Positions 1-64,000 of a stretch of 64,000 bases of DNA are shown in pieces; position 1 is the stretch's first letter; each line of letters opens with the position of its first letter. The position numbers and the translations under genes are program-made. The notes under the pieces are model-generated. The model had not been told where the DNA came from. It saw nothing but the letters and a program-made list of their open reading frames with translations, and made no database searches. Source of the DNA: Octopus vulgaris (taxonomy: Eukaryota); contig OX597830.1 of the NCBI GenBank assembly GCA_951406725.2, positions 23,374,001 to 23,438,000 of the forward strand, in the 5' to 3' direction.

Positions 1-360
1 CACCCATCTCTAGACATTTAGCTTCAAACCATATACAATAGACATTATAAGCTCAATAGAAGAACTATAGCCTGCCTGTCATTCATTATGTTTATTATTG
101 ATCATATATAAATAATAAAACATTGAATAAGCGAAAGATATGAACGAGATATGTCTACGTGTGTCTAGGTGAAGTGTCGTTAGCAAAACTTAGTTAACTT
201 AGCAAAACTAGTCGATCTTCGGTGAATGGCCCGCTAATCCGATTTTGACTGCTTTATGAAGATGGCGATATCTGTCTACCATCATAATGTTAACAAGTTT
301 ATACGGTTATGGCCAAGTGGCAGACGATCAGATGCCACCTCGCTACGTAATATAATATCA

Positions 361-368
361 CACACACA

Positions 369-459
<91 letters not shown>
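361..459. repeat. (CA)n microsatellite
   Basis: Near-pure CA run. Confidence 0.98.
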
Positions 460-461
<2 letters not shown>

Positions 462-561
462 TATGATTTATGATGTATTTATATATATATATACAGATAA
501 TGTGAATTTGGAGAGATGTATTATTCGGACGACCATGTATTCTATATCTTTATAATTATTG

Positions 562-564
<3 letters not shown>

Positions 565-655
<91 letters not shown>

Positions 656-674
656 CATATATATATATATATAC

Positions 675-705
<31 letters not shown>

Positions 706-778
706 CGTACATATATATATACATACGTAAATATATACACATATATATATATATATATACATACGTAAATATATACAC

Positions 779-811
<33 letters not shown>

Positions 812-842
812 CATATATATATATATACATATATATATATAC

Positions 843-893
<51 letters not shown>

Positions 894-959
894 CATACAC
901 ATATATACATACACATATATACATACACATATATACATACACACATATATATATATATA
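565..959. repeat. (TA)n / (TACA)n compound microsatellite
   Basis: TA run degenerating into TACA/TATA mixtures; explains the YI-repeat ORFs. Confidence 0.97.
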
Positions 960-1595
960 CTAGCAGTATCGCCCGGCGTTGCTCGGGTTTGTAAGGGAAA
1001 TAACTATATAAGCATTTTTAGAGAGTTATAGCCAAAAAATAGCAAAAAATGCATTAAAAATGGAAAAAATATGATGGTAAATTTTTTTTAAATCGTTGAC
1101 TCATCGTAGACATTTCTAGAGAGTTACTTTCCTTATATAATAGCGAAAAAATGCATTAAAATGGAAAAAAAACGATGGTAAATTTTTTTTTAAATCGTAG
1201 ACTCATGTAGACGCTTTCTTAGCCATTTCTGTTTTGGTGTCTTCAAGCCATGAAGTCGTTGTTCTAAAAGAACACTGGTCTCCTTGACAACGCATTACGA
1301 CGTTGATTTCCTTACACTCCCTTCCCCACAGGTGCAGGTGTGAGCGTGGACGCCAACTCCGCCGCCATCGACACACGAAAAATTATGCATTAAAATGGAA
1401 TAAAAAATGATGTTAAATTATTTTTAAAATCGTAGACTCATCGTAGACGCGCGCTAATATTCAGACGGGCTCGATATGAATCACGACTATAAGCTACCCG
1501 AATTTGGTTAAACTGCACCGCAAAATGTGGGAGTAGTTAGGAATCTAAATCGAAGGGGACAGACACTCACACAACTACAGTTTTATATATATAGA
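960..1595 (-). mobile_element. Non-autonomous Helitron
   Basis: Minus strand reads A|TCTATATATATAAAA...CCCGAGCAACGCCGGG (hairpin)-CGATACTG-CTAG|T: 5'-TC, 3' hairpin plus CTAG, insertion between A and T, no TSD. Second copy at 24277-24671. Confidence 0.8.
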
Positions 1596-1609
1596 TATAC
1601 ATAGCGCAG

Positions 1610-1965
1610 TAGTGGTGAGATATGACAGCAAAGAAAAGCATACATTCACTCTCTGCATGCAATTAGACTCGGAAAGTTCGTGAGGAACCCATTGACCCAA
1701 TTTGCTGACTTTTCCGATAGCACACAGGTGTCAATGAATGGTTGAATGACCAAATCCAAGCTCCTCTGCTAGTTCCTCAACAGTTACGATGATATTTTGT
1801 TCCACCAGGGTTTTCAGGATGTCCTTGTCGAGTTCTACAGATCTTTCAGGGTGAGGCTCGTCTTCTAGGCTGTAGTTTATGGCTCGGGATTTCTGGAACC
1901 ACCATTGACACTGCCTTACGCTTATTGTCCAATCCCCATATACTGCATTAATATTTCTTGTACTT
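1610..1965 (-). pseudogene. mariner transposase fragment (HTH plus WVPHEL linker)
   Basis: ORF RNINAVYGDWTISVRQCQWWFQK...LEDEP...TVEELAEELG continues past a stop into HLCAIGKVSKLGQWVPHELSE. Confidence 0.88.
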
Positions 1966-2029
1966 TGCACACATTTATATTCTGTTATTCTTTTATATGT
2001 TTCAGCCTTGAGGTTGTGGCCATGCTGGA

Positions 2030-2356
2030 TCATGTGTGTGTGTGTGTGTGTCTATCTGTCTGTCTGTCTGTATGTATATATGTATATGTATGTGTGTGAA
2101 CAATAATATTTTCAACAGATGTGTTGCAAATGTATCTGATTGTTCTCAAGCTTCAATACTGTGTGTGTGTGTATGTGTGTGTGTGTATGTATGTATGTAT
2201 ATGTATGTATGTATGTATATGTATGTATGTATGTATGTATGTGTGTATGTATGTATGTGTGTGTGTATGTATGTGTGTGTGTATGTGTGTGTGTGTATGT
2301 ATGTATGTATGTATGTATGTATGTATGTATGTATGTATGTATGTATGTATGTATGA
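2030..2356. repeat. (TG)n/(TATG)n microsatellites
   Basis: Direct reading. Confidence 0.95.
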
Positions 2357-2827
2357 GTGCATGTTTACTTTATTACTAATTACTCTCTTCCAAGAACATT
2401 TTCACTCACTCTTAGCTCTTAGCTTCCCATACATTTTACTCATGTATCTATCAGCGTCATAGACAGAATACTTTCACTTTAGTCTTCCTCAAATCACTCT
2501 GTCGCTATTTACTTTCATTTTATTCGTTGCCCACTGTGTGTGTGCGTTTGCGTGTGGTGTAAACCAGACTAAGAAAAGCATTTGACACACACACCAGAAT
2601 GTGAGTTTTCTGTAAATTTTGCTTAATTGGAGTTTAAATTTTAAAAACTGGACCTGGCATGACGCGATGCATTGTACTCTCAAAAATGCTAGGTAAATTG
2701 TAATTGAAGAAATCCTATATTGTAGATTTGTATAACTCCCAAAGGGAGGCAGATAAAATCTGCCTTTTATAATAAGAGATACATACATACATACATACAT
2801 ACATACATACATACATACATACATACA

Positions 2828-2887
<60 letters not shown>

Positions 2888-3004
2888 TGATATGATATAC
2901 GATATTATGATAAATATACAGTATCTATATTTGAATACATATAAAAATATGATATATGAAGTGTGTGTGTGTATGGGGGCGGAGGTATATGTTTTTATTT
3001 TTGT

Positions 3005-3360
3005 ATTTATTTCAGTCATTCCACTGTGGCCATGATGGGGCAACGCGCTGAAAGCTTCTGGTCGAAAATATCGAGCCCAGTGCTTATTGCCTTGCAAGTC
3101 TGGTACTTATTCTGCCGTTCCCTTTTGCCGAACCGCTAAGTTACAGGGATGTAAACAAACCGTATATCAAATGGTGGCAGGGGAAAACAGAGGCACAAAG
3201 ACGCCCCCCCCCCCGAAACACACACATACACACACGACGGTGGGGAGGTTTCCTCGCAGTTTTCCTCTGCCAAATTCATTCCCAAATTATTAGTTATCCT
3301 GGAGCTATAGCAAAAGACATTTGCCGAAGATGCTGCGCCATGGTTCTATACCTTAAATTG
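3005..3360 (-). mobile_element. Diverged tRNA-derived SINE (family A)
   Basis: Contains ttttgccgaaccgctaagttac and ttcagtcatt...gtggccatg motifs shared with other family A copies. Confidence 0.7.
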
Positions 3361-3375
3361 ATTGTTTGCAAAGCG

Positions 3376-3415
<40 letters not shown>

Positions 3416-3559
3416 CGCTCATATTATTTCATTCTTTCCATCTTTCTCTCAGCCCTTTTACACTTCGTTCATTCCACTCTTCGTTCTTTCATTCCCCTTC
3501 TCTCACATTTCCTGGCCTTCTCTTCATGCTCACTTTCCCTCTTACACTTCACTGTGTCT

Positions 3560-4103
3560 CTTTCATTTTTCTCTCTCCCCTCCTTAATTCTTCTATCCCT
3601 CTACCTCTACCTCTCTTTCTTGTCTCCCTACATGGCCGGTGTTCGGCCAGGCCTGATATTTCTTTCTTGGTTGGACTACTGTCCGTGCAACATCTATATT
3701 CCTTCCTGTGCTTATTAAATCTTATGTCCCTGCCGTAAGGTTTTACTTCCACACACGCCAGCTTAATTTAATTCGTCCTTAGTCGAAAGACACCTGTTGT
3801 TATGTCCTGTTATTTGTATTTGTATAACATTTCTGGTGTTTTTTCCGTCCTTGCTTTCATATACATTCGCTGCTTTCTTCCAAGAAATGTAATGCTCTTA
3901 GCTTATGTTTCCTTGGGGCTGGTGAGATTGGAGCAATCTCGAGTATAACTAGCCGAAATTGCAAAGATAATCTGGAACTCGACTGAGGAAAGAAAACTCC
4001 GAATGACCCGTCCTTGTTTTCTTTGTATCGTCTATCTGAATGTTTTGTTGTCCCTTTTTTGTATCACCTAACTGTCTGGATATTTTGCGTTCTTGTCCCA
4101 TTT

Positions 4104-4105
<2 letters not shown>
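3560..4105 (+). mobile_element. Non-coding dispersed repeat (Penelope-like terminal-repeat family), copies at 58460-58972 and 36820-36990 (-)
   Basis: Shared gaaagacac.tgttg, gccgaa..tg.aa.gat.atctggaa..gactga.ga...cgaatgacccgtccttg; ends in (TA)n. Confidence 0.6.
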
Positions 4106-4191
<86 letters not shown>

Positions 4192-4199
4192 CATATCTG

Positions 4200-5370
4200 T
4201 TGGAGGGCCACATGAAGAAATTTTCAATGTAAAGGTAAAGGGTAATAGCTTCTTCAAGCTGATCACGTGCCATTTTACATTGGTTCAACCAGTGCAAACG
4301 CGCCATCTCAAATATAACATTTTGGTGCAGTTCTCCTGAAGAACAGGCATCAGAGAATTCTTATTTCTGTATTGCCCACAGGGGGCCAAACACAGAGGGG
4401 ACAAACAAGGACAGATAAAGGGATTAAGTCGATTACATCGACCCAGTGCGTAACTGGTACTTAATTTATCGACCCCAAAAGGATGAAAGGCAAAGTAGAC
4501 CTCGGCGAAATTTGAACTCAGAACATAACGGCAAACGAAATACCGCCAAGCATTTCGTCCGACGCGCTAACGTTTCTGCCAGCTCGCTGCCACAGAGAAT
4601 TCTTCACCAGTTGGAATTCATCATGGTTGTTGTCCCTTTCTCAGAGCTTTTCATCTTTCTGAAACAACTCATGCAGGAAACTGCATGGGCTTTTCATATC
4701 ATTTGAGACTGGCCCCACTGCCACCTGCGTTCTGCTGACGATTGCAGCATGATAGGAGGCAGCGAAGCAGAATTTCAGGAACTCGCCATCAGACTTGAAT
4801 GAAAACCTGAGTGTTGTAAACAGATGTCAGTTCAGAAAGGAGCATGATTCTTGTCAATAACAACATCCAGAATACAGCAACGAATGTAAGTTTTCCCGCG
4901 AAACTAAAGTTGTACAATACTCTAACGGTTTTTGTACGGATGTGAAGGCGCCCCCAGGAGAAATAAACCATGTGTTTGAATACAAGTGCTTCATAAAACT
5001 ACTACGCATCTCGAACACAGAGGGCCAGATAGACAGCTTTGTCAGAAAGCCCTGCTGAGTAGCACGCCACCAAATATAGAGGAAAGCAGAAAATATACTT
5101 GACTACAATAAAGTATTGAAAGGTCATCTGGTACAGATATTTCTCCGTCCACGGCTCCATGTCCAAAACCATTGTCCAGGGCAAAGTTGAATGGAAGAAA
5201 AGAAGAGGCCGATAAAGAAAATCCAGGTCTGACAACCTTAAGTAGAGGACGGGTCTCAAAAGCTCCGATCCTTCTATGTGTGTGGCGTAGAACATAAATC
5301 AAAGACGATACCTGATTGCCGGAGCGTCTAGAGTGTTGCGCCAAATATGCGCTGTGTCAGTTATGAATGG
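4200..5370 (+). mobile_element. Decayed RTE-clade LINE (RT to 3' end), interrupted by a SINE
   Basis: Frameshifted RT motifs (ctgcgttctgctgacgat ~ LR(F)ADD; tacggatgtgaa = YGCE) and C-terminal SKTIVQGKVE.K.RRGR..KS..DNL; followed by a (GAT)n-like tail. Confidence 0.75.
4363..4592 (-). mobile_element. tRNA-derived SINE (family B) with 12-bp TSD
   Basis: TSD cagagaattctt at 4351-4362 and 4593-4604; B-box gagttcaaattt; gcctttcatccttt..ggggtcgataaattaagtaccag core. Confidence 0.92.
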
Positions 5371-5781
5371 AGATATAAAATTAATGATGGTGGTGATAAT
5401 AATAATGATGATGATGTGTTTCGATGATAATGGCTTATTTCAGTTAGTTATGTACGGAAAATGTCTTATAAAATAATTCTCCTCAGAACATTTCAAGATA
5501 GGATTTATGAAGAAGGTATCACGTAAGCGTTTTCTTACACAGTTACTCGAAACACATGTACTAAATGCATTCAATATATCAATATTTGGTTTTATCTTTA
5601 TTACACAATATTTAAATCCACGCCAATTCAGTCTGAACTGTTTTTGCTTCGTTTGCGCGGTTAACGTAACAAAAATTCAGTACTGGGACGTTTTAAAGGA
5701 ACTGGGTCCAAAAATTCTGTTAAAGTCTATCGCATCAAAGCAAAACCCGTATTATATACATACACGCGCGCGCGCACACAT

Positions 5782-5867
<86 letters not shown>

Positions 5868-5869
5868 AA

Positions 5870-6586
5870 TCTATTCAATAAAATCGCCATTGGCTTTAAC
5901 AACGACCTCCAGACGACTTCGGAATCTCCTGCTGCCATAATCCTTGCCTTCAATTCATCTTTGGTGTTACATGGAGTTTTGTTGTCAACTGCACCACACA
6001 CCATAATAATCAAGGGGACTGCAGTCTAGGAGGTTGGGTGGTCAGATGTTAGGGGTGATGTGGTCGCAGAAATTGTCTGACAGCCATGACTGAGTTCTCG
6101 TGCTTGTGTGGTATGGTGCAGAGTCCTGTTGCCAGAGAGAGGGTCTTCTAGCAGCCACCCTCTTGACCAAGAGCAGCACTACCTCCTCCACGGACTTGAT
6201 GTACGCCTCCGTGTTGAGTCTGAGGCCGTGTGGGAAGAGGAATGGATGCATAACGTCGCCATTACTAGTGATCACACCAAACACCATGATGTTGAATGGA
6301 TGTTTCCTCTTTATCACTCTCGATACATGTCTTCAAATTGCACCATCCTCAGATTGACACCCAAAACACCGAAATGTTCGTACTGGAGCTTCAGGCGCGA
6401 ATGCCAAACAGTACAGCATGTCGTTTCCAAATTTCTGGCAGAATGAATTCCGACAAGGTGCTGTTTTTGTTACAGACGGTGCTTAATTGACCCTACTATA
6501 CTTTGTAGTCGACAAAACCAAAACCAAACAATACACTTGCGCGTTATAAAAATATAGAACGGTGACAATTTATCCATCGCACCCTG
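5870..6586 (-). mobile_element. Tc1/mariner (maT/DD37D-like) transposon remnant
   Basis: IMVFGVITSNG...WQQDSAPYHTS...(W)PPN..DC.PLDYY motifs; TA|CAGGGTGCGATGG terminal at ~6586. Confidence 0.85.
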
Positions 6587-6750
6587 TATATATAAATACG
6601 CATACGTAAATATATACACGCACAAACACATATATATGCATACACAAACACATACACACACAGTCACATAATTTGTTCATACGCACACATACACACATAC
6701 ACGCATATTTCATATGTACATACACACGTTTGTATACAAACGCACATATA

Positions 6751-6927
6751 GTCGTAGGAGTGGCTGTATGGTAAGTAGTTTGCTTACGAACCACATGGTT
6801 ATGGTTCCGGGTTCAGTCCCACTGCGTGGCACCTTGGGCAAATGTCTTCTACTATAACCTCGGTCCGACCTAAGCCCTGTGAGTGGATTTGGTAGACGGA
6901 AACTGAAAGAAGCCCGTCGTATATATA

Positions 6928-6959
<32 letters not shown>

Positions 6960-6972
6960 CATATATATATAC

Positions 6973-7035
<63 letters not shown>

Positions 7036-7260
7036 GTGTGTGTGTGTGTATGTTTGTGTGTCAGTGTTTGTCCCCCAACATCGCTTGACAACCGATGCTG
7101 GTGAGTTTACGTCCCCGTAACCTAGCGGTTCGGCAAAACGAGACCGATAGAATAAGTACTAGGCTAACAAAGACTAAGTCCTGGGGGTCGATTCGCTCGA
7201 CTGAAGGCGGTGCTCCAGCATGGCCGCAGTCAAATGACTGAAACAAGTAAAAGAGTAAAG
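6751..7260 (+). mobile_element. SINE family A (tRNA head, internal TA/TG microsatellite)
   Basis: ggagtggctgt.tggtaagtag..tgctt...ccgggttcagtccc head; gactgaaacaagtaaaagag tail. Confidence 0.93.
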
Positions 7261-7682
7261 TGTAAGAGCATATGCATAAAATAATCGAATGTGTTAAAAG
7301 GCAAATTAAAAGACCATAGCTTACAAATTTAATTTCAAAAATATAAAAACGCTATATGAATTATTCATAGGATTGTCATATTAAAAAAAAAAACTCTTTG
7401 GATTATCTATATCCATTGCTGTGAGCATCTCCTTGGCTAACCTTCTACATGTAACAATTAACCTTGCTAATAGTCTCTGTATATAAACCTTATCGGGACT
7501 GAACGAAAGCTAACGCTTTATAAATAGTTTGGTACTTCAGCAAGATCTCTAGAAGCGGAGATAAGCAATGTGTATCATTAAAGGTTATCAAGTACGCGGG
7601 TTAGTGAACGCATTTTAAAAATACATTCTTGGTATAATGATAAGGTTTCAGTACGAAGTGTGTCTAAGGACACTACACTACA

Positions 7683-7738
<56 letters not shown>

Positions 7739-7756
7739 TATATATTCTTTGTGTGC

Positions 7757-7804
<48 letters not shown>

Positions 7805-7898
7805 CATATACATGTATATATGCGTATAAGTACATATGTATAAGTACATATGTTTTTACATATATATATGTATATATATGTATACATATATGCGTGTG

Positions 7899-7942
<44 letters not shown>

Positions 7943-7943
<1 letters not shown>

Positions 7944-8230
7944 TGGAGGCGCAATGGCCCAGTGGTTAGGGCAGCGGACTCGCGGTCGTAGGATCGCGGT
8001 TTCGATTCCCATACCGGGCGTTGTGAGTGTTTATTGAGCGAAAACACCTTAAAGCTCCACGAGGCTCCGGCAGGGGGTGGTGATCCCTGCTGTACTGTTT
8101 CACTCACTCTTTCTTCTATTGGCCTGCTCGCCTAGCCAATGGAGTGGCGTCATTTGAAGGCTAAAACAATGCGAACGCATTGTGACCAGCGATGTGTAAC
8201 AACATCTGATGGTCTGGTCGGTCACGCGAT
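7943..8230 (+). mobile_element. SINE family C (tRNA-Arg-like head, resembles Octopus OR-type SINE)
   Basis: ggaggcgcaatggcccagtggttagggcagcggactcgcggtc...ggtttcgattccc; second copy at 14862-15145. Confidence 0.88.
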
Positions 8231-8247
8231 ATATTAATAATAGTAAT

Positions 8248-8451
8248 ACTCTTTTACTTGTTTCAGTCATTTGACTGCGGCCATGCTTTTAGTCGAGCAA
8301 ATTGTCCCCAGAGCTTATTCTTTGTAAGCCTAGTACTTATTCTATCGGTCACTTTTGCCGAACCGCTAAGTTACGGGGACGTAAACACTTGCCCAATGTT
8401 CCACGCAGTAGGACTAAACCCGGAACCATGTTGTTGGTAAGCAAGCTACTT
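8248..8451 (-). mobile_element. SINE family A, 3' part (5' head displaced to 10891-10929)
   Basis: Family A sequence resumes after the Tx1-like insertion. Confidence 0.85.
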
Positions 8452-10890
8452 TATTTCATAAATATTTGCCATGAAGGTATTACAAAGAGGGAACTGACAA
8501 GAACAGACAAACATAAAAGGGTGAAGTGGCTGTAGCGATTAAATATTTACAATTTAAAAATACAATAATTTAATGAATAAGCTTATAATTTTTGACTTAA
8601 GCGTTGCTCATTACAAATGAAATTTGTAATGGCTTCTCTGAAGGATAGGCATCCAACCATCAGGGTAGACCCCTTGGTTTTTCTTTCCTGTTTTTGGCTT
8701 CCACTTATTTGGTGTCAAACACTCCCAGTTTCCTCGCCACGGGCTTCCATCTTCTCATGAATTTGTCTCGTGACAGGTACCTCTTCTCCAGCCTGATCTT
8801 ACTACTGAGGAGGTAACTAAAAAAAGTTGACCAGACCCTGGCCGGATACAAAGGTACCCATCTCTATGCCTCTCACACGCGTCTTCCATAGTGTTTCTTC
8901 CAGTATGGCTACTACACAGAAAAAGCAAACCTTCCTCGGCACAACCTCGATGATAGATTCAGCTGATAGCTGTACTCTCCCCATCGATGACAACAGTTGC
9001 TCTGCGAAAACTATCAGTCTCGTTAATTCCGGACATTCCACAAATGCGTGCAAGACAGTTTCCCTCACGGCCCAATGCGCGTACTTTAGCCCGAACTCTG
9101 CACCCCACATGTTTGGCTTTGAGATGCAGAGCCCAACCTCAACGCCTCCTCTAGGTCCTTAACAAGTTGCCCCTCTATTCTGGCCTTATCTAGTCTTAGC
9201 TGACGGCTAAACCTAATAGACTCAAAACGAATGGCTCTCTTGAGGGCGAACCACCATCGGTTATTCACCACCGCGCCGGTTAACGCCCTCTCTACTAATT
9301 CCTCAATCCGGCTACGGTATGCCTCGCAAGTCAAAATAGATCTGTTCAGCTTCCAGTAGCCGGATCCCCTCTTAACTGTACTATATATGTCCAGTCTACA
9401 CTTAACCATTCTATGGTCAGTGTAAGCTACTTGGACAACCTGTGGACAGCTAAAACTAGACTTATTTCCAGTTCTTATCACTATCCTATCTAAATAGGAC
9501 TTGAACCTTCCGTCGCCACTCATGGGACGTTCGGATGGTCAAGTCTGTAACGGTCTGCCAGCTGAAAACACTTGAGCAGATCTACGAGACGTGAGTTTAC
9601 TTTCCTATAGATTGAGCTAACGCTATCGATGCGTACGTCATCTGTAGCGTTATTGTCACCTAACACCACTAATGTCTTCGACGTTACGAGAAAGTTCTCT
9701 AAGCGCCGATAAAAATCAGTTTGAATTCCTCTAGCACAAGGTGCATAGATCCCGATCAACCTGAAGGCCTTACTGCTGTATGTCACATCAAGGACGACCA
9801 CCCCACCTTCCGGGTCTACATAGACTGTGCTTGTCTGCAGAGCCAAGCCTTCTCGAACCCGTACTGCTACACCCCCTCGCCCTCCTGTCCGGCTAGGAGA
9901 CATGATTTTCTCATAGTCATTCAGGAGGGACGAGAAGGCTTGTAGACTCTGTCTAGCTTGGTCTCTGTAGCAACCATCACATGCATATCGTGTGATCTAA
10001 GGTCGTCGAGGAAACAAGCTTGCTTCCACTTCGAGCTCAGACCACGCACATTCAAACACCCAAGGTTAAGTGCAGTCATTTAAAACAAAAGAAAAGCAAG
10101 GGTTCTAGTCACTCTTTGACTTATTCTTTTATTGGTGATGCTGGGGCTGACCTCACCACACGTGACACGATACAGCAGCTACTGCAGCGAAATTTTTTGC
10201 TGGCTCATGCAGCTGGTATGTTTCTTGAATTATTTCGACCGACATATTCGTTCGGAATAAATTTATACTCAATTTAATCCTAGAAAATGGGAAACCTATA
10301 ATTTTTTACTTTTTTTTCTCTCAACGAGGACAACAGTTCAAATCCCACCCCCACTGGGCGGGGGGAAGCGAGACGTAACAACAAAGTCTACAAAGTTCGA
10401 AATTAATTTTTTTGTTTAAACATAATAATAAAAATACAGAATCCCCCAAAACGGGAAACCTATAATATTTTTTTCTCACAACGAGGACAACAGTTCAAAT
10501 CTCACCCACGCTAGGGGCGGGGTGCAACAATTGAGCCTACAACGGCTAAAATTTAATTTTTCACGCAATAATAAATTGATTATCCCCCCAAACGGGAAAC
10601 CTATAATATTTTTTTCCTCTTAATGAGAATAACAGTTCAAATCCCACCCCGCTGGCTTTAATAAGTTCAATATTAATAATATTAATAATTTCAATATTTC
10701 AACAATTACTTTCTCCCGTCACCGGGAAAAAGCACAAAAATTTTCAAAGTTTAACAATGTTCAACAGTTCGAAAATATTCAACAATAAACAACAATCCCA
10801 ATAGAAAAACTATCCAACGTTCAACAAAACGTTTGACTCACCGCCCCAAAAAAACAACAACAAAAAAAAAACACGTCTATCCACGACAGA
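8452..10890 (-). mobile_element. Internally deleted Tx1/L1-like LINE with TSD
   Basis: ORF2 starts at 10079 (MTALNLGCLNVRGL...ATETKL), with APE motifs GGVAV, IYAP, LGD.N, YLDRI, TDH, GYWKLN, joined directly to the C-terminal ETVLHAFVECP zinc-finger region (RT absent). TSD ggtaagcaagcta(c/t)tt at 8436-8451 and 10891-10906. Confidence 0.88.
10285..10660. repeat. Three tandem ~140-165-bp repeats in the LINE 5' UTR
   Basis: gggaaacctataat...aacagttcaaatc(c/t)caccc recurs at ~10289, ~10453 and ~10594. Confidence 0.85.
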
Positions 10891-11549
10891 GGTAAGCAAG
10901 CTATTTACCACGCAGCCACTCCTGTGCCTATTATAGTAAGCTTATTTAAACATAGAGAAGAGTTACAAGTAAATGAAATCTCCAAGCGGTTTAAATGTAC
11001 AAGTATCCGATATACATTTGGATAAAAAGCATCTGCAGAAGGGCACTCAAGAGTTATGACCTAGATGCAGCCCGTCCTTCTTAGAGTAGAGTGAAAGGGG
11101 TCAAGGACCGAAACACCTGAGTGGGGTTTCATCTCTGAAGACCTTCTGCTGTTTAGCTCTCTTGAGAATTTCTTACCACTTCAGTTACACCTAATCTATC
11201 CCCTAACTGGGGGTATGTCATAGTTAAGGGAACGTATCTGATGGAAAATAACAGACTTCAAAAGGCAGAGATCAGATGTCCGAGGCGCAAAGAGCAACTC
11301 ACACTACCTCGTTCCCCGCCAACCCTCCCCTGCAATAAATGCCCGTGACGCTTCTATATCACCCTTTTGTATAGCCATCTCAGGCACCGGCACACTTCGC
11401 ACCCATCGGGAGGAAGAGACTTAATCACTAGTTTCAGATTAACTACTCGAGTACGAGTTAATGCCGATGACGACCATCCCCAAATCATAGCTTCGTCGAG
11501 CAAAGTTAAATTAACACCAACAAAATTAATTAATTTATTGAAAGTGTAC

Positions 11550-11731
11550 TATCGAATTTGATGGCATATTAGACGCATACTTATTTCGGCTGCGCATATT
11601 CTGGAGAAAAGTTTTTAATGCATTAAAGCTTATGGGAGGCACAAGATCGCAGAAATATGTAGTTATTTATTTATTGATGACGTTTCTGTGAAAAACAAAA
11701 ACGTGCGTTTTATATGTCATGAAATACAATA
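11550..11731. mobile_element. pogo/Tigger-like MITE
   Basis: Imperfect TIRs atggcatattagacgca / tgcgttttatatgtcat. Confidence 0.5.
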
Positions 11732-11834
11732 ATTCTAAAATTACCTTTTTAAGTCGATATCCTTAGCTAAGATCATAGTCTATAAATGTCTAGTAAAAAC
11801 CCTGCTTCTCATAAAGCGCATACAGATCTGAGCT

Positions 11835-12000
11835 TCTTAGTAACCTGGGCCGGACAAGTCACAAGGTTCACAGACAACAGGTGGGACCGTGCAGTTGCCG
11901 AGTGGCATCCACAAGATCGGAAAATGCCACATGGAAGGCCTGCACGACGACAGAAAGAAAAATTAGTTCAGTAACTTGAATCCAGATGGAAAAGAATACA
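11835..12000 (+). mobile_element. RTE-clade LINE 3' fragment
   Basis: WAGQVTRFTDNRW...EWHPQDRKMPHGRPARR matches the RTE ORF C-terminus pattern. Confidence 0.8.
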
Positions 12001-12435
12001 GTAATTGTGATTAGGGGTGTATAATTGCATATGATAGTCTGGGAAATACTGTGTTACTGTGATAATATATCATAGTATTACAGTACCACCCATACTATCA
12101 GATGCAGCTATACACTGGACCGCTGGTAGCGGAGAATCTTTTGCTACCCTTATATTTATTAATTAATGATTTTTTGGCTAATTTTGAAATTAAATCAGCA
12201 GTTTATATTTGCAGCTGAGAAGACCGCGCGATTGCGGTGGATTTTGAAAATTTATAGCATATAGACTTGAGGCTTCTTTACCATAGCCTCGTGGATATAT
12301 GTTCGTCCTTGGCTTCTCTGCTGACGAGGCACGCCAGTTGTAAATAAATTAAATTTAATTTAATTAGCGGTTTGAGTTTTGCTGCTCTTTCTAGTGAGTC
12401 GAATGTCCTATAATGGCCATTCCTTATATTTTTGA

Positions 12436-13802
<1,367 letters not shown>

Positions 13803-13840
13803 TATATATTTATATATTATATATATTATATATATATTAT

Positions 13841-13905
<65 letters not shown>

Positions 13906-14043
13906 GTATATATATATGTATATATATATGTATATATATAAATGGCTAAAAAAAAAAAAAAAAAATTTTTTTGGCTGCTATTTCTAATGAGTTCAGTATG
14001 TGGCAAAGTAATTTATTTTACTAAGCCCTTTATAAAATGAAAT

Positions 14044-14302
<259 letters not shown>

Positions 14303-14303
14303 G

Positions 14304-14394
<91 letters not shown>

Positions 14395-14431
14395 GTATAT
14401 ATATATATATATGTATATATATATGTATCAT

Positions 14432-14665
14432 GTTGATTCGCTAGCCTCTGCACGCATTTTTTTCTCTCCTTCTTTCTGTGTATTTTCTTTGTGTATCTTT
14501 CTGTTGAAGAGCGTAGGCTCGAAACGTTAAAGACTTGTTTTATTTATATTTCCTGAGCGCCACACTAATACAATTGTTTGTTTGTATTCCACCTGCCTTC
14601 GTCTTTTGTTTATTTCCGTAAACCTGCCTTCGTCTTTTGTCTATTTTCATAAAGCTTCCCGTTAT
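14432..14665 (+). mobile_element. Penelope-like terminal-repeat fragment with degenerate hammerhead; copies 21420-21580 (-) and 57296-57475 (-)
   Basis: TCTTT-CTGtTGA-A-GAGC-GTAG-GCTC-GAAAC-GTT-AAAGA at 14496-14533; all copies sit in (TA)n. Confidence 0.6.
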
Positions 14666-14765
14666 ATATATATATATATATATCTACATATACATATATA
14701 TATATATCTACATATGCATATATATACATATACATATATATATATACATATATATATATACACAC

Positions 14766-14859
<94 letters not shown>

Positions 14860-14861
14860 AT

Positions 14862-15137
14862 GTGGAGGCGCAATGGCCCAGTGGTTAGGGCAGCGAACTC
14901 GCGGTCGTAGGATCGCGGTTTCGATTCCCAGGCCGGACGTTATGAGTGTTTATTGAGCGAAAACACCTAAAAAGCTCCACGAGGCTCCGGCAGGGGGTGG
15001 TGATCTTTCACCACTCTTTCTTCTGTTGGCCTACTCGCTTAGCCAGCGGGGTGGCGTCATTCGAAGGCTAAAACAATGCGAACGCATTGTGACCAGCGAT
15101 GTGTAACAACATCTGATGGTCTGATCGGTCACGTGAT

Positions 15138-15145
<8 letters not shown>
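14862..15145 (+). mobile_element. SINE family C (tRNA-Arg-like head)
   Basis: Near-identical to 7943-8230. Confidence 0.88.
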
Positions 15146-15182
<37 letters not shown>

Positions 15183-15259
15183 TATATGTATTTGTCTATA
15201 TAAACATACATATATATATACATATATCTATATATATATGTACATATATGTATTTGTCT

Positions 15260-15327
<68 letters not shown>

Positions 15328-15329
<2 letters not shown>

Positions 15330-15545
15330 GTGCTTTTCAACCTTTTGCTGGAGCGGAATCCCAAGAAAACATTTCACTGGCTCGAGGAACCCCTGTACAA
15401 TAATTTAATTGTCTTATGCACGCATATCTGCTCAGGAGAATTAAAAATTACTGTCGATTTTAGCATTTTTGTAACTTCTTGCGGAACCCCTGGACTGTAC
15501 TGGCGGATCCCTAAGGTTCCGCGGAACCCTGGTTGAAAACCGCTG
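15328..15545. mobile_element. hAT-type MITE
   Basis: TIRs CAGTGCTTTTCAACC / GGTTGAAAACCGCTG; perfect 8-bp TSD atatacat. Confidence 0.9.
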
Positions 15546-15570
15546 ATATACATATACATATGTATTTATA

Positions 15571-16190
15571 TATCATTAATTAAAAATCTTAGGCTAGCAA
15601 AAATATATATAGAAAAATTCTTTGCTACCAGTGGTCTAGCGAGAAGGAAATATTTAGTCAATAGACTATACATTATTAATCGAAGAATACAGTGTGCATT
15701 CAAACACATCAGAGATGACCAATGATAGGACATATGACTCACTAGAAAGAGCAGTTAAATCTCCAAGCCACTAATAGTTGCAATTCTGAAAGGGAATGAA
15801 AAATAAAAATATTTATCCTATTTTTCCTGGACTATGCTTAGTTTCTGAAATCTTATATAGATTAAAATAAAATAATTTTAACTTATATCAGGCGTTGCTT
15901 CGTCAGTAGGATGCCAGGGATCAACATATAGATACGAGGCAATAAGTAACATGCCATGTGTCTATATGTTATAATTTTTCGAATCCTCCGCGCAAATGCG
16001 GAACTATCCGGCAGTAAATAAATTGCCGATTGTCTTTCAAAATTAGCCAAAAACCTTTTATCATTTATTAAAAAATCTTAGGGTAGCAAAAGTATTTATA
16101 GAAAAAATTCTTTGTTACCAGTGGTCTAGCGAGAAGGAAAATTTAGTCAATAGACTCTACATTATTCATAGAAGAATACAGTGTATTCTT
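15571..16190. repeat. Dispersed repeat with ~125-bp direct terminal repeats (15571-15700, 16060-16187); related inverted copy near 12110-12420
   Basis: aaaaatcttagg.tagcaaaa...ttctttg.taccagtggtctagcgagaaggaaa occurs twice, ~490 bp apart. Confidence 0.7.
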
Positions 16191-16191
16191 C

Positions 16192-16298
<107 letters not shown>

Positions 16299-16303
16299 AT
16301 ATG

Positions 16304-16362
<59 letters not shown>

Positions 16363-16876
16363 ATATATATATGTATATATATATAGATATATATTGTATA
16401 TATATATATTGGTTGGTAGGCATGGACTGTAGTACATGCCGTATGATTAAATATGCCGTATGATTAAATATATTCTAGAATGCGCCACTTTCTCGAAAGC
16501 TCATAGACTGACTGCGTAGTCGAAAAAAGTTATGAAAGATCATTATAATATATCTAGCCATGAAACTTGTAATCCTTTAATTCAATAATACCCAACTGCT
16601 TCGTCTTATTTCTGTATAATAGTCTATCGCCGTATAAATATTTCACTTGAATTTCTTAACCAAGATGGACGTAACGTACTTATCGTCTGCTAATTCAGTT
16701 CACTAGTTTTTAAAGAGAGAAACTTTTATACACACATAAGTACACAGACTCACATACATGAACACATAAACACACACATACACACACACATATACATACT
16801 TACATACGCGTACACACCAATATACATAAATAAGCACATACGGTAATTCTAAGATTAACGTCTGAAGGCTTAGGCT

Positions 16877-18260
16877 TAGGCGTAACTGTGGAGCAAGAAG
16901 TCAGAAGTTTGCTTCCTAACCACATGGTTTCGGGTTCAGTTTCACTGCCTGGCTCCTTGAACACGTATGTTCAACTGTATTTCTGGACCGAGAAATGCCT
17001 TGTGTGTGGAAACTGAAAGAAGCCCATCGTAGATATAAAGATAAATATATACGTGGTTTGATCAATAAGTATCCGGACTGTTGTCATGGTATCGAAGCTA
17101 TGACTGTTGTCATAGTATCGAAGCTATGACTGTTGTCATAGTATCACGTACAGTGAAGTCGGTTGGCACGGATTGAACTTGAACTCTGCATGCGAACTAG
17201 ATTTTAACGTTCTAGCTCACTTCAGCCGTCTGCAGCAGTGCTTGGAAGGAACGTGTGTCGCGTGTGATCGTCGCATTGACCATGAAAAAGTTGAGCAGAG
17301 AAACTGCTTTAAATTTTGCCAATACCTGATCAGAGATCTACGCAAAGTTTTCAAAAAGTTTTCATCGTTCTCCGCAGAATCAAGAATATCTTCTGCAATT
17401 GAAACCCGAGTTTCTTTTTGCCCAGCTGAAAGCAGTTTGGGCATAAATTTGGCTGACATGCGGTTCATACCTAAATTTTCAGTGATAATGGACTGAATTG
17501 AACCGTAACTAATCTGCATATCCTCTGATAACTCACGGATGGTAATTTGACGATATACCCTCACAGCTGCATACTCATCTGCGATGTTTTTCTCAGTTCT
17601 GCTGGTTGCAGGTCTCTCAGAACATTCATCACTCTCGACATTTTTTCGGCCATCTTGGGAACATCTGCACCATTCGTACACTTGTGTGCGGCTCATTCAC
17701 TCCTCTCAATACACTTTATACAACTTTGCTCAGGCCTCTGAGCAGGTACCGCGTTGGCAACTTTCTATGCGACGATCACACGCTAAACACGTTCCTTCCA
17801 AACACTGCTGTAAACAGCAGGAGTGAGCTAGAACATTAAAACTTAGTGCACATGCACAACAGAGTTCAAGGTCAATGTATGCCAAGTGGCTTTATTCTGC
17901 GTGCTTTAGCTTCGATACTATGGCAACAGTTCGGATACTTATTGATCAGACCTCGCATATATATATAGTTGTGTGTGCGTGTATGTGTGTGTGTATGTAT
18001 GTGTGTATGTGTGTGTGTATGTGTGTGTGTGTGTGCGTGTGTGTGTGTGTGTGCGCGCGAGTGTCTTTATAAATGTGTTTATTATATACCGCCGATTGAC
18101 AGCCAGTGTTGGTGTGTTTACGTCCCCGTAACCTACCGGTTCAGCAAAGAGACCTATAAAATAACCACCAGCCTTAAAAAAAGTACTGGGTTTGATTCGT
18201 TCGACTAAAATTCTTCAACATGATGCCACAGCATGGCCGCAGGACACTGACTGAAATGTT
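16877..18260 (+). mobile_element. SINE family A interrupted by mariner
   Basis: Head at 16877-17050, tail at 17958-18260. Confidence 0.7.
17051..17957 (-). mobile_element. mariner (irritans/Hsmar2-like) foldback derivative
   Basis: TIRs cgtggtttgatcaataagtatccg / cggatacttattgatcagacctcg; minus ORF MSRTQVYEW...RPATSRT...TIREL...SAKFMPKLLS...DENFLK. Confidence 0.9.
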
Positions 18261-18782
18261 GCTAGATGCACTGACTGAAACTCTTGCAGATCCAACAAGA
18301 TTGTTTTTTTTTTGTAATACAGTTTTTCTATAATAAAACAAGACATGGATAATGAAAAAAGTTAACGGCCTCGTGGATTACTTCCAATTATGATAAACTT
18401 GGGAACAGAAATAATGGTTTCAAATTTTAGCCCAAAGCCAAAAATTTCGAAGGGAGAACTGAGTCAATATCGACCCCAGTTGTTGAAGTCGTGCTTTATT
18501 TCATCGACCTCGAAAGAGTGAAACACAAAATCAACCACAACACTATTTGAACCCAGGCGGTAAAAGCCGCTAAGTATTTTGCCTGATGCAGTAGCAATTC
18601 TGACAGCTCGCCACTTTTGGGAAAAGAAATAATGGCCATATTTTAAAATCATTTGTTACAAAGCAAATCAATCGGTGCATCAATTGTTATTCAGAAACTG
18701 CTTCTGAAAAATCTTCTAGTCAAGACTTGAACACAGATCGTGCTCCTTACGAACTCTTGCATAGCTATAATCAAGTTGCATT

Positions 18783-19340
18783 GAAGATGCGTGGCTTCGT
18801 GTTTATGGTATTCGACTCATAGTAAGGTGGGGTGCTGGCAGAAACGTTAGCACACCGGGCGAAATGCTTAGCGGTATTTCGTCTGCCGTTACGTACTGAG
18901 TTGAAATCCCGCCGAGGTCGACTTTGCCTTTCATCCTTTCCGGGTCGATTAAATAAGTACCAGTTACGCACTGGGGTCAATGTAATCGACTTAATCCGTT
19001 TGTCTGTCCTTGCTTGTCCCCTCTGTGTTTAGCCCCTTGTGGGTAGTAAAGAAATAGGTATTCGACTCACAGTCGTGAGGTCGTGAGTTCGATTCGCAGC
19101 CGCGCGTTGTGCCCTTGATCAAGACACTTTATTTCACGTTGCTCCAGTGAAATAATGTGGCAAAAATGAATTGTACCTGTAATTCAAATGGCCAGCCTTG
19201 TCACACTCTGTGTTCACGCTGAATCCCCCTGGGACATACGTTAAGGGCACGCATGTCACTTGTACGTTGATTTAACGAACAGGCTGTTTCGTTGATCGGA
19301 TCAACTGGAACACTCATCGTTGTAACCGACGGAGAGCCAG
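18783..19340 (+). mobile_element. SINE family D with nested SINE family B (18826-19056)
   Basis: TSD ggtattcgactca(t/c)agt flanks the family B copy; family D body ccttga.caagacactttatttcacgttgctccag also at 53234-53552. Confidence 0.85.
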
Positions 19341-19344
19341 GCTA

Positions 19345-20115
19345 ATGCGTCCTACATTTCTAAAGACGACTGACTGCCTGAAAATCAAGTTGTATAATCA
19401 ACGTTTCCAGACATCGAACAAAACACCACACGTCTGAGTAAGTGTAAAGATTGTCAACAACAAACTCGGAAATAACACAAGCAAAGCCACAAGTATTGAT
19501 TTTAGTGATACCAGCACTCCTGATCTACTTGTTGAATATCAAACGCCTTCACAGAAGTTTATAAACCAATACATTTCTTGCCATCATTCATTGCTTGCTT
19601 TCTGCCTTGTCAAAACGCCAAAAAGCTTATCAAAAGGTGAGTGATGTATTTGAATTCCTTTATCAGTAACGGGCATTTAAACCTGAAGAGACTGTAAAGA
19701 GGTCATCAAATATTGTCAAATTATCAACCGGAAGATCTGGAAAAAATCTCGGTGAAGTATTGGTTTGGTTTACAGAATTGTTTAAAACTGATATCGCTTC
19801 TCAAATTAGCTCCAAACATGACCTTGTTGATATAAAGTTTGGCCGTTTGATAAATGGCTTTTCTTTGGAGTCGTATTCTCCAAATGTAGAAAATGTCTGA
19901 CACATCTATTCGTCACTCATAGTTATTAACTGTATTGGGGAACGCTCAATTTCACAAATGGAAAGGAATGTAGAATGAACAAGGGAGTAGTAACGGACAA
20001 ACAGATTGAACAACCTTACTGGAATGAATACTGAACATGAATTTCTGCATGAAATGGACGTTTTCAGTATCAACGACATATTTGTTCAGGTTAGAGCTGG
20101 AAAATGTAACTTTGA
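19345..20115 (+). pseudogene. hAT transposase C-terminal (dimerization domain) remnant
   Basis: Decayed PNVE..L.IY.SL.V.NC.GERS.S...NRLNNL..MN.EHE...DIF motif. Confidence 0.75.
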
Positions 20116-20408
20116 ATATTAGAGTTTACGATGTAAGTAAAAGAAAAATGTGATTGAACATTATGGGTATTTCCTTTTTATTTGAGGAGGCTTAATAATC
20201 CTTACTACAAATTTTACCCTGCCTTAGGACTCTTCTGCAACACATACAGATACATACTCTAACACTGGTGTGTATGTATGTATGTATGTATGTATGTATG
20301 TATGTATGTATGTATGTATATATACATGCATGCATGTATGTATGCATGTATGCATGTTTATATATATGCAAATAGATAGAGGGAGAGAGAGAAAGAGAGA
20401 GAAACTGA

Positions 20409-20466
<58 letters not shown>

Positions 20467-20467
20467 T

Positions 20468-20590
20468 GCGTAACTGGTACTTGATTTATCGACTCCGAAA
20501 GGATGAAAGGCAAAGTCAACCTCAGCGGAATTTGAACTCAGAACATAACGGCAGACGAAATACCACTAAGCATTTCGCCCTGCATGCTAA
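20468..20590 (-). mobile_element. SINE family B fragment
   Basis: gatgaaaggcaaagtc.acctc.gcggaatttgaactcag. Confidence 0.85.
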
Positions 20591-20655
20591 TGTATGACAG
20601 ACAGACAAGGAGATAGAGTGACTGATTGATTGGTTGATTGACTGATAGAAATAGG

Positions 20656-20698
<43 letters not shown>

Positions 20699-20701
20699 CA
20701 T

Positions 20702-20733
<32 letters not shown>

Positions 20734-21282
20734 TTGTACAGCGTTCATAATAAATTTTCTATCATCTTGGCTTAACAGCCCAAACCGTTTGTTTTTACTG
20801 TCTTGTTCTCACTGTCCTGTTCTTGTTACCACTTTTACTCTCCGCAAAAAATCCCACATTTTATCTAATTTGCTTTGCGGGAAGGACTGTTTCAACGAAG
20901 TCGCGTATTGTCCTTGCCTTCGTAACGCGGAGTAGCTGAAACAGGGACAACTGATGAAGGGGAATTATCTTTATGCTCCATGTCTCATTTCACTGTTTTT
21001 TTTTCGTTGTTCGAAAAAAAGGTCGTTTTCTATGTTTTTGTTTTTATGTTTGCGGTTCTAATTGTGTTCAAAGTTTTTTTGATGTCCTGTACCCATATAT
21101 GCATGTATATATACATATATATGTAGATATGTACATATATGTATGTATATATGCATATATTTATATATTATTTATATTATTATATGATCGAATGCCATCC
21201 TTTTCCAAGTAAGTTTTATATATATATATATATATATTCGAAAAAATATATATTATATATATATACAGAGAGAAAGAGAGAG

Positions 21283-21328
<46 letters not shown>

Positions 21329-21574
21329 ATTGCTTGATAGAAATAACTATCTATATATCTATCTATATGTTCATATACATATACATTCATACACACACGC
21401 ACGTATATATATATATATATAACGGGAAAGTTTACGAAAATAAACAAAAGACGATAGGCAGGTGGAGTACAAACAAACAAATGTATTAGTATAGCGCTCA
21501 GGAATAGAAATAGAAAAAGTCTTTTACATTTCGAGCCTACGCTCTTCCACAGAAAGATACACAGAAAAAAACAA

Positions 21575-21631
<57 letters not shown>

Positions 21632-21734
21632 GGAGTAAACACATAAATGTGAAACAAGGTGGAAAAAAAGAGTACTCAAATACCAGTGGTAGAGTAATAT
21701 GCTTTATTTAAAGCAGCAGAAAATTCAACAAAAT

Positions 21735-21772
21735 CTGTTACTCTGAGTTTCTCGTTGCCGTTCATCAGACAG
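21735..21772 (-). ncRNA. Minimal type I hammerhead ribozyme motif
   Basis: CTGT-CTGATGA-aCG-GCAA-CGa-GAAAC-TCAGA-GTA-ACAG: cores intact, GUA cleavage triplet, one mismatch at the base of stem II. Confidence 0.7.
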
Positions 21773-21846
21773 TTTTTGTTATATATATATATATATATAT
21801 ACACTTATATATATATATATATAGATAGATAGATAGATACACTTAC

Positions 21847-21885
<39 letters not shown>

Positions 21886-21909
21886 TAGATAGATAGATAG
21901 ATAGATACA

Positions 21910-21964
<55 letters not shown>

Positions 21965-22679
21965 AAAAGGTTAATAGATTTGATATGGGTAGATTTATGC
22001 TGAAGAACAAAAGGGAGAAAATACTGTATCATAGACAATAGAAAGAATTTACATTTTATCCAAATATGCTACCGGTTTCAATCGCTTTAATAAAAGGGAA
22101 CATAAACTGGAATGTATTAAATTAATGATATTGTTCCTGAAAGTTCACGTTTTTCTCACAAAGGTCACATGATGCAGGTAGTTCGTTTTCTTCTGATTGT
22201 TGCTGGGTCGTCTGCTAAATTTAGTCCGAAGTGCCAAACAGTGGGACTGAATCCGAAACCGCATAACTGCAAGTGAGTTTCGTAACCACACAACCGATAG
22301 TTGTTTTTTAAAGTCTCTAACAGCTCTGCCAGTTCGTCACCTAGTGACGATTAGAATCAACATCTCACTTTAGATGGTCTAACTATGATAACAGTTAAAA
22401 AAAGTAGAATACGACTACATTTTATTACTGTTTAAGTAAATTTAGCGAAAAATATTGATTAAAGAAAAAATATATATTCCTTTACAAAAAAACCCCCAAA
22501 AAACCGATAGGTATGCAAGCCTGCATCAAGTAATCAACTAGTCAAGTTGAACATTTATTTAAATGATCGTTATCTCAATTTGATGTGATGGGTTTAATTT
22601 AAATGTATCTCCTACTTTAAGTGTTATACTCACTAATAAAGTTTTTATACTAAATGACAACATCGAGCGATTCAGTTCG

Positions 22680-23530
22680 TTTATTTTTTACTTGTTTAAG
22701 CCATTGGACGGCAGCCATGCTGGAACACTGTCTTCAATGGTTTAGTCGATCAAATCGACCCCAGTACTTATCATTTCAAGTTGGTAGTTTTTCTATCATT
22801 CACTTTTGATGTACCTCTAAGTTACTTATTCTATCGGTCGCTTTTTGCGTACTGCTAACTTACGTGAACATAAACAGGCGCAGGAGTGGCTGTGTGGTAA
22901 GTAGCTAGGCGCAGTAGTGGCTCTGGTAAGTATCTTGCTTCCCAACCACATGGTCTCGGGTTCAGTCCCACTGCGTGGCACCTTGGGCAAGTGTCTTCTA
23001 CTATAGCCTCGGGCCGACAAAAGCCTTGTGTGTGGATTTGGTAGACGGAAACTGAAAGAAGCCCGTCGTACATATGTATATGTGTGTGTTTGTATGTGTC
23101 TGTGTTTGTCCCCCCAACATCGCTTGACAGCCGATACTGGTGTGTTTATATCCCCGTAACTTAGCGGTTCGGCAAGAGACCGAGAGAATAAGTACTAGGC
23201 TTCCAAAGAATAAGTCATGGGGTCGATTTGCTCGACTAAACGGTGGTGCTCCAGCATGGCCACAATCAAATGACTGAAACAAGTAAAAGAGTAAAAGAGT
23301 AAACCAACACTGGTTGTCAAGCACTGTGCGTGTACGTTTGTGTGTGTGCGTGAACGAACACAGACACAAAGATACACACACGTATCCACATATATATACG
23401 AAAGCTTCCACACAGTTTCCGTTTAACAAATTCATTTCAAGCCATTGGTGATCAAGGGTTATAAGTAAAAGAGACACACCTAAGGTCCTGCACACCGGGA
23501 TCAAACACAAAACCATATGGTTGCTAAGTG
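22680..23530. mobile_element. Young SINE A (+, 22877-23300) nested in an older SINE A (-)
   Basis: Family A motifs in both orientations. Confidence 0.8.
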
Positions 23531-24276
23531 GATGAATGCCTTGAATACCTTTCTATATATAAAGTCAGAAAATGAAGCAGAAAGAAAATCCTACCGATAG
23601 GTAGAAACAGAAAAGGAGGGGAGACCCCTTAAAGGACCCTATTCCTCTGAACCTACTCCCACCCCCGAAAAAAAAAAAACGGCAATAAACACAAATACAA
23701 AGTCGTGTATAATCAGAGAAAATTTATGCACCTTGACAGCATCCGGCAGAATGTTTTCCAGCCAAATTTAGCGACTGAAGAAAATAAGGGATGCAATCCG
23801 AAAACTCGGACTGATAATACCCGATAAAAGTGATTTAAATGGATTAAAGAACTGGACGAGTTCTCGTCCAGTTCTTTTATCTATTTAAGTCACTATATTT
23901 ACCACTATTTTATATCCTTCCATACGTTGGATAAACAGATTTCACTAAGTGGAGATAGACACAAACTCTCTTCACACTAAGTACTTCAAATTAATCCACT
24001 AAACACGATACTCCAATAAATACAAACACTCAACGATCTCAATGACTTCCACGAACTCTCAACGACTCCTACGATTTCTCGGTTTCTTTGTTAGCCACAA
24101 GGATTCAAATATAGAGGGGGGGACTAACAAGGACAGACAGGACACCACAGAGGGGACAATACATAGAACGAATATGATGAGATGATTATACAATAATGGG
24201 GTTATGAATGGCTGCATGCGCCCCTCATCACATGCAGTACCATTAATCTTTTTAAACTGTTCGTTTTTATCATGTA

Positions 24277-24671
24277 CTAGCAGTATCGCCCGGCGTTGCT
24301 CGGGTTTGTATGGGAAATAACTATATAAGCATTTTTAGAGAGTTAAAGCCAAAAAATAGCAAAAAATGCATTAAAAATGGAAAAAAATTATGGTAAATTT
24401 TTTTTAAATCGTTGACTCATTGTAGACATTTTTAGAGAGTTACTTCCCTTATATAATAGCGAAAAAAATGCATTAAAATGGAAAAAAATGATGGTAATTT
24501 TTTTTTAAATCGTAGACTCATCGTAGACGCGCGCTAATACCCAGAAGGGCTCGATATGAATCACGACTATAAGATACTCGGTTTTGGTTAAACTGCACCG
24601 CAAAATGTGGGAGTAGTTAGGAATCTAAATCGTAGGAGACAGACACACAACTTCACTTTTATATATAAAGG
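24277..24671 (-). mobile_element. Non-autonomous Helitron (short form)
   Basis: Same termini and body as 960-1595 but lacking the internal ~240-bp segment. Confidence 0.8.
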
Positions 24672-25620
24672 TTTACATAACAATTAATTATCGTCTACCA
24701 TTACAATTGTTCTTTTATTTTCCGATATTATTAAACATAACATAAAACACTTACTCTTTCTTTTTCCTTTTTTTCTCTCCTTTTTCTTTTCTTTTTTCTT
24801 GTCGATTTGACATACTTATTTACTTTTTAGTAATATTTCATTAGTGTTTCAATTTCTACTAAATCCACCATTGGTGGCAATTCTTTGAATTCCGCCCTTA
24901 CTCCTACGACTTCTCCTAGTCTCAACTAATACGCTACTCTTTATAAGATTTCGGCTAGTCCATTCTTCCAATCCCACAAGGGTATCAACGACTATCGCCA
25001 CAACACATATCGTGTCAATGGCAAAATTTTTTTTACAACCGCAGTATTTTATATCAATACCATTTTTCCTCAAAAATGTCAAGTAAACTTTCAGCTAGCT
25101 TTTCAATAATATGACCTTCTTTAACCCAATACTTCATAAATCGTATCGGCCGAGACGGATAAAACATACTGTACACTCAAAGACCATAAAGCATATGTCT
25201 GGAGTAAAATCTAATGAAACAATAATTCCCCCCCCCCATCCCATATGTTATCCAGTATACCGGATCTAATCAGATTTATGGATTCTTTAGATGTTATTTT
25301 AGATGTTATTTTAGATAGATGCAATTTATGTCTCTAATATTTGTTTGCATGAGTATGTATTTGCTTAGCAAGAAAATGAGCAAATTTTATTCCAGCATCA
25401 CCAAGTAAGTTCTGTAATGAAGAAAGTCAATAGTTTCATAGCTACCAGGGAATGAAAGAACCCGTCCGACAAAAATTTTTACAGCAATATGCAAAAAGAA
25501 GTTTATAATCATTGAAATTACATTGTTTATTACTCTCTCTCTCACTCACTCACTCAAGCATACACACACATACATACATACATACATACATTCATACATA
25601 TATATATACATATATTTATA

Positions 25621-25676
<56 letters not shown>

Positions 25677-25795
25677 CATAATACGTATGTATGTGTGTGT
25701 GTATGTGTTATATACTGTCTTTAAATAATTGATTTCTTCCTCTGAGGAAGGAGCTGGCTTCTAACAAAGATACAAAAGCTCTATCAATGGAGCAC

Positions 25796-25985
25796 TTCCT
25801 CCTCCCCCTCCTCCTCTCCTCCCTCCCTCACCTCCTCCTGCTGCTGCTACTACCACCACCACCACCACCACCACTACTATTACTACTACTACTACTGCTG
25901 CTGCTACTACTACTACTACTACTACTACCACTACTACTACTACCACTACTACTACTGCCACTACTACTATTACTGCTACTACTTT
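25796..25985. repeat. CCT/CTG/CCA/CTA trinucleotide compound repeat
   Basis: Direct reading. Confidence 0.95.
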
Positions 25986-26264
25986 AGAAAAGCCTAAACA
26001 CATTTCGTTTTTATTTGAACTGAGCTTATTTTATATCGAACTATTACTATTATTATTCTCATGGAAACGCCTAATAACCTGTATATGATGTAAACTAGCA
26101 CAGGGTCGCAATGGAAACTAATGAAAATGTTTCGCCGTGGTTTTATTTAAACATCTCCTTAGATGCAGCAAAATGTGTTAATTTTCTTTCTTTCGTCATA
26201 GATTTTACTCTTAAGAATATTCAAGAATACCCAAATAAGTATTCCTCTAATTAAATATTCAGAA

Positions 26265-26446
26265 AAGGAGTGGCTGTGTGGTAAGTAGCTTACTTACCAA
26301 ACACATGGTTCCGGGTTCAGTACCACTGCCTGGCACCTTGGGCAAGTGCCTTCTACTATAGCCTCAGGCCGACCAAAGCCTTGTGAGTGGATTTGGTAGA
26401 TGGAAACTGAAAGAAGCTCGTCGTATATATGTATATATATATGTAT

Positions 26447-26478
<32 letters not shown>

Positions 26479-26685
26479 TTGTCTGTGTTTGTCCTCCTCC
26501 AACATCGCTTGACAACCGATGCTGGTGTGTTTACGTCCCCGTAACTTAGCGGTTCGGCGAAAGGAGTCCGATAAAATAAGTATTAGGCTTACATAGAATA
26601 AGTCCTGGGATCGATTTGCTCGACTAAAGGCGGTGCTCCAGCATGGCCACAGTCGAATGACTGAAACAAGTAAAGGAGTAAAGGC
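26265..26685 (+). mobile_element. SINE family A
   Basis: Near full-length copy. Confidence 0.93.
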
Positions 26686-26910
26686 ATGACATCATTGAAG
26701 GGGCAAACCGAAGTAGAATGACTTTGTTGATGGAATCACAAAATCCGCCAACACCCCTAATATACTAGGAACCTGAAATCCTTCAGAACCAATCAGTTGT
26801 CTTTATTATATTGATATTGTCTACATTTAAGTTAATGCCTTAATCCTTTAACATTCAGATTACTCAAATCTGATGTTTGTTTATTCACATAAAAAAAAAT
26901 TAATCGTATA

Positions 26911-27072
26911 GGCGTAGGAGTGGCTGTGTGGTAAGTAGCTTGCTTACCAACCACATGGTTCCGGGTTCAGTCCCATTGCGTGGCACCTTGGACAAGTGTC
27001 TTCTACTATATCCTCGGACCAACCAAAGCCTTGTGAGTGGATTTGGTAGACAGAAACTGAAAGAAGCCCGTC

Positions 27073-27161
<89 letters not shown>

Positions 27162-27320
27162 TATATACGTTTGTGTGTCCACCCCCACTCCCCGCAACAT
27201 CGCTTGACAACAGATGCAGATGTGTTAAAGTCCCCGTAACTTAGCGGTTCCGCAAAAAAGACCAATAAATAATTTAAAATAAGCGCTGGGCTTGATTCAT
27301 TCGACTCAAAGTTCTTCAAG
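26911..27320 (+). mobile_element. SINE family A
   Basis: Intact head, diverged tail. Confidence 0.9.
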
Positions 27321-28442
27321 TAACGAAGCAAGTATTAGAGAAAAGATAAAAGATTGTCTTTAGACCTGCTTTATACTTGCACCACTGTCTAATAACTCTT
27401 GACAGAGTTACATACAATTATCTATACGCAAATAGTTCAATTGAAAAGAACAAACGCATTTTACACAAATGGCTTTGAGACTTACTGACTCTCATGGCGG
27501 AAGCTGCTCGAACTTGAAACTCCAAGTGTAGTTTCCCTCTTTATAGCATATGCTATAAAGCTGAATGACAGAGTGGTGTCATAAGGTCTCCTTTTAATTC
27601 TCCTGGTACAATGACATGTTTTCAATAATGTTCACCTTCTGTAACAATGTCGCTTTCAATCACGTGTTCATATAAATGGAGTCTTCGTTTTATTTGAAAG
27701 CCCATTAACGTTATTTAAATTTCACAATAACATTTCAACATAGCTCTTTTGCAATTGCTTTCGTTCACATTGGGATTCTTAAATTGCTATATTTTTGTCT
27801 TTTTACTTTCTCCACCCCCTGTTTTTATCTTTTTGTATCACCTTTGTCTCTACCTTGTTTTTTTTCTTTTCTTCTTTCAGCGATCGTTCTTCACCTGTAA
27901 TGCATATATGTATGGAAGAACAAGAGTTATCTGGATATGTTCTTTAATGTTTAATAATAGGTAATTACAGTAGTTAACAATGTATTGCTGATGAAAATGT
28001 AAATTGTCTCCCTTATCTGCTGTGACAGGGATATGTGCAGAGTAATAAAAAAGGTTTTCGCGGGGGGAGAAAAAATAACACACACCAAAAAGAAATCCTC
28101 TCAAAAGACTATAAAAGCAATGTAGCAGAAAGGATAAATGATTTTCGGTACGTTAAAATATCTCACCGTAAAACATGAATTTAAGAGCACCGAATATAAA
28201 AAAAAAAAAAAATGAAAGTGCTTTTCGCATAAATTTCTATGAAATAAATATGACACTTACATCATAGCATTTCTTCAAGAGACGGACCTTCCCCTACACA
28301 CCCCACACAAAGCAGGTTAAATAAAATATAATAAAAGTATCATTCTTGAGAAAAAAGTATCGAAGAAAACCATTTGATTTCCAGAACTTTCCACTTCATT
28401 CCACTCTTTCACTCTCTCTTTCTCCCCCTCTCCCCGTCCCCA

Positions 28443-28500
<58 letters not shown>

Positions 28501-29039
28501 TCATACATAAACAGACATTGCATAAAGATGTCAAAGATGAATTGAGTTCAAATTTTTATTGAAGGTCAAGGTCAAAGTGCAATAGACACATACACAACGT
28601 TATTTGCATAATATAGATTTATTTTTGCTATTTAACAGTGAAAATCTGACTACACCATATATACATTATTCTGTCAAATGTTACATTTATTTATCTACAT
28701 CGTTTTGAATTAGTCATGGATTATCTCACAGCTTCGAAATTTCGACGATGTGATTGTATCTTTTTAAAAACATTGTAAGGTAAGTGTGAGGGACCGGATC
28801 TGACCAGTTTGAACATAAAACACGTAGGATATTTACCGGACATAGCCAGTTTAAATACTGAAGGGACTTTTTATTTGTGTTATTGTTTTGTTTAACAACA
28901 TTAGGTTAAAGGGGAAACTGTACGCAATAAAACGTTTCCTGCCTTTTAAAAAATTCTGAATTGTTTAACAGTGGTTGGTTAAGATAACAGTTGTTCAAGT
29001 GCATTATAATATATTAATAATATGGAACCGATCTATTGC

Positions 29040-29770
29040 AGCCAGTTGGCGGTATTGTTAGCACGTCGGCAAAATGCTTAGCGGCCAGGAAAATTGCCTA
29101 GCCGCAGGACAAAATGCTTAGTTACCGGGAAAAATGTTTAGTGGCCGGGAAAATTGCTTAGCGGCAGGGCAAAATACTTAGTTGTCGAGTAAAATGCTTA
29201 GTCGCCGTGCAAAATGTTTAGCGGCCGGGGAAAATACAAGGTAACCGAGCAAAGTTCTTAGTTGCCGGGCAAAATACTTAGTCGCCGGGCAAAATGCTTA
29301 GCGGCAGAGCAAAATGCATAGTGACCGGGCAAAATGCTTAGTTGTCGGGCAAAATGCTTAGCGCCGGGTAAAATTCTAAGTGGAAGGGCTAAATGCTTAG
29401 TCGCCGGGCAAAATGTTTAGCGGCTGGGAAAATTGCTTAGCGGCAGGGTTAAATGCTTAGTTGTCGGGCGTAATACTTAGTCGCCGGGCAAAATGTTTAG
29501 CGGCTGGGAAAATTGCTTAGCGGCAGGGTTAATTGCTTAGTTGTCGGGCGTAATACTTAGTCGCCGAGCAAAATGTTTAGTGGCCGGGGAAAATGCATAG
29601 TAGCATTTCGTTCGTCTTTACGGTTCTGAGTTCAAATTCCGCCGAGGTCGACTTTGTCTTTCATCATTTCAGGATCGATAAAATAAGCATCTGTTGAGCA
29701 CTGAGCATCGATTTAATCGACTTACCCCTTCCCTCAAAATTACTGGCTTAATGCCAAAATTTGAAACTAA
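29040..29770 (+). mobile_element. SINE family B with expanded internal minisatellite
   Basis: A-box region at 29040-29066; B-box and core resume at ~29605. Confidence 0.85.
29067..29604 (+). repeat. ~27 x 20-bp minisatellite (gggcaaaatgcttagNNNNN)
   Basis: Counted by eye; an 80-bp four-unit block is duplicated at ~29396-29575. Confidence 0.95.
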
Positions 29771-30130
29771 TATTCAACCGATCTTATTTATTAGAAAAAT
29801 ATTAATTAAGCTTAATTATCGTATGACAAATGTAATGCATCAACATAAAGAAATAGAGTGGTAAGTTTATTAATTAACATCTGACAAAAATGAATTAAAT
29901 CTACCTGTCTACCATTGCCGTTTCATTTGATTATTGCAATTTGTTCAACTTAAAGTGTGTTGTAATTCAGAACTATTTCGAGTTGTTCAATTAACCTTAA
30001 ACATCTGCGCTGTCATTAAATTTATAAGCAGTATGGGCGTGTGGTTAAAAAGCTCGCTTTGCAGCCATGTGCTCTCGGGTTCGATCTTACTGCGTGGCAC
30101 GTTGGGCAAGTGTTTTCAACTACAGCTCCG

Positions 30131-30212
30131 GTCCGATCACCAAAGTTAAGCTACGCAGAGCTTTGTTAGTACTAAGATGGGTGACTTCCTGGGAAACCCA
30201 GGTGCTGTAAGT
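30131..30212 (+). pseudogene. 5S rRNA pseudogene (3' two-thirds) fused to a SINE A head
   Basis: gtccgatcacc.aagttaagc...gttagtact..gatgggtgac..cctgggaa..ccaggtgctgtaag matches the metazoan 5S box A/IE/box C region. Confidence 0.85.
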
Positions 30213-30490
30213 GTCTTATTTAAGCGTAGGCATGGCTGTTTGTTTCCTGACCACATGGTTCTGGGTTCAGTCCCACTGCGTTGTACTTTAGGCAAGTGTG
30301 TATTACTATAGCCTTGAACCGAGCAATGCCTTACGAATGAATTTGGCAGACGCAAACTGTGTAGAAGTCCGTCGTATAGACATATGTGTGTGCGTGCTTC
30401 TGTCGGTGTTTGTCATACATTACTTGACAGCTTATGCTGGTTTATTTACGCCCCCATAACTTAGCGGTTCAGCAAAATATACCAACAGAA

Positions 30491-30877
30491 TGTTGTTGGC
30501 ACTCCGTCGGTTACGATAACGAGGGTTCCAGTTGATCCGATCAACCCAAGCCTGCTCGTGAAATTAACGCGCAAGTGGCTGAGCACTCCACAGCCACGTA
30601 TCCCTTAACGTAGTTCTCGGGGAGATTCAGCGTGCCACAGAGTGTGACAAGGCTGGCCCCTTGAAATACAGGCACAGCAGAAACAGAAAGAAAGAGTGAG
30701 AGGAAGTTGTGGTGAAAGAGTACAGCAGGGTTCGCCACCACCTCCTGCTCGGGCCTCGTGGAGCTTTTAGGTGTTTTCGCTCAATAAACACTTACAACAC
30801 TCGGTCTGGGAATCGAAACCGCAATCCTACAACCGCGAGTCCGCTGCTCTAACTACTGGGCCATTGCGCCTCCACAC
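30491..30877 (-). mobile_element. Hybrid SINE: family C head plus family D tail, nested in SINE A (30223-31040)
   Basis: Head as in 7943; tail ggccagccttgtcacactctgt...cgtaaccgacggagtgccaac as in 19190-19340. Confidence 0.85.
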
Positions 30878-31556
30878 CAATAGAATAAGTATCGGACTTT
30901 CAAAAAAAAAAAAGAAGAAAGAAAATAAAATTTAAAAAAACGCAACCCCCACCCCCATAAGTCCTGAAGTCGATTAGTACGATTAAAGTCCTTCGGCGCG
31001 GAACTCCAGCATGGCCACAATCCTGACTGAAACAATAAATGATAAACGATAGTGTCTTACGAAAATGAATTAAATCTACCTATTTATCATTGGCATTTAA
31101 TTTAATTATTGTAATTCGTTCCATTTAAAATGTAGTGTATCTCGGAAGCATTTCGAATATTCAATTAACCTCAAACATCTGGTCTGTCACTAAAGTTAAG
31201 ATAGTACATATAGCCTCGTTTATCACTGATCCGGCACAACACGATACGCTCAACTGTGAACCATGTTACACTTATCACATATTGATGTGCGATAATACAG
31301 GTCGGTGATCAAAGTTTATGCTTGAACCACAAAAACGCACCCCAGTGACCACCCACAATGATCTGCTACCCAGAATGCACTGACTATCGCTTGTATTTAC
31401 GTGGTTATCGCTCGCATGACCATGCTGCGTATTTTTTTTTACACGGATTTACATACTCGTACTCATCACCAGGGAACCAGTGGAGAGAAAAAAAAATACG
31501 GAGGTGCCTAGTGTTAACAAATGATGCAGATGAATGTATTCTCTGCAGGTATAAAA

Positions 31557-31790
31557 GGCGGCGAGCTGGCAGAATCGTTAGCACGCCGGGCGAAATGCAT
31601 AGCCGTATTTCGTCTGCCGCTACGTTCTGAGTTCAAATTCTGCCGTGGTCGACTTCGCCTTTCATCCTTTCGGGGTCAATAAATTAAGTACCAGTTACGC
31701 ACTGGGGTCGATGTAATCGACTTAATCCGTTTGTCTGTCCTTGTTTGTCCCCTCTGTGTTTAGCCCCTTGTGGGTAGTAAAGAAATAGGT
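31557..31790 (+). mobile_element. SINE family B
   Basis: Full-length; aggtataaaa occurs on both flanks (likely TSD). Confidence 0.92.
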
Positions 31791-32024
31791 ATAAAAAAAG
31801 ATGGTCAAAAAGATACGTGACGGGGAAAGTTTCGCTGCTGTGGGTCACGAATTTGGCAAATCCCACCGAAGTCAGCTTTGCCCTTCACCCTTCCGTGGTC
31901 AATAAAATTAATACCAGTCAAATACTGGGATCAATGTAATCGACTTTCCTCCACCCACTTCCCTTAAAATTGCTGGCTTTGTGTTAAAATTAGAAAGAAC
32001 TTTGAAGTAATTTCTCTTTCTCTT

Positions 32025-32203
32025 TTCTCTTTTACTTGTTTCAGTCATTTGACTGTGGCAATGCTGCAGCACCGCCTCTAGTGGAGCGAATCGCTCCCAG
32101 GACTTATCCTTCGTAAGCCTAGTACTTATTCTATCAGTCTCTTTTGTCGAACCGCTAAGTTACGGGGATCTAAACGCAACAGCATTGGTTGTCATGCGAT
32201 GTT

Positions 32204-32278
<75 letters not shown>

Positions 32279-32975
32279 CAATAATAAAAGGGTAAAATTA
32301 ATTAATTATTAATTAATTTTACCAAGTAGTGTTCTGTATGTAAAAAGACCATTTACGGTATATTCAAAACATTACGTTATATAATTAGGGTTCAGTAAAA
32401 TAATTTACTTTACCACACACCGAACTTTTAGAAATAGCATCCAAAAAATCTTAGCTATTTCTTCTACTGTAAGAAAAATCTCCCAGACAATGTATATTCA
32501 AAAATAATTCACGCAGGTATAGAGGGAAAAATAACGAAAGATCACACGTACATCGATTACTTGAGAACGCCGTTTCTAGGTTAGTTGAATATAAAGATCA
32601 ACATTTCCTTTGTCAGCTCAAGATTTCTTTAGATTTGGATTTGAGAGTACTAAAAATCGAACATACCCGTCTGATATGAGTAATCCCAGACAAACCATCT
32701 TCGACCGCTAGTACCAACGAATTCAAAAGTACAAATGAGGCTTTGCATTCTTCCCCTTCCACCCACGTGAGTTATAGAGCAACAAATTCCTACATATATA
32801 TATATATATACATATAAACGACGGGCTTCTTTTAGTTTCCGTCTACCAAATTCACTCACAAAGCTTTGGTCGGCCCGAGATTATAGTATAAGACACTTAC
32901 CCAAGGTGCTACGCAGTGGAACTGAACCCGGAACCATGTGGTTGGTAAGCAAGCTACTTACCACACAGCCACTCA
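32025..32975 (-). mobile_element. SINE A interrupted at its microsatellite by a hammerhead-type element (32280-32790)
   Basis: The insert is homologous (reverse complement) to the element at 12856-13670. Confidence 0.8.
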
Positions 32976-33065
32976 CGTTCATCGTAATTCGAATTCAACG
33001 TATGATAGCATCTCATAAAGCGAGATTTCTATATATCTTAAATTTGCGGAAGGATTTGTTGTGTG

Positions 33066-33142
33066 GGTGGTTTAGCTTAATTGGTTCAGAGCACCGCGAC
33101 GCGTCATTACGGAGGTGTGAGTTCGAGTCTCATAGCCGGCCA
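33066..33142 (+). pseudogene. tRNA-like sequence (A and B boxes), not a foldable tRNA
   Basis: tagcttaattggttcagagca...gagttcgagtctc. Confidence 0.5.
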
Positions 33143-34135
33143 CCCACATTCTTTTTCTGCAAAATAGGCGTATCTTATCCTGTTCAGGCTATATTATTAG
33201 CATTATCTTAAGTTTGAGAATTTTAAAATCACTTCTTTAACTTTCTAAGACATCTCAACGCTTCTAAAGCAAACTTCGTTTGTTTGTTTACGTTCATCGT
33301 AATTTGAATTTAATATCTCTTATATAAAATCCGTTTTGTCTGTGTGTGCGTGTGACTTCTAGTGTCGCGGGCATCCTCCACCCCATTGCGCTCAAATTTG
33401 ATATGTAGATACCGACGGTACCAGGGCGTGTATAAGTCTTGAAAAAATTACAAAAATCGATTCCAGGTGAGAATGCGATCGATAAAGCTGTGGAAAATCG
33501 TTTTTCTTTGGAATAGAAAAAAAGTCTATCTTTATTTCTTCTTTTTCTGGTGTCTCAAATTTAGATTAAATCAGTGTTTCTCAAAGGGGAGGCCTATGGG
33601 ACAGTCAGACAAGTTGTTTTGAGAAAATTTGCTTTAAATGTTTGACAACTCAGTACCGTCCATTGGACGGGGGGGGGGGGCGTTTTGCTCCTATATATAT
33701 AAGTATAAGGTGTGTTATGAGCATTTATCGAAAACGTATCCTATATAAACTCAACAAACAATTAAAGATGGAAATGAGAAAATGTTAAAGGTTTTATAAA
33801 ATTTTAATCCATGCATACAATCATTTCAGATAGTAACACCAACATGTAAGAAACATGGAAGAAATTAAATTAATTATAATTATAATTAAATTAATTTAAT
33901 TACATATTACCATTCTCTTCAGTGCAAAAATAAAGAATACATAAGAAAAGTCGTAACAGAAGAAAAGTATGCTGTTACAGGCGACTACATGGAGTCTGTG
34001 TTGCATAATTCATTCGGAAATTCATAAAATACTTGTTGTAGTAAGCTAGCAATTTAATATGAAGAATGTTTATTAAAAATCTAACTTTGGAACCACACAA
34101 AGCAAAAATGTTCTTATTGAATTCAATATTTTTCA

Positions 34136-34206
<71 letters not shown>

Positions 34207-34266
34207 ATATATATATATATATATATGCTGTTACAGGCTCATATATATATATATATATATATATAT

Positions 34267-34597
34267 GGGCGCAGGAGTGGCTGTGTGGTAAGTAGCTTGC
34301 TTACCAACCACATGGTTCAGGGTTCAATCTCTCTGCGTGGAACCTTGGGCAAGTGTCTTTCTACTATAGTCTCGGGTCGTCCAAAGCCTTGTGAGTGGAT
34401 TTGGTAGACGGAAACTAAAAGAAGCCCGTCGTATATATGTATATATTGTATATATGTGTGTGTGTGTTTGTCCACAACCCCAACATCGCTTGACAACCGA
34501 TGTTAGTGTGTTTACGTCCCCGTAACTTAGCGGTTCGGCAAAAAAGAGACGGATAGAATAAGTACTAGGATTACAAAGAATAAGTCCTGGGGTCGAC
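34267..34597 (+). mobile_element. SINE family A (3'-truncated)
   Basis: Family motifs. Confidence 0.92.
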
Positions 34598-36117
34598 AAA
34601 CGTATAATTCCAAAATTATCCGTCATATGACGAGTAGCAGTCTTGTACATTTATCCTCATCTATCACTGGTTAAGTAATTCATTCATCGTTAATCAATAA
34701 TAACACGACACGCTTGACTGCGAACGATGTTTTTCTTATCACGGATTGATCTATGATAACACGGATCGGCGATCGGTCGAAGATGCAAATACGCACTCCA
34801 GCAACCAACCACAAAGCTCAGCTGCTATCCAAAATGCCCCTACTATCGACTTACAAGGTCGCGTATTTTTTTTTTTGCATACTCACACGCGTGAACACGT
34901 GACCAGTAAAATGAAAAAAATTGCGATGGTGCTTGATCTTTACAAATGATGCAGAAAAGTGTATTCTCTACGAGAAAAAGTAGAGACGTTTAAGGAAATA
35001 CATGTCGGTGGAAGCTCAACTGCGGTGAGCTGCGAGATTGTTTGGTGTCCGTAGTAAAGGAGATAATTCCTTTATCATCTGATTCACTTAATACTGTTTA
35101 TGTTGTTTCTCTTTAAACCAGCTCCCCGTGATAAACAAAGATAGATGTGTATTGGTTTCAGATTTTGACACAAGGCCATATTGTTCGGGGGAGCAGGTAT
35201 GTCGATTACATCGACTCATTTGTTCAACTGGGACTTATGTTATTAAGACTGAAAGGATGAACAGCAAAATCGAACTCGGCGGAATTTGAAATCAGAACAT
35301 TAAAAACAGCCGAAATGTCGGTAAGCATTTTGCCCAGCGTTGCTCACAATTTTGCCAAGCTCACCGCCTACGAGAATAGACGTATTTTAGTAATTGTTCA
35401 ATTGATCATATTTATGAGAAAAATAACGACGAAGTTCATTTATTGATTGACGAGTTTAATGCAGAAGAATAAAGAATGGCGAATCTGTTAAAGAACACCT
35501 GACATGAATGAATTAAGTCTTCCTGTTTACCATTGCCATTTGATTCGATTATCGTAATTTGCTCAATTTAAAGTGAATCAGAAAAACAGGCATATATTAC
35601 TATTCAATGATTTGTCTACTGTTTTGAGGGAACCTTCTTCAGTCGGTTAGAAGCAAAAGGACGACCTTTTGGCGAAGAGTTCTTTCATTTTTTTCTTGTT
35701 TTAGTCATTAGAATGCGGCCACGCTGGAGCATTACGTTGAAGGGTTTAGTCTCAAACAAGTCAACCCGGTAACTTTTCTTTAAAAAAAAAAATTTTGTAT
35801 GAATTCTTTATTGAACCACCACAGATGTATGTATGTTTATAACACACACATTGATGCATATATAACTGAGTGTGTGTGTGCGGGTTTTCTATTAATTTTT
35901 CTATTAATTTGTTGAAGTCAGAGTGGCTCAAGGGCCATGCATCTCGAGCAGTGACACCTATCAATGTTTAATAAGTTCCAATGCATGAAACCCTTACCTC
36001 CATGAGCCATTCTGTAACTTCTGCTGGTTAATGGCAAAATGTAACTCTGTACGGTATTCATGTCTTCAAGAATTGTATTTACAAGTTCGTATCATTGAAC
36101 CTATATGCGCTTAACCT

Positions 36118-36183
<66 letters not shown>

Positions 36184-36760
36184 TTATTTATTTATATCAT
36201 TCACATTCGGTAGTGTGTGAATAATACTTTTAAGTTCAACATTTACTTACTCACGACCAATTCTAGGTTTTGTCACTAACTCAGTTTTTAACCAAATTAG
36301 ATGATATTTGCATTTTTTCCTTTTATCCTTTCGGTACTCGATAAAATGAGTATCAGAGGAGTACTGAGGTCGATGCAATCGACTTACTTCCCCTCTGGGT
36401 TTTATGGCCTTCAGCCAAAAGGGGAAACCAATTATGCAAAATGTTTGATTCAATTCAAGATTTAGGTATTTTGCAAAGATCTACCTCATATTCATAGAAT
36501 GCAGTATATTGTAATAAACAACAATATAGCTAATTTAAAATTCATTTTATTTTATTTCATTTTTAGAATACTGCTTTCTCCAAAATTAAACCCATGGGCT
36601 TAAATACAGACTTGAATAATTTTGCTTGAGTGATTTTTTTTCTGAAAATAGTAAAAATTACTGGGGCTATATACATTATTATGTTATACTTGTAAATAAT
36701 TTTGAAACCTCACCATGACTTTACGGACACACAGTATATGCACATATACAGATAAATACG

Positions 36761-36803
<43 letters not shown>

Positions 36804-37915
36804 GTAAAAGTAAAAAAAATATACAAACTGGGACAAGAACGTGATTTAGAAGACGACACAAACAACTCTGACGGGACATTCGAAGCCCTCAATCATCAGT
36901 CAAGAACCGGATCATCTTCGCAATTTCGGCTGATTAATCTTGAGATTGCTCCGATCTGGGCAGCCCCCAAGGGAAATCTAAGCCAAGCGCATATATATAT
37001 ATATATGTATATGGTCATATGCATGTCGAACGATTGCTTAAGAAGCAGAGACATCTTGGTTTTTCAAACTTATGATGTAAATGTTCTGGGTATATCTGGT
37101 GTAATATTTATATTACTGTCATTCTGAGAACACAAGGTAGCCATTTCATATAGATATGTGGTGAGAAATCTGTGAAGTTTTAGTGTATAGGATTTTAAAA
37201 CAGATAAAATTCGTTGAGGTTTATCAGTATACAAGCAAAAGTGCAAAAAGAAATATACGAATATGATATATGATGGCGCGGGGTCATTCCTACTTCAATC
37301 TCATATAGAATAAATGTGGATGTCCCCAATAAGCAACACTCCGTTCTAGAATATAAACATTTAGTAAACAACGAAAAGAGGAACAATATAAGAAAATAAT
37401 ACATACAAATCGAAATGAATAGAAATTTCATTACTATTGATTTGTTCAATTTTAATGTATTCGAAATTAAAGTATTTGTAAAAAAAATTATATAAATGTA
37501 TATACGGACAAATATTAAGTAAGCCACCTAATTAACTGACTGACTAACGAACGAACGAACCAACCAACTAACCGGCCAACCAACCAACCAACCAACCAAA
37601 CACTACACTAACTAATTAACTAACTACCTAACTAACTGACAAACTTTACTGTCACTCTTAGGTAGTTATGATCTGATAGCTTGTATCATTTTTTCGTTGA
37701 ATGTTTTGAGTGCTATGTAGTCGGAGGTAGACATAGGCACACACGCGGCACTCTAACATTTGATCCGATAGAGTAACGTGGACTGACTACTGCAAAGGAG
37801 AAAGGTGGACTAACACTAGGACGGTACATATTTTACAACTGAGTAGATTGAATCGACTTATCCAACCCTCACCCGAAATTACTGGCGTTGTTTGAAGGCC
37901 TAATATGTGTATATA

Positions 37916-38491
37916 CACAGACGTGCAAGAAGTAAATAGACACCTTTAATTTTCGAAATCTTTTATTTGATATTAATTGGTTGAAGGAGAGGTTTTCTTC
38001 TAGCTACTCGTCCATAATACCCAAGCTTATGCAGATATGTGACACACGTTCTTGGACTAACTTCTAGCTGTTTTGCAATGTCAGAAGCCTTCGAACGGAG
38101 TTCGTTTTCCACAATTCTCTTCAAACAACGAAGCTTCCTTTCCGAGGGCCCAGGTCGGCCGGGACGAGTATCTGTTGATTCTTTTCCTTGGCTTTTGAAT
38201 TGCACTATAATTCTATTAACAGTAGCAAGAGGAATTTGAAGATTTTCGGCAATTTTTCGCTGGCTAAGACCAGCCTCAGATTGCCCAACAATACGACCTC
38301 TTTGAAAATCTGACAGTTCTGCTGAATTTTTGTGCGTGACATGGTTACTCTTTGCAAATGTTTAATACAATGGCACCTGGAATGAAAAAGAATAATTACA
38401 TTGTAAATTCACACCGCTGAAAACATATTAAGACGCTTAGATCAAAAATTTTGAAAATTAAAGTTGTCTATTTACTTCCTGCTTGTCTGTG
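37916..38491 (-). mobile_element. Internally deleted Tc1-like transposon
   Basis: TA-flanked TIRs cacagac..gca.gaagtaaatagaca; [15 protein letters not shown]...RPGRP...[13 protein letters not shown]; DDE domain deleted. Confidence 0.9.
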
Positions 38492-38531
38492 TATATTATA
38501 ATGAAATTATTACTATGAAGCATTGTGTAGA

Positions 38532-39115
38532 ATATATTGTATAAAAGTTCGTGGGTAAGGCCAAAACAATGCAAAGTAAATGCAAGGTAAAACACAAGAA
38601 AACAAATATGTGAATTTATGTAGACTTACCTTGTATCCAATATTTTGGGGTTATGACCCCATTTTCAAGAAATAGACGAATGTTGCCGATTTGCGTGTGT
38701 GAAGCGTACACGTACGGAAGAGTGTTGCTATAGCAACCAGCTAGCTTCCTGTAACTCTCTTCTGTTGTTGATCTTGGTTTTCTTTTGGTGTGTGAGGATG
38801 GCCTCAGAGATTCTAAGGTTGCCCCTGTTCCGCTGTGTTGCCTTAATGTGCATTGTGAATTTCCGGGTCTGGCATTTCCGTAGATAATTCTCCACAGTAG
38901 TGTCCACTTGCACGTGTTCTGCCTTTCCGCGCATGTCCACTCTACACACGCTCAGTCACATGCACATCGGCAATATCTGTCTATTTCTTGAAAATGGGGT
39001 CATAACTCCGAAATATTGAATACAAGGTAAGCCTACATTAATTCACATATTTGTATTTTTGTGATTTACCTTGCATTTACTTCGCATTGTTTTGGCCTTA
39101 TCCACGATCCTTTAT

Positions 39116-39124
<9 letters not shown>
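38532..39124 (-). mobile_element. Penelope-like element remnant with inverted pseudo-LTRs
   Basis: ~170-bp inverted repeats flank NLRISEAILTHQKKTKINNRRE, resembling the C-terminal E-A-I...IN motif of the PLE GIY-YIG endonuclease. Confidence 0.72.
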
Positions 39125-39200
<76 letters not shown>

Positions 39201-39569
39201 CACATAGTGAGGGATTACCAATCCGGGCAAAATACTTCATAAGCTCTCCAGGCTAACAATACCACTTAGATTAGTAAGGAGTACCAGGCAATCTTTTGGT
39301 AGAGTCCAGGTTATGGTCCATCACAATTCTCTATTGGAAATCCGTAGCCATTCCTCCAGTACTCTGCTTGTTAGAAACAGAAATCGCTGTGACGAAAGTA
39401 GCCTTTACTTTCTTAGGTCGTTCAATTTTCGTCAATTGATCAGTAGACCAATTGAGAAAAACTATCAGTAATGTATCTATAATGACTGCCGGAAACAGCT
39501 GTAAGCCAAATTTCCTCCAATAAAGGGAAGATATGTAATGATCATTATTTTTACCTTGTTTCTTATATA

Positions 39570-40065
39570 TCCGGGTTCAGTCCCACTGCGTGGCACCTTG
39601 GGCAAGTGTCTACTACTATAGCCTCGGGTCGACCAAAGCCCTGTGAGAGGATTTGGTAGACGGAAACTGAAAGAAGCCCGTCGTATATATATATATATAT
39701 ATATAATAACAAAACCACTATTTTGCAAAACAAACAAGGAAAGACCTAATCAATACATAAAAATTTTTAATATAAAGAAATAAACCGCCACTACAATCGT
39801 TTCATGTCTTCAATGACATTCGTCAGGTGGATTTTCGATCTCCTAATCTGTTTTAATTTTTATATATATATATATATGTGAGTGTGTGTGTTTGTGTGTG
39901 TGTGTATGTGTATGTGTTTGTGAGTCTGTGTTTGTCCCCCCGACATCGCTTGACAACCGATGCTGGTGTGTTTACGTCCCCGTAAGTCCTGGGGTCGATT
40001 TGCTCGACTGAAGGTGGTGCTACAGCATGGCCGCAGTCAAATGACTGAAACAAGTAAAAGAGTAA
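39570..40065 (+). mobile_element. SINE A with a ~150-bp hammerhead-bearing insert in its TA tract
   Basis: Family A halves at 39570-39700 and 39870-40065. Confidence 0.85.
39788..39830 (-). ncRNA. Minimal type I hammerhead ribozyme (consensus-intact)
   Basis: CCAC-CTGACGA-ATGTC-ATTGAA-GACAT-GAAAC-GATT-GTA-GTGG: stem I 4 bp, stem II 5 bp, short near-palindromic stem III, GUA triplet. Confidence 0.8.
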
Positions 40066-40073
40066 ATATATAC

Positions 40074-40108
<35 letters not shown>

Positions 40109-40410
40109 CCTTCAGAACGACCAATTCATCGGAAGATGGTCAGATTATTTAGAATAGAGACCTCAACTATACTATATTGATATATGTAGATTCAGGACAA
40201 AATACATGTAAATATATTCGTGTGCTTGACTGTATGCCTGGTTGTGTATGCGTATCTTTCTTTTTGTTTTTTGTGATGATTATATAGAAAACTGATATAC
40301 AGGTATGTATATGCATAAGCTTTGATATATTTATACACAAATATACCAGAATATTTCAGTAGAACGGAAAGGGCAAAGTGACTTTCTGCTCTCTTCTCCA
40401 TTCTTTTACA

Positions 40411-40429
40411 GTACACACATATAAACACA

Positions 40430-40505
<76 letters not shown>

Positions 40506-41165
40506 TACGCGCACACAGACATACGCGCGCGCACACCCACACACACACACGCACCCACAAACACACGCACCCACGCGCACACACACACACGCACACACCA
40601 CACTACGCATATACAGAGACACACAGACACACACGCACACATAAACGTACACACATAAACAATAAATTTACTTACCAATATATACGTGAATGTGTGTGTG
40701 TGTGCATGCACGTGTAAGTGTGATGTGTGTATGCAAGAATATATATATATATATATGCGTGTGTATACACACGCACACTCATATGTGTATATATATGCAT
40801 ATATATATATATATGTATGTATATATATATATATATACACAGACGCACACACACATATATATGTATATACATACATATATATATTTATATATGGATGTAT
40901 ATGTGTGTGTGTAGATGTATGTATATATATGTATATAGACGTATATTTATAAATATATATCATATATACATATATACATGTATATATATATAGACAGACA
41001 GAGCGTTATAAAGAGACATGGATAGATGTTGATATAGATGTGCATATGTATGTATGTATGTATGTATGTGTGTGTGTGTGTATAATTAAGCGAAAATATG
41101 TGCATAACATGTGAGTGCGTGCGTGTGTGTGTGCGTGCATGCGTGCGTCTGTGTGTGTGTGTTTG
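40411..41165. repeat. CA/TA/TG compound microsatellite
   Basis: Direct reading. Confidence 0.95.
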
Positions 41166-41930
41166 AAAGTCATACTGACCTTCCCGATTGTGCATAATCC
41201 ATCGCTTCTGGTTTGAACATTGTTGTGTTTGGTGGCCGCCATCTTTCATGAGAGATAAGACACGTTTGTACATCGGATTTAACAGGCAAAGAAGAGACTT
41301 TACGTCAGATAATCATGCTTTGAGAGCGGGACACATTAAACAACGGAAGAAGAGTGTTTTCTAGAATGTTTTTTTAGTCGTTTCATTCGTTCGTTTTTAT
41401 CGTATATTATTGGCATAATGAGAAAAAAGACGATTACAATCTTAATTGTATTAACTCTTGTTCTCACTTACCTCCCTCTTTCACCCTCGCCCCGTTTTGC
41501 CTTCCTCCTCCTTTTCTCCTCCTTGTTATTCTCTCTTCCTCTCCATTGATATATATCATTACGAGACAGGCATTATTTCTGTTCTCATAACTTATGAAAA
41601 GTAGGAGGCTGTTGTTGTTGTTGTCGAGTTTGTTGTTGTTGTTATTGTTGGCGGTAGTAATGTTATTATTGTTTAACTTTCTATTATCCCTGATCAAGCA
41701 TAAATAATCATTCCGCCTTTTAGCTACTCATAAAACCACTAGCATCCAAAACGTCTATTTTTGAGTTCGGAGGATCGGATTTGAGGCAGATTTAGGTGTT
41801 GTTTCTAACCAGTCAAGCGATATTCGCAAAGCACTCTCTTTGGTTTGTAAAAGGAGAACAAAAATAAGAATGGCAATGTGTCCCTTACCATAATGCTGGA
41901 TCGTGAGCCATCTCGTTGTATTTCTCCCGT

Positions 41931-41980
<50 letters not shown>

Positions 41981-43189
41981 GTACTGTTCCGTGATGGTAA
42001 GAGCGCAAAAAAGTAGTCCTTCTAGTGAGAGATAAATATTATTTAATAAGCACAGTATAAATTTTTATGAACCATTAGTAACTTCATATGTTCGTTATGA
42101 TATGTGGTTTTGTGCCTGATGAGTATGTCTGAGTTATTTCTCGACATATAAAACTATTAGTAGCACACACACACACACATATGTATGCGTGTGTGTGTGT
42201 GTGTATAGAAATATGCAAATTAAGCTAACTTGTACAGTAAACATTTACCATTGTCGATAGGTTGATTTGGCTGCTTTATATAGGAGCAGTGCTAGCGATT
42301 GAGGGAGGAAAACAAATAGTCTTCCTCTGAGGAGCAGTCAACAAACAGCGAAACGGTCCGACAATATCCTCCTCATCCTGTTCTTCTCGCACATTGAAAG
42401 CAAAGAGAGAACGTGTTTACATTCTTACAATTTCCTTTCACATGCTTGAGGCTTTCTAATGTTTAAATACATCTTAATCTATCTTTCACACTGTGTTATG
42501 CACAGCACATTATGGTTAGAACGTCTGGTATATTTGCAGAAGATGTGAGTTCGAGCGTCACTAGCAGCCTTCGAATTTTTTCCACTCAAGGGATTTTTTG
42601 AATCCAATTTATTTTCTGCTTTATCTACATCGATATTTATTGTTAAAAAATTATTCTATATCTCTCGAATTTTCTAAACTCTAATAACGTAAACAACTTA
42701 CAGTTCTCGCATGGAAGCAATTGGATAGAGAAAACTGAAAGTGTTCATTTTGTATAATGGTTAGAAAGTCTGTCATGCATGCTGAAGGTGTTGGTTCAAG
42801 TCCTACAAACAGCGTCCCACCTTTTTTTCCTATCCAAGGTTTTTTAAGACTAAATTTCGGCACGTTATCATTTATAAGTTTATCTACTTCGAATTTTACA
42901 GTTAAAAAATAACTCATTTCATATCTTCCGATGTCTTTAAATTCTTACATATATGTGCATGTGTGTGTGTATGTGTTTATGTATGTATGTGTGTGCGCAC
43001 TTACCTATATGTGTGTAAGTGAGTACGTTTTGTCAGTAACTGTCAGCATTGAATTCGCTGTAGCCTGGTAGCCCAGTGTTTTCCGGTTTCATAAAAAGAT
43101 TTTTCTGAATTGTCTGCATTTATTGTAAATCTCTTATCTGATATTTAAATAATGTTTTCTTTTCCAAAAAAAAAAAAAAAAATTATTAT

Positions 43190-43365
43190 GAAAAACTTTT
43201 CAGCGTTACACTAGCCGTAGGCTTTTGTCCGTTTAAGAATTTTCCAATGAATATCAATGATAGTTCCACGTTCTTTCATTTCCCTAATATAGTTGAATAG
43301 TTTAGTAACATTTCTGTTCTCTATACATCTGAAAGGAAAAGTGAAATAGGAATAACGGTAATAAA
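43190..43365 (-). pseudogene. Penelope-like GIY-YIG endonuclease fragment
   Basis: FR...NRNVTKLFNYIREMKE...IHWKILKRTKAY resembles the PLE T.LS.YIW.LK...I.W.IL motif. Confidence 0.7.
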
Positions 43366-43820
43366 GGCAACAAGCTAGCTGAATCATTAGCACGCCAGAC
43401 GAAATGCTTAGCGGCTTTTCGCCCGTCTTTACATTCTGAGTTCAAACTTCGCCGAGGTCGACTTTGCTTTTCGACCTTTCAAAGTCGATGAATTAAGTAC
43501 CAGTGAAACACTAAGGTCGATGTAATCCACTAGTCCCCCTCCCCCAAAATTTCATGCCTTGTGTCTATAAAAGAAACGATTTTTTCTGTATAATAAAGGC
43601 GACGAGTTGGCTAAATCATTAGCATGCTGGACGAAACGCTTAGCAGCATTTCGTCCGTCTTTACGTTCTGTGTTCAAATTCCGCCGAGCTCGGCTTTGCC
43701 TTTCATTCTTTTGAGGTCGATGAAATAAGTACCAGTTGTGCACTGGGGTTAATGTAATCGATTTAGTCCTTCCTCCACCCACCGAACGTTGTGACCTTGT
43801 ACCAAAAATTGAAACCATTT
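43366..43820 (+). mobile_element. Two tandem SINE B copies
   Basis: Heads at ~43366 and ~43597. Confidence 0.88.
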
Positions 43821-43829
43821 CTTCTACAT

Positions 43830-44040
43830 ACTCTTTTCTCGTGTACTTATTTCAGTCATTTAACTGTAGCCATGCTGGAGCACCGCCTTTAATCGAGCAA
43901 AGCGACCCCAGAGCTTATTCTTTGTAAGCCTAGTACTTATTCTATCGATCTCTTTTGCCGAACCGTTAAGTTACGGGGACGTAAACACACCAGCATCGGT
44001 TGTCAAGCTATGTTGGGAGGACAAACACAGACACACAAAA

Positions 44041-44085
<45 letters not shown>

Positions 44086-44240
44086 CATATATACGACGGG
44101 CTTCTTTCAGTTTCCGTCTACCAAATCCACTCACAAGGCCCGAGGCTATAGTAGAAGACACTTGCCCAAGGTGCCACGCAGTGGGACTGAACCCGGAACT
44201 ATGTGGTTCGTAAGCAAGCTACGTACCATACAGCCACTCT
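43830..44240 (-). mobile_element. SINE family A
   Basis: Family motifs. Confidence 0.92.
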
Positions 44241-44541
44241 CTTAAAAATGACTGCGGCCTCAAATATTTTCCTCAGCGTCATAGAGCAGAACGAGGCTGT
44301 TATTTTCTGTCTGTGTAAGAGTAATCTACTCTTGCTCGTACGGTTAGATATCGTGGCATTATGCTTGCTTGCTTTTTACGTATTACAATAGATACTGGCG
44401 TGGCTTTGTGGTAAGAAGCTTGCTTTTCAGACATATGGTTCCAGTTTCAGTCCTACAGCAATGTTTTCTACAATAACCTCAGGCCGACGAAAGCCTTGTG
44501 AGTAGATTTGGTTGACAGAAACTGAAAGAAGCCTGTCTATA

Positions 44542-44779
44542 CAGGGTGGCTCAAAAGTAGGTTTACAGTTATCACGTAGGCATTTTAAATTTCTTTTTAA
44601 AACATTTTATTACATTTAAATTTCTATCTTACACACTGAAAAGGGAGCTTGACAAAATTAGCTAAATTAGCATAGAATGATGGTTTCATATTTTTTTAAT
44701 AATTATGATCTAAACTGTTAATTAATATATGAATGCGAAAGAGATAGTTGAATAATTCTAAACCTACTTTTGGGCCAAC

Positions 44780-44782
<3 letters not shown>
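44542..44782. mobile_element. Tc1/mariner MITE inside a SINE A (44397-45310)
   Basis: TA|CAGGGTGGCTCAAAAGTAGGTTTA...TAAACCTACTTTTGGGCCAACCTG|TA. Confidence 0.88.
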
Positions 44783-44859
<77 letters not shown>

Positions 44860-45041
44860 AAATTGTTTTATTTGCTAAAAAAAAGTCTGAAAAATATGAT
44901 CCAGGAAATAGATGGTAAATGTTTTTATTTTTCATTCCCTTCAAAATTTTATCCCTAATTAGTGGTTTGGACTTTAGCTGTTCTTTCTAGCGTAAGGGAG
45001 TCCTATGATGGATACCTCTTAATGTGTTTAAATGTACACCC

Positions 45042-45086
<45 letters not shown>

Positions 45087-45624
45087 TATATTTATATATA
45101 AATATGTATATGTATGTGTGTGTGTGTTTGTCCCCACTATCGCTTGGTGTGTTTATGTCCTTCAATGTAGCAGTTAGGGGAAAAAAGGGGGAAAGAGGAA
45201 GTGCCATACTTTAAAAAGTTCATAAGTTCTGGGTGCGATTCCTTCGGCTATAAATGCTTCAAGGTGGTGTCCCAGCACGGCTGCAGTCTAATGACTGAAA
45301 CAAGTAAACGAATACCATGGTTCATTTAAATAATCTCCTGTATCGACGACTGATAGAAAAAAAAAGCTTATTCATTATAAAAAATAGCCATGCTACACTT
45401 AACTATAATAAGAAAGAATCGGTTGAACCAGAAGATTTTCTTACATAGTTTCCTGTTACTGAGATGTTATGGATCAGAGGTGTATTCTTACGCATATGTC
45501 GACTGACTACAGCTGTATTCTAAGAATGAGAAGAATCTACAGAAAAAAATATCTTTATTTTAGGAAAATTGAGATATTTTAGATATTTTTCTACAAATAT
45601 TCTGGACGATATTGTCGAAAAATA

Positions 45625-46146
45625 CAGGGTGTCTATTAGGTCATGGTTCAATTTAAAATACTTCGTAACTCTACTTGATAGAATTAATCTGTAAAAAGGA
45701 TAAGAAAGAAGAATGACCTAAGTTTTTTATTCATCTTGATAATTTTCAACAGGTCCACCATCATCACTATTACAGAGAAATACGATTCTGTAGTTCTCGG
45801 AAAGCATTTTTCAACTGATTTTCAATAACACTCTCCGTCACATCAGTTATCCGTGTTTTCACATCTAAAGATTGAGGCTTTGTTGAATAAACAATGCTTT
45901 TCACATGTCTCCATAAAAAGAAATCCAATGGAGTCAAATTTGGTGAACGTGAAGGCCACAATAATGGTCCACCTCTTCCAGTCCATCTATTAAGGAATTT
46001 ATCATTTGGAAACTGCCAAATTTGCAGAGCAAAGTGACAAGGTGCACCAGCTTGTTGAAAAACTGTATTCTCTATCAGCTCTAATTGTCCAAGCACAGGA
46101 ATGAAGTAACTTTGTTGCTTTGCACCATGACATTATGGACACTCTG
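45625..46146 (-). mobile_element. rosa/DD41D-like Tc1-mariner deletion derivative
   Basis: FQQ.GAPCH...F..RW.GRGGP..WP.RSP.LTPLDFFLW; TA-flanked TIRs cagggtgtc / gacactctg. Confidence 0.88.
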
Positions 46147-47087
46147 TATAGGTGGGTGGCTAAAATCAGTTGTAATGTAAATATATTTTATGTGAGATGT
46201 CTTATATGCCCTGTACCTTTTTGTGATTCACTTAGCTGTATTTATATTTGTGGATGTTATTACGTTGAAGATACTGAGTAATTTTGTACATCTGGTTTGT
46301 CTAGTGTATTCTGTGTGTCCCCGCTGACATCCTATGATAGGACTAGCTCGTTATCTCATTATAGGCTTATACCTACACACGTGAACGTATTCTTAAGCAT
46401 ATCAAGGAAGTAAACGTCCAGAAGTTCAGATATTTTTATACTACCAAACGACCTCGTACCGACATCGAATGAACCAGCAAAATCTGATTTCTTTTTTAAC
46501 GCAGAAAGACTTTTATCGAACCTAAAAATTCCATTAGCAAGTATAATGCTTTATATGTCGTTGTGATAAACTATGAGGTATACCTTGACAAAGTTCACAG
46601 TGATTGTAAGAAACTTTTCCGAGACGGAGGGAAAACATTCAACTACAACTTCTTTGGTAAGGCCAAAATAAATATAAATTAGAAAAAGTCAAATCGAGAG
46701 AAAAGTTAGCTTACATATTTATAATGATATAAATAACAAGCGAACACACTAAGGCTATACAATACAGTTTAACTGAGAGCTAACCTTCCATTACCTTCGA
46801 AGGTGAGAAGTGGAATTTTGTTTCTAATCTAAAATGCATTTTAATCAACATCGTTAAGAGCAAGATCGGATTAATTAACAAACACATTTTGAATAAAATT
46901 AATGATGGAATTAGGAAAGTCATCCACCTCTGTCAATGGTACAATGGTAGAAAGCAAACCAGGTGGTTTTAAAATGTTAGTAATGAGATTCTATGCAATA
47001 TGGATAGTGAAAGGAAGAGGGATGGGTGCATCGCGATTGCCTGCGTGGAAGTGATACGAGATCGACTGCCTCATAGGCGAAGAGGAA

Positions 47088-47141
<54 letters not shown>

Positions 47142-47349
47142 TAATAATAATAATAATAATAATAATTATTATTATTATTATTATTATATTCTTTCAATTT
47201 TGTTCTCATTTCTTGATGAGTGGCTTCCCGACACCTAGAATAAAAAACTCCACTGTATACATTGGTTGGTCATTAAAATAAAGACACCAGATTGTTCATT
47301 TACAAAGTCATGTAATAGAAAAAAAAGTGGAGAAAAAAGACAGAGATTG

Positions 47350-47427
<78 letters not shown>

Positions 47428-47428
<1 letters not shown>

Positions 47429-47845
47429 GGCAGCGAGCTAGCAGAATCGTTAGCAAGCCGGGAAAAATGCTTAGCGGCATTTTGTCTGTCTTCATGTTCT
47501 GAGTTCAAATGCGGTCGAGGTCGATTTTGCTTTTCATCCTTTCGGGGTTGAAAAATTAAGTACCAGTTGCATAATGGGGTCGATGCAATCGACTGGTCCC
47601 CTCCCCCAAAATTTCAGGCCTTGTGCGTATAGTAGAAACGATTATTATTATTATTAAGGCGGCGAGCTGGCAGAATCGTTAGTACGCTGGGAGAAATGTT
47701 TACCGGTATTTCATCTGCTTTATGTTCTGAGTTCAAATTCCACCGAAGTCGACTTTGCTCTCATCCTTTCGGGGTCGATTAAATAAGTACCAGTTATGCA
47801 CTGGGGTCGACGAAATAGACTTGATCACTTTCCCCTGTAGAAAGA
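47428..47845 (+). mobile_element. Two SINE B copies in (ATT)n tracts
   Basis: Family motifs. Confidence 0.9.
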
Positions 47846-47898
<53 letters not shown>

Positions 47899-47899
<1 letters not shown>

Positions 47900-48180
47900 G
47901 CCTTTCCACAGCTTCTAACGCTGGAGATGTACTACAGTGTCAGCTGTTCACGACCAGTGAACTAAGGTAACACCTCTTATTTTTCGAGCACCTTCCGGAG
48001 TATTCGAGCGGTTCCAAGCAGTGCTGTTTTCTGCAAGTGTTCCACCCTTATTGCAGCCTCTATATGTTCCATGTACTTTTCGAGATTTTTGCTCACTGTT
48101 CCTAGGGCTCCGAAAATTATTAGTACTACTGCTACCTTTTTCATCGACCACAACTGCTTAACTTCCCAAGCTAACCTGTC
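47899..48180 (-). mobile_element. R4/Dong-like LINE 3' end abutting (TAA)n
   Basis: EVKQLW...IIFGALGTVSK...LQKTALLGTARILRKVL is the typical R4-clade RLE C-terminus; it runs into a TAA repeat on the minus strand. Confidence 0.8.
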
Positions 48181-49140
48181 ATCTCTCTCTTTCTTCTTCG
48201 CTTCCCCTCCCTCATCCCTAGGATCCTTCGGTGAGCACCCACTGTTGCTCACCTTCTTCCTCTTGCGACCCTTCTTTGAGGAGTCCTCCGTCTCCTCGGC
48301 CGCCTTCGAACGTTCTTCAACATAAGTCTCAATCAACTGCTCCAGGACTTTGCTTTGTTCCTGAGGACAGTTTTTCTTTATATGACCAGGCTCCAGGCAC
48401 CGATGACACCGTGGGTGGGGGGGAGACCCCAAGAATCACCGGGTACCTTCCCCCGGCCATTTTCAAAAAGTCTGACATAACCAGAGTCATGACTGGTTGT
48501 GTCCACAGGGTCAAAACAGCTTTTGACCCAACCCAATCAGCCGCAGGAAGAATTTTCACATTGAGGAACCTGGGTCCGCTGCCACCCAGATCCCGGCGGA
48601 TAGTATCCTCTATCCACTGGGGTTCAATTCCGAGTGGCAAACCACAGACCCAAGCCCACGTCAATTTTTTCCCACAATAAGTGTGAAGAAACAAAATTTC
48701 TTTACCCTCAAGGGGCTGGCTCGCAAAACTGCGAGCCTCGTCTGGGGTGTCAAACAGCAACCACACCGTTGCACATTTGACACCCCTGGAGATTTACTTA
48801 ATGGTCGGCAGATGTTCCGCCAACTCCTGCTCAATCATCTGCTTGGAGAAGACGGAAATGGTGTCGACAACCTGTCTAAGCCACTCCTTAGGTGGGACAA
48901 TCTCCCACTCTACAATCTTATCCGTATTTTTTGCCATGTTTTAAATTAAAAAATAAAAAAGTCCAAAACACTAGTTCACAAATTTCAAAAATAAAAGAGA
49001 GAAATAAAAAGGAAACAAAAGGGAAGAAGAGAAAAAGCAAATAGTTCAGTAAGAAAGTCACAATAGAAGAAGAAAACAGTTCAATAAAGAGTCACGATTA
49101 AAGAATAGAAGAAAACAACAGTTCAACAAAACACAGCAAA
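48181..49140 (-). mobile_element. Tx1/L1-like ORF1 remnant plus 5' UTR
   Basis: Start at ~48938 (MAKNTDKIV), RRM-like segment, CCHC knuckle CHRCLEPGHIKKNCP; cagttca repeats in the UTR as in the first Tx1-like element. Confidence 0.75.
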
Positions 49141-49771
49141 AGAATCTTCTGGGCATTCAGGTACTCCAAGCCCTATAGTACTTTGATTAGAACCTGGACT
49201 GCTCCACTTGAAATACATCATTCCAGCTAATGGTAAACGTAGTTGTAAAAATACACACTATTTACAAACAGCGAACTGTTGGTGACAGGATACGTTACCA
49301 AACTATACTTCTCATAATGAGAAAAAATTTTCACTTCATGTGAAGACTTGAAATACAGCTTTCCAATAAATAGTAAATGTTGTAAAAACATACACTATTA
49401 AAACGTGAACAACTTTTGGTTGAAGGATATGCCCCCAAATTGTACTTCTCACAAGGAGGAAAAAAATTTCACTTAATGTGAGCAATATTGCTGAACCGCA
49501 AGCAGACCAACATGCTGAATCCAGTGAGGACTCCTTGTTTGTAAAAATTATAACCACAGACAACAATTCCCACTGGACCCAAGAGACAAAAGTCTTACCT
49601 TGAAGCAGCACGTTTTCGCTGGCTAAACACCGACAGCTATCTACTTCAGTGCGCAACACAATGACACATGCGTACACTGGCAACTAAAACTCATGGGAAG
49701 TATGCAGGCTACTTGGTAAGCAAGCTACTTACACGCCTATTGCTTTTTAGTGTGTGTGTATGTGTGTGTAT

Positions 49772-49845
<74 letters not shown>

Positions 49846-50199
49846 TTGCATTGAGAATCACTTCCCATCGCCAACCGGTGGTTGCCACACGCTGGTGACG
49901 GGTCAATTCTCAGAAACTCGGGTCCGTGTGTATCACGTCAGGCTGGGGATGGGGACGATGACTTCCCTTTGCAAATACTGATAGGGCACAGAAAGTGTGT
50001 CAATAATCAGTCTTCCTGAGGGCTACAACCTACAGTAACATCAACCCTTAAAGGTTAGCCACATTTAAGTGGAAAATATACTTCACGATATATATATATA
50101 TATATATATATAGCCCCGATGGAGCTAAAGGTGATACACATGCATTCGACTATAAGCTAATGAAGTTCCTGATATAATTTCTTATTCCTTTGTCTTTCT

Positions 50200-50480
50200 A
50201 ATTTCTTCTTCTTCTTCTTCTTCTTCTTCTTCTTCTTCTTCTTCTTCTTCCTCCTCCTCCTCCTCTTACTCGTCCTTGTCGTCGTCTTCTTCCTCCTTTT
50301 TCTGCTGCTTCCACCTTCTCCTCTTCGCCCTCTTTCCCTGCCCCTTTCTTTCCTTCTCTTTATCCTTTTCCTTTTCTCCTCCGCCTTCTCTCCTCTTCTC
50401 TTCCCCTCCTCCCCTCCTAACCCTCCTCCTCCCCTCCCCATCTCCTCCTCCCCTTCCTTCCTTCCTCCTTCTTCAATATT
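50200..50480. repeat. (CTT)n / pyrimidine-rich low-complexity tract
   Basis: Direct reading. Confidence 0.9.
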
Positions 50481-50939
50481 CTCTCTGCGCTTAGAAAGTT
50501 AAAGCTGACATACATAATCAAAAGCTCTGCCCCTCTCTCCATCCATCCATCCAGTCAACCAACCGTCCACCAACCCACCCACCCACTGATCCATCTATCA
50601 GTCGATCGATCGATCGATCGATCCATTCATTCGCAACCAGGTCGTATCGTTTCCTTTTGTTCTTCATTTGAAACATAATATGTTATAGAACCTCATTACC
50701 TAATGTGTCTCTTCTTCAGGCTATACGGCCCGAGTTCAACTGCTGCCGAAGTCAGTTTCGCTTTTCATCCTTTCCGGGGTCAATAAAATAAGTACCAATT
50801 GAACGCTGGGGTCGATGTAATCGGCTTAGCCCCTTCCTTAGAATTGATGGTCTGCCAAAATTTAAAACCATTATTAAATATATATCCCTTTTCTTTTCTG
50901 TTATTTAAAAAAAAAAATTTGCTTTGAAAGAATTAAAAG

Positions 50940-51026
<87 letters not shown>

Positions 51027-51594
51027 ACTATAATTTCTAGCGGGTCAAAAATATCAACCACATCGATTGCTGCCTTGTTGAGACGTTCGTTTGGTTTTCG
51101 AGACGCTGACTTTTCTGTTATCTTTTGCTACTGTTATGTGGAAAAGGAGGTAACGTAGGTTGGAATTTCAATTTTAATTCTATATAATTAAATCTAATTT
51201 GTCCTTGGGGTTGCTGCAATGAATGTTTTCTTTAATTATCTCCTTAAAATATAAAATCGCCAGCTAGAAACGCTTCACAGGTGATTGTTAAAAGTATTCG
51301 TACAATCACGTTTTATTTTACTACATCCTATCAAGTAAAACTGCTGCCAATTTCGGTTTGTCTGTCTGTCTGTCGGTCTGTTTGTCTGTTTATCAGTCTG
51401 TTTGTCTGTCTGTCTGTTTGTCTGTCTGTCTCTTTCTCTGATTAAGTATTCGTCTACTTAGCGTATGTGTATGTGTGTGTGTGTATATACAAATATAATT
51501 TAAAATAGCCACGCACACAGACATATGAACAAATTTCTACACATAATTATGTATGTATATATGTGCGTATGTATTATGTTATATATATATATAT

Positions 51595-51625
<31 letters not shown>

Positions 51626-51682
51626 CTTATATATATACTAATACATATGTTTATATATAAATATGTATACATATATATATAT

Positions 51683-51752
<70 letters not shown>

Positions 51753-51933
51753 ATATGTTTATACATATATATATATGTTTATATATATGTATATATATAC
51801 ATATATATATATGCATGTGAGTGTGCGTGTAATGTTACTCTCAGGGTATCCAGTGCTATTCTACTTGTTCAAACCATACCACATAATCACACACTCACAT
51901 ATATATGCACACACATACATACTTACACACACG

Positions 51934-51980
<47 letters not shown>

Positions 51981-52234
51981 ACGACTTTCTTCTGTTACTG
52001 ATATATTTGTGTCCTTAAACACAACACGTCCATATGAACAATTGTCTCCGAACGAATACTGCAATTAATTTGTCTTTTCATGATGTGCTTGCATTAAGTA
52101 TGATGCATAGATGACTATTTTAATATAATACAGCTTCTGTTGTACGTAACGGATCTTTATTCAACCAGTGGCTAACTGACGACGGCTATTGTCTCAGATT
52201 TGTTATGTACAAAAGATATCGGCTAAGTTTAAAG

Positions 52235-52550
52235 AGGCGGAATTTGAAGTCAGAACGTAGCTGCAGACGAAACACCTATTTCTTTACTACTCATAAGGGG
52301 CTAAACACAGAGAGGACAAACAAGGACAGACAAAGGGATTAAGTCGATTACATCGACCCCAGTTCGTAACTGGCACTTAATTAATCGACCCCGAAAGGAT
52401 GAAAGGCACAGTCTACCTCGGCGGAATTTGAACTCAGAACGTAGCGGCAGACGAAATACGGCCACGCATTTCGCCCGGCGTGCTAACGTTTCTGCCAGCT
52501 TTTCGCCGCCTTTATCTGGCGTGCTAACGATTCTGCCAGCTTACTACCTT
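52235..52550 (-). mobile_element. SINE family B (partly tandem)
   Basis: Family motifs. Confidence 0.9.
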
Positions 52551-52599
52551 AATAATCATATATTACAATAAATCTGAAAAAATATATCCAGGCTATATT

Positions 52600-53190
52600 T
52601 TAAGTGAATCAAGGTTACCAAGACAAACCATGCATATAGCCCCAGTAAATTTGTACAGCGTGTTCTCATAGAAAGAAACTCCCTAATGTCGTTTGAAGTG
52701 ACATTCATTCGGAAGGAGCAAAAGGATCGCTTCATTTAATATCTTTTTCATAAGCTTAATATTAAATCATTTCCTTAACCCCCCCCCCCCCCAAAAAAAA
52801 AACAGGTACAATATTATTTAACCTAACTTAGGTTCTGCACATAATCTGTATCGTATGACGAAACACGATATCTGTTCTCTCCCAAGACGGGGTAACCTCC
52901 ATTGTCATTATTATGACACTAATGGACTTTTTGTAAGTTTATCTGAAAAGCACGATGTAAGTGAATGGCGAATATTTTATACATTAATATCCCCACGAAG
53001 TCTAAAAGCTGTTTTATTGCATAATGGAAATTTAAAACCATCTATCACCATTGCTCATTCAGTGCATTTAAAAGAATATCGTGTTAACATGGAGATCCTT
53101 TCATATTGATCTCAATACAACTATTGTAGAAATCGAAAAGTGACTGTTATGTGAATGGGTATGCCAATACTGTTTCTATCTGTGCCAGCG
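52600..53190 (+). pseudogene. DNA transposase fragment, probably Chapaev3 (CMC)
   Basis: EWRIF...SLKAVLLHNGN.KPSI.IAHSVHLKE motif; family assignment from memory. Confidence 0.6.
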
Positions 53191-53233
53191 AGTGTAGTTG
53201 CGCTATAACAGTGGTTTATTAAGGCGTTGAGTG

Positions 53234-53552
53234 AAGGCGCGTTGCTTAGTGGTTAGGGCATTCGGCTCACAATTGTAAGGTCGTGAGTTCAATTCCCGGC
53301 GACACGTTGTGTCCTTAAGCAAGACACTTTATTTCACGTTGCTCCAGTCCACTCAGCAAAACTGAGTAGTACCTGTATTTCAAAGGGGCCAGCCTTGTCA
53401 CACTCTGTGTCACGCTGAATCTCCCTGAGAACAACGTTAGGGGTACACGTGTCTGTGGATTGCTCAGTCACTTGCACGTTAATTTCACGAGCAAGCTGTT
53501 CCGCTGATCGCATCAGTTGGGACCCTCGTCGTCGTAACCGACAGAGTTCTCC
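53234..53552 (+). mobile_element. SINE family D
   Basis: tRNA head plus tail shared with 18783-19340. Confidence 0.88.
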
Positions 53553-53777
53553 TTATTAAGGTGTTGAGCTGACAGGTTGGAAAAAAATGCTAAGTGGTAT
53601 TTCTTCTGGTTCTTTACGCACTGATTTAAAATTTCGCCGAGACGGATATTGTCTTTTGTGTTTCTTGGAAACGATCATTATTATTATGTCCTTTTACTTT
53701 TCAAATCCTACCCCGTACGATTTCGTCCTTGATGCTTCTGGGTTGATAAAGAAAGGACCAATAAAATTCTGAGTAAA

Positions 53778-54790
53778 GGCGTTAGCAGACCAGGCGAAAT
53801 GCTTAGCGGTATTTCGTCTGCTGTTACGTTCAGAGTTCAAATTCCGCCAAGGTCGACTTTGCCTTTCATCCATTCGGGGTTGATTAAATTAAGTACCAGT
53901 TACGCACTGGGATCGATATAATCGACTTAATCCGTTTGTCTGTCCTTGTTTGTCTCCTCTATATTTAGCCCCTTGTGGGAGTAAAGAAATAAAAAAAAGA
54001 AATAGGTATTTCGGTCTGTCTCATACGTTCTGAGTTCAAATTCCGCCTGAGGTCGACTTTGTCTGTCATCCTTTCGGGGTCGATTAAATAAGTACGAGTT
54101 ACGCACTGGGGTTGATTTAACCGACTTAATCCGTTTGTCATTGTTTGTCATCTCTGTGTTTAGCTCCTTGTGGGTAGTAAAGAAATAGGTATTTCGTCTG
54201 TCTTTACGTTCTGATTTCAAATTCCACCGAGGTCGACTTTGCCTTTCATCCTTTCGGGGTCGATAAATTAAGTATCAGTTGCGTGCTGGGGTTGATTTAA
54301 TCGACTAGCTCCCTCCCCCAGAATTTCGGGCCTTGTGCCTAGAGAAGAAAAGAATATTTTAAAGGCAGTGGCTGGCAGAATCGTTAGCACGCCAGGCGAA
54401 ATGCATAGCCGTATTTCGTCTGCCGCTACGTTCTGAGTTCAAATTCCGCCGAGGTCGACTTTGCTTTTCATCCTTTCGGGGTCGATTAGATAAGTACCAG
54501 TTATGCACTGGTGTCGATATAATCGATTTTACCAGCTCGCAGCTCATTTTGTGTCAGAAATATTAGTTTCGAATTTTTGGCACATGTCCAGAATCTTCGG
54601 GAGAAGTGGGTATTTCGTCTGCCGCTATTACATCGACCCCAGTGCGTAACTGGTACTTATTTAATCGACCCCGAAATGATGAAAGGCAAAGTTGACCTCG
54701 GTGGAATTTGAACTCAGAACGGTCCAGGAATCGAAACCACAACCTTACAATCATGAGTTCAACATCCTAACCACTAAGCCACGCGCCTCT
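53778..54790. mobile_element. Cluster / head-to-tail array of SINE B
   Basis: Four + strand units (53778-54530) followed by a - strand unit. Confidence 0.9.
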
Positions 54791-56071
54791 ATCACGTTAT
54801 CATAAAAAACTATTATTGCCATTACTATAGAGATGAAAGACGGGATCATCAGGAAAGACAAACACATTATTACTCTGCCTTATATATTTGCATCTCTTAC
54901 CTATGCTCTGCGTTCTAATCTTACCAAAGCCAACTTTGCTTTTCCGCTTTCATGGGGTGGCTAAAAGAAAAAGAGAAGTACAAGTTAGCTATTGAACAAA
55001 TTTGAATCGAATGTTTCCTTCGCTTTGAAATGTCTGGCCTTATGTCAATCTTAGAGATTCTCTTTCGTCAGTCGTGGTTGACTACATTTCACTCCCTGTA
55101 GGGGTCGTTAAAATTAGTTCCATTTGAGCACTGGGGTTTATGTAACCGACTAGCCCCATTCCCTCCAAATTTCAGACCTTGTGCCTATAGTAGAAAGGTT
55201 GTGGTGGGCGAGGCTGAACGGATTAAGGAAAATACACCTTCCTCTTCGGTTAAGCTCTCATCGACTTTTTTAAAGCTCTATTTGGAAACGAAAGTGCTAC
55301 TTCCCTGTGAATTTCTGAAAAAGACGGGTGACTCTGACAAAAATGTTTAGTGTGAATAAGCCAATGCTAAGTATGCGTCTGTAGACTGAAAAGCAGGAGA
55401 GAGAGGTACGTATCTTTGGTGGTCAGGATAATCGTGGATTTGTGGGGTCCCTTGATTGGACCCAGTTAGAGTTTCTCCTGATTCAGGAGGTCTACATCAT
55501 TTACGTTATCCCATACTTTGTAAACCATGTTCATTTTTATTGCATTTCCATTTCTTTCTCCTTATCCTTTATGTAAATCCCTACACAAATTGTTCTCTGT
55601 CCTTATAGTGTCCCCCTTCAATTATGCTCCTTCTTCTTCTTCTTCTTCTTCTTCTTCTTCTTCTTCTTCTTCTTCTTCTTCTTCTTCTACTCTTCTTCTA
55701 CTCTTCTTCTTCTTCTTCTTCTTCTTCTTCTTCTTTCTTCTTCGTCCTGCTTCTTCCGTTGTATGCGTGGGCGCGTTGTTGAAGAAAAAACAAATAAACC
55801 TCTCGTAAGTATATTAAAATCGATGTTGCTAATTGCGAGAAACAAATTTCTAATGATAAACGACAAAAAACAACAACAATAAAAAGGACCATAAGGAGTG
55901 TGTGGCTGGGTGTGTAGGGGTCGAGGCTGGGAGGGAGAAAAATTCTTTGATATTTGGCAGATCTATTTTTCCGCAAATGTTTGGCATAGCTGTCTAAGGC
56001 GTAGTTCTTATGTTGCCAATTTAAGATAATCCGGAGAGTCTAAATACCAAATTTGTTAGATAAATAGAGAA

Positions 56072-56162
<91 letters not shown>

Positions 56163-56445
56163 ACCTGCATACAAATTCACTTATATATACCTACAGTATA
56201 TATGTATGTATATATGTACATACACACACGCTTATACACATACATACACATACATGTGTATGAATGCATGTATATACATGTATACGTATATATGTATACG
56301 TACGTATGCATATATATGTGATGTGTGTGTATATATGTATATATATATATATTATATGATTCTATATCACGAGTGTGATGGGCACATATATATATATATA
56401 TACATATGTATATATGTATATATGTATATATGTATATATATATAC

Positions 56446-56514
<69 letters not shown>

Positions 56515-57249
56515 ATATATATATATATATACGCCTGTGTGAGTGTAGAGTATTTAGTATATCTGTATGTGTGTATATCAATCTATCTGTCTATCTGTCT
56601 ATCTATCTATTTATCTATCTATCTATCTGCCTGTCTGTCTGCATGTCTCTTTCTCTCTTGCACTCTTTATACATAAATGCATACATATGTACACACGCAC
56701 ACGCACACGCACACACACGCACACACGCGCACACACACACGCAAACGCACACATGTTTGCAATAAGTAAAAGCGTACACATCATGCACTGTTGTCGTTAC
56801 TTTTATTAGTTATCGTTATCATCATAATTCTCATCATCATCATCATCATTATTATTGTTCGTGTTCTTGTTGTTGTCGTTGGCATTTCAATATATACAAC
56901 CTTATTAATAATGTTCATTAGACTGATGAAAGATCTTAACTGAATAGAGACAGTCGTTAGATGTTGACAAGATGGACACAGTCTGTAGTTACCGTGTGAA
57001 GAAGACATGTCTTTAGATATTGCTTCGATGGACACCGTCTATAGCTGTTGACATAGTAATATGGCCGCGCGTATGATCGTATGATTGAGAAGTATGCTAT
57101 GCATCGCTGTGGTCTTGGGTTCGAAAATCTTATTGTGCATCACCGTTCGTCACGTGTCTTCTATTGCTATATCCGTGGCTTCCCTGAAGCTCTGCGTGTG
57201 AGAATTGCTTGAGGGGAAACTATGTGAAATCTCATGAAGGGACGATTCT

Positions 57250-57300
<51 letters not shown>

Positions 57301-57471
57301 GCAATTTATAGAAAAACAAAAGACGAAGACAGCAGGTGTATTAACAAGCTTGAGAAAATGGAAAAGTCTTTTATGTTTCGAGCCTACGCCCTTCAGCAGA
57401 AAGGAATAAGAGAAAATAAACAAAGAGAGAATGAAAAAAAAAACTTGTAGATTTCAGCGATTCAGCATGGC

Positions 57472-57509
<38 letters not shown>

Positions 57510-57556
57510 ATAAAAATGGTAAGACAACAAAAAAAAGAAATACAGGAATTTATCTG

Positions 57557-57904
57557 TAAATGTAATATGTAACAGTTATTGTAGCCATGATAAAACTCCG
57601 AGTTTTATCATGGCTACCGAATAATTGTCACATATTACATTTATATATATATATATACATATATTATCGCCATATAATATATTCTTATAAAAATAAGAAT
57701 ATAGCTGTCCGCTTATTATCCATGAGGCCATCGCCTTAAGTTAGCTATTTGATACACAAACTGTATCCATATAACCTTCGAACAAGGTTATATGGATACA
57801 GTTTGTGTATCAAATAGCTAACTTAAGGCGATTGCCTCATGGAGCTAATAAGCGGACAGCTTTATTCTTATTTTTATAAGAATGCCATATTAGTATGGCG
57901 ATAA
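57557..57904. repeat. Two adjacent long hairpins (57557-57643, 57664-57904)
   Basis: Arms ~42 bp (centre aaaactc-c-gagtttt) and ~115 bp (centre taacctt-cgaac-aaggtta). Confidence 0.92.
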
Positions 57905-57968
57905 CTATTATTTTCCGGGAACGCTGCCGCTGTTCTCTTTTAGAGAGACTTAGTAATTTTAATATTTC

Positions 57969-58015
<47 letters not shown>

Positions 58016-58275
58016 GAGAGAGAGAGGGAGAGAGAGAGAGTGAAAGAGACAGGGGTTATGAGAGGTAATGGTGTCAGTGAGACCCAAAGGTGTCAGTTAA
58101 TGCTGAATAAATGCTATAGGTAGACCATAGTTAAGTCCAGGTTCGGTGATCATGCGAATAAAGGGTCCAATTTAGGTCATATATCAGCGTGTGTATATAA
58201 AATTTTTTTTCCATAATGCGATAAAAAACCAAGGCTTATCTAAATTAACTATTGCTTAACCAACTTCTCACACCA

Positions 58276-58322
58276 TCTCCGATGAGGGGATATAATAAAT
58301 GTCTTAGAAACAGCTGTAAGCC
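58276..58322 (+). ncRNA. Degenerate hammerhead motif
   Basis: CT-CcGATGA-GGGGAT...atgtctt-a-GAAAC-AGCT-GTA-AG; core has a U>C change, so likely inactive. Confidence 0.5.
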
Positions 58323-58969
58323 ATTCTATTTATAAATGTTCTAAAATCTACAAACCCTTGTTTTGTTTTTTTATCTCATTACGGAAAAAATTTATATACA
58401 TACGTATACATATATATACGTAAACATATATATATGTATATATGTCCCATTGCTTTCTTCTCTTTCTCGTTCTCCCCTTAATTGCTCAATTCCTCTGCCC
58501 CCTACCTCTCTCCTTTCCTTCCACGTGACCGGTGTTCGGCCAAGGATGATCATTCTTTCTTGGATCGACTGCCGGCCACGAAGCATCTCTTATATTCCTG
58601 TCTCATGGATTTCACTCTACACCCGCCAGCTCGACTTGATTCGTTTTTATTGGTTGAAAGACACATGTTGCTATTTTCTTGTTTGCATTTGTAATTGTGT
58701 AACATTTTCTCCGTTTTCTGTCTTTGCTGCCGTACACATTCGCTTGCTTTCTCCCCCAAAACTCAATGCTCTTAGGGGCTAGCCAGATTTGAACAGTCTC
58801 AAGTGTAATAGTCTCAAGTGTAACCGGCCGAAGCTGTAAGGATGATCTGGAAAATTGACTGATGAGAAAAGGCTGCGAATGACCCGTCCTTGTCTTTTCC
58901 TGTCCGTCTTTGTATTGTCTTTCTGTCCAGATGTTTTATTGTCGTCTGTTGCGTTCTTGTTCCATTGTT

Positions 58970-59014
<45 letters not shown>

Positions 59015-59391
59015 TGTGTGTGTGTATGCGTAGGCATGTGTATGTGTGGCTACGAAGCTTACTTTGCAACCACATGGTTTCAGGTTCAGTCTCACTACAT
59101 GGCACCTTGGGCAAGTGAATTTTGCTATAACCCCGGAACCGATCAATGCTTTGTGAGTAAATCTTATAGAAGGAAACTCTGTCTGTTTGTCGGTCTGTCT
59201 GTGTCTCTCTGTCTCTCCTTCTCTCTCTCTCTCATACATTTATGGAAATATACACCTTCTCTCCTGTGAATATTCACAATTTTTCGTTTTACTGTGTGTA
59301 CGTATATGTGAATGTTTGAATTAAGTAACAATAATCCTTTCCGTTGTCTCATGAATAAGCTATTCGAGCTACATATTCCATGTCCGTTTTT

Positions 59392-59800
59392 TTTACTCTT
59401 TTACTTGTTTCAATCATTTGACTGTGGCCATGCTGGAGCACCGCCTTTAGTCGAGCAAATCGACCCCAGGACTTATTCTTTGTAAGCTTAGTACTTATTC
59501 TATCGGCTTTGTTTGCCGAACCGCTAAGTTACGGGGACGTAAACACACCAGCATCGGTTGTCATTCGATGTTGGGGGGGACAAACACAGACACACAAACA
59601 CACACACACACACACACACACATTATATATATGCGACGGGCTTCTTTCAGTTTCTGTCCACCAAATCCACTCACAGTGCTTTGGTCAGCCCGAGGCTATA
59701 GTAGAAGACACTTGCCCAAGGTGCCACGCAGTGGGACTGAAACCGGAACGACGTGGTTCGTAATCAAGCTACTTACCACACAGCCACTCCTACGCCTATA
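59392..59800 (-). mobile_element. SINE family A
   Basis: Full-length copy. Confidence 0.93.
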
Positions 59801-60587
59801 CTTACCACACTGCCACTGCCATATTTTTGACTGTAAAATTCTCTTGGCGTTGACACATTACAGAATAAACCAATTCCGAACCATATTTCATACTTTAATA
59901 TTTCATATAAATTTCCTTTAAAATTTTTTGCGTTATTTTTAAAACTCCGAAAAGATCGTGTACATTTATGAAGGCATTCAAGAAGGATTACCTTTTTCTA
60001 AAAAAGCTTTGTGCCAACTGAATAAAATATGATCACTGATTTGCAGAGTCTTCTGAGGCGTGAGTTTTGTTGCTAGTTCATCCTGACTTGATACTTTTTT
60101 TAAAAAGTCATAAATAATCCAAGTGGAGCCTCGCTTTGCCGCTAAAGAATGCGCTTTTGTTTTTCATATACTTTCTAATAAATTTAGTTTCAAAACATCA
60201 AACTGTTCGTTGAATGTAGTCTCAAAACATTTTGAGCCAAGAACGAAATGTGAAACCATAATTTTAAATGAAATGGTATTACTAGTTCGAATATACGGGT
60301 GGCACGTTCGAACTCGTAAACAAGCCATTCATTATATTTTGTCATGAAGAAAATTTCTCGCTGTTGACAAATGGTGTGGATACACCTAAATCAGCACGCA
60401 GCGCCCCCTATCCCGGATGTGAGATGCAAGCATTTTGGAGCGGTTATCTCATCTTCAGTCACAGAAACCGGACGGTGGCGCTGAGAGCTGATAAGAAAGA
60501 CAATCTTTCTTATGCTATTCCAATCTAGGCAGTGATGTCCATAAATGCAGTGTAATTACCAGATGATTTAGGTGTATTCACACCATA

Positions 60588-60997
60588 GGCGCAGGAGTGG
60601 CTGTGTGGTAAGTAGCTTGTTTACCAACCACATGGTTCCGAATTCAGTCCACTGCGTGGCATCTTGGGCAAGTGTCTTCTGCTATAGCCCCGGGCCGACC
60701 AATGCCTTGTGAGTGGATTTGGTAGACGGAAACTGAAAGAAGCCCGTCGTATATATGTATATATATTTATATATATATGTTTATGTGTCTGTGTTTGTCC
60801 CCCTAGCATTGCTTGACAACCAATGCTGGTGTGCTTATGTCCCCGTCACTTAGCGGTTCGGCAAAAGAGACTGATAGAATAAGTACTGGGCTTACAAAGA
60901 ATAAGTCCCGGGGTTGAGTTGCTCGATTAAAGGCGGTGCTCCAGCATGGCCGCAGTCAAATGACTGAAACAAGTAAAAGAGTAAAGAGTAAAAGAGT
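60588..60997 (+). mobile_element. SINE family A
   Basis: Full-length copy. Confidence 0.93.
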
Positions 60998-61604
60998 AAT
61001 TTGTCTATAGCGAGAATTTTTCTCCATTACAAAACACAGTCAATGGCTTGTTTATGAGTTGGGGCCTGCTACTGCTACGAACTAGTAATAACATTGCATT
61101 TATACACACCACTGTGTAGCGCTCCCACCCCGTAATAATTTTAAATATAATTACATCAATGACCAAGTCCGAACCTACTGAAGACCCAGCAGGAGCAAAT
61201 TTTGTGGCAATTTCTATGAATGCTTCAAATTGAAATGATGTTAAAATATGTTATTTTTCGATATTACATTCCTGCTTATGAGTACAAGTTAAATAGTGAG
61301 ATATGCACACGGTTCCAGTAGAGATGGTTGAAATATCTTGGCCAATGCTTTTGTCTTCAGTTAATTCACAATCACAGGTTGACTGGAAAAGTCGTTGGTT
61401 CTTTTCTTTTTTTTTTTTGTGGAGACAACTGCAACATAGGGTTTGGTGATGTGCAACCACCAAAGGCAAAGATAACAGACTATTTAGCCGATTAAAAGCA
61501 AAACTTGAATGGTATCTTGTTGAGATTGTGCACAAGTGTCTTCAGACAGCTGTTGGTCTATTTGCCACTTGATATCGAGGTAACTGTTGTGAAAATTCTC
61601 GAAT

Positions 61605-62005
61605 GAGTGGATGTGTGGTAAGTAGATTGCTTACCAACCACATGGTTCCGGGTTCATTCCCACTGCGTGGCACCTCGGGCAAGTGTCTTCTATTATAGCC
61701 TTGGGCCGACCAAAGCCTTGCGAGTGGATTTGGTAGACGGAAACTGAAAGAAGCCCGTCGTATATATGTATATATATATATATGTGTGTGTATATTTGTG
61801 TGTTTGTGTTTGTACCCCGCAACATCGCTTAACAAGCGATGCTGGTGTGTTTACATCCCCGTAACTTAGTGCTTCGGCAAAAGAGACCGATAGAATAAGT
61901 ACTAGGCTTAAAAAGAATAAGTCCTGGGGTCGATTTGCTCGACTAAAGGCGTTGCTCCAGCATGGCCACAGTCAAATGACTGAAAGAAGTGAAAGAATAA
62001 AAGAA
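61605..62005 (+). mobile_element. SINE family A
   Basis: Near full-length copy. Confidence 0.92.
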
Positions 62006-62579
62006 TATACCCAGCTAAGAATATTTTGTGACTGTGCCGGAGAGTAATACAAAAAGCTATTACAACATGGTATTACTAGATTTTCTCACAGTTATCAGCT
62101 GTTGAAAGAATTCTGAACGTTCATGCTGGCTTGAAATCTCACCTTTGTTCCCATAAGGACAGCTAAAACAGATAAAAGAATTCTTTGAAAATGGCTCTGG
62201 AAAAAATGTATTTATGGTTTAATACGTGGACATCTTAAATTTTTCAACAAATCGATTCTGGCCGTGGAGAAGAATAATTCCAACGCAGCACATATCAAAC
62301 TAGAAACACAAAATCTGTTTACAAATATAGAAGAAAGAAAAGGAAGCAAAACTGCGAATTTCTACCTCAAAACCTGAGAAAAAATTGAAATGGTAAATGC
62401 ATTGAAGTGGGGAATAAAGAATTGAAAAGTTTAAAGCAAGATGTTTCTCGTACCTATAGAAAAAGAAGTTTGAAGAGGCGGAAAACTTTGTGCTGTTAAA
62501 TTCTGGAGACATATTTTGGCCCAGTCATGAGCAGTCTGCAGTTAAGTTCTACAAAAAAGTATTGGAAAGCAAGTAATAA

Positions 62580-63405
62580 ATATCGGTTTCAAATTCTGAC
62601 ACAAGGCCAGCAAATTCGGGGTAAGGGTAAGTCGATTTCATCGCCCCCAGCATTTGACTGGCACTTATTTTATCAATCCCGGAAGGATGAAAGTACGAAA
62701 TGCCGCTAAACATTTTTCTCGGCGTACTAATAAATCTGCCAGCCCACCGCCTCCTTACGAGTAATAAATATTTATTTCTTTATTCTTCACAGGGAGCTAA
62801 ACATAGAGGCTAAAGACGGGATTAAATCGATTACATCTACCCCAGTGTGTAACTGGTACGTATTTAATCGACCCCGAATGGATGAAAAGCAAAGTCGACC
62901 TCGGCGGAATTTGGACTCAGAACGTAGCGACAGACGAAATACCTATTTCTTTACTACCCACAAGGGGCTAAACACAGAGAAGACAAACAAGGCCAGACAA
63001 ACGGATTATGTCGATTACATCGACCCCAGTGCGTAACTGGTACTTATTTAATCGACCCCGAAAGTATGAAAGGCAAAGTCGACCTCGGCGGAATTTGGAC
63101 TCAGAACGTAACAGCAGACGAAATACGGCTACGCATTTCGCCCGGCGTGCTAACGGTCCTGCTAGCTCGCCGCCTTACGAGCAATACATATTCTTTTCTA
63201 CTCTAGGCACACGGTCTGAAATTTTGGGGGAGGGGGCAGTCGATTAGATCGACTCCAGTACGCAACTGATACTTTATAAATCGACCCCGAAATGATGAAA
63301 CGTAAAGGCGACCTCGGCGGAATTTGAACTCAGAACATAAAGAAAGACGAAATACCCTAAGTATTTCGCCCGGCGTGCTAACGTTACTGCCAGCTCGCCG
63401 CCTTA
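62580..63405 (-). mobile_element. Tandem array of SINE B
   Basis: About four head-to-tail units. Confidence 0.9.
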
Positions 63406-63607
63406 CGAATAATAAATATTGATCAGTTATTTGCTGAAGTTCTCATTCAAAAGAGCTTTTGGATTTCTGAGGCAGAAATTTATACAACAACAGAACTTTA
63501 TGAACTAAAAGTAGTAAACAGTTTTTTTTGTTCACTGCAAAGAAAAGCACCTGATACTTCTGCACCAACTGAACGAGTGTTCGTTGTAATAAATAATCTA
63601 TAGTTAG

Positions 63608-63790
63608 TTTCGTCTGCCGTTACATTCTGAGTTCAAATTCCGCCGAGGTCGACTTTGCCTTTCATCCTTTCGGGGTCGATAAATTAAGCGCCAGTTACGT
63701 ACTGGGGTCGATATAATCGACTTAATCTGTTTGTCTGTCCTTGTTTGTCCTCTCTATGTTTAGCCCCTTGTGGGCAATAAAGAAATAAAA
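63608..63790 (+). mobile_element. 5'-truncated SINE B
   Basis: Flanked by near-duplicate aataatctat(a/g)gt(t/c)ag. Confidence 0.88.
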
Positions 63791-64000
63791 TAATCTATGG
63801 TCAGATGTTGAAGGGCAATATGGCGGAATGCAACGTTAGGCGCCTTCTGATGATTAATATAAACATTCCAATATGTTGCTCAGAATTTTTGATAAAATTA
63901 AAGATTACACTGACTATCTTACAAAACTAATTTTAAGTGAAAAATATGAAAGTGCTGATGATTCAATATCGTATTACTTTGCAATGGAAACATGGTTAGT

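Follow-up and report, generated by a model that had tools for sequence, protein, structure and literature searches.

The hammerhead motif at 39788..39830 (minus strand) of the window, by which we mean the whole 64,000-nucleotide stretch of Octopus vulgaris DNA analysed here, is by its sequence the type I hammerhead of a young Penelope-like element (PLE) of the Hydra clade. Spliced sense RNA of that element was most likely the template from which the copy in the window was reverse-transcribed. We consider it likely that the insert arose once, as a side product when synthesis was primed internally close to the 5' end of this RNA, and that it is inert alone. A hammerhead in an octopus PLE of the Hydra clade is of a kind already known, and the ribozyme is ordinary for PLEs. 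The importance of this work rests on a census of copies, in which short spliced copies and long unspliced ones separate cleanly.

The minus strand from 39830 to 39788 reads CCAC CUGACGA AUGUC auugaa GACAU GAAAC GAUU GUA GUGG (43 nt), exactly as an earlier note on this DNA had claimed. Stem I has 4 bp (39830-27/39791-88), the core CUGACGA occupies 39826-20, stem II is 39819-15/39808-04, GAAA is 39803-00, the palindromic stem III lies at 39800-39793, and the predicted cut after GUA falls between 39792 and 39791, all on the minus strand. The motif has the core of a type I hammerhead (CUGANGA, GAAA, NUH), and both our descriptor and direct reading confirm what the note said of it, that the core is complete and stems I and II are paired. 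The note also called stem III palindromic, which is right, and one change short of perfect, which is not: the 8 nt are fully self-complementary with two G.U pairs, and fold prediction allows them an intermolecular 8-bp duplex of -5.8 kcal/mol. The descriptor calls for the core, a stem I of at least 3 bp, stem II and NUH. Its sole match within the window is this one, shuffled sequence gives 0.02 matches per window, and none of 100 shuffles yields a match with stem II of at least 5 bp and stem I of at least 4 bp. A loose pattern of the core only is uninformative (7 matches in the window, 4.2 expected). The exact 43-mer has 298 copies in the genome. The motif is real, and a chance match is ruled out. 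The Rfam hammerhead covariance models, proposed earlier as a check, give no match to it at E<=10; the motif lacks the G10.1-C11.1 pair and has A-U at 10.1-11.1. In the MFE fold stem I could be extended by 5 bp across a 5-nt bulge (39835-31) through pairing of 39840-36 with 39787-83 (span 39783..39840, minus strand). Across 14 variants 89% of the cells of this extended helix are paired, with zero two-sided changes.

The motif lies within an insert of about 150 nt, which interrupts a high-copy SINE-like repeat at its TA/TG tract. The left part of the host repeat, with a B-box-like GGTTCAGTCC, is at 39571..39684 (plus strand, 16 blast hits in the window) and the right part at 39906..40068 (plus strand, 23 blast hits in the window); by blast within the window, 9 further copies of the repeat have the tract without the insert. 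We read (TA)n target sequence at 39685..39708 on the 3' side of the insert and a (TA)n/(TG)n tract at 39862..39905 on its 5' side. The host repeat, which we tentatively read as tRNA-derived, matters only as a TA target. The earlier note had correctly put the hammerhead in the TA tract of a SINE, but the SINE plays no other part; the note had also seen a ribozyme insert of ~150 bp but neither its parent element nor its splice junction. Two additional A (39860-61) stand beside the remnant of the PLE first exon, of which the last 20 of 27 nt are present (39840..39859, minus strand) and match the exon that long copies have ahead of the GT donor. At 39839..39840 (minus strand) the copy reads GGAG/ATCG: exon 1 is joined exactly to the ribozyme exon, precisely at GT-AG, and the GT...AG intron of ~1.1 kb is absent. 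Beyond the ribozyme lies 5' UTR/pLTR sequence (39709..39787, minus strand), which has one private substitution, ends ~10 nt before the usual "short" 3' end described below and lacks the 87-nt tail.

The parent unit runs in the order exon 1 (27 nt), intron (1.1-1.9 kb), ribozyme, 5' UTR and an ORF of ~840 aa; after the ORF comes a 3' region of ~1.7 kb, and then exon 1, intron, ribozyme and tail are repeated. In one long copy (L061) the 27-nt exon ends at a GT donor; an intron of ~1.1 kb follows up to its AG acceptor, then come 9 nt, the ribozyme, the 5' UTR and the RT ORF. The endonuclease half was found in another (L103). In full units the two ribozymes are 5.5-6.3 kb apart. A search at the protein level brought up many relatives, 12 of the top 30 having open frames of 820-862 aa, and an intact 840-aa RT-endonuclease ORF, in which we read the motifs YRDD and VVY...YIG, is present in the genome. 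The family is young, with intact ORFs. It has what defines an EN+ PLE: by motif, a single ORF with RT and a C-terminal endonuclease of GIY-YIG type, and, in its copies, pseudo-LTR tandems, an inverted 5'-clipped copy and an optional tail. Pfam and PDB returned no RT, GIY-YIG or nuclease hit for the ORF protein.

Our first guess for the parent, the Neptune clade, was dropped against the motif definition of the Hydra clade, for which we use the consulted portion of Craig et al. (2021, PMC8557442). The intact ORF has RIKWK (a variant, position 41), DKT (128), YRDD, CxCx5C (CTCRDKSNC, 691), YIG, CxxC (CYLC, 797) and CxH (CRH, 826), has no CX2-5CxxC, and by eye follows the published Hydra alignment. 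On these motifs, and not on a tree, the parent is a Hydra-clade PLE. With the clade as described there, Hydra-1_Obim included, it shares the C-terminal endonuclease, DKT, the CxCX5C linker, CxxC and CxH around a conserved E/N, and the (TA)n target. The ribozymes share the type I form, an extra base on each side of a stem II closed by U-A, and a palindromic stem III of the form AC..GU. The differences are that units there are under 3 kb against 5.5-6.3 kb here, that RWK reads KWK and the linker is Asn-rich here, and that the same portion of the paper describes no intron or spliced copies. Compared by eye, protein and ribozyme are both unlike those of Hydra-1_Obim, and we believe this family to be new and distinct from it, which bears out the phrase "uncharacterised octopus element" used earlier. 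Among named homologues, those of Octopus bimaculoides (63% over 26% of the query) and Argonauta come nearest, and our literature searches found no published description of an octopus PLE hammerhead of this family. In protein P0004 (locus L136) asparagine makes up 38% of the linker that separates RT from endonuclease (residues 480-620), much like the N-rich inserts of rotifer PLEs (PMC3846280). Other PLEs came up along the way. Loci L152-L155 hold a second Hydra-like family with ~54% RT identity and open frames up to 955 aa; a ribozyme was looked for in the fetched stretches and none was found. A broken PLE from another clade, with a CX4CxxC linker, lies at L099:1249-3050.

The ribozyme agrees with the minimal PLE hammerheads of Cervera and de la Pena (2014, PMC4209133, likewise cited from the portion consulted) in being type I, in occurring in both repeats and mostly in dispersed single or inverted copies, and in its palindromic stem III; in D. 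virilis Penelope, too, the end of the intron adjoins helix I. It departs from their minimal form in lacking the G10.1-C11.1 pair, which they list as highly conserved, and in a stem III of 2 bp with a 4-nt loop. This makes it an example of their "small palindromic helix III" variant rather than of the strict minimal form, and its splice site, 9 nt before stem I, differs from the PLE hammerheads they describe. Many published Hydra ribozymes also lack the pair. Among our 14 variants 10.1-11.1 is unpaired in 9 and is U-A, U.U or A.G in other lineages, N7 is variable, and H17 is A or U across lineages. A group of 36 full-length copies has GUU for GUA at the cut site; this is a propagating lineage in which NUH is still satisfied.

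In 18 source copies selected by RT similarity, none of the 30 core and stem columns holds a shared variant, against 57 of 345 columns in the non-coding flank (p 0.013) and 10 of the 13 free ribozyme columns (p 1.5e-7), p values that are optimistic since the source lineages are related. The earlier note had allowed for a core conserved no better than its flanks; it is conserved better, and the motif is likely under selection in the source elements. The free positions are also far more variable than third codon positions (18/199 in the same copies) or UTR in the alignment of L106-L134, and hypervariability without explanation is noted in PMC4209133 as well, in the part consulted. Helices I and II (4 + 4 pairs) are invariant in the 14 variants. 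Covariation in the stems, also suggested as a check, does not rise above shuffles (0.048 vs 0.054).

Most lineages have a perfectly palindromic stem III; in the lineage of the window it is wobble-paired, and in one it has two central mismatches. Fold prediction leaves stem III unformed in the monomer (probability 0-0.01), with no stable monomer helix III. Folded in isolation, the window motif scores no better than shuffled sequence (z 0.0), stem I of the window copy has a predicted probability of ~0.14 in its own context, and the monomer fold is disfavoured in most lineages. We rejected a fold switch controlled by splicing as a general feature: stem I of lineage A goes from ~0.9 (unspliced) to ~0.3 (spliced), and 11 other contexts, one of them without a scored donor, show no comparable switch. 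Single PLE hammerheads alone did not cleave (PMC4209133, in the part consulted), and cleavage by a PLE hammerhead needed PLE protein (PMC11167929). The short palindromic stem III suits a dimer, and the PLE-type assignment made earlier holds; for the ribozyme to cut, a dimer or help from protein is probably required. Given the stem probabilities in context and the published inactive monomers (PMC4209133), the lone window copy is probably inert. The earlier note had seen in the insert itself a potentially active self-cleaving RNA; we see a solitary retrocopy, clipped at its 5' end and without a partner close by. That it is an active ribozyme cutting host transcripts that run through it strikes us as unlikely. 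In favour of this stand the intact core and the abundance of family sequence among contigs of runs that we guess to be RNA. Against it, this is a single copy with an in-context stem III probability of 0 and the weak stem I just given, published monomers are inactive without partner or protein, and we identified no host gene within the window.

The census covers a large family. The family motif pattern has at least 2,254 matches in the genome, insert copies are 98-99% identical, and many form head-to-head pairs in (TA)n. Among the 298 exact copies at least 181 have both junction and ribozyme exact. Re-examination of 98 of the first 100 listed of the family motifs gave 57 spliced copies, 29 unspliced and 12 clipped between. 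Where the copies end follows their splice state. Of 127 spliced copies at all loci in hand, 123 end between -5 and +21 of the ACTTCA that opens exon 1, with a peak at 0, and 4 reach 14-72 nt further upstream. Every one of the 50 donor-bearing copies runs on upstream, 49 of them by at least 59 nt, lengths that are approximate because intron and 3' region share repeats. Thirty loci were chosen by RT similarity; the 18 that reach back to a ribozyme are all unspliced where it leads into the ORF, and a spliced 5' end with an ORF was seen in none of them (0/18). One apparent case of it (L173) proved on inspection to be a false match of a fuzzy pattern. The 61 inverted pairs comprise 35 spliced/spliced, 17 unspliced/unspliced and 9 clipped, and none that is mixed. 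Copies have two alternative 3' ends ~87 nt apart, short and tailed, and 54 of the 61 pairs join a short end to a tailed one; only 1 is short/short. The tail region at L061:5902-6065 has ~100x the contig depth of the ORF in four guessed-RNA runs, which suggests many more tail-only copies.

We argue that the junctions are true splicing: exon 1 is specific to each lineage, and in lineage B two GT donors, 4 nt apart, are both in use without microhomology. As alternatives to spliced sense RNA, the junction might stem from a deletion at microhomology or a switch of template, or the copies might be made from an antisense template (an idea of PMC3846280). In lineage A, and there only, AG ends both exon 1 and the intron, giving 2 nt of microhomology, and deletions of such a kind occur inside the ribozyme in 2 of 100 listed rows. 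But lineages B and E join exactly at GT-AG with no microhomology, B from its two different donors, and these sites would not allow an antisense template to be spliced, whereas in 35 head-to-head pairs both arms are spliced. We therefore regard this explanation as very improbable, although an antisense route may serve for the unspliced copies alone. Four sets of contigs from guessed-RNA runs cover ORF and repeat and show no joint; the single contig with the junction carries TA-like flank, as a genomic copy would. We found no published description of spliced PLE copies or of a dominant spliced 5'-end class; Arkhipova 2003 and Evgen'ev and Arkhipova 2005 may mention intronless copies.

How would such copies arise? 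Judging by the copy ends, transcription would start near the ACTTCA that opens exon 1. The reverse transcriptase would be internally primed on its own spliced, uncut RNA and the product inserted into a TA repeat. Priming in the upstream repeat of the spliced RNA would give short dead-end copies like that of the window; priming in the downstream repeat, where the intron is retained, would give long copies with an intron. For the pairs, the enzyme would nick both (TA)n strands and prime at two ends on one RNA, and the lack of mixed pairs together with the joining of short to tailed ends fits both strands primed on one RNA at two internal sites. An antisense template for the pairs does not seem to fit, at least for the spliced class. 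In vitro the anole Poseidon PAc (Frangieh et al. 2024, PMC11167929) likewise has an AT-rich target, extends both strands, uses uncut RNA as template and has two internal start sites that define a tail. That tail is 30-40 bp against ~87 nt, before the start codon, in the octopus family; splicing is outside the scope of the main text of that paper.

The short copies could also be a self-propagating non-autonomous family, SINE-like or retrozyme-like, descended from one spliced founder and mobilised in trans. Their number and their identity would suit this, and an intronless Penelope promoter still made RNA in flies (PMC2377424, portion consulted), but we think it improbable. Spliced copies occur separately in six or more lineages, which have distinct first exons and ribozyme variants, and two donors are in use; the use of both 3' ends by most inverted pairs requires a template longer than most short copies; and in the fetched loci short copies are single or head-to-head, with no head-to-tail arrays of short units. 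For the last reason the retrozyme reading of the insert is not supported either. Metazoan non-LTR retrozymes (PMC7229834; bioRxiv 10.64898/2026.07.22.740005, each in the part consulted) are also short, non-coding, PLE-related and equipped with a type I hammerhead, but they form head-to-tail tandem units of their own, whereas the octopus copies are colinear with the 5' end of an autonomous element. Three identical variant copies (G000:C16:20304758, 20312589, 20320698) are spaced by ~8 kb and represent either a tandem array or a duplication.

Internal priming on linear RNA does not explain why ORF copies lack a spliced 5' end. An addition to it would have the ribozyme cut the long RNA at both repeats, the unit piece then being circularised or end-jumped to become the source of all intron-bearing copies; this was raised as a possibility by Cervera and de la Pena, in the part of PMC4209133 consulted. 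It predicts the absence of spliced copies with an ORF, and that unspliced copies never end at the start site (0/50 seen). It also predicts matched repeats at the ends of tandems. The direct tandems are ORF units of 5.5-6.8 kb (2.1 kb in one deleted copy), and in 8 of 9 their repeats differ at 0-8 positions per 650 nt, the ninth having an internal deletion. Against this, 2 of the 8 tandems, and one end of a third, match another locus as closely as their partner repeat, or more closely, in a sparse sample; ribozyme mutants had no effect on insertion in vitro (PMC11167929); and a template jump without cleavage predicts an identical genomic pattern. A lack of copies piling up at the cut site is predicted as well, and is seen. 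Genome-wide, and by eye, 5' ends there show no peak (15 at 0 with a non-A flank, 11 at +1, 9 at -3), point variants and internal deletions being left out of the count; 19 more copies have junctions ambiguous over -2..0. More than 1,261 copies carry sequence 3' of the cut site, cut-site starts make up ~1% of copies, and two 100-copy lists (of 358 and 903) chosen by 3' sequence mostly show intact read-through of the ribozyme. These ends are in line with uncut RNA as the substrate for reverse transcription, and there may be a small fraction of cleaved template. On balance we hold the cut-and-rejoined source only tentatively and would sooner doubt it than assert it. The same reserve applies to the fuller proposal of two template pools, in which capped, spliced, uncut mRNA would give short dead-end 5' copies only, and ribozyme-cut, re-joined unit RNA with its downstream intron unspliced would give all propagating copies.

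Intron retention in PLEs, the choice of sense or antisense template and the role of the hammerhead have been called open (PMC3846280, and the consulted portion of PMC8557442). D. virilis Penelope (PMC2377424) and Chlamys-3_cRei (PMC8557442), as far as the consulted portions go, share with the octopus family a start site in the repeat, a short first exon and an intron in the 5' UTR. Their introns are 75 bp and 398 bp against 1.1-1.9 kb here. Both sources stress intron retention, with introns in "the majority" of Penelope copies (PMC2377424), whereas most octopus ribozyme copies are spliced. If the junctions are read as spliced, the copy census shows that spliced sense RNA serves as a PLE template, and the short copies without an intron suggest why PLEs usually keep theirs. 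The census also makes the circle or template-jump model testable. Were the proposal of two pools true, one mechanism would account for intron retention in PLEs, for partial tandems and for the purpose of the hammerhead, and an antisense template would be excluded for the head-to-head pairs. Annotators should be warned that short hammerhead repeats of "SINE-like" appearance may in many cases be by-products of PLEs.

Several other remains were noted in passing. ORF fragments lie in the window at 8817-9996, 17217-17696, 37963-38361 and 47977-48793, and presumably resemble L1/Tx1, mariner, Tc1 and non-LTR elements. At 21728-21772 (minus strand) the window has a decayed hammerhead of a second PLE-like family, with stem I CUGU/ACAG and stem III ACUCAGAGU, adjoining (TA)n; a relic akin to it occurs in locus L005, and there is a likeness to the published Hydra-2_aMil motif. 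A third type I hammerhead, unrelated to these, also passes the descriptor and lies on the minus strand of locus L028, near position 956 of the reverse complement.
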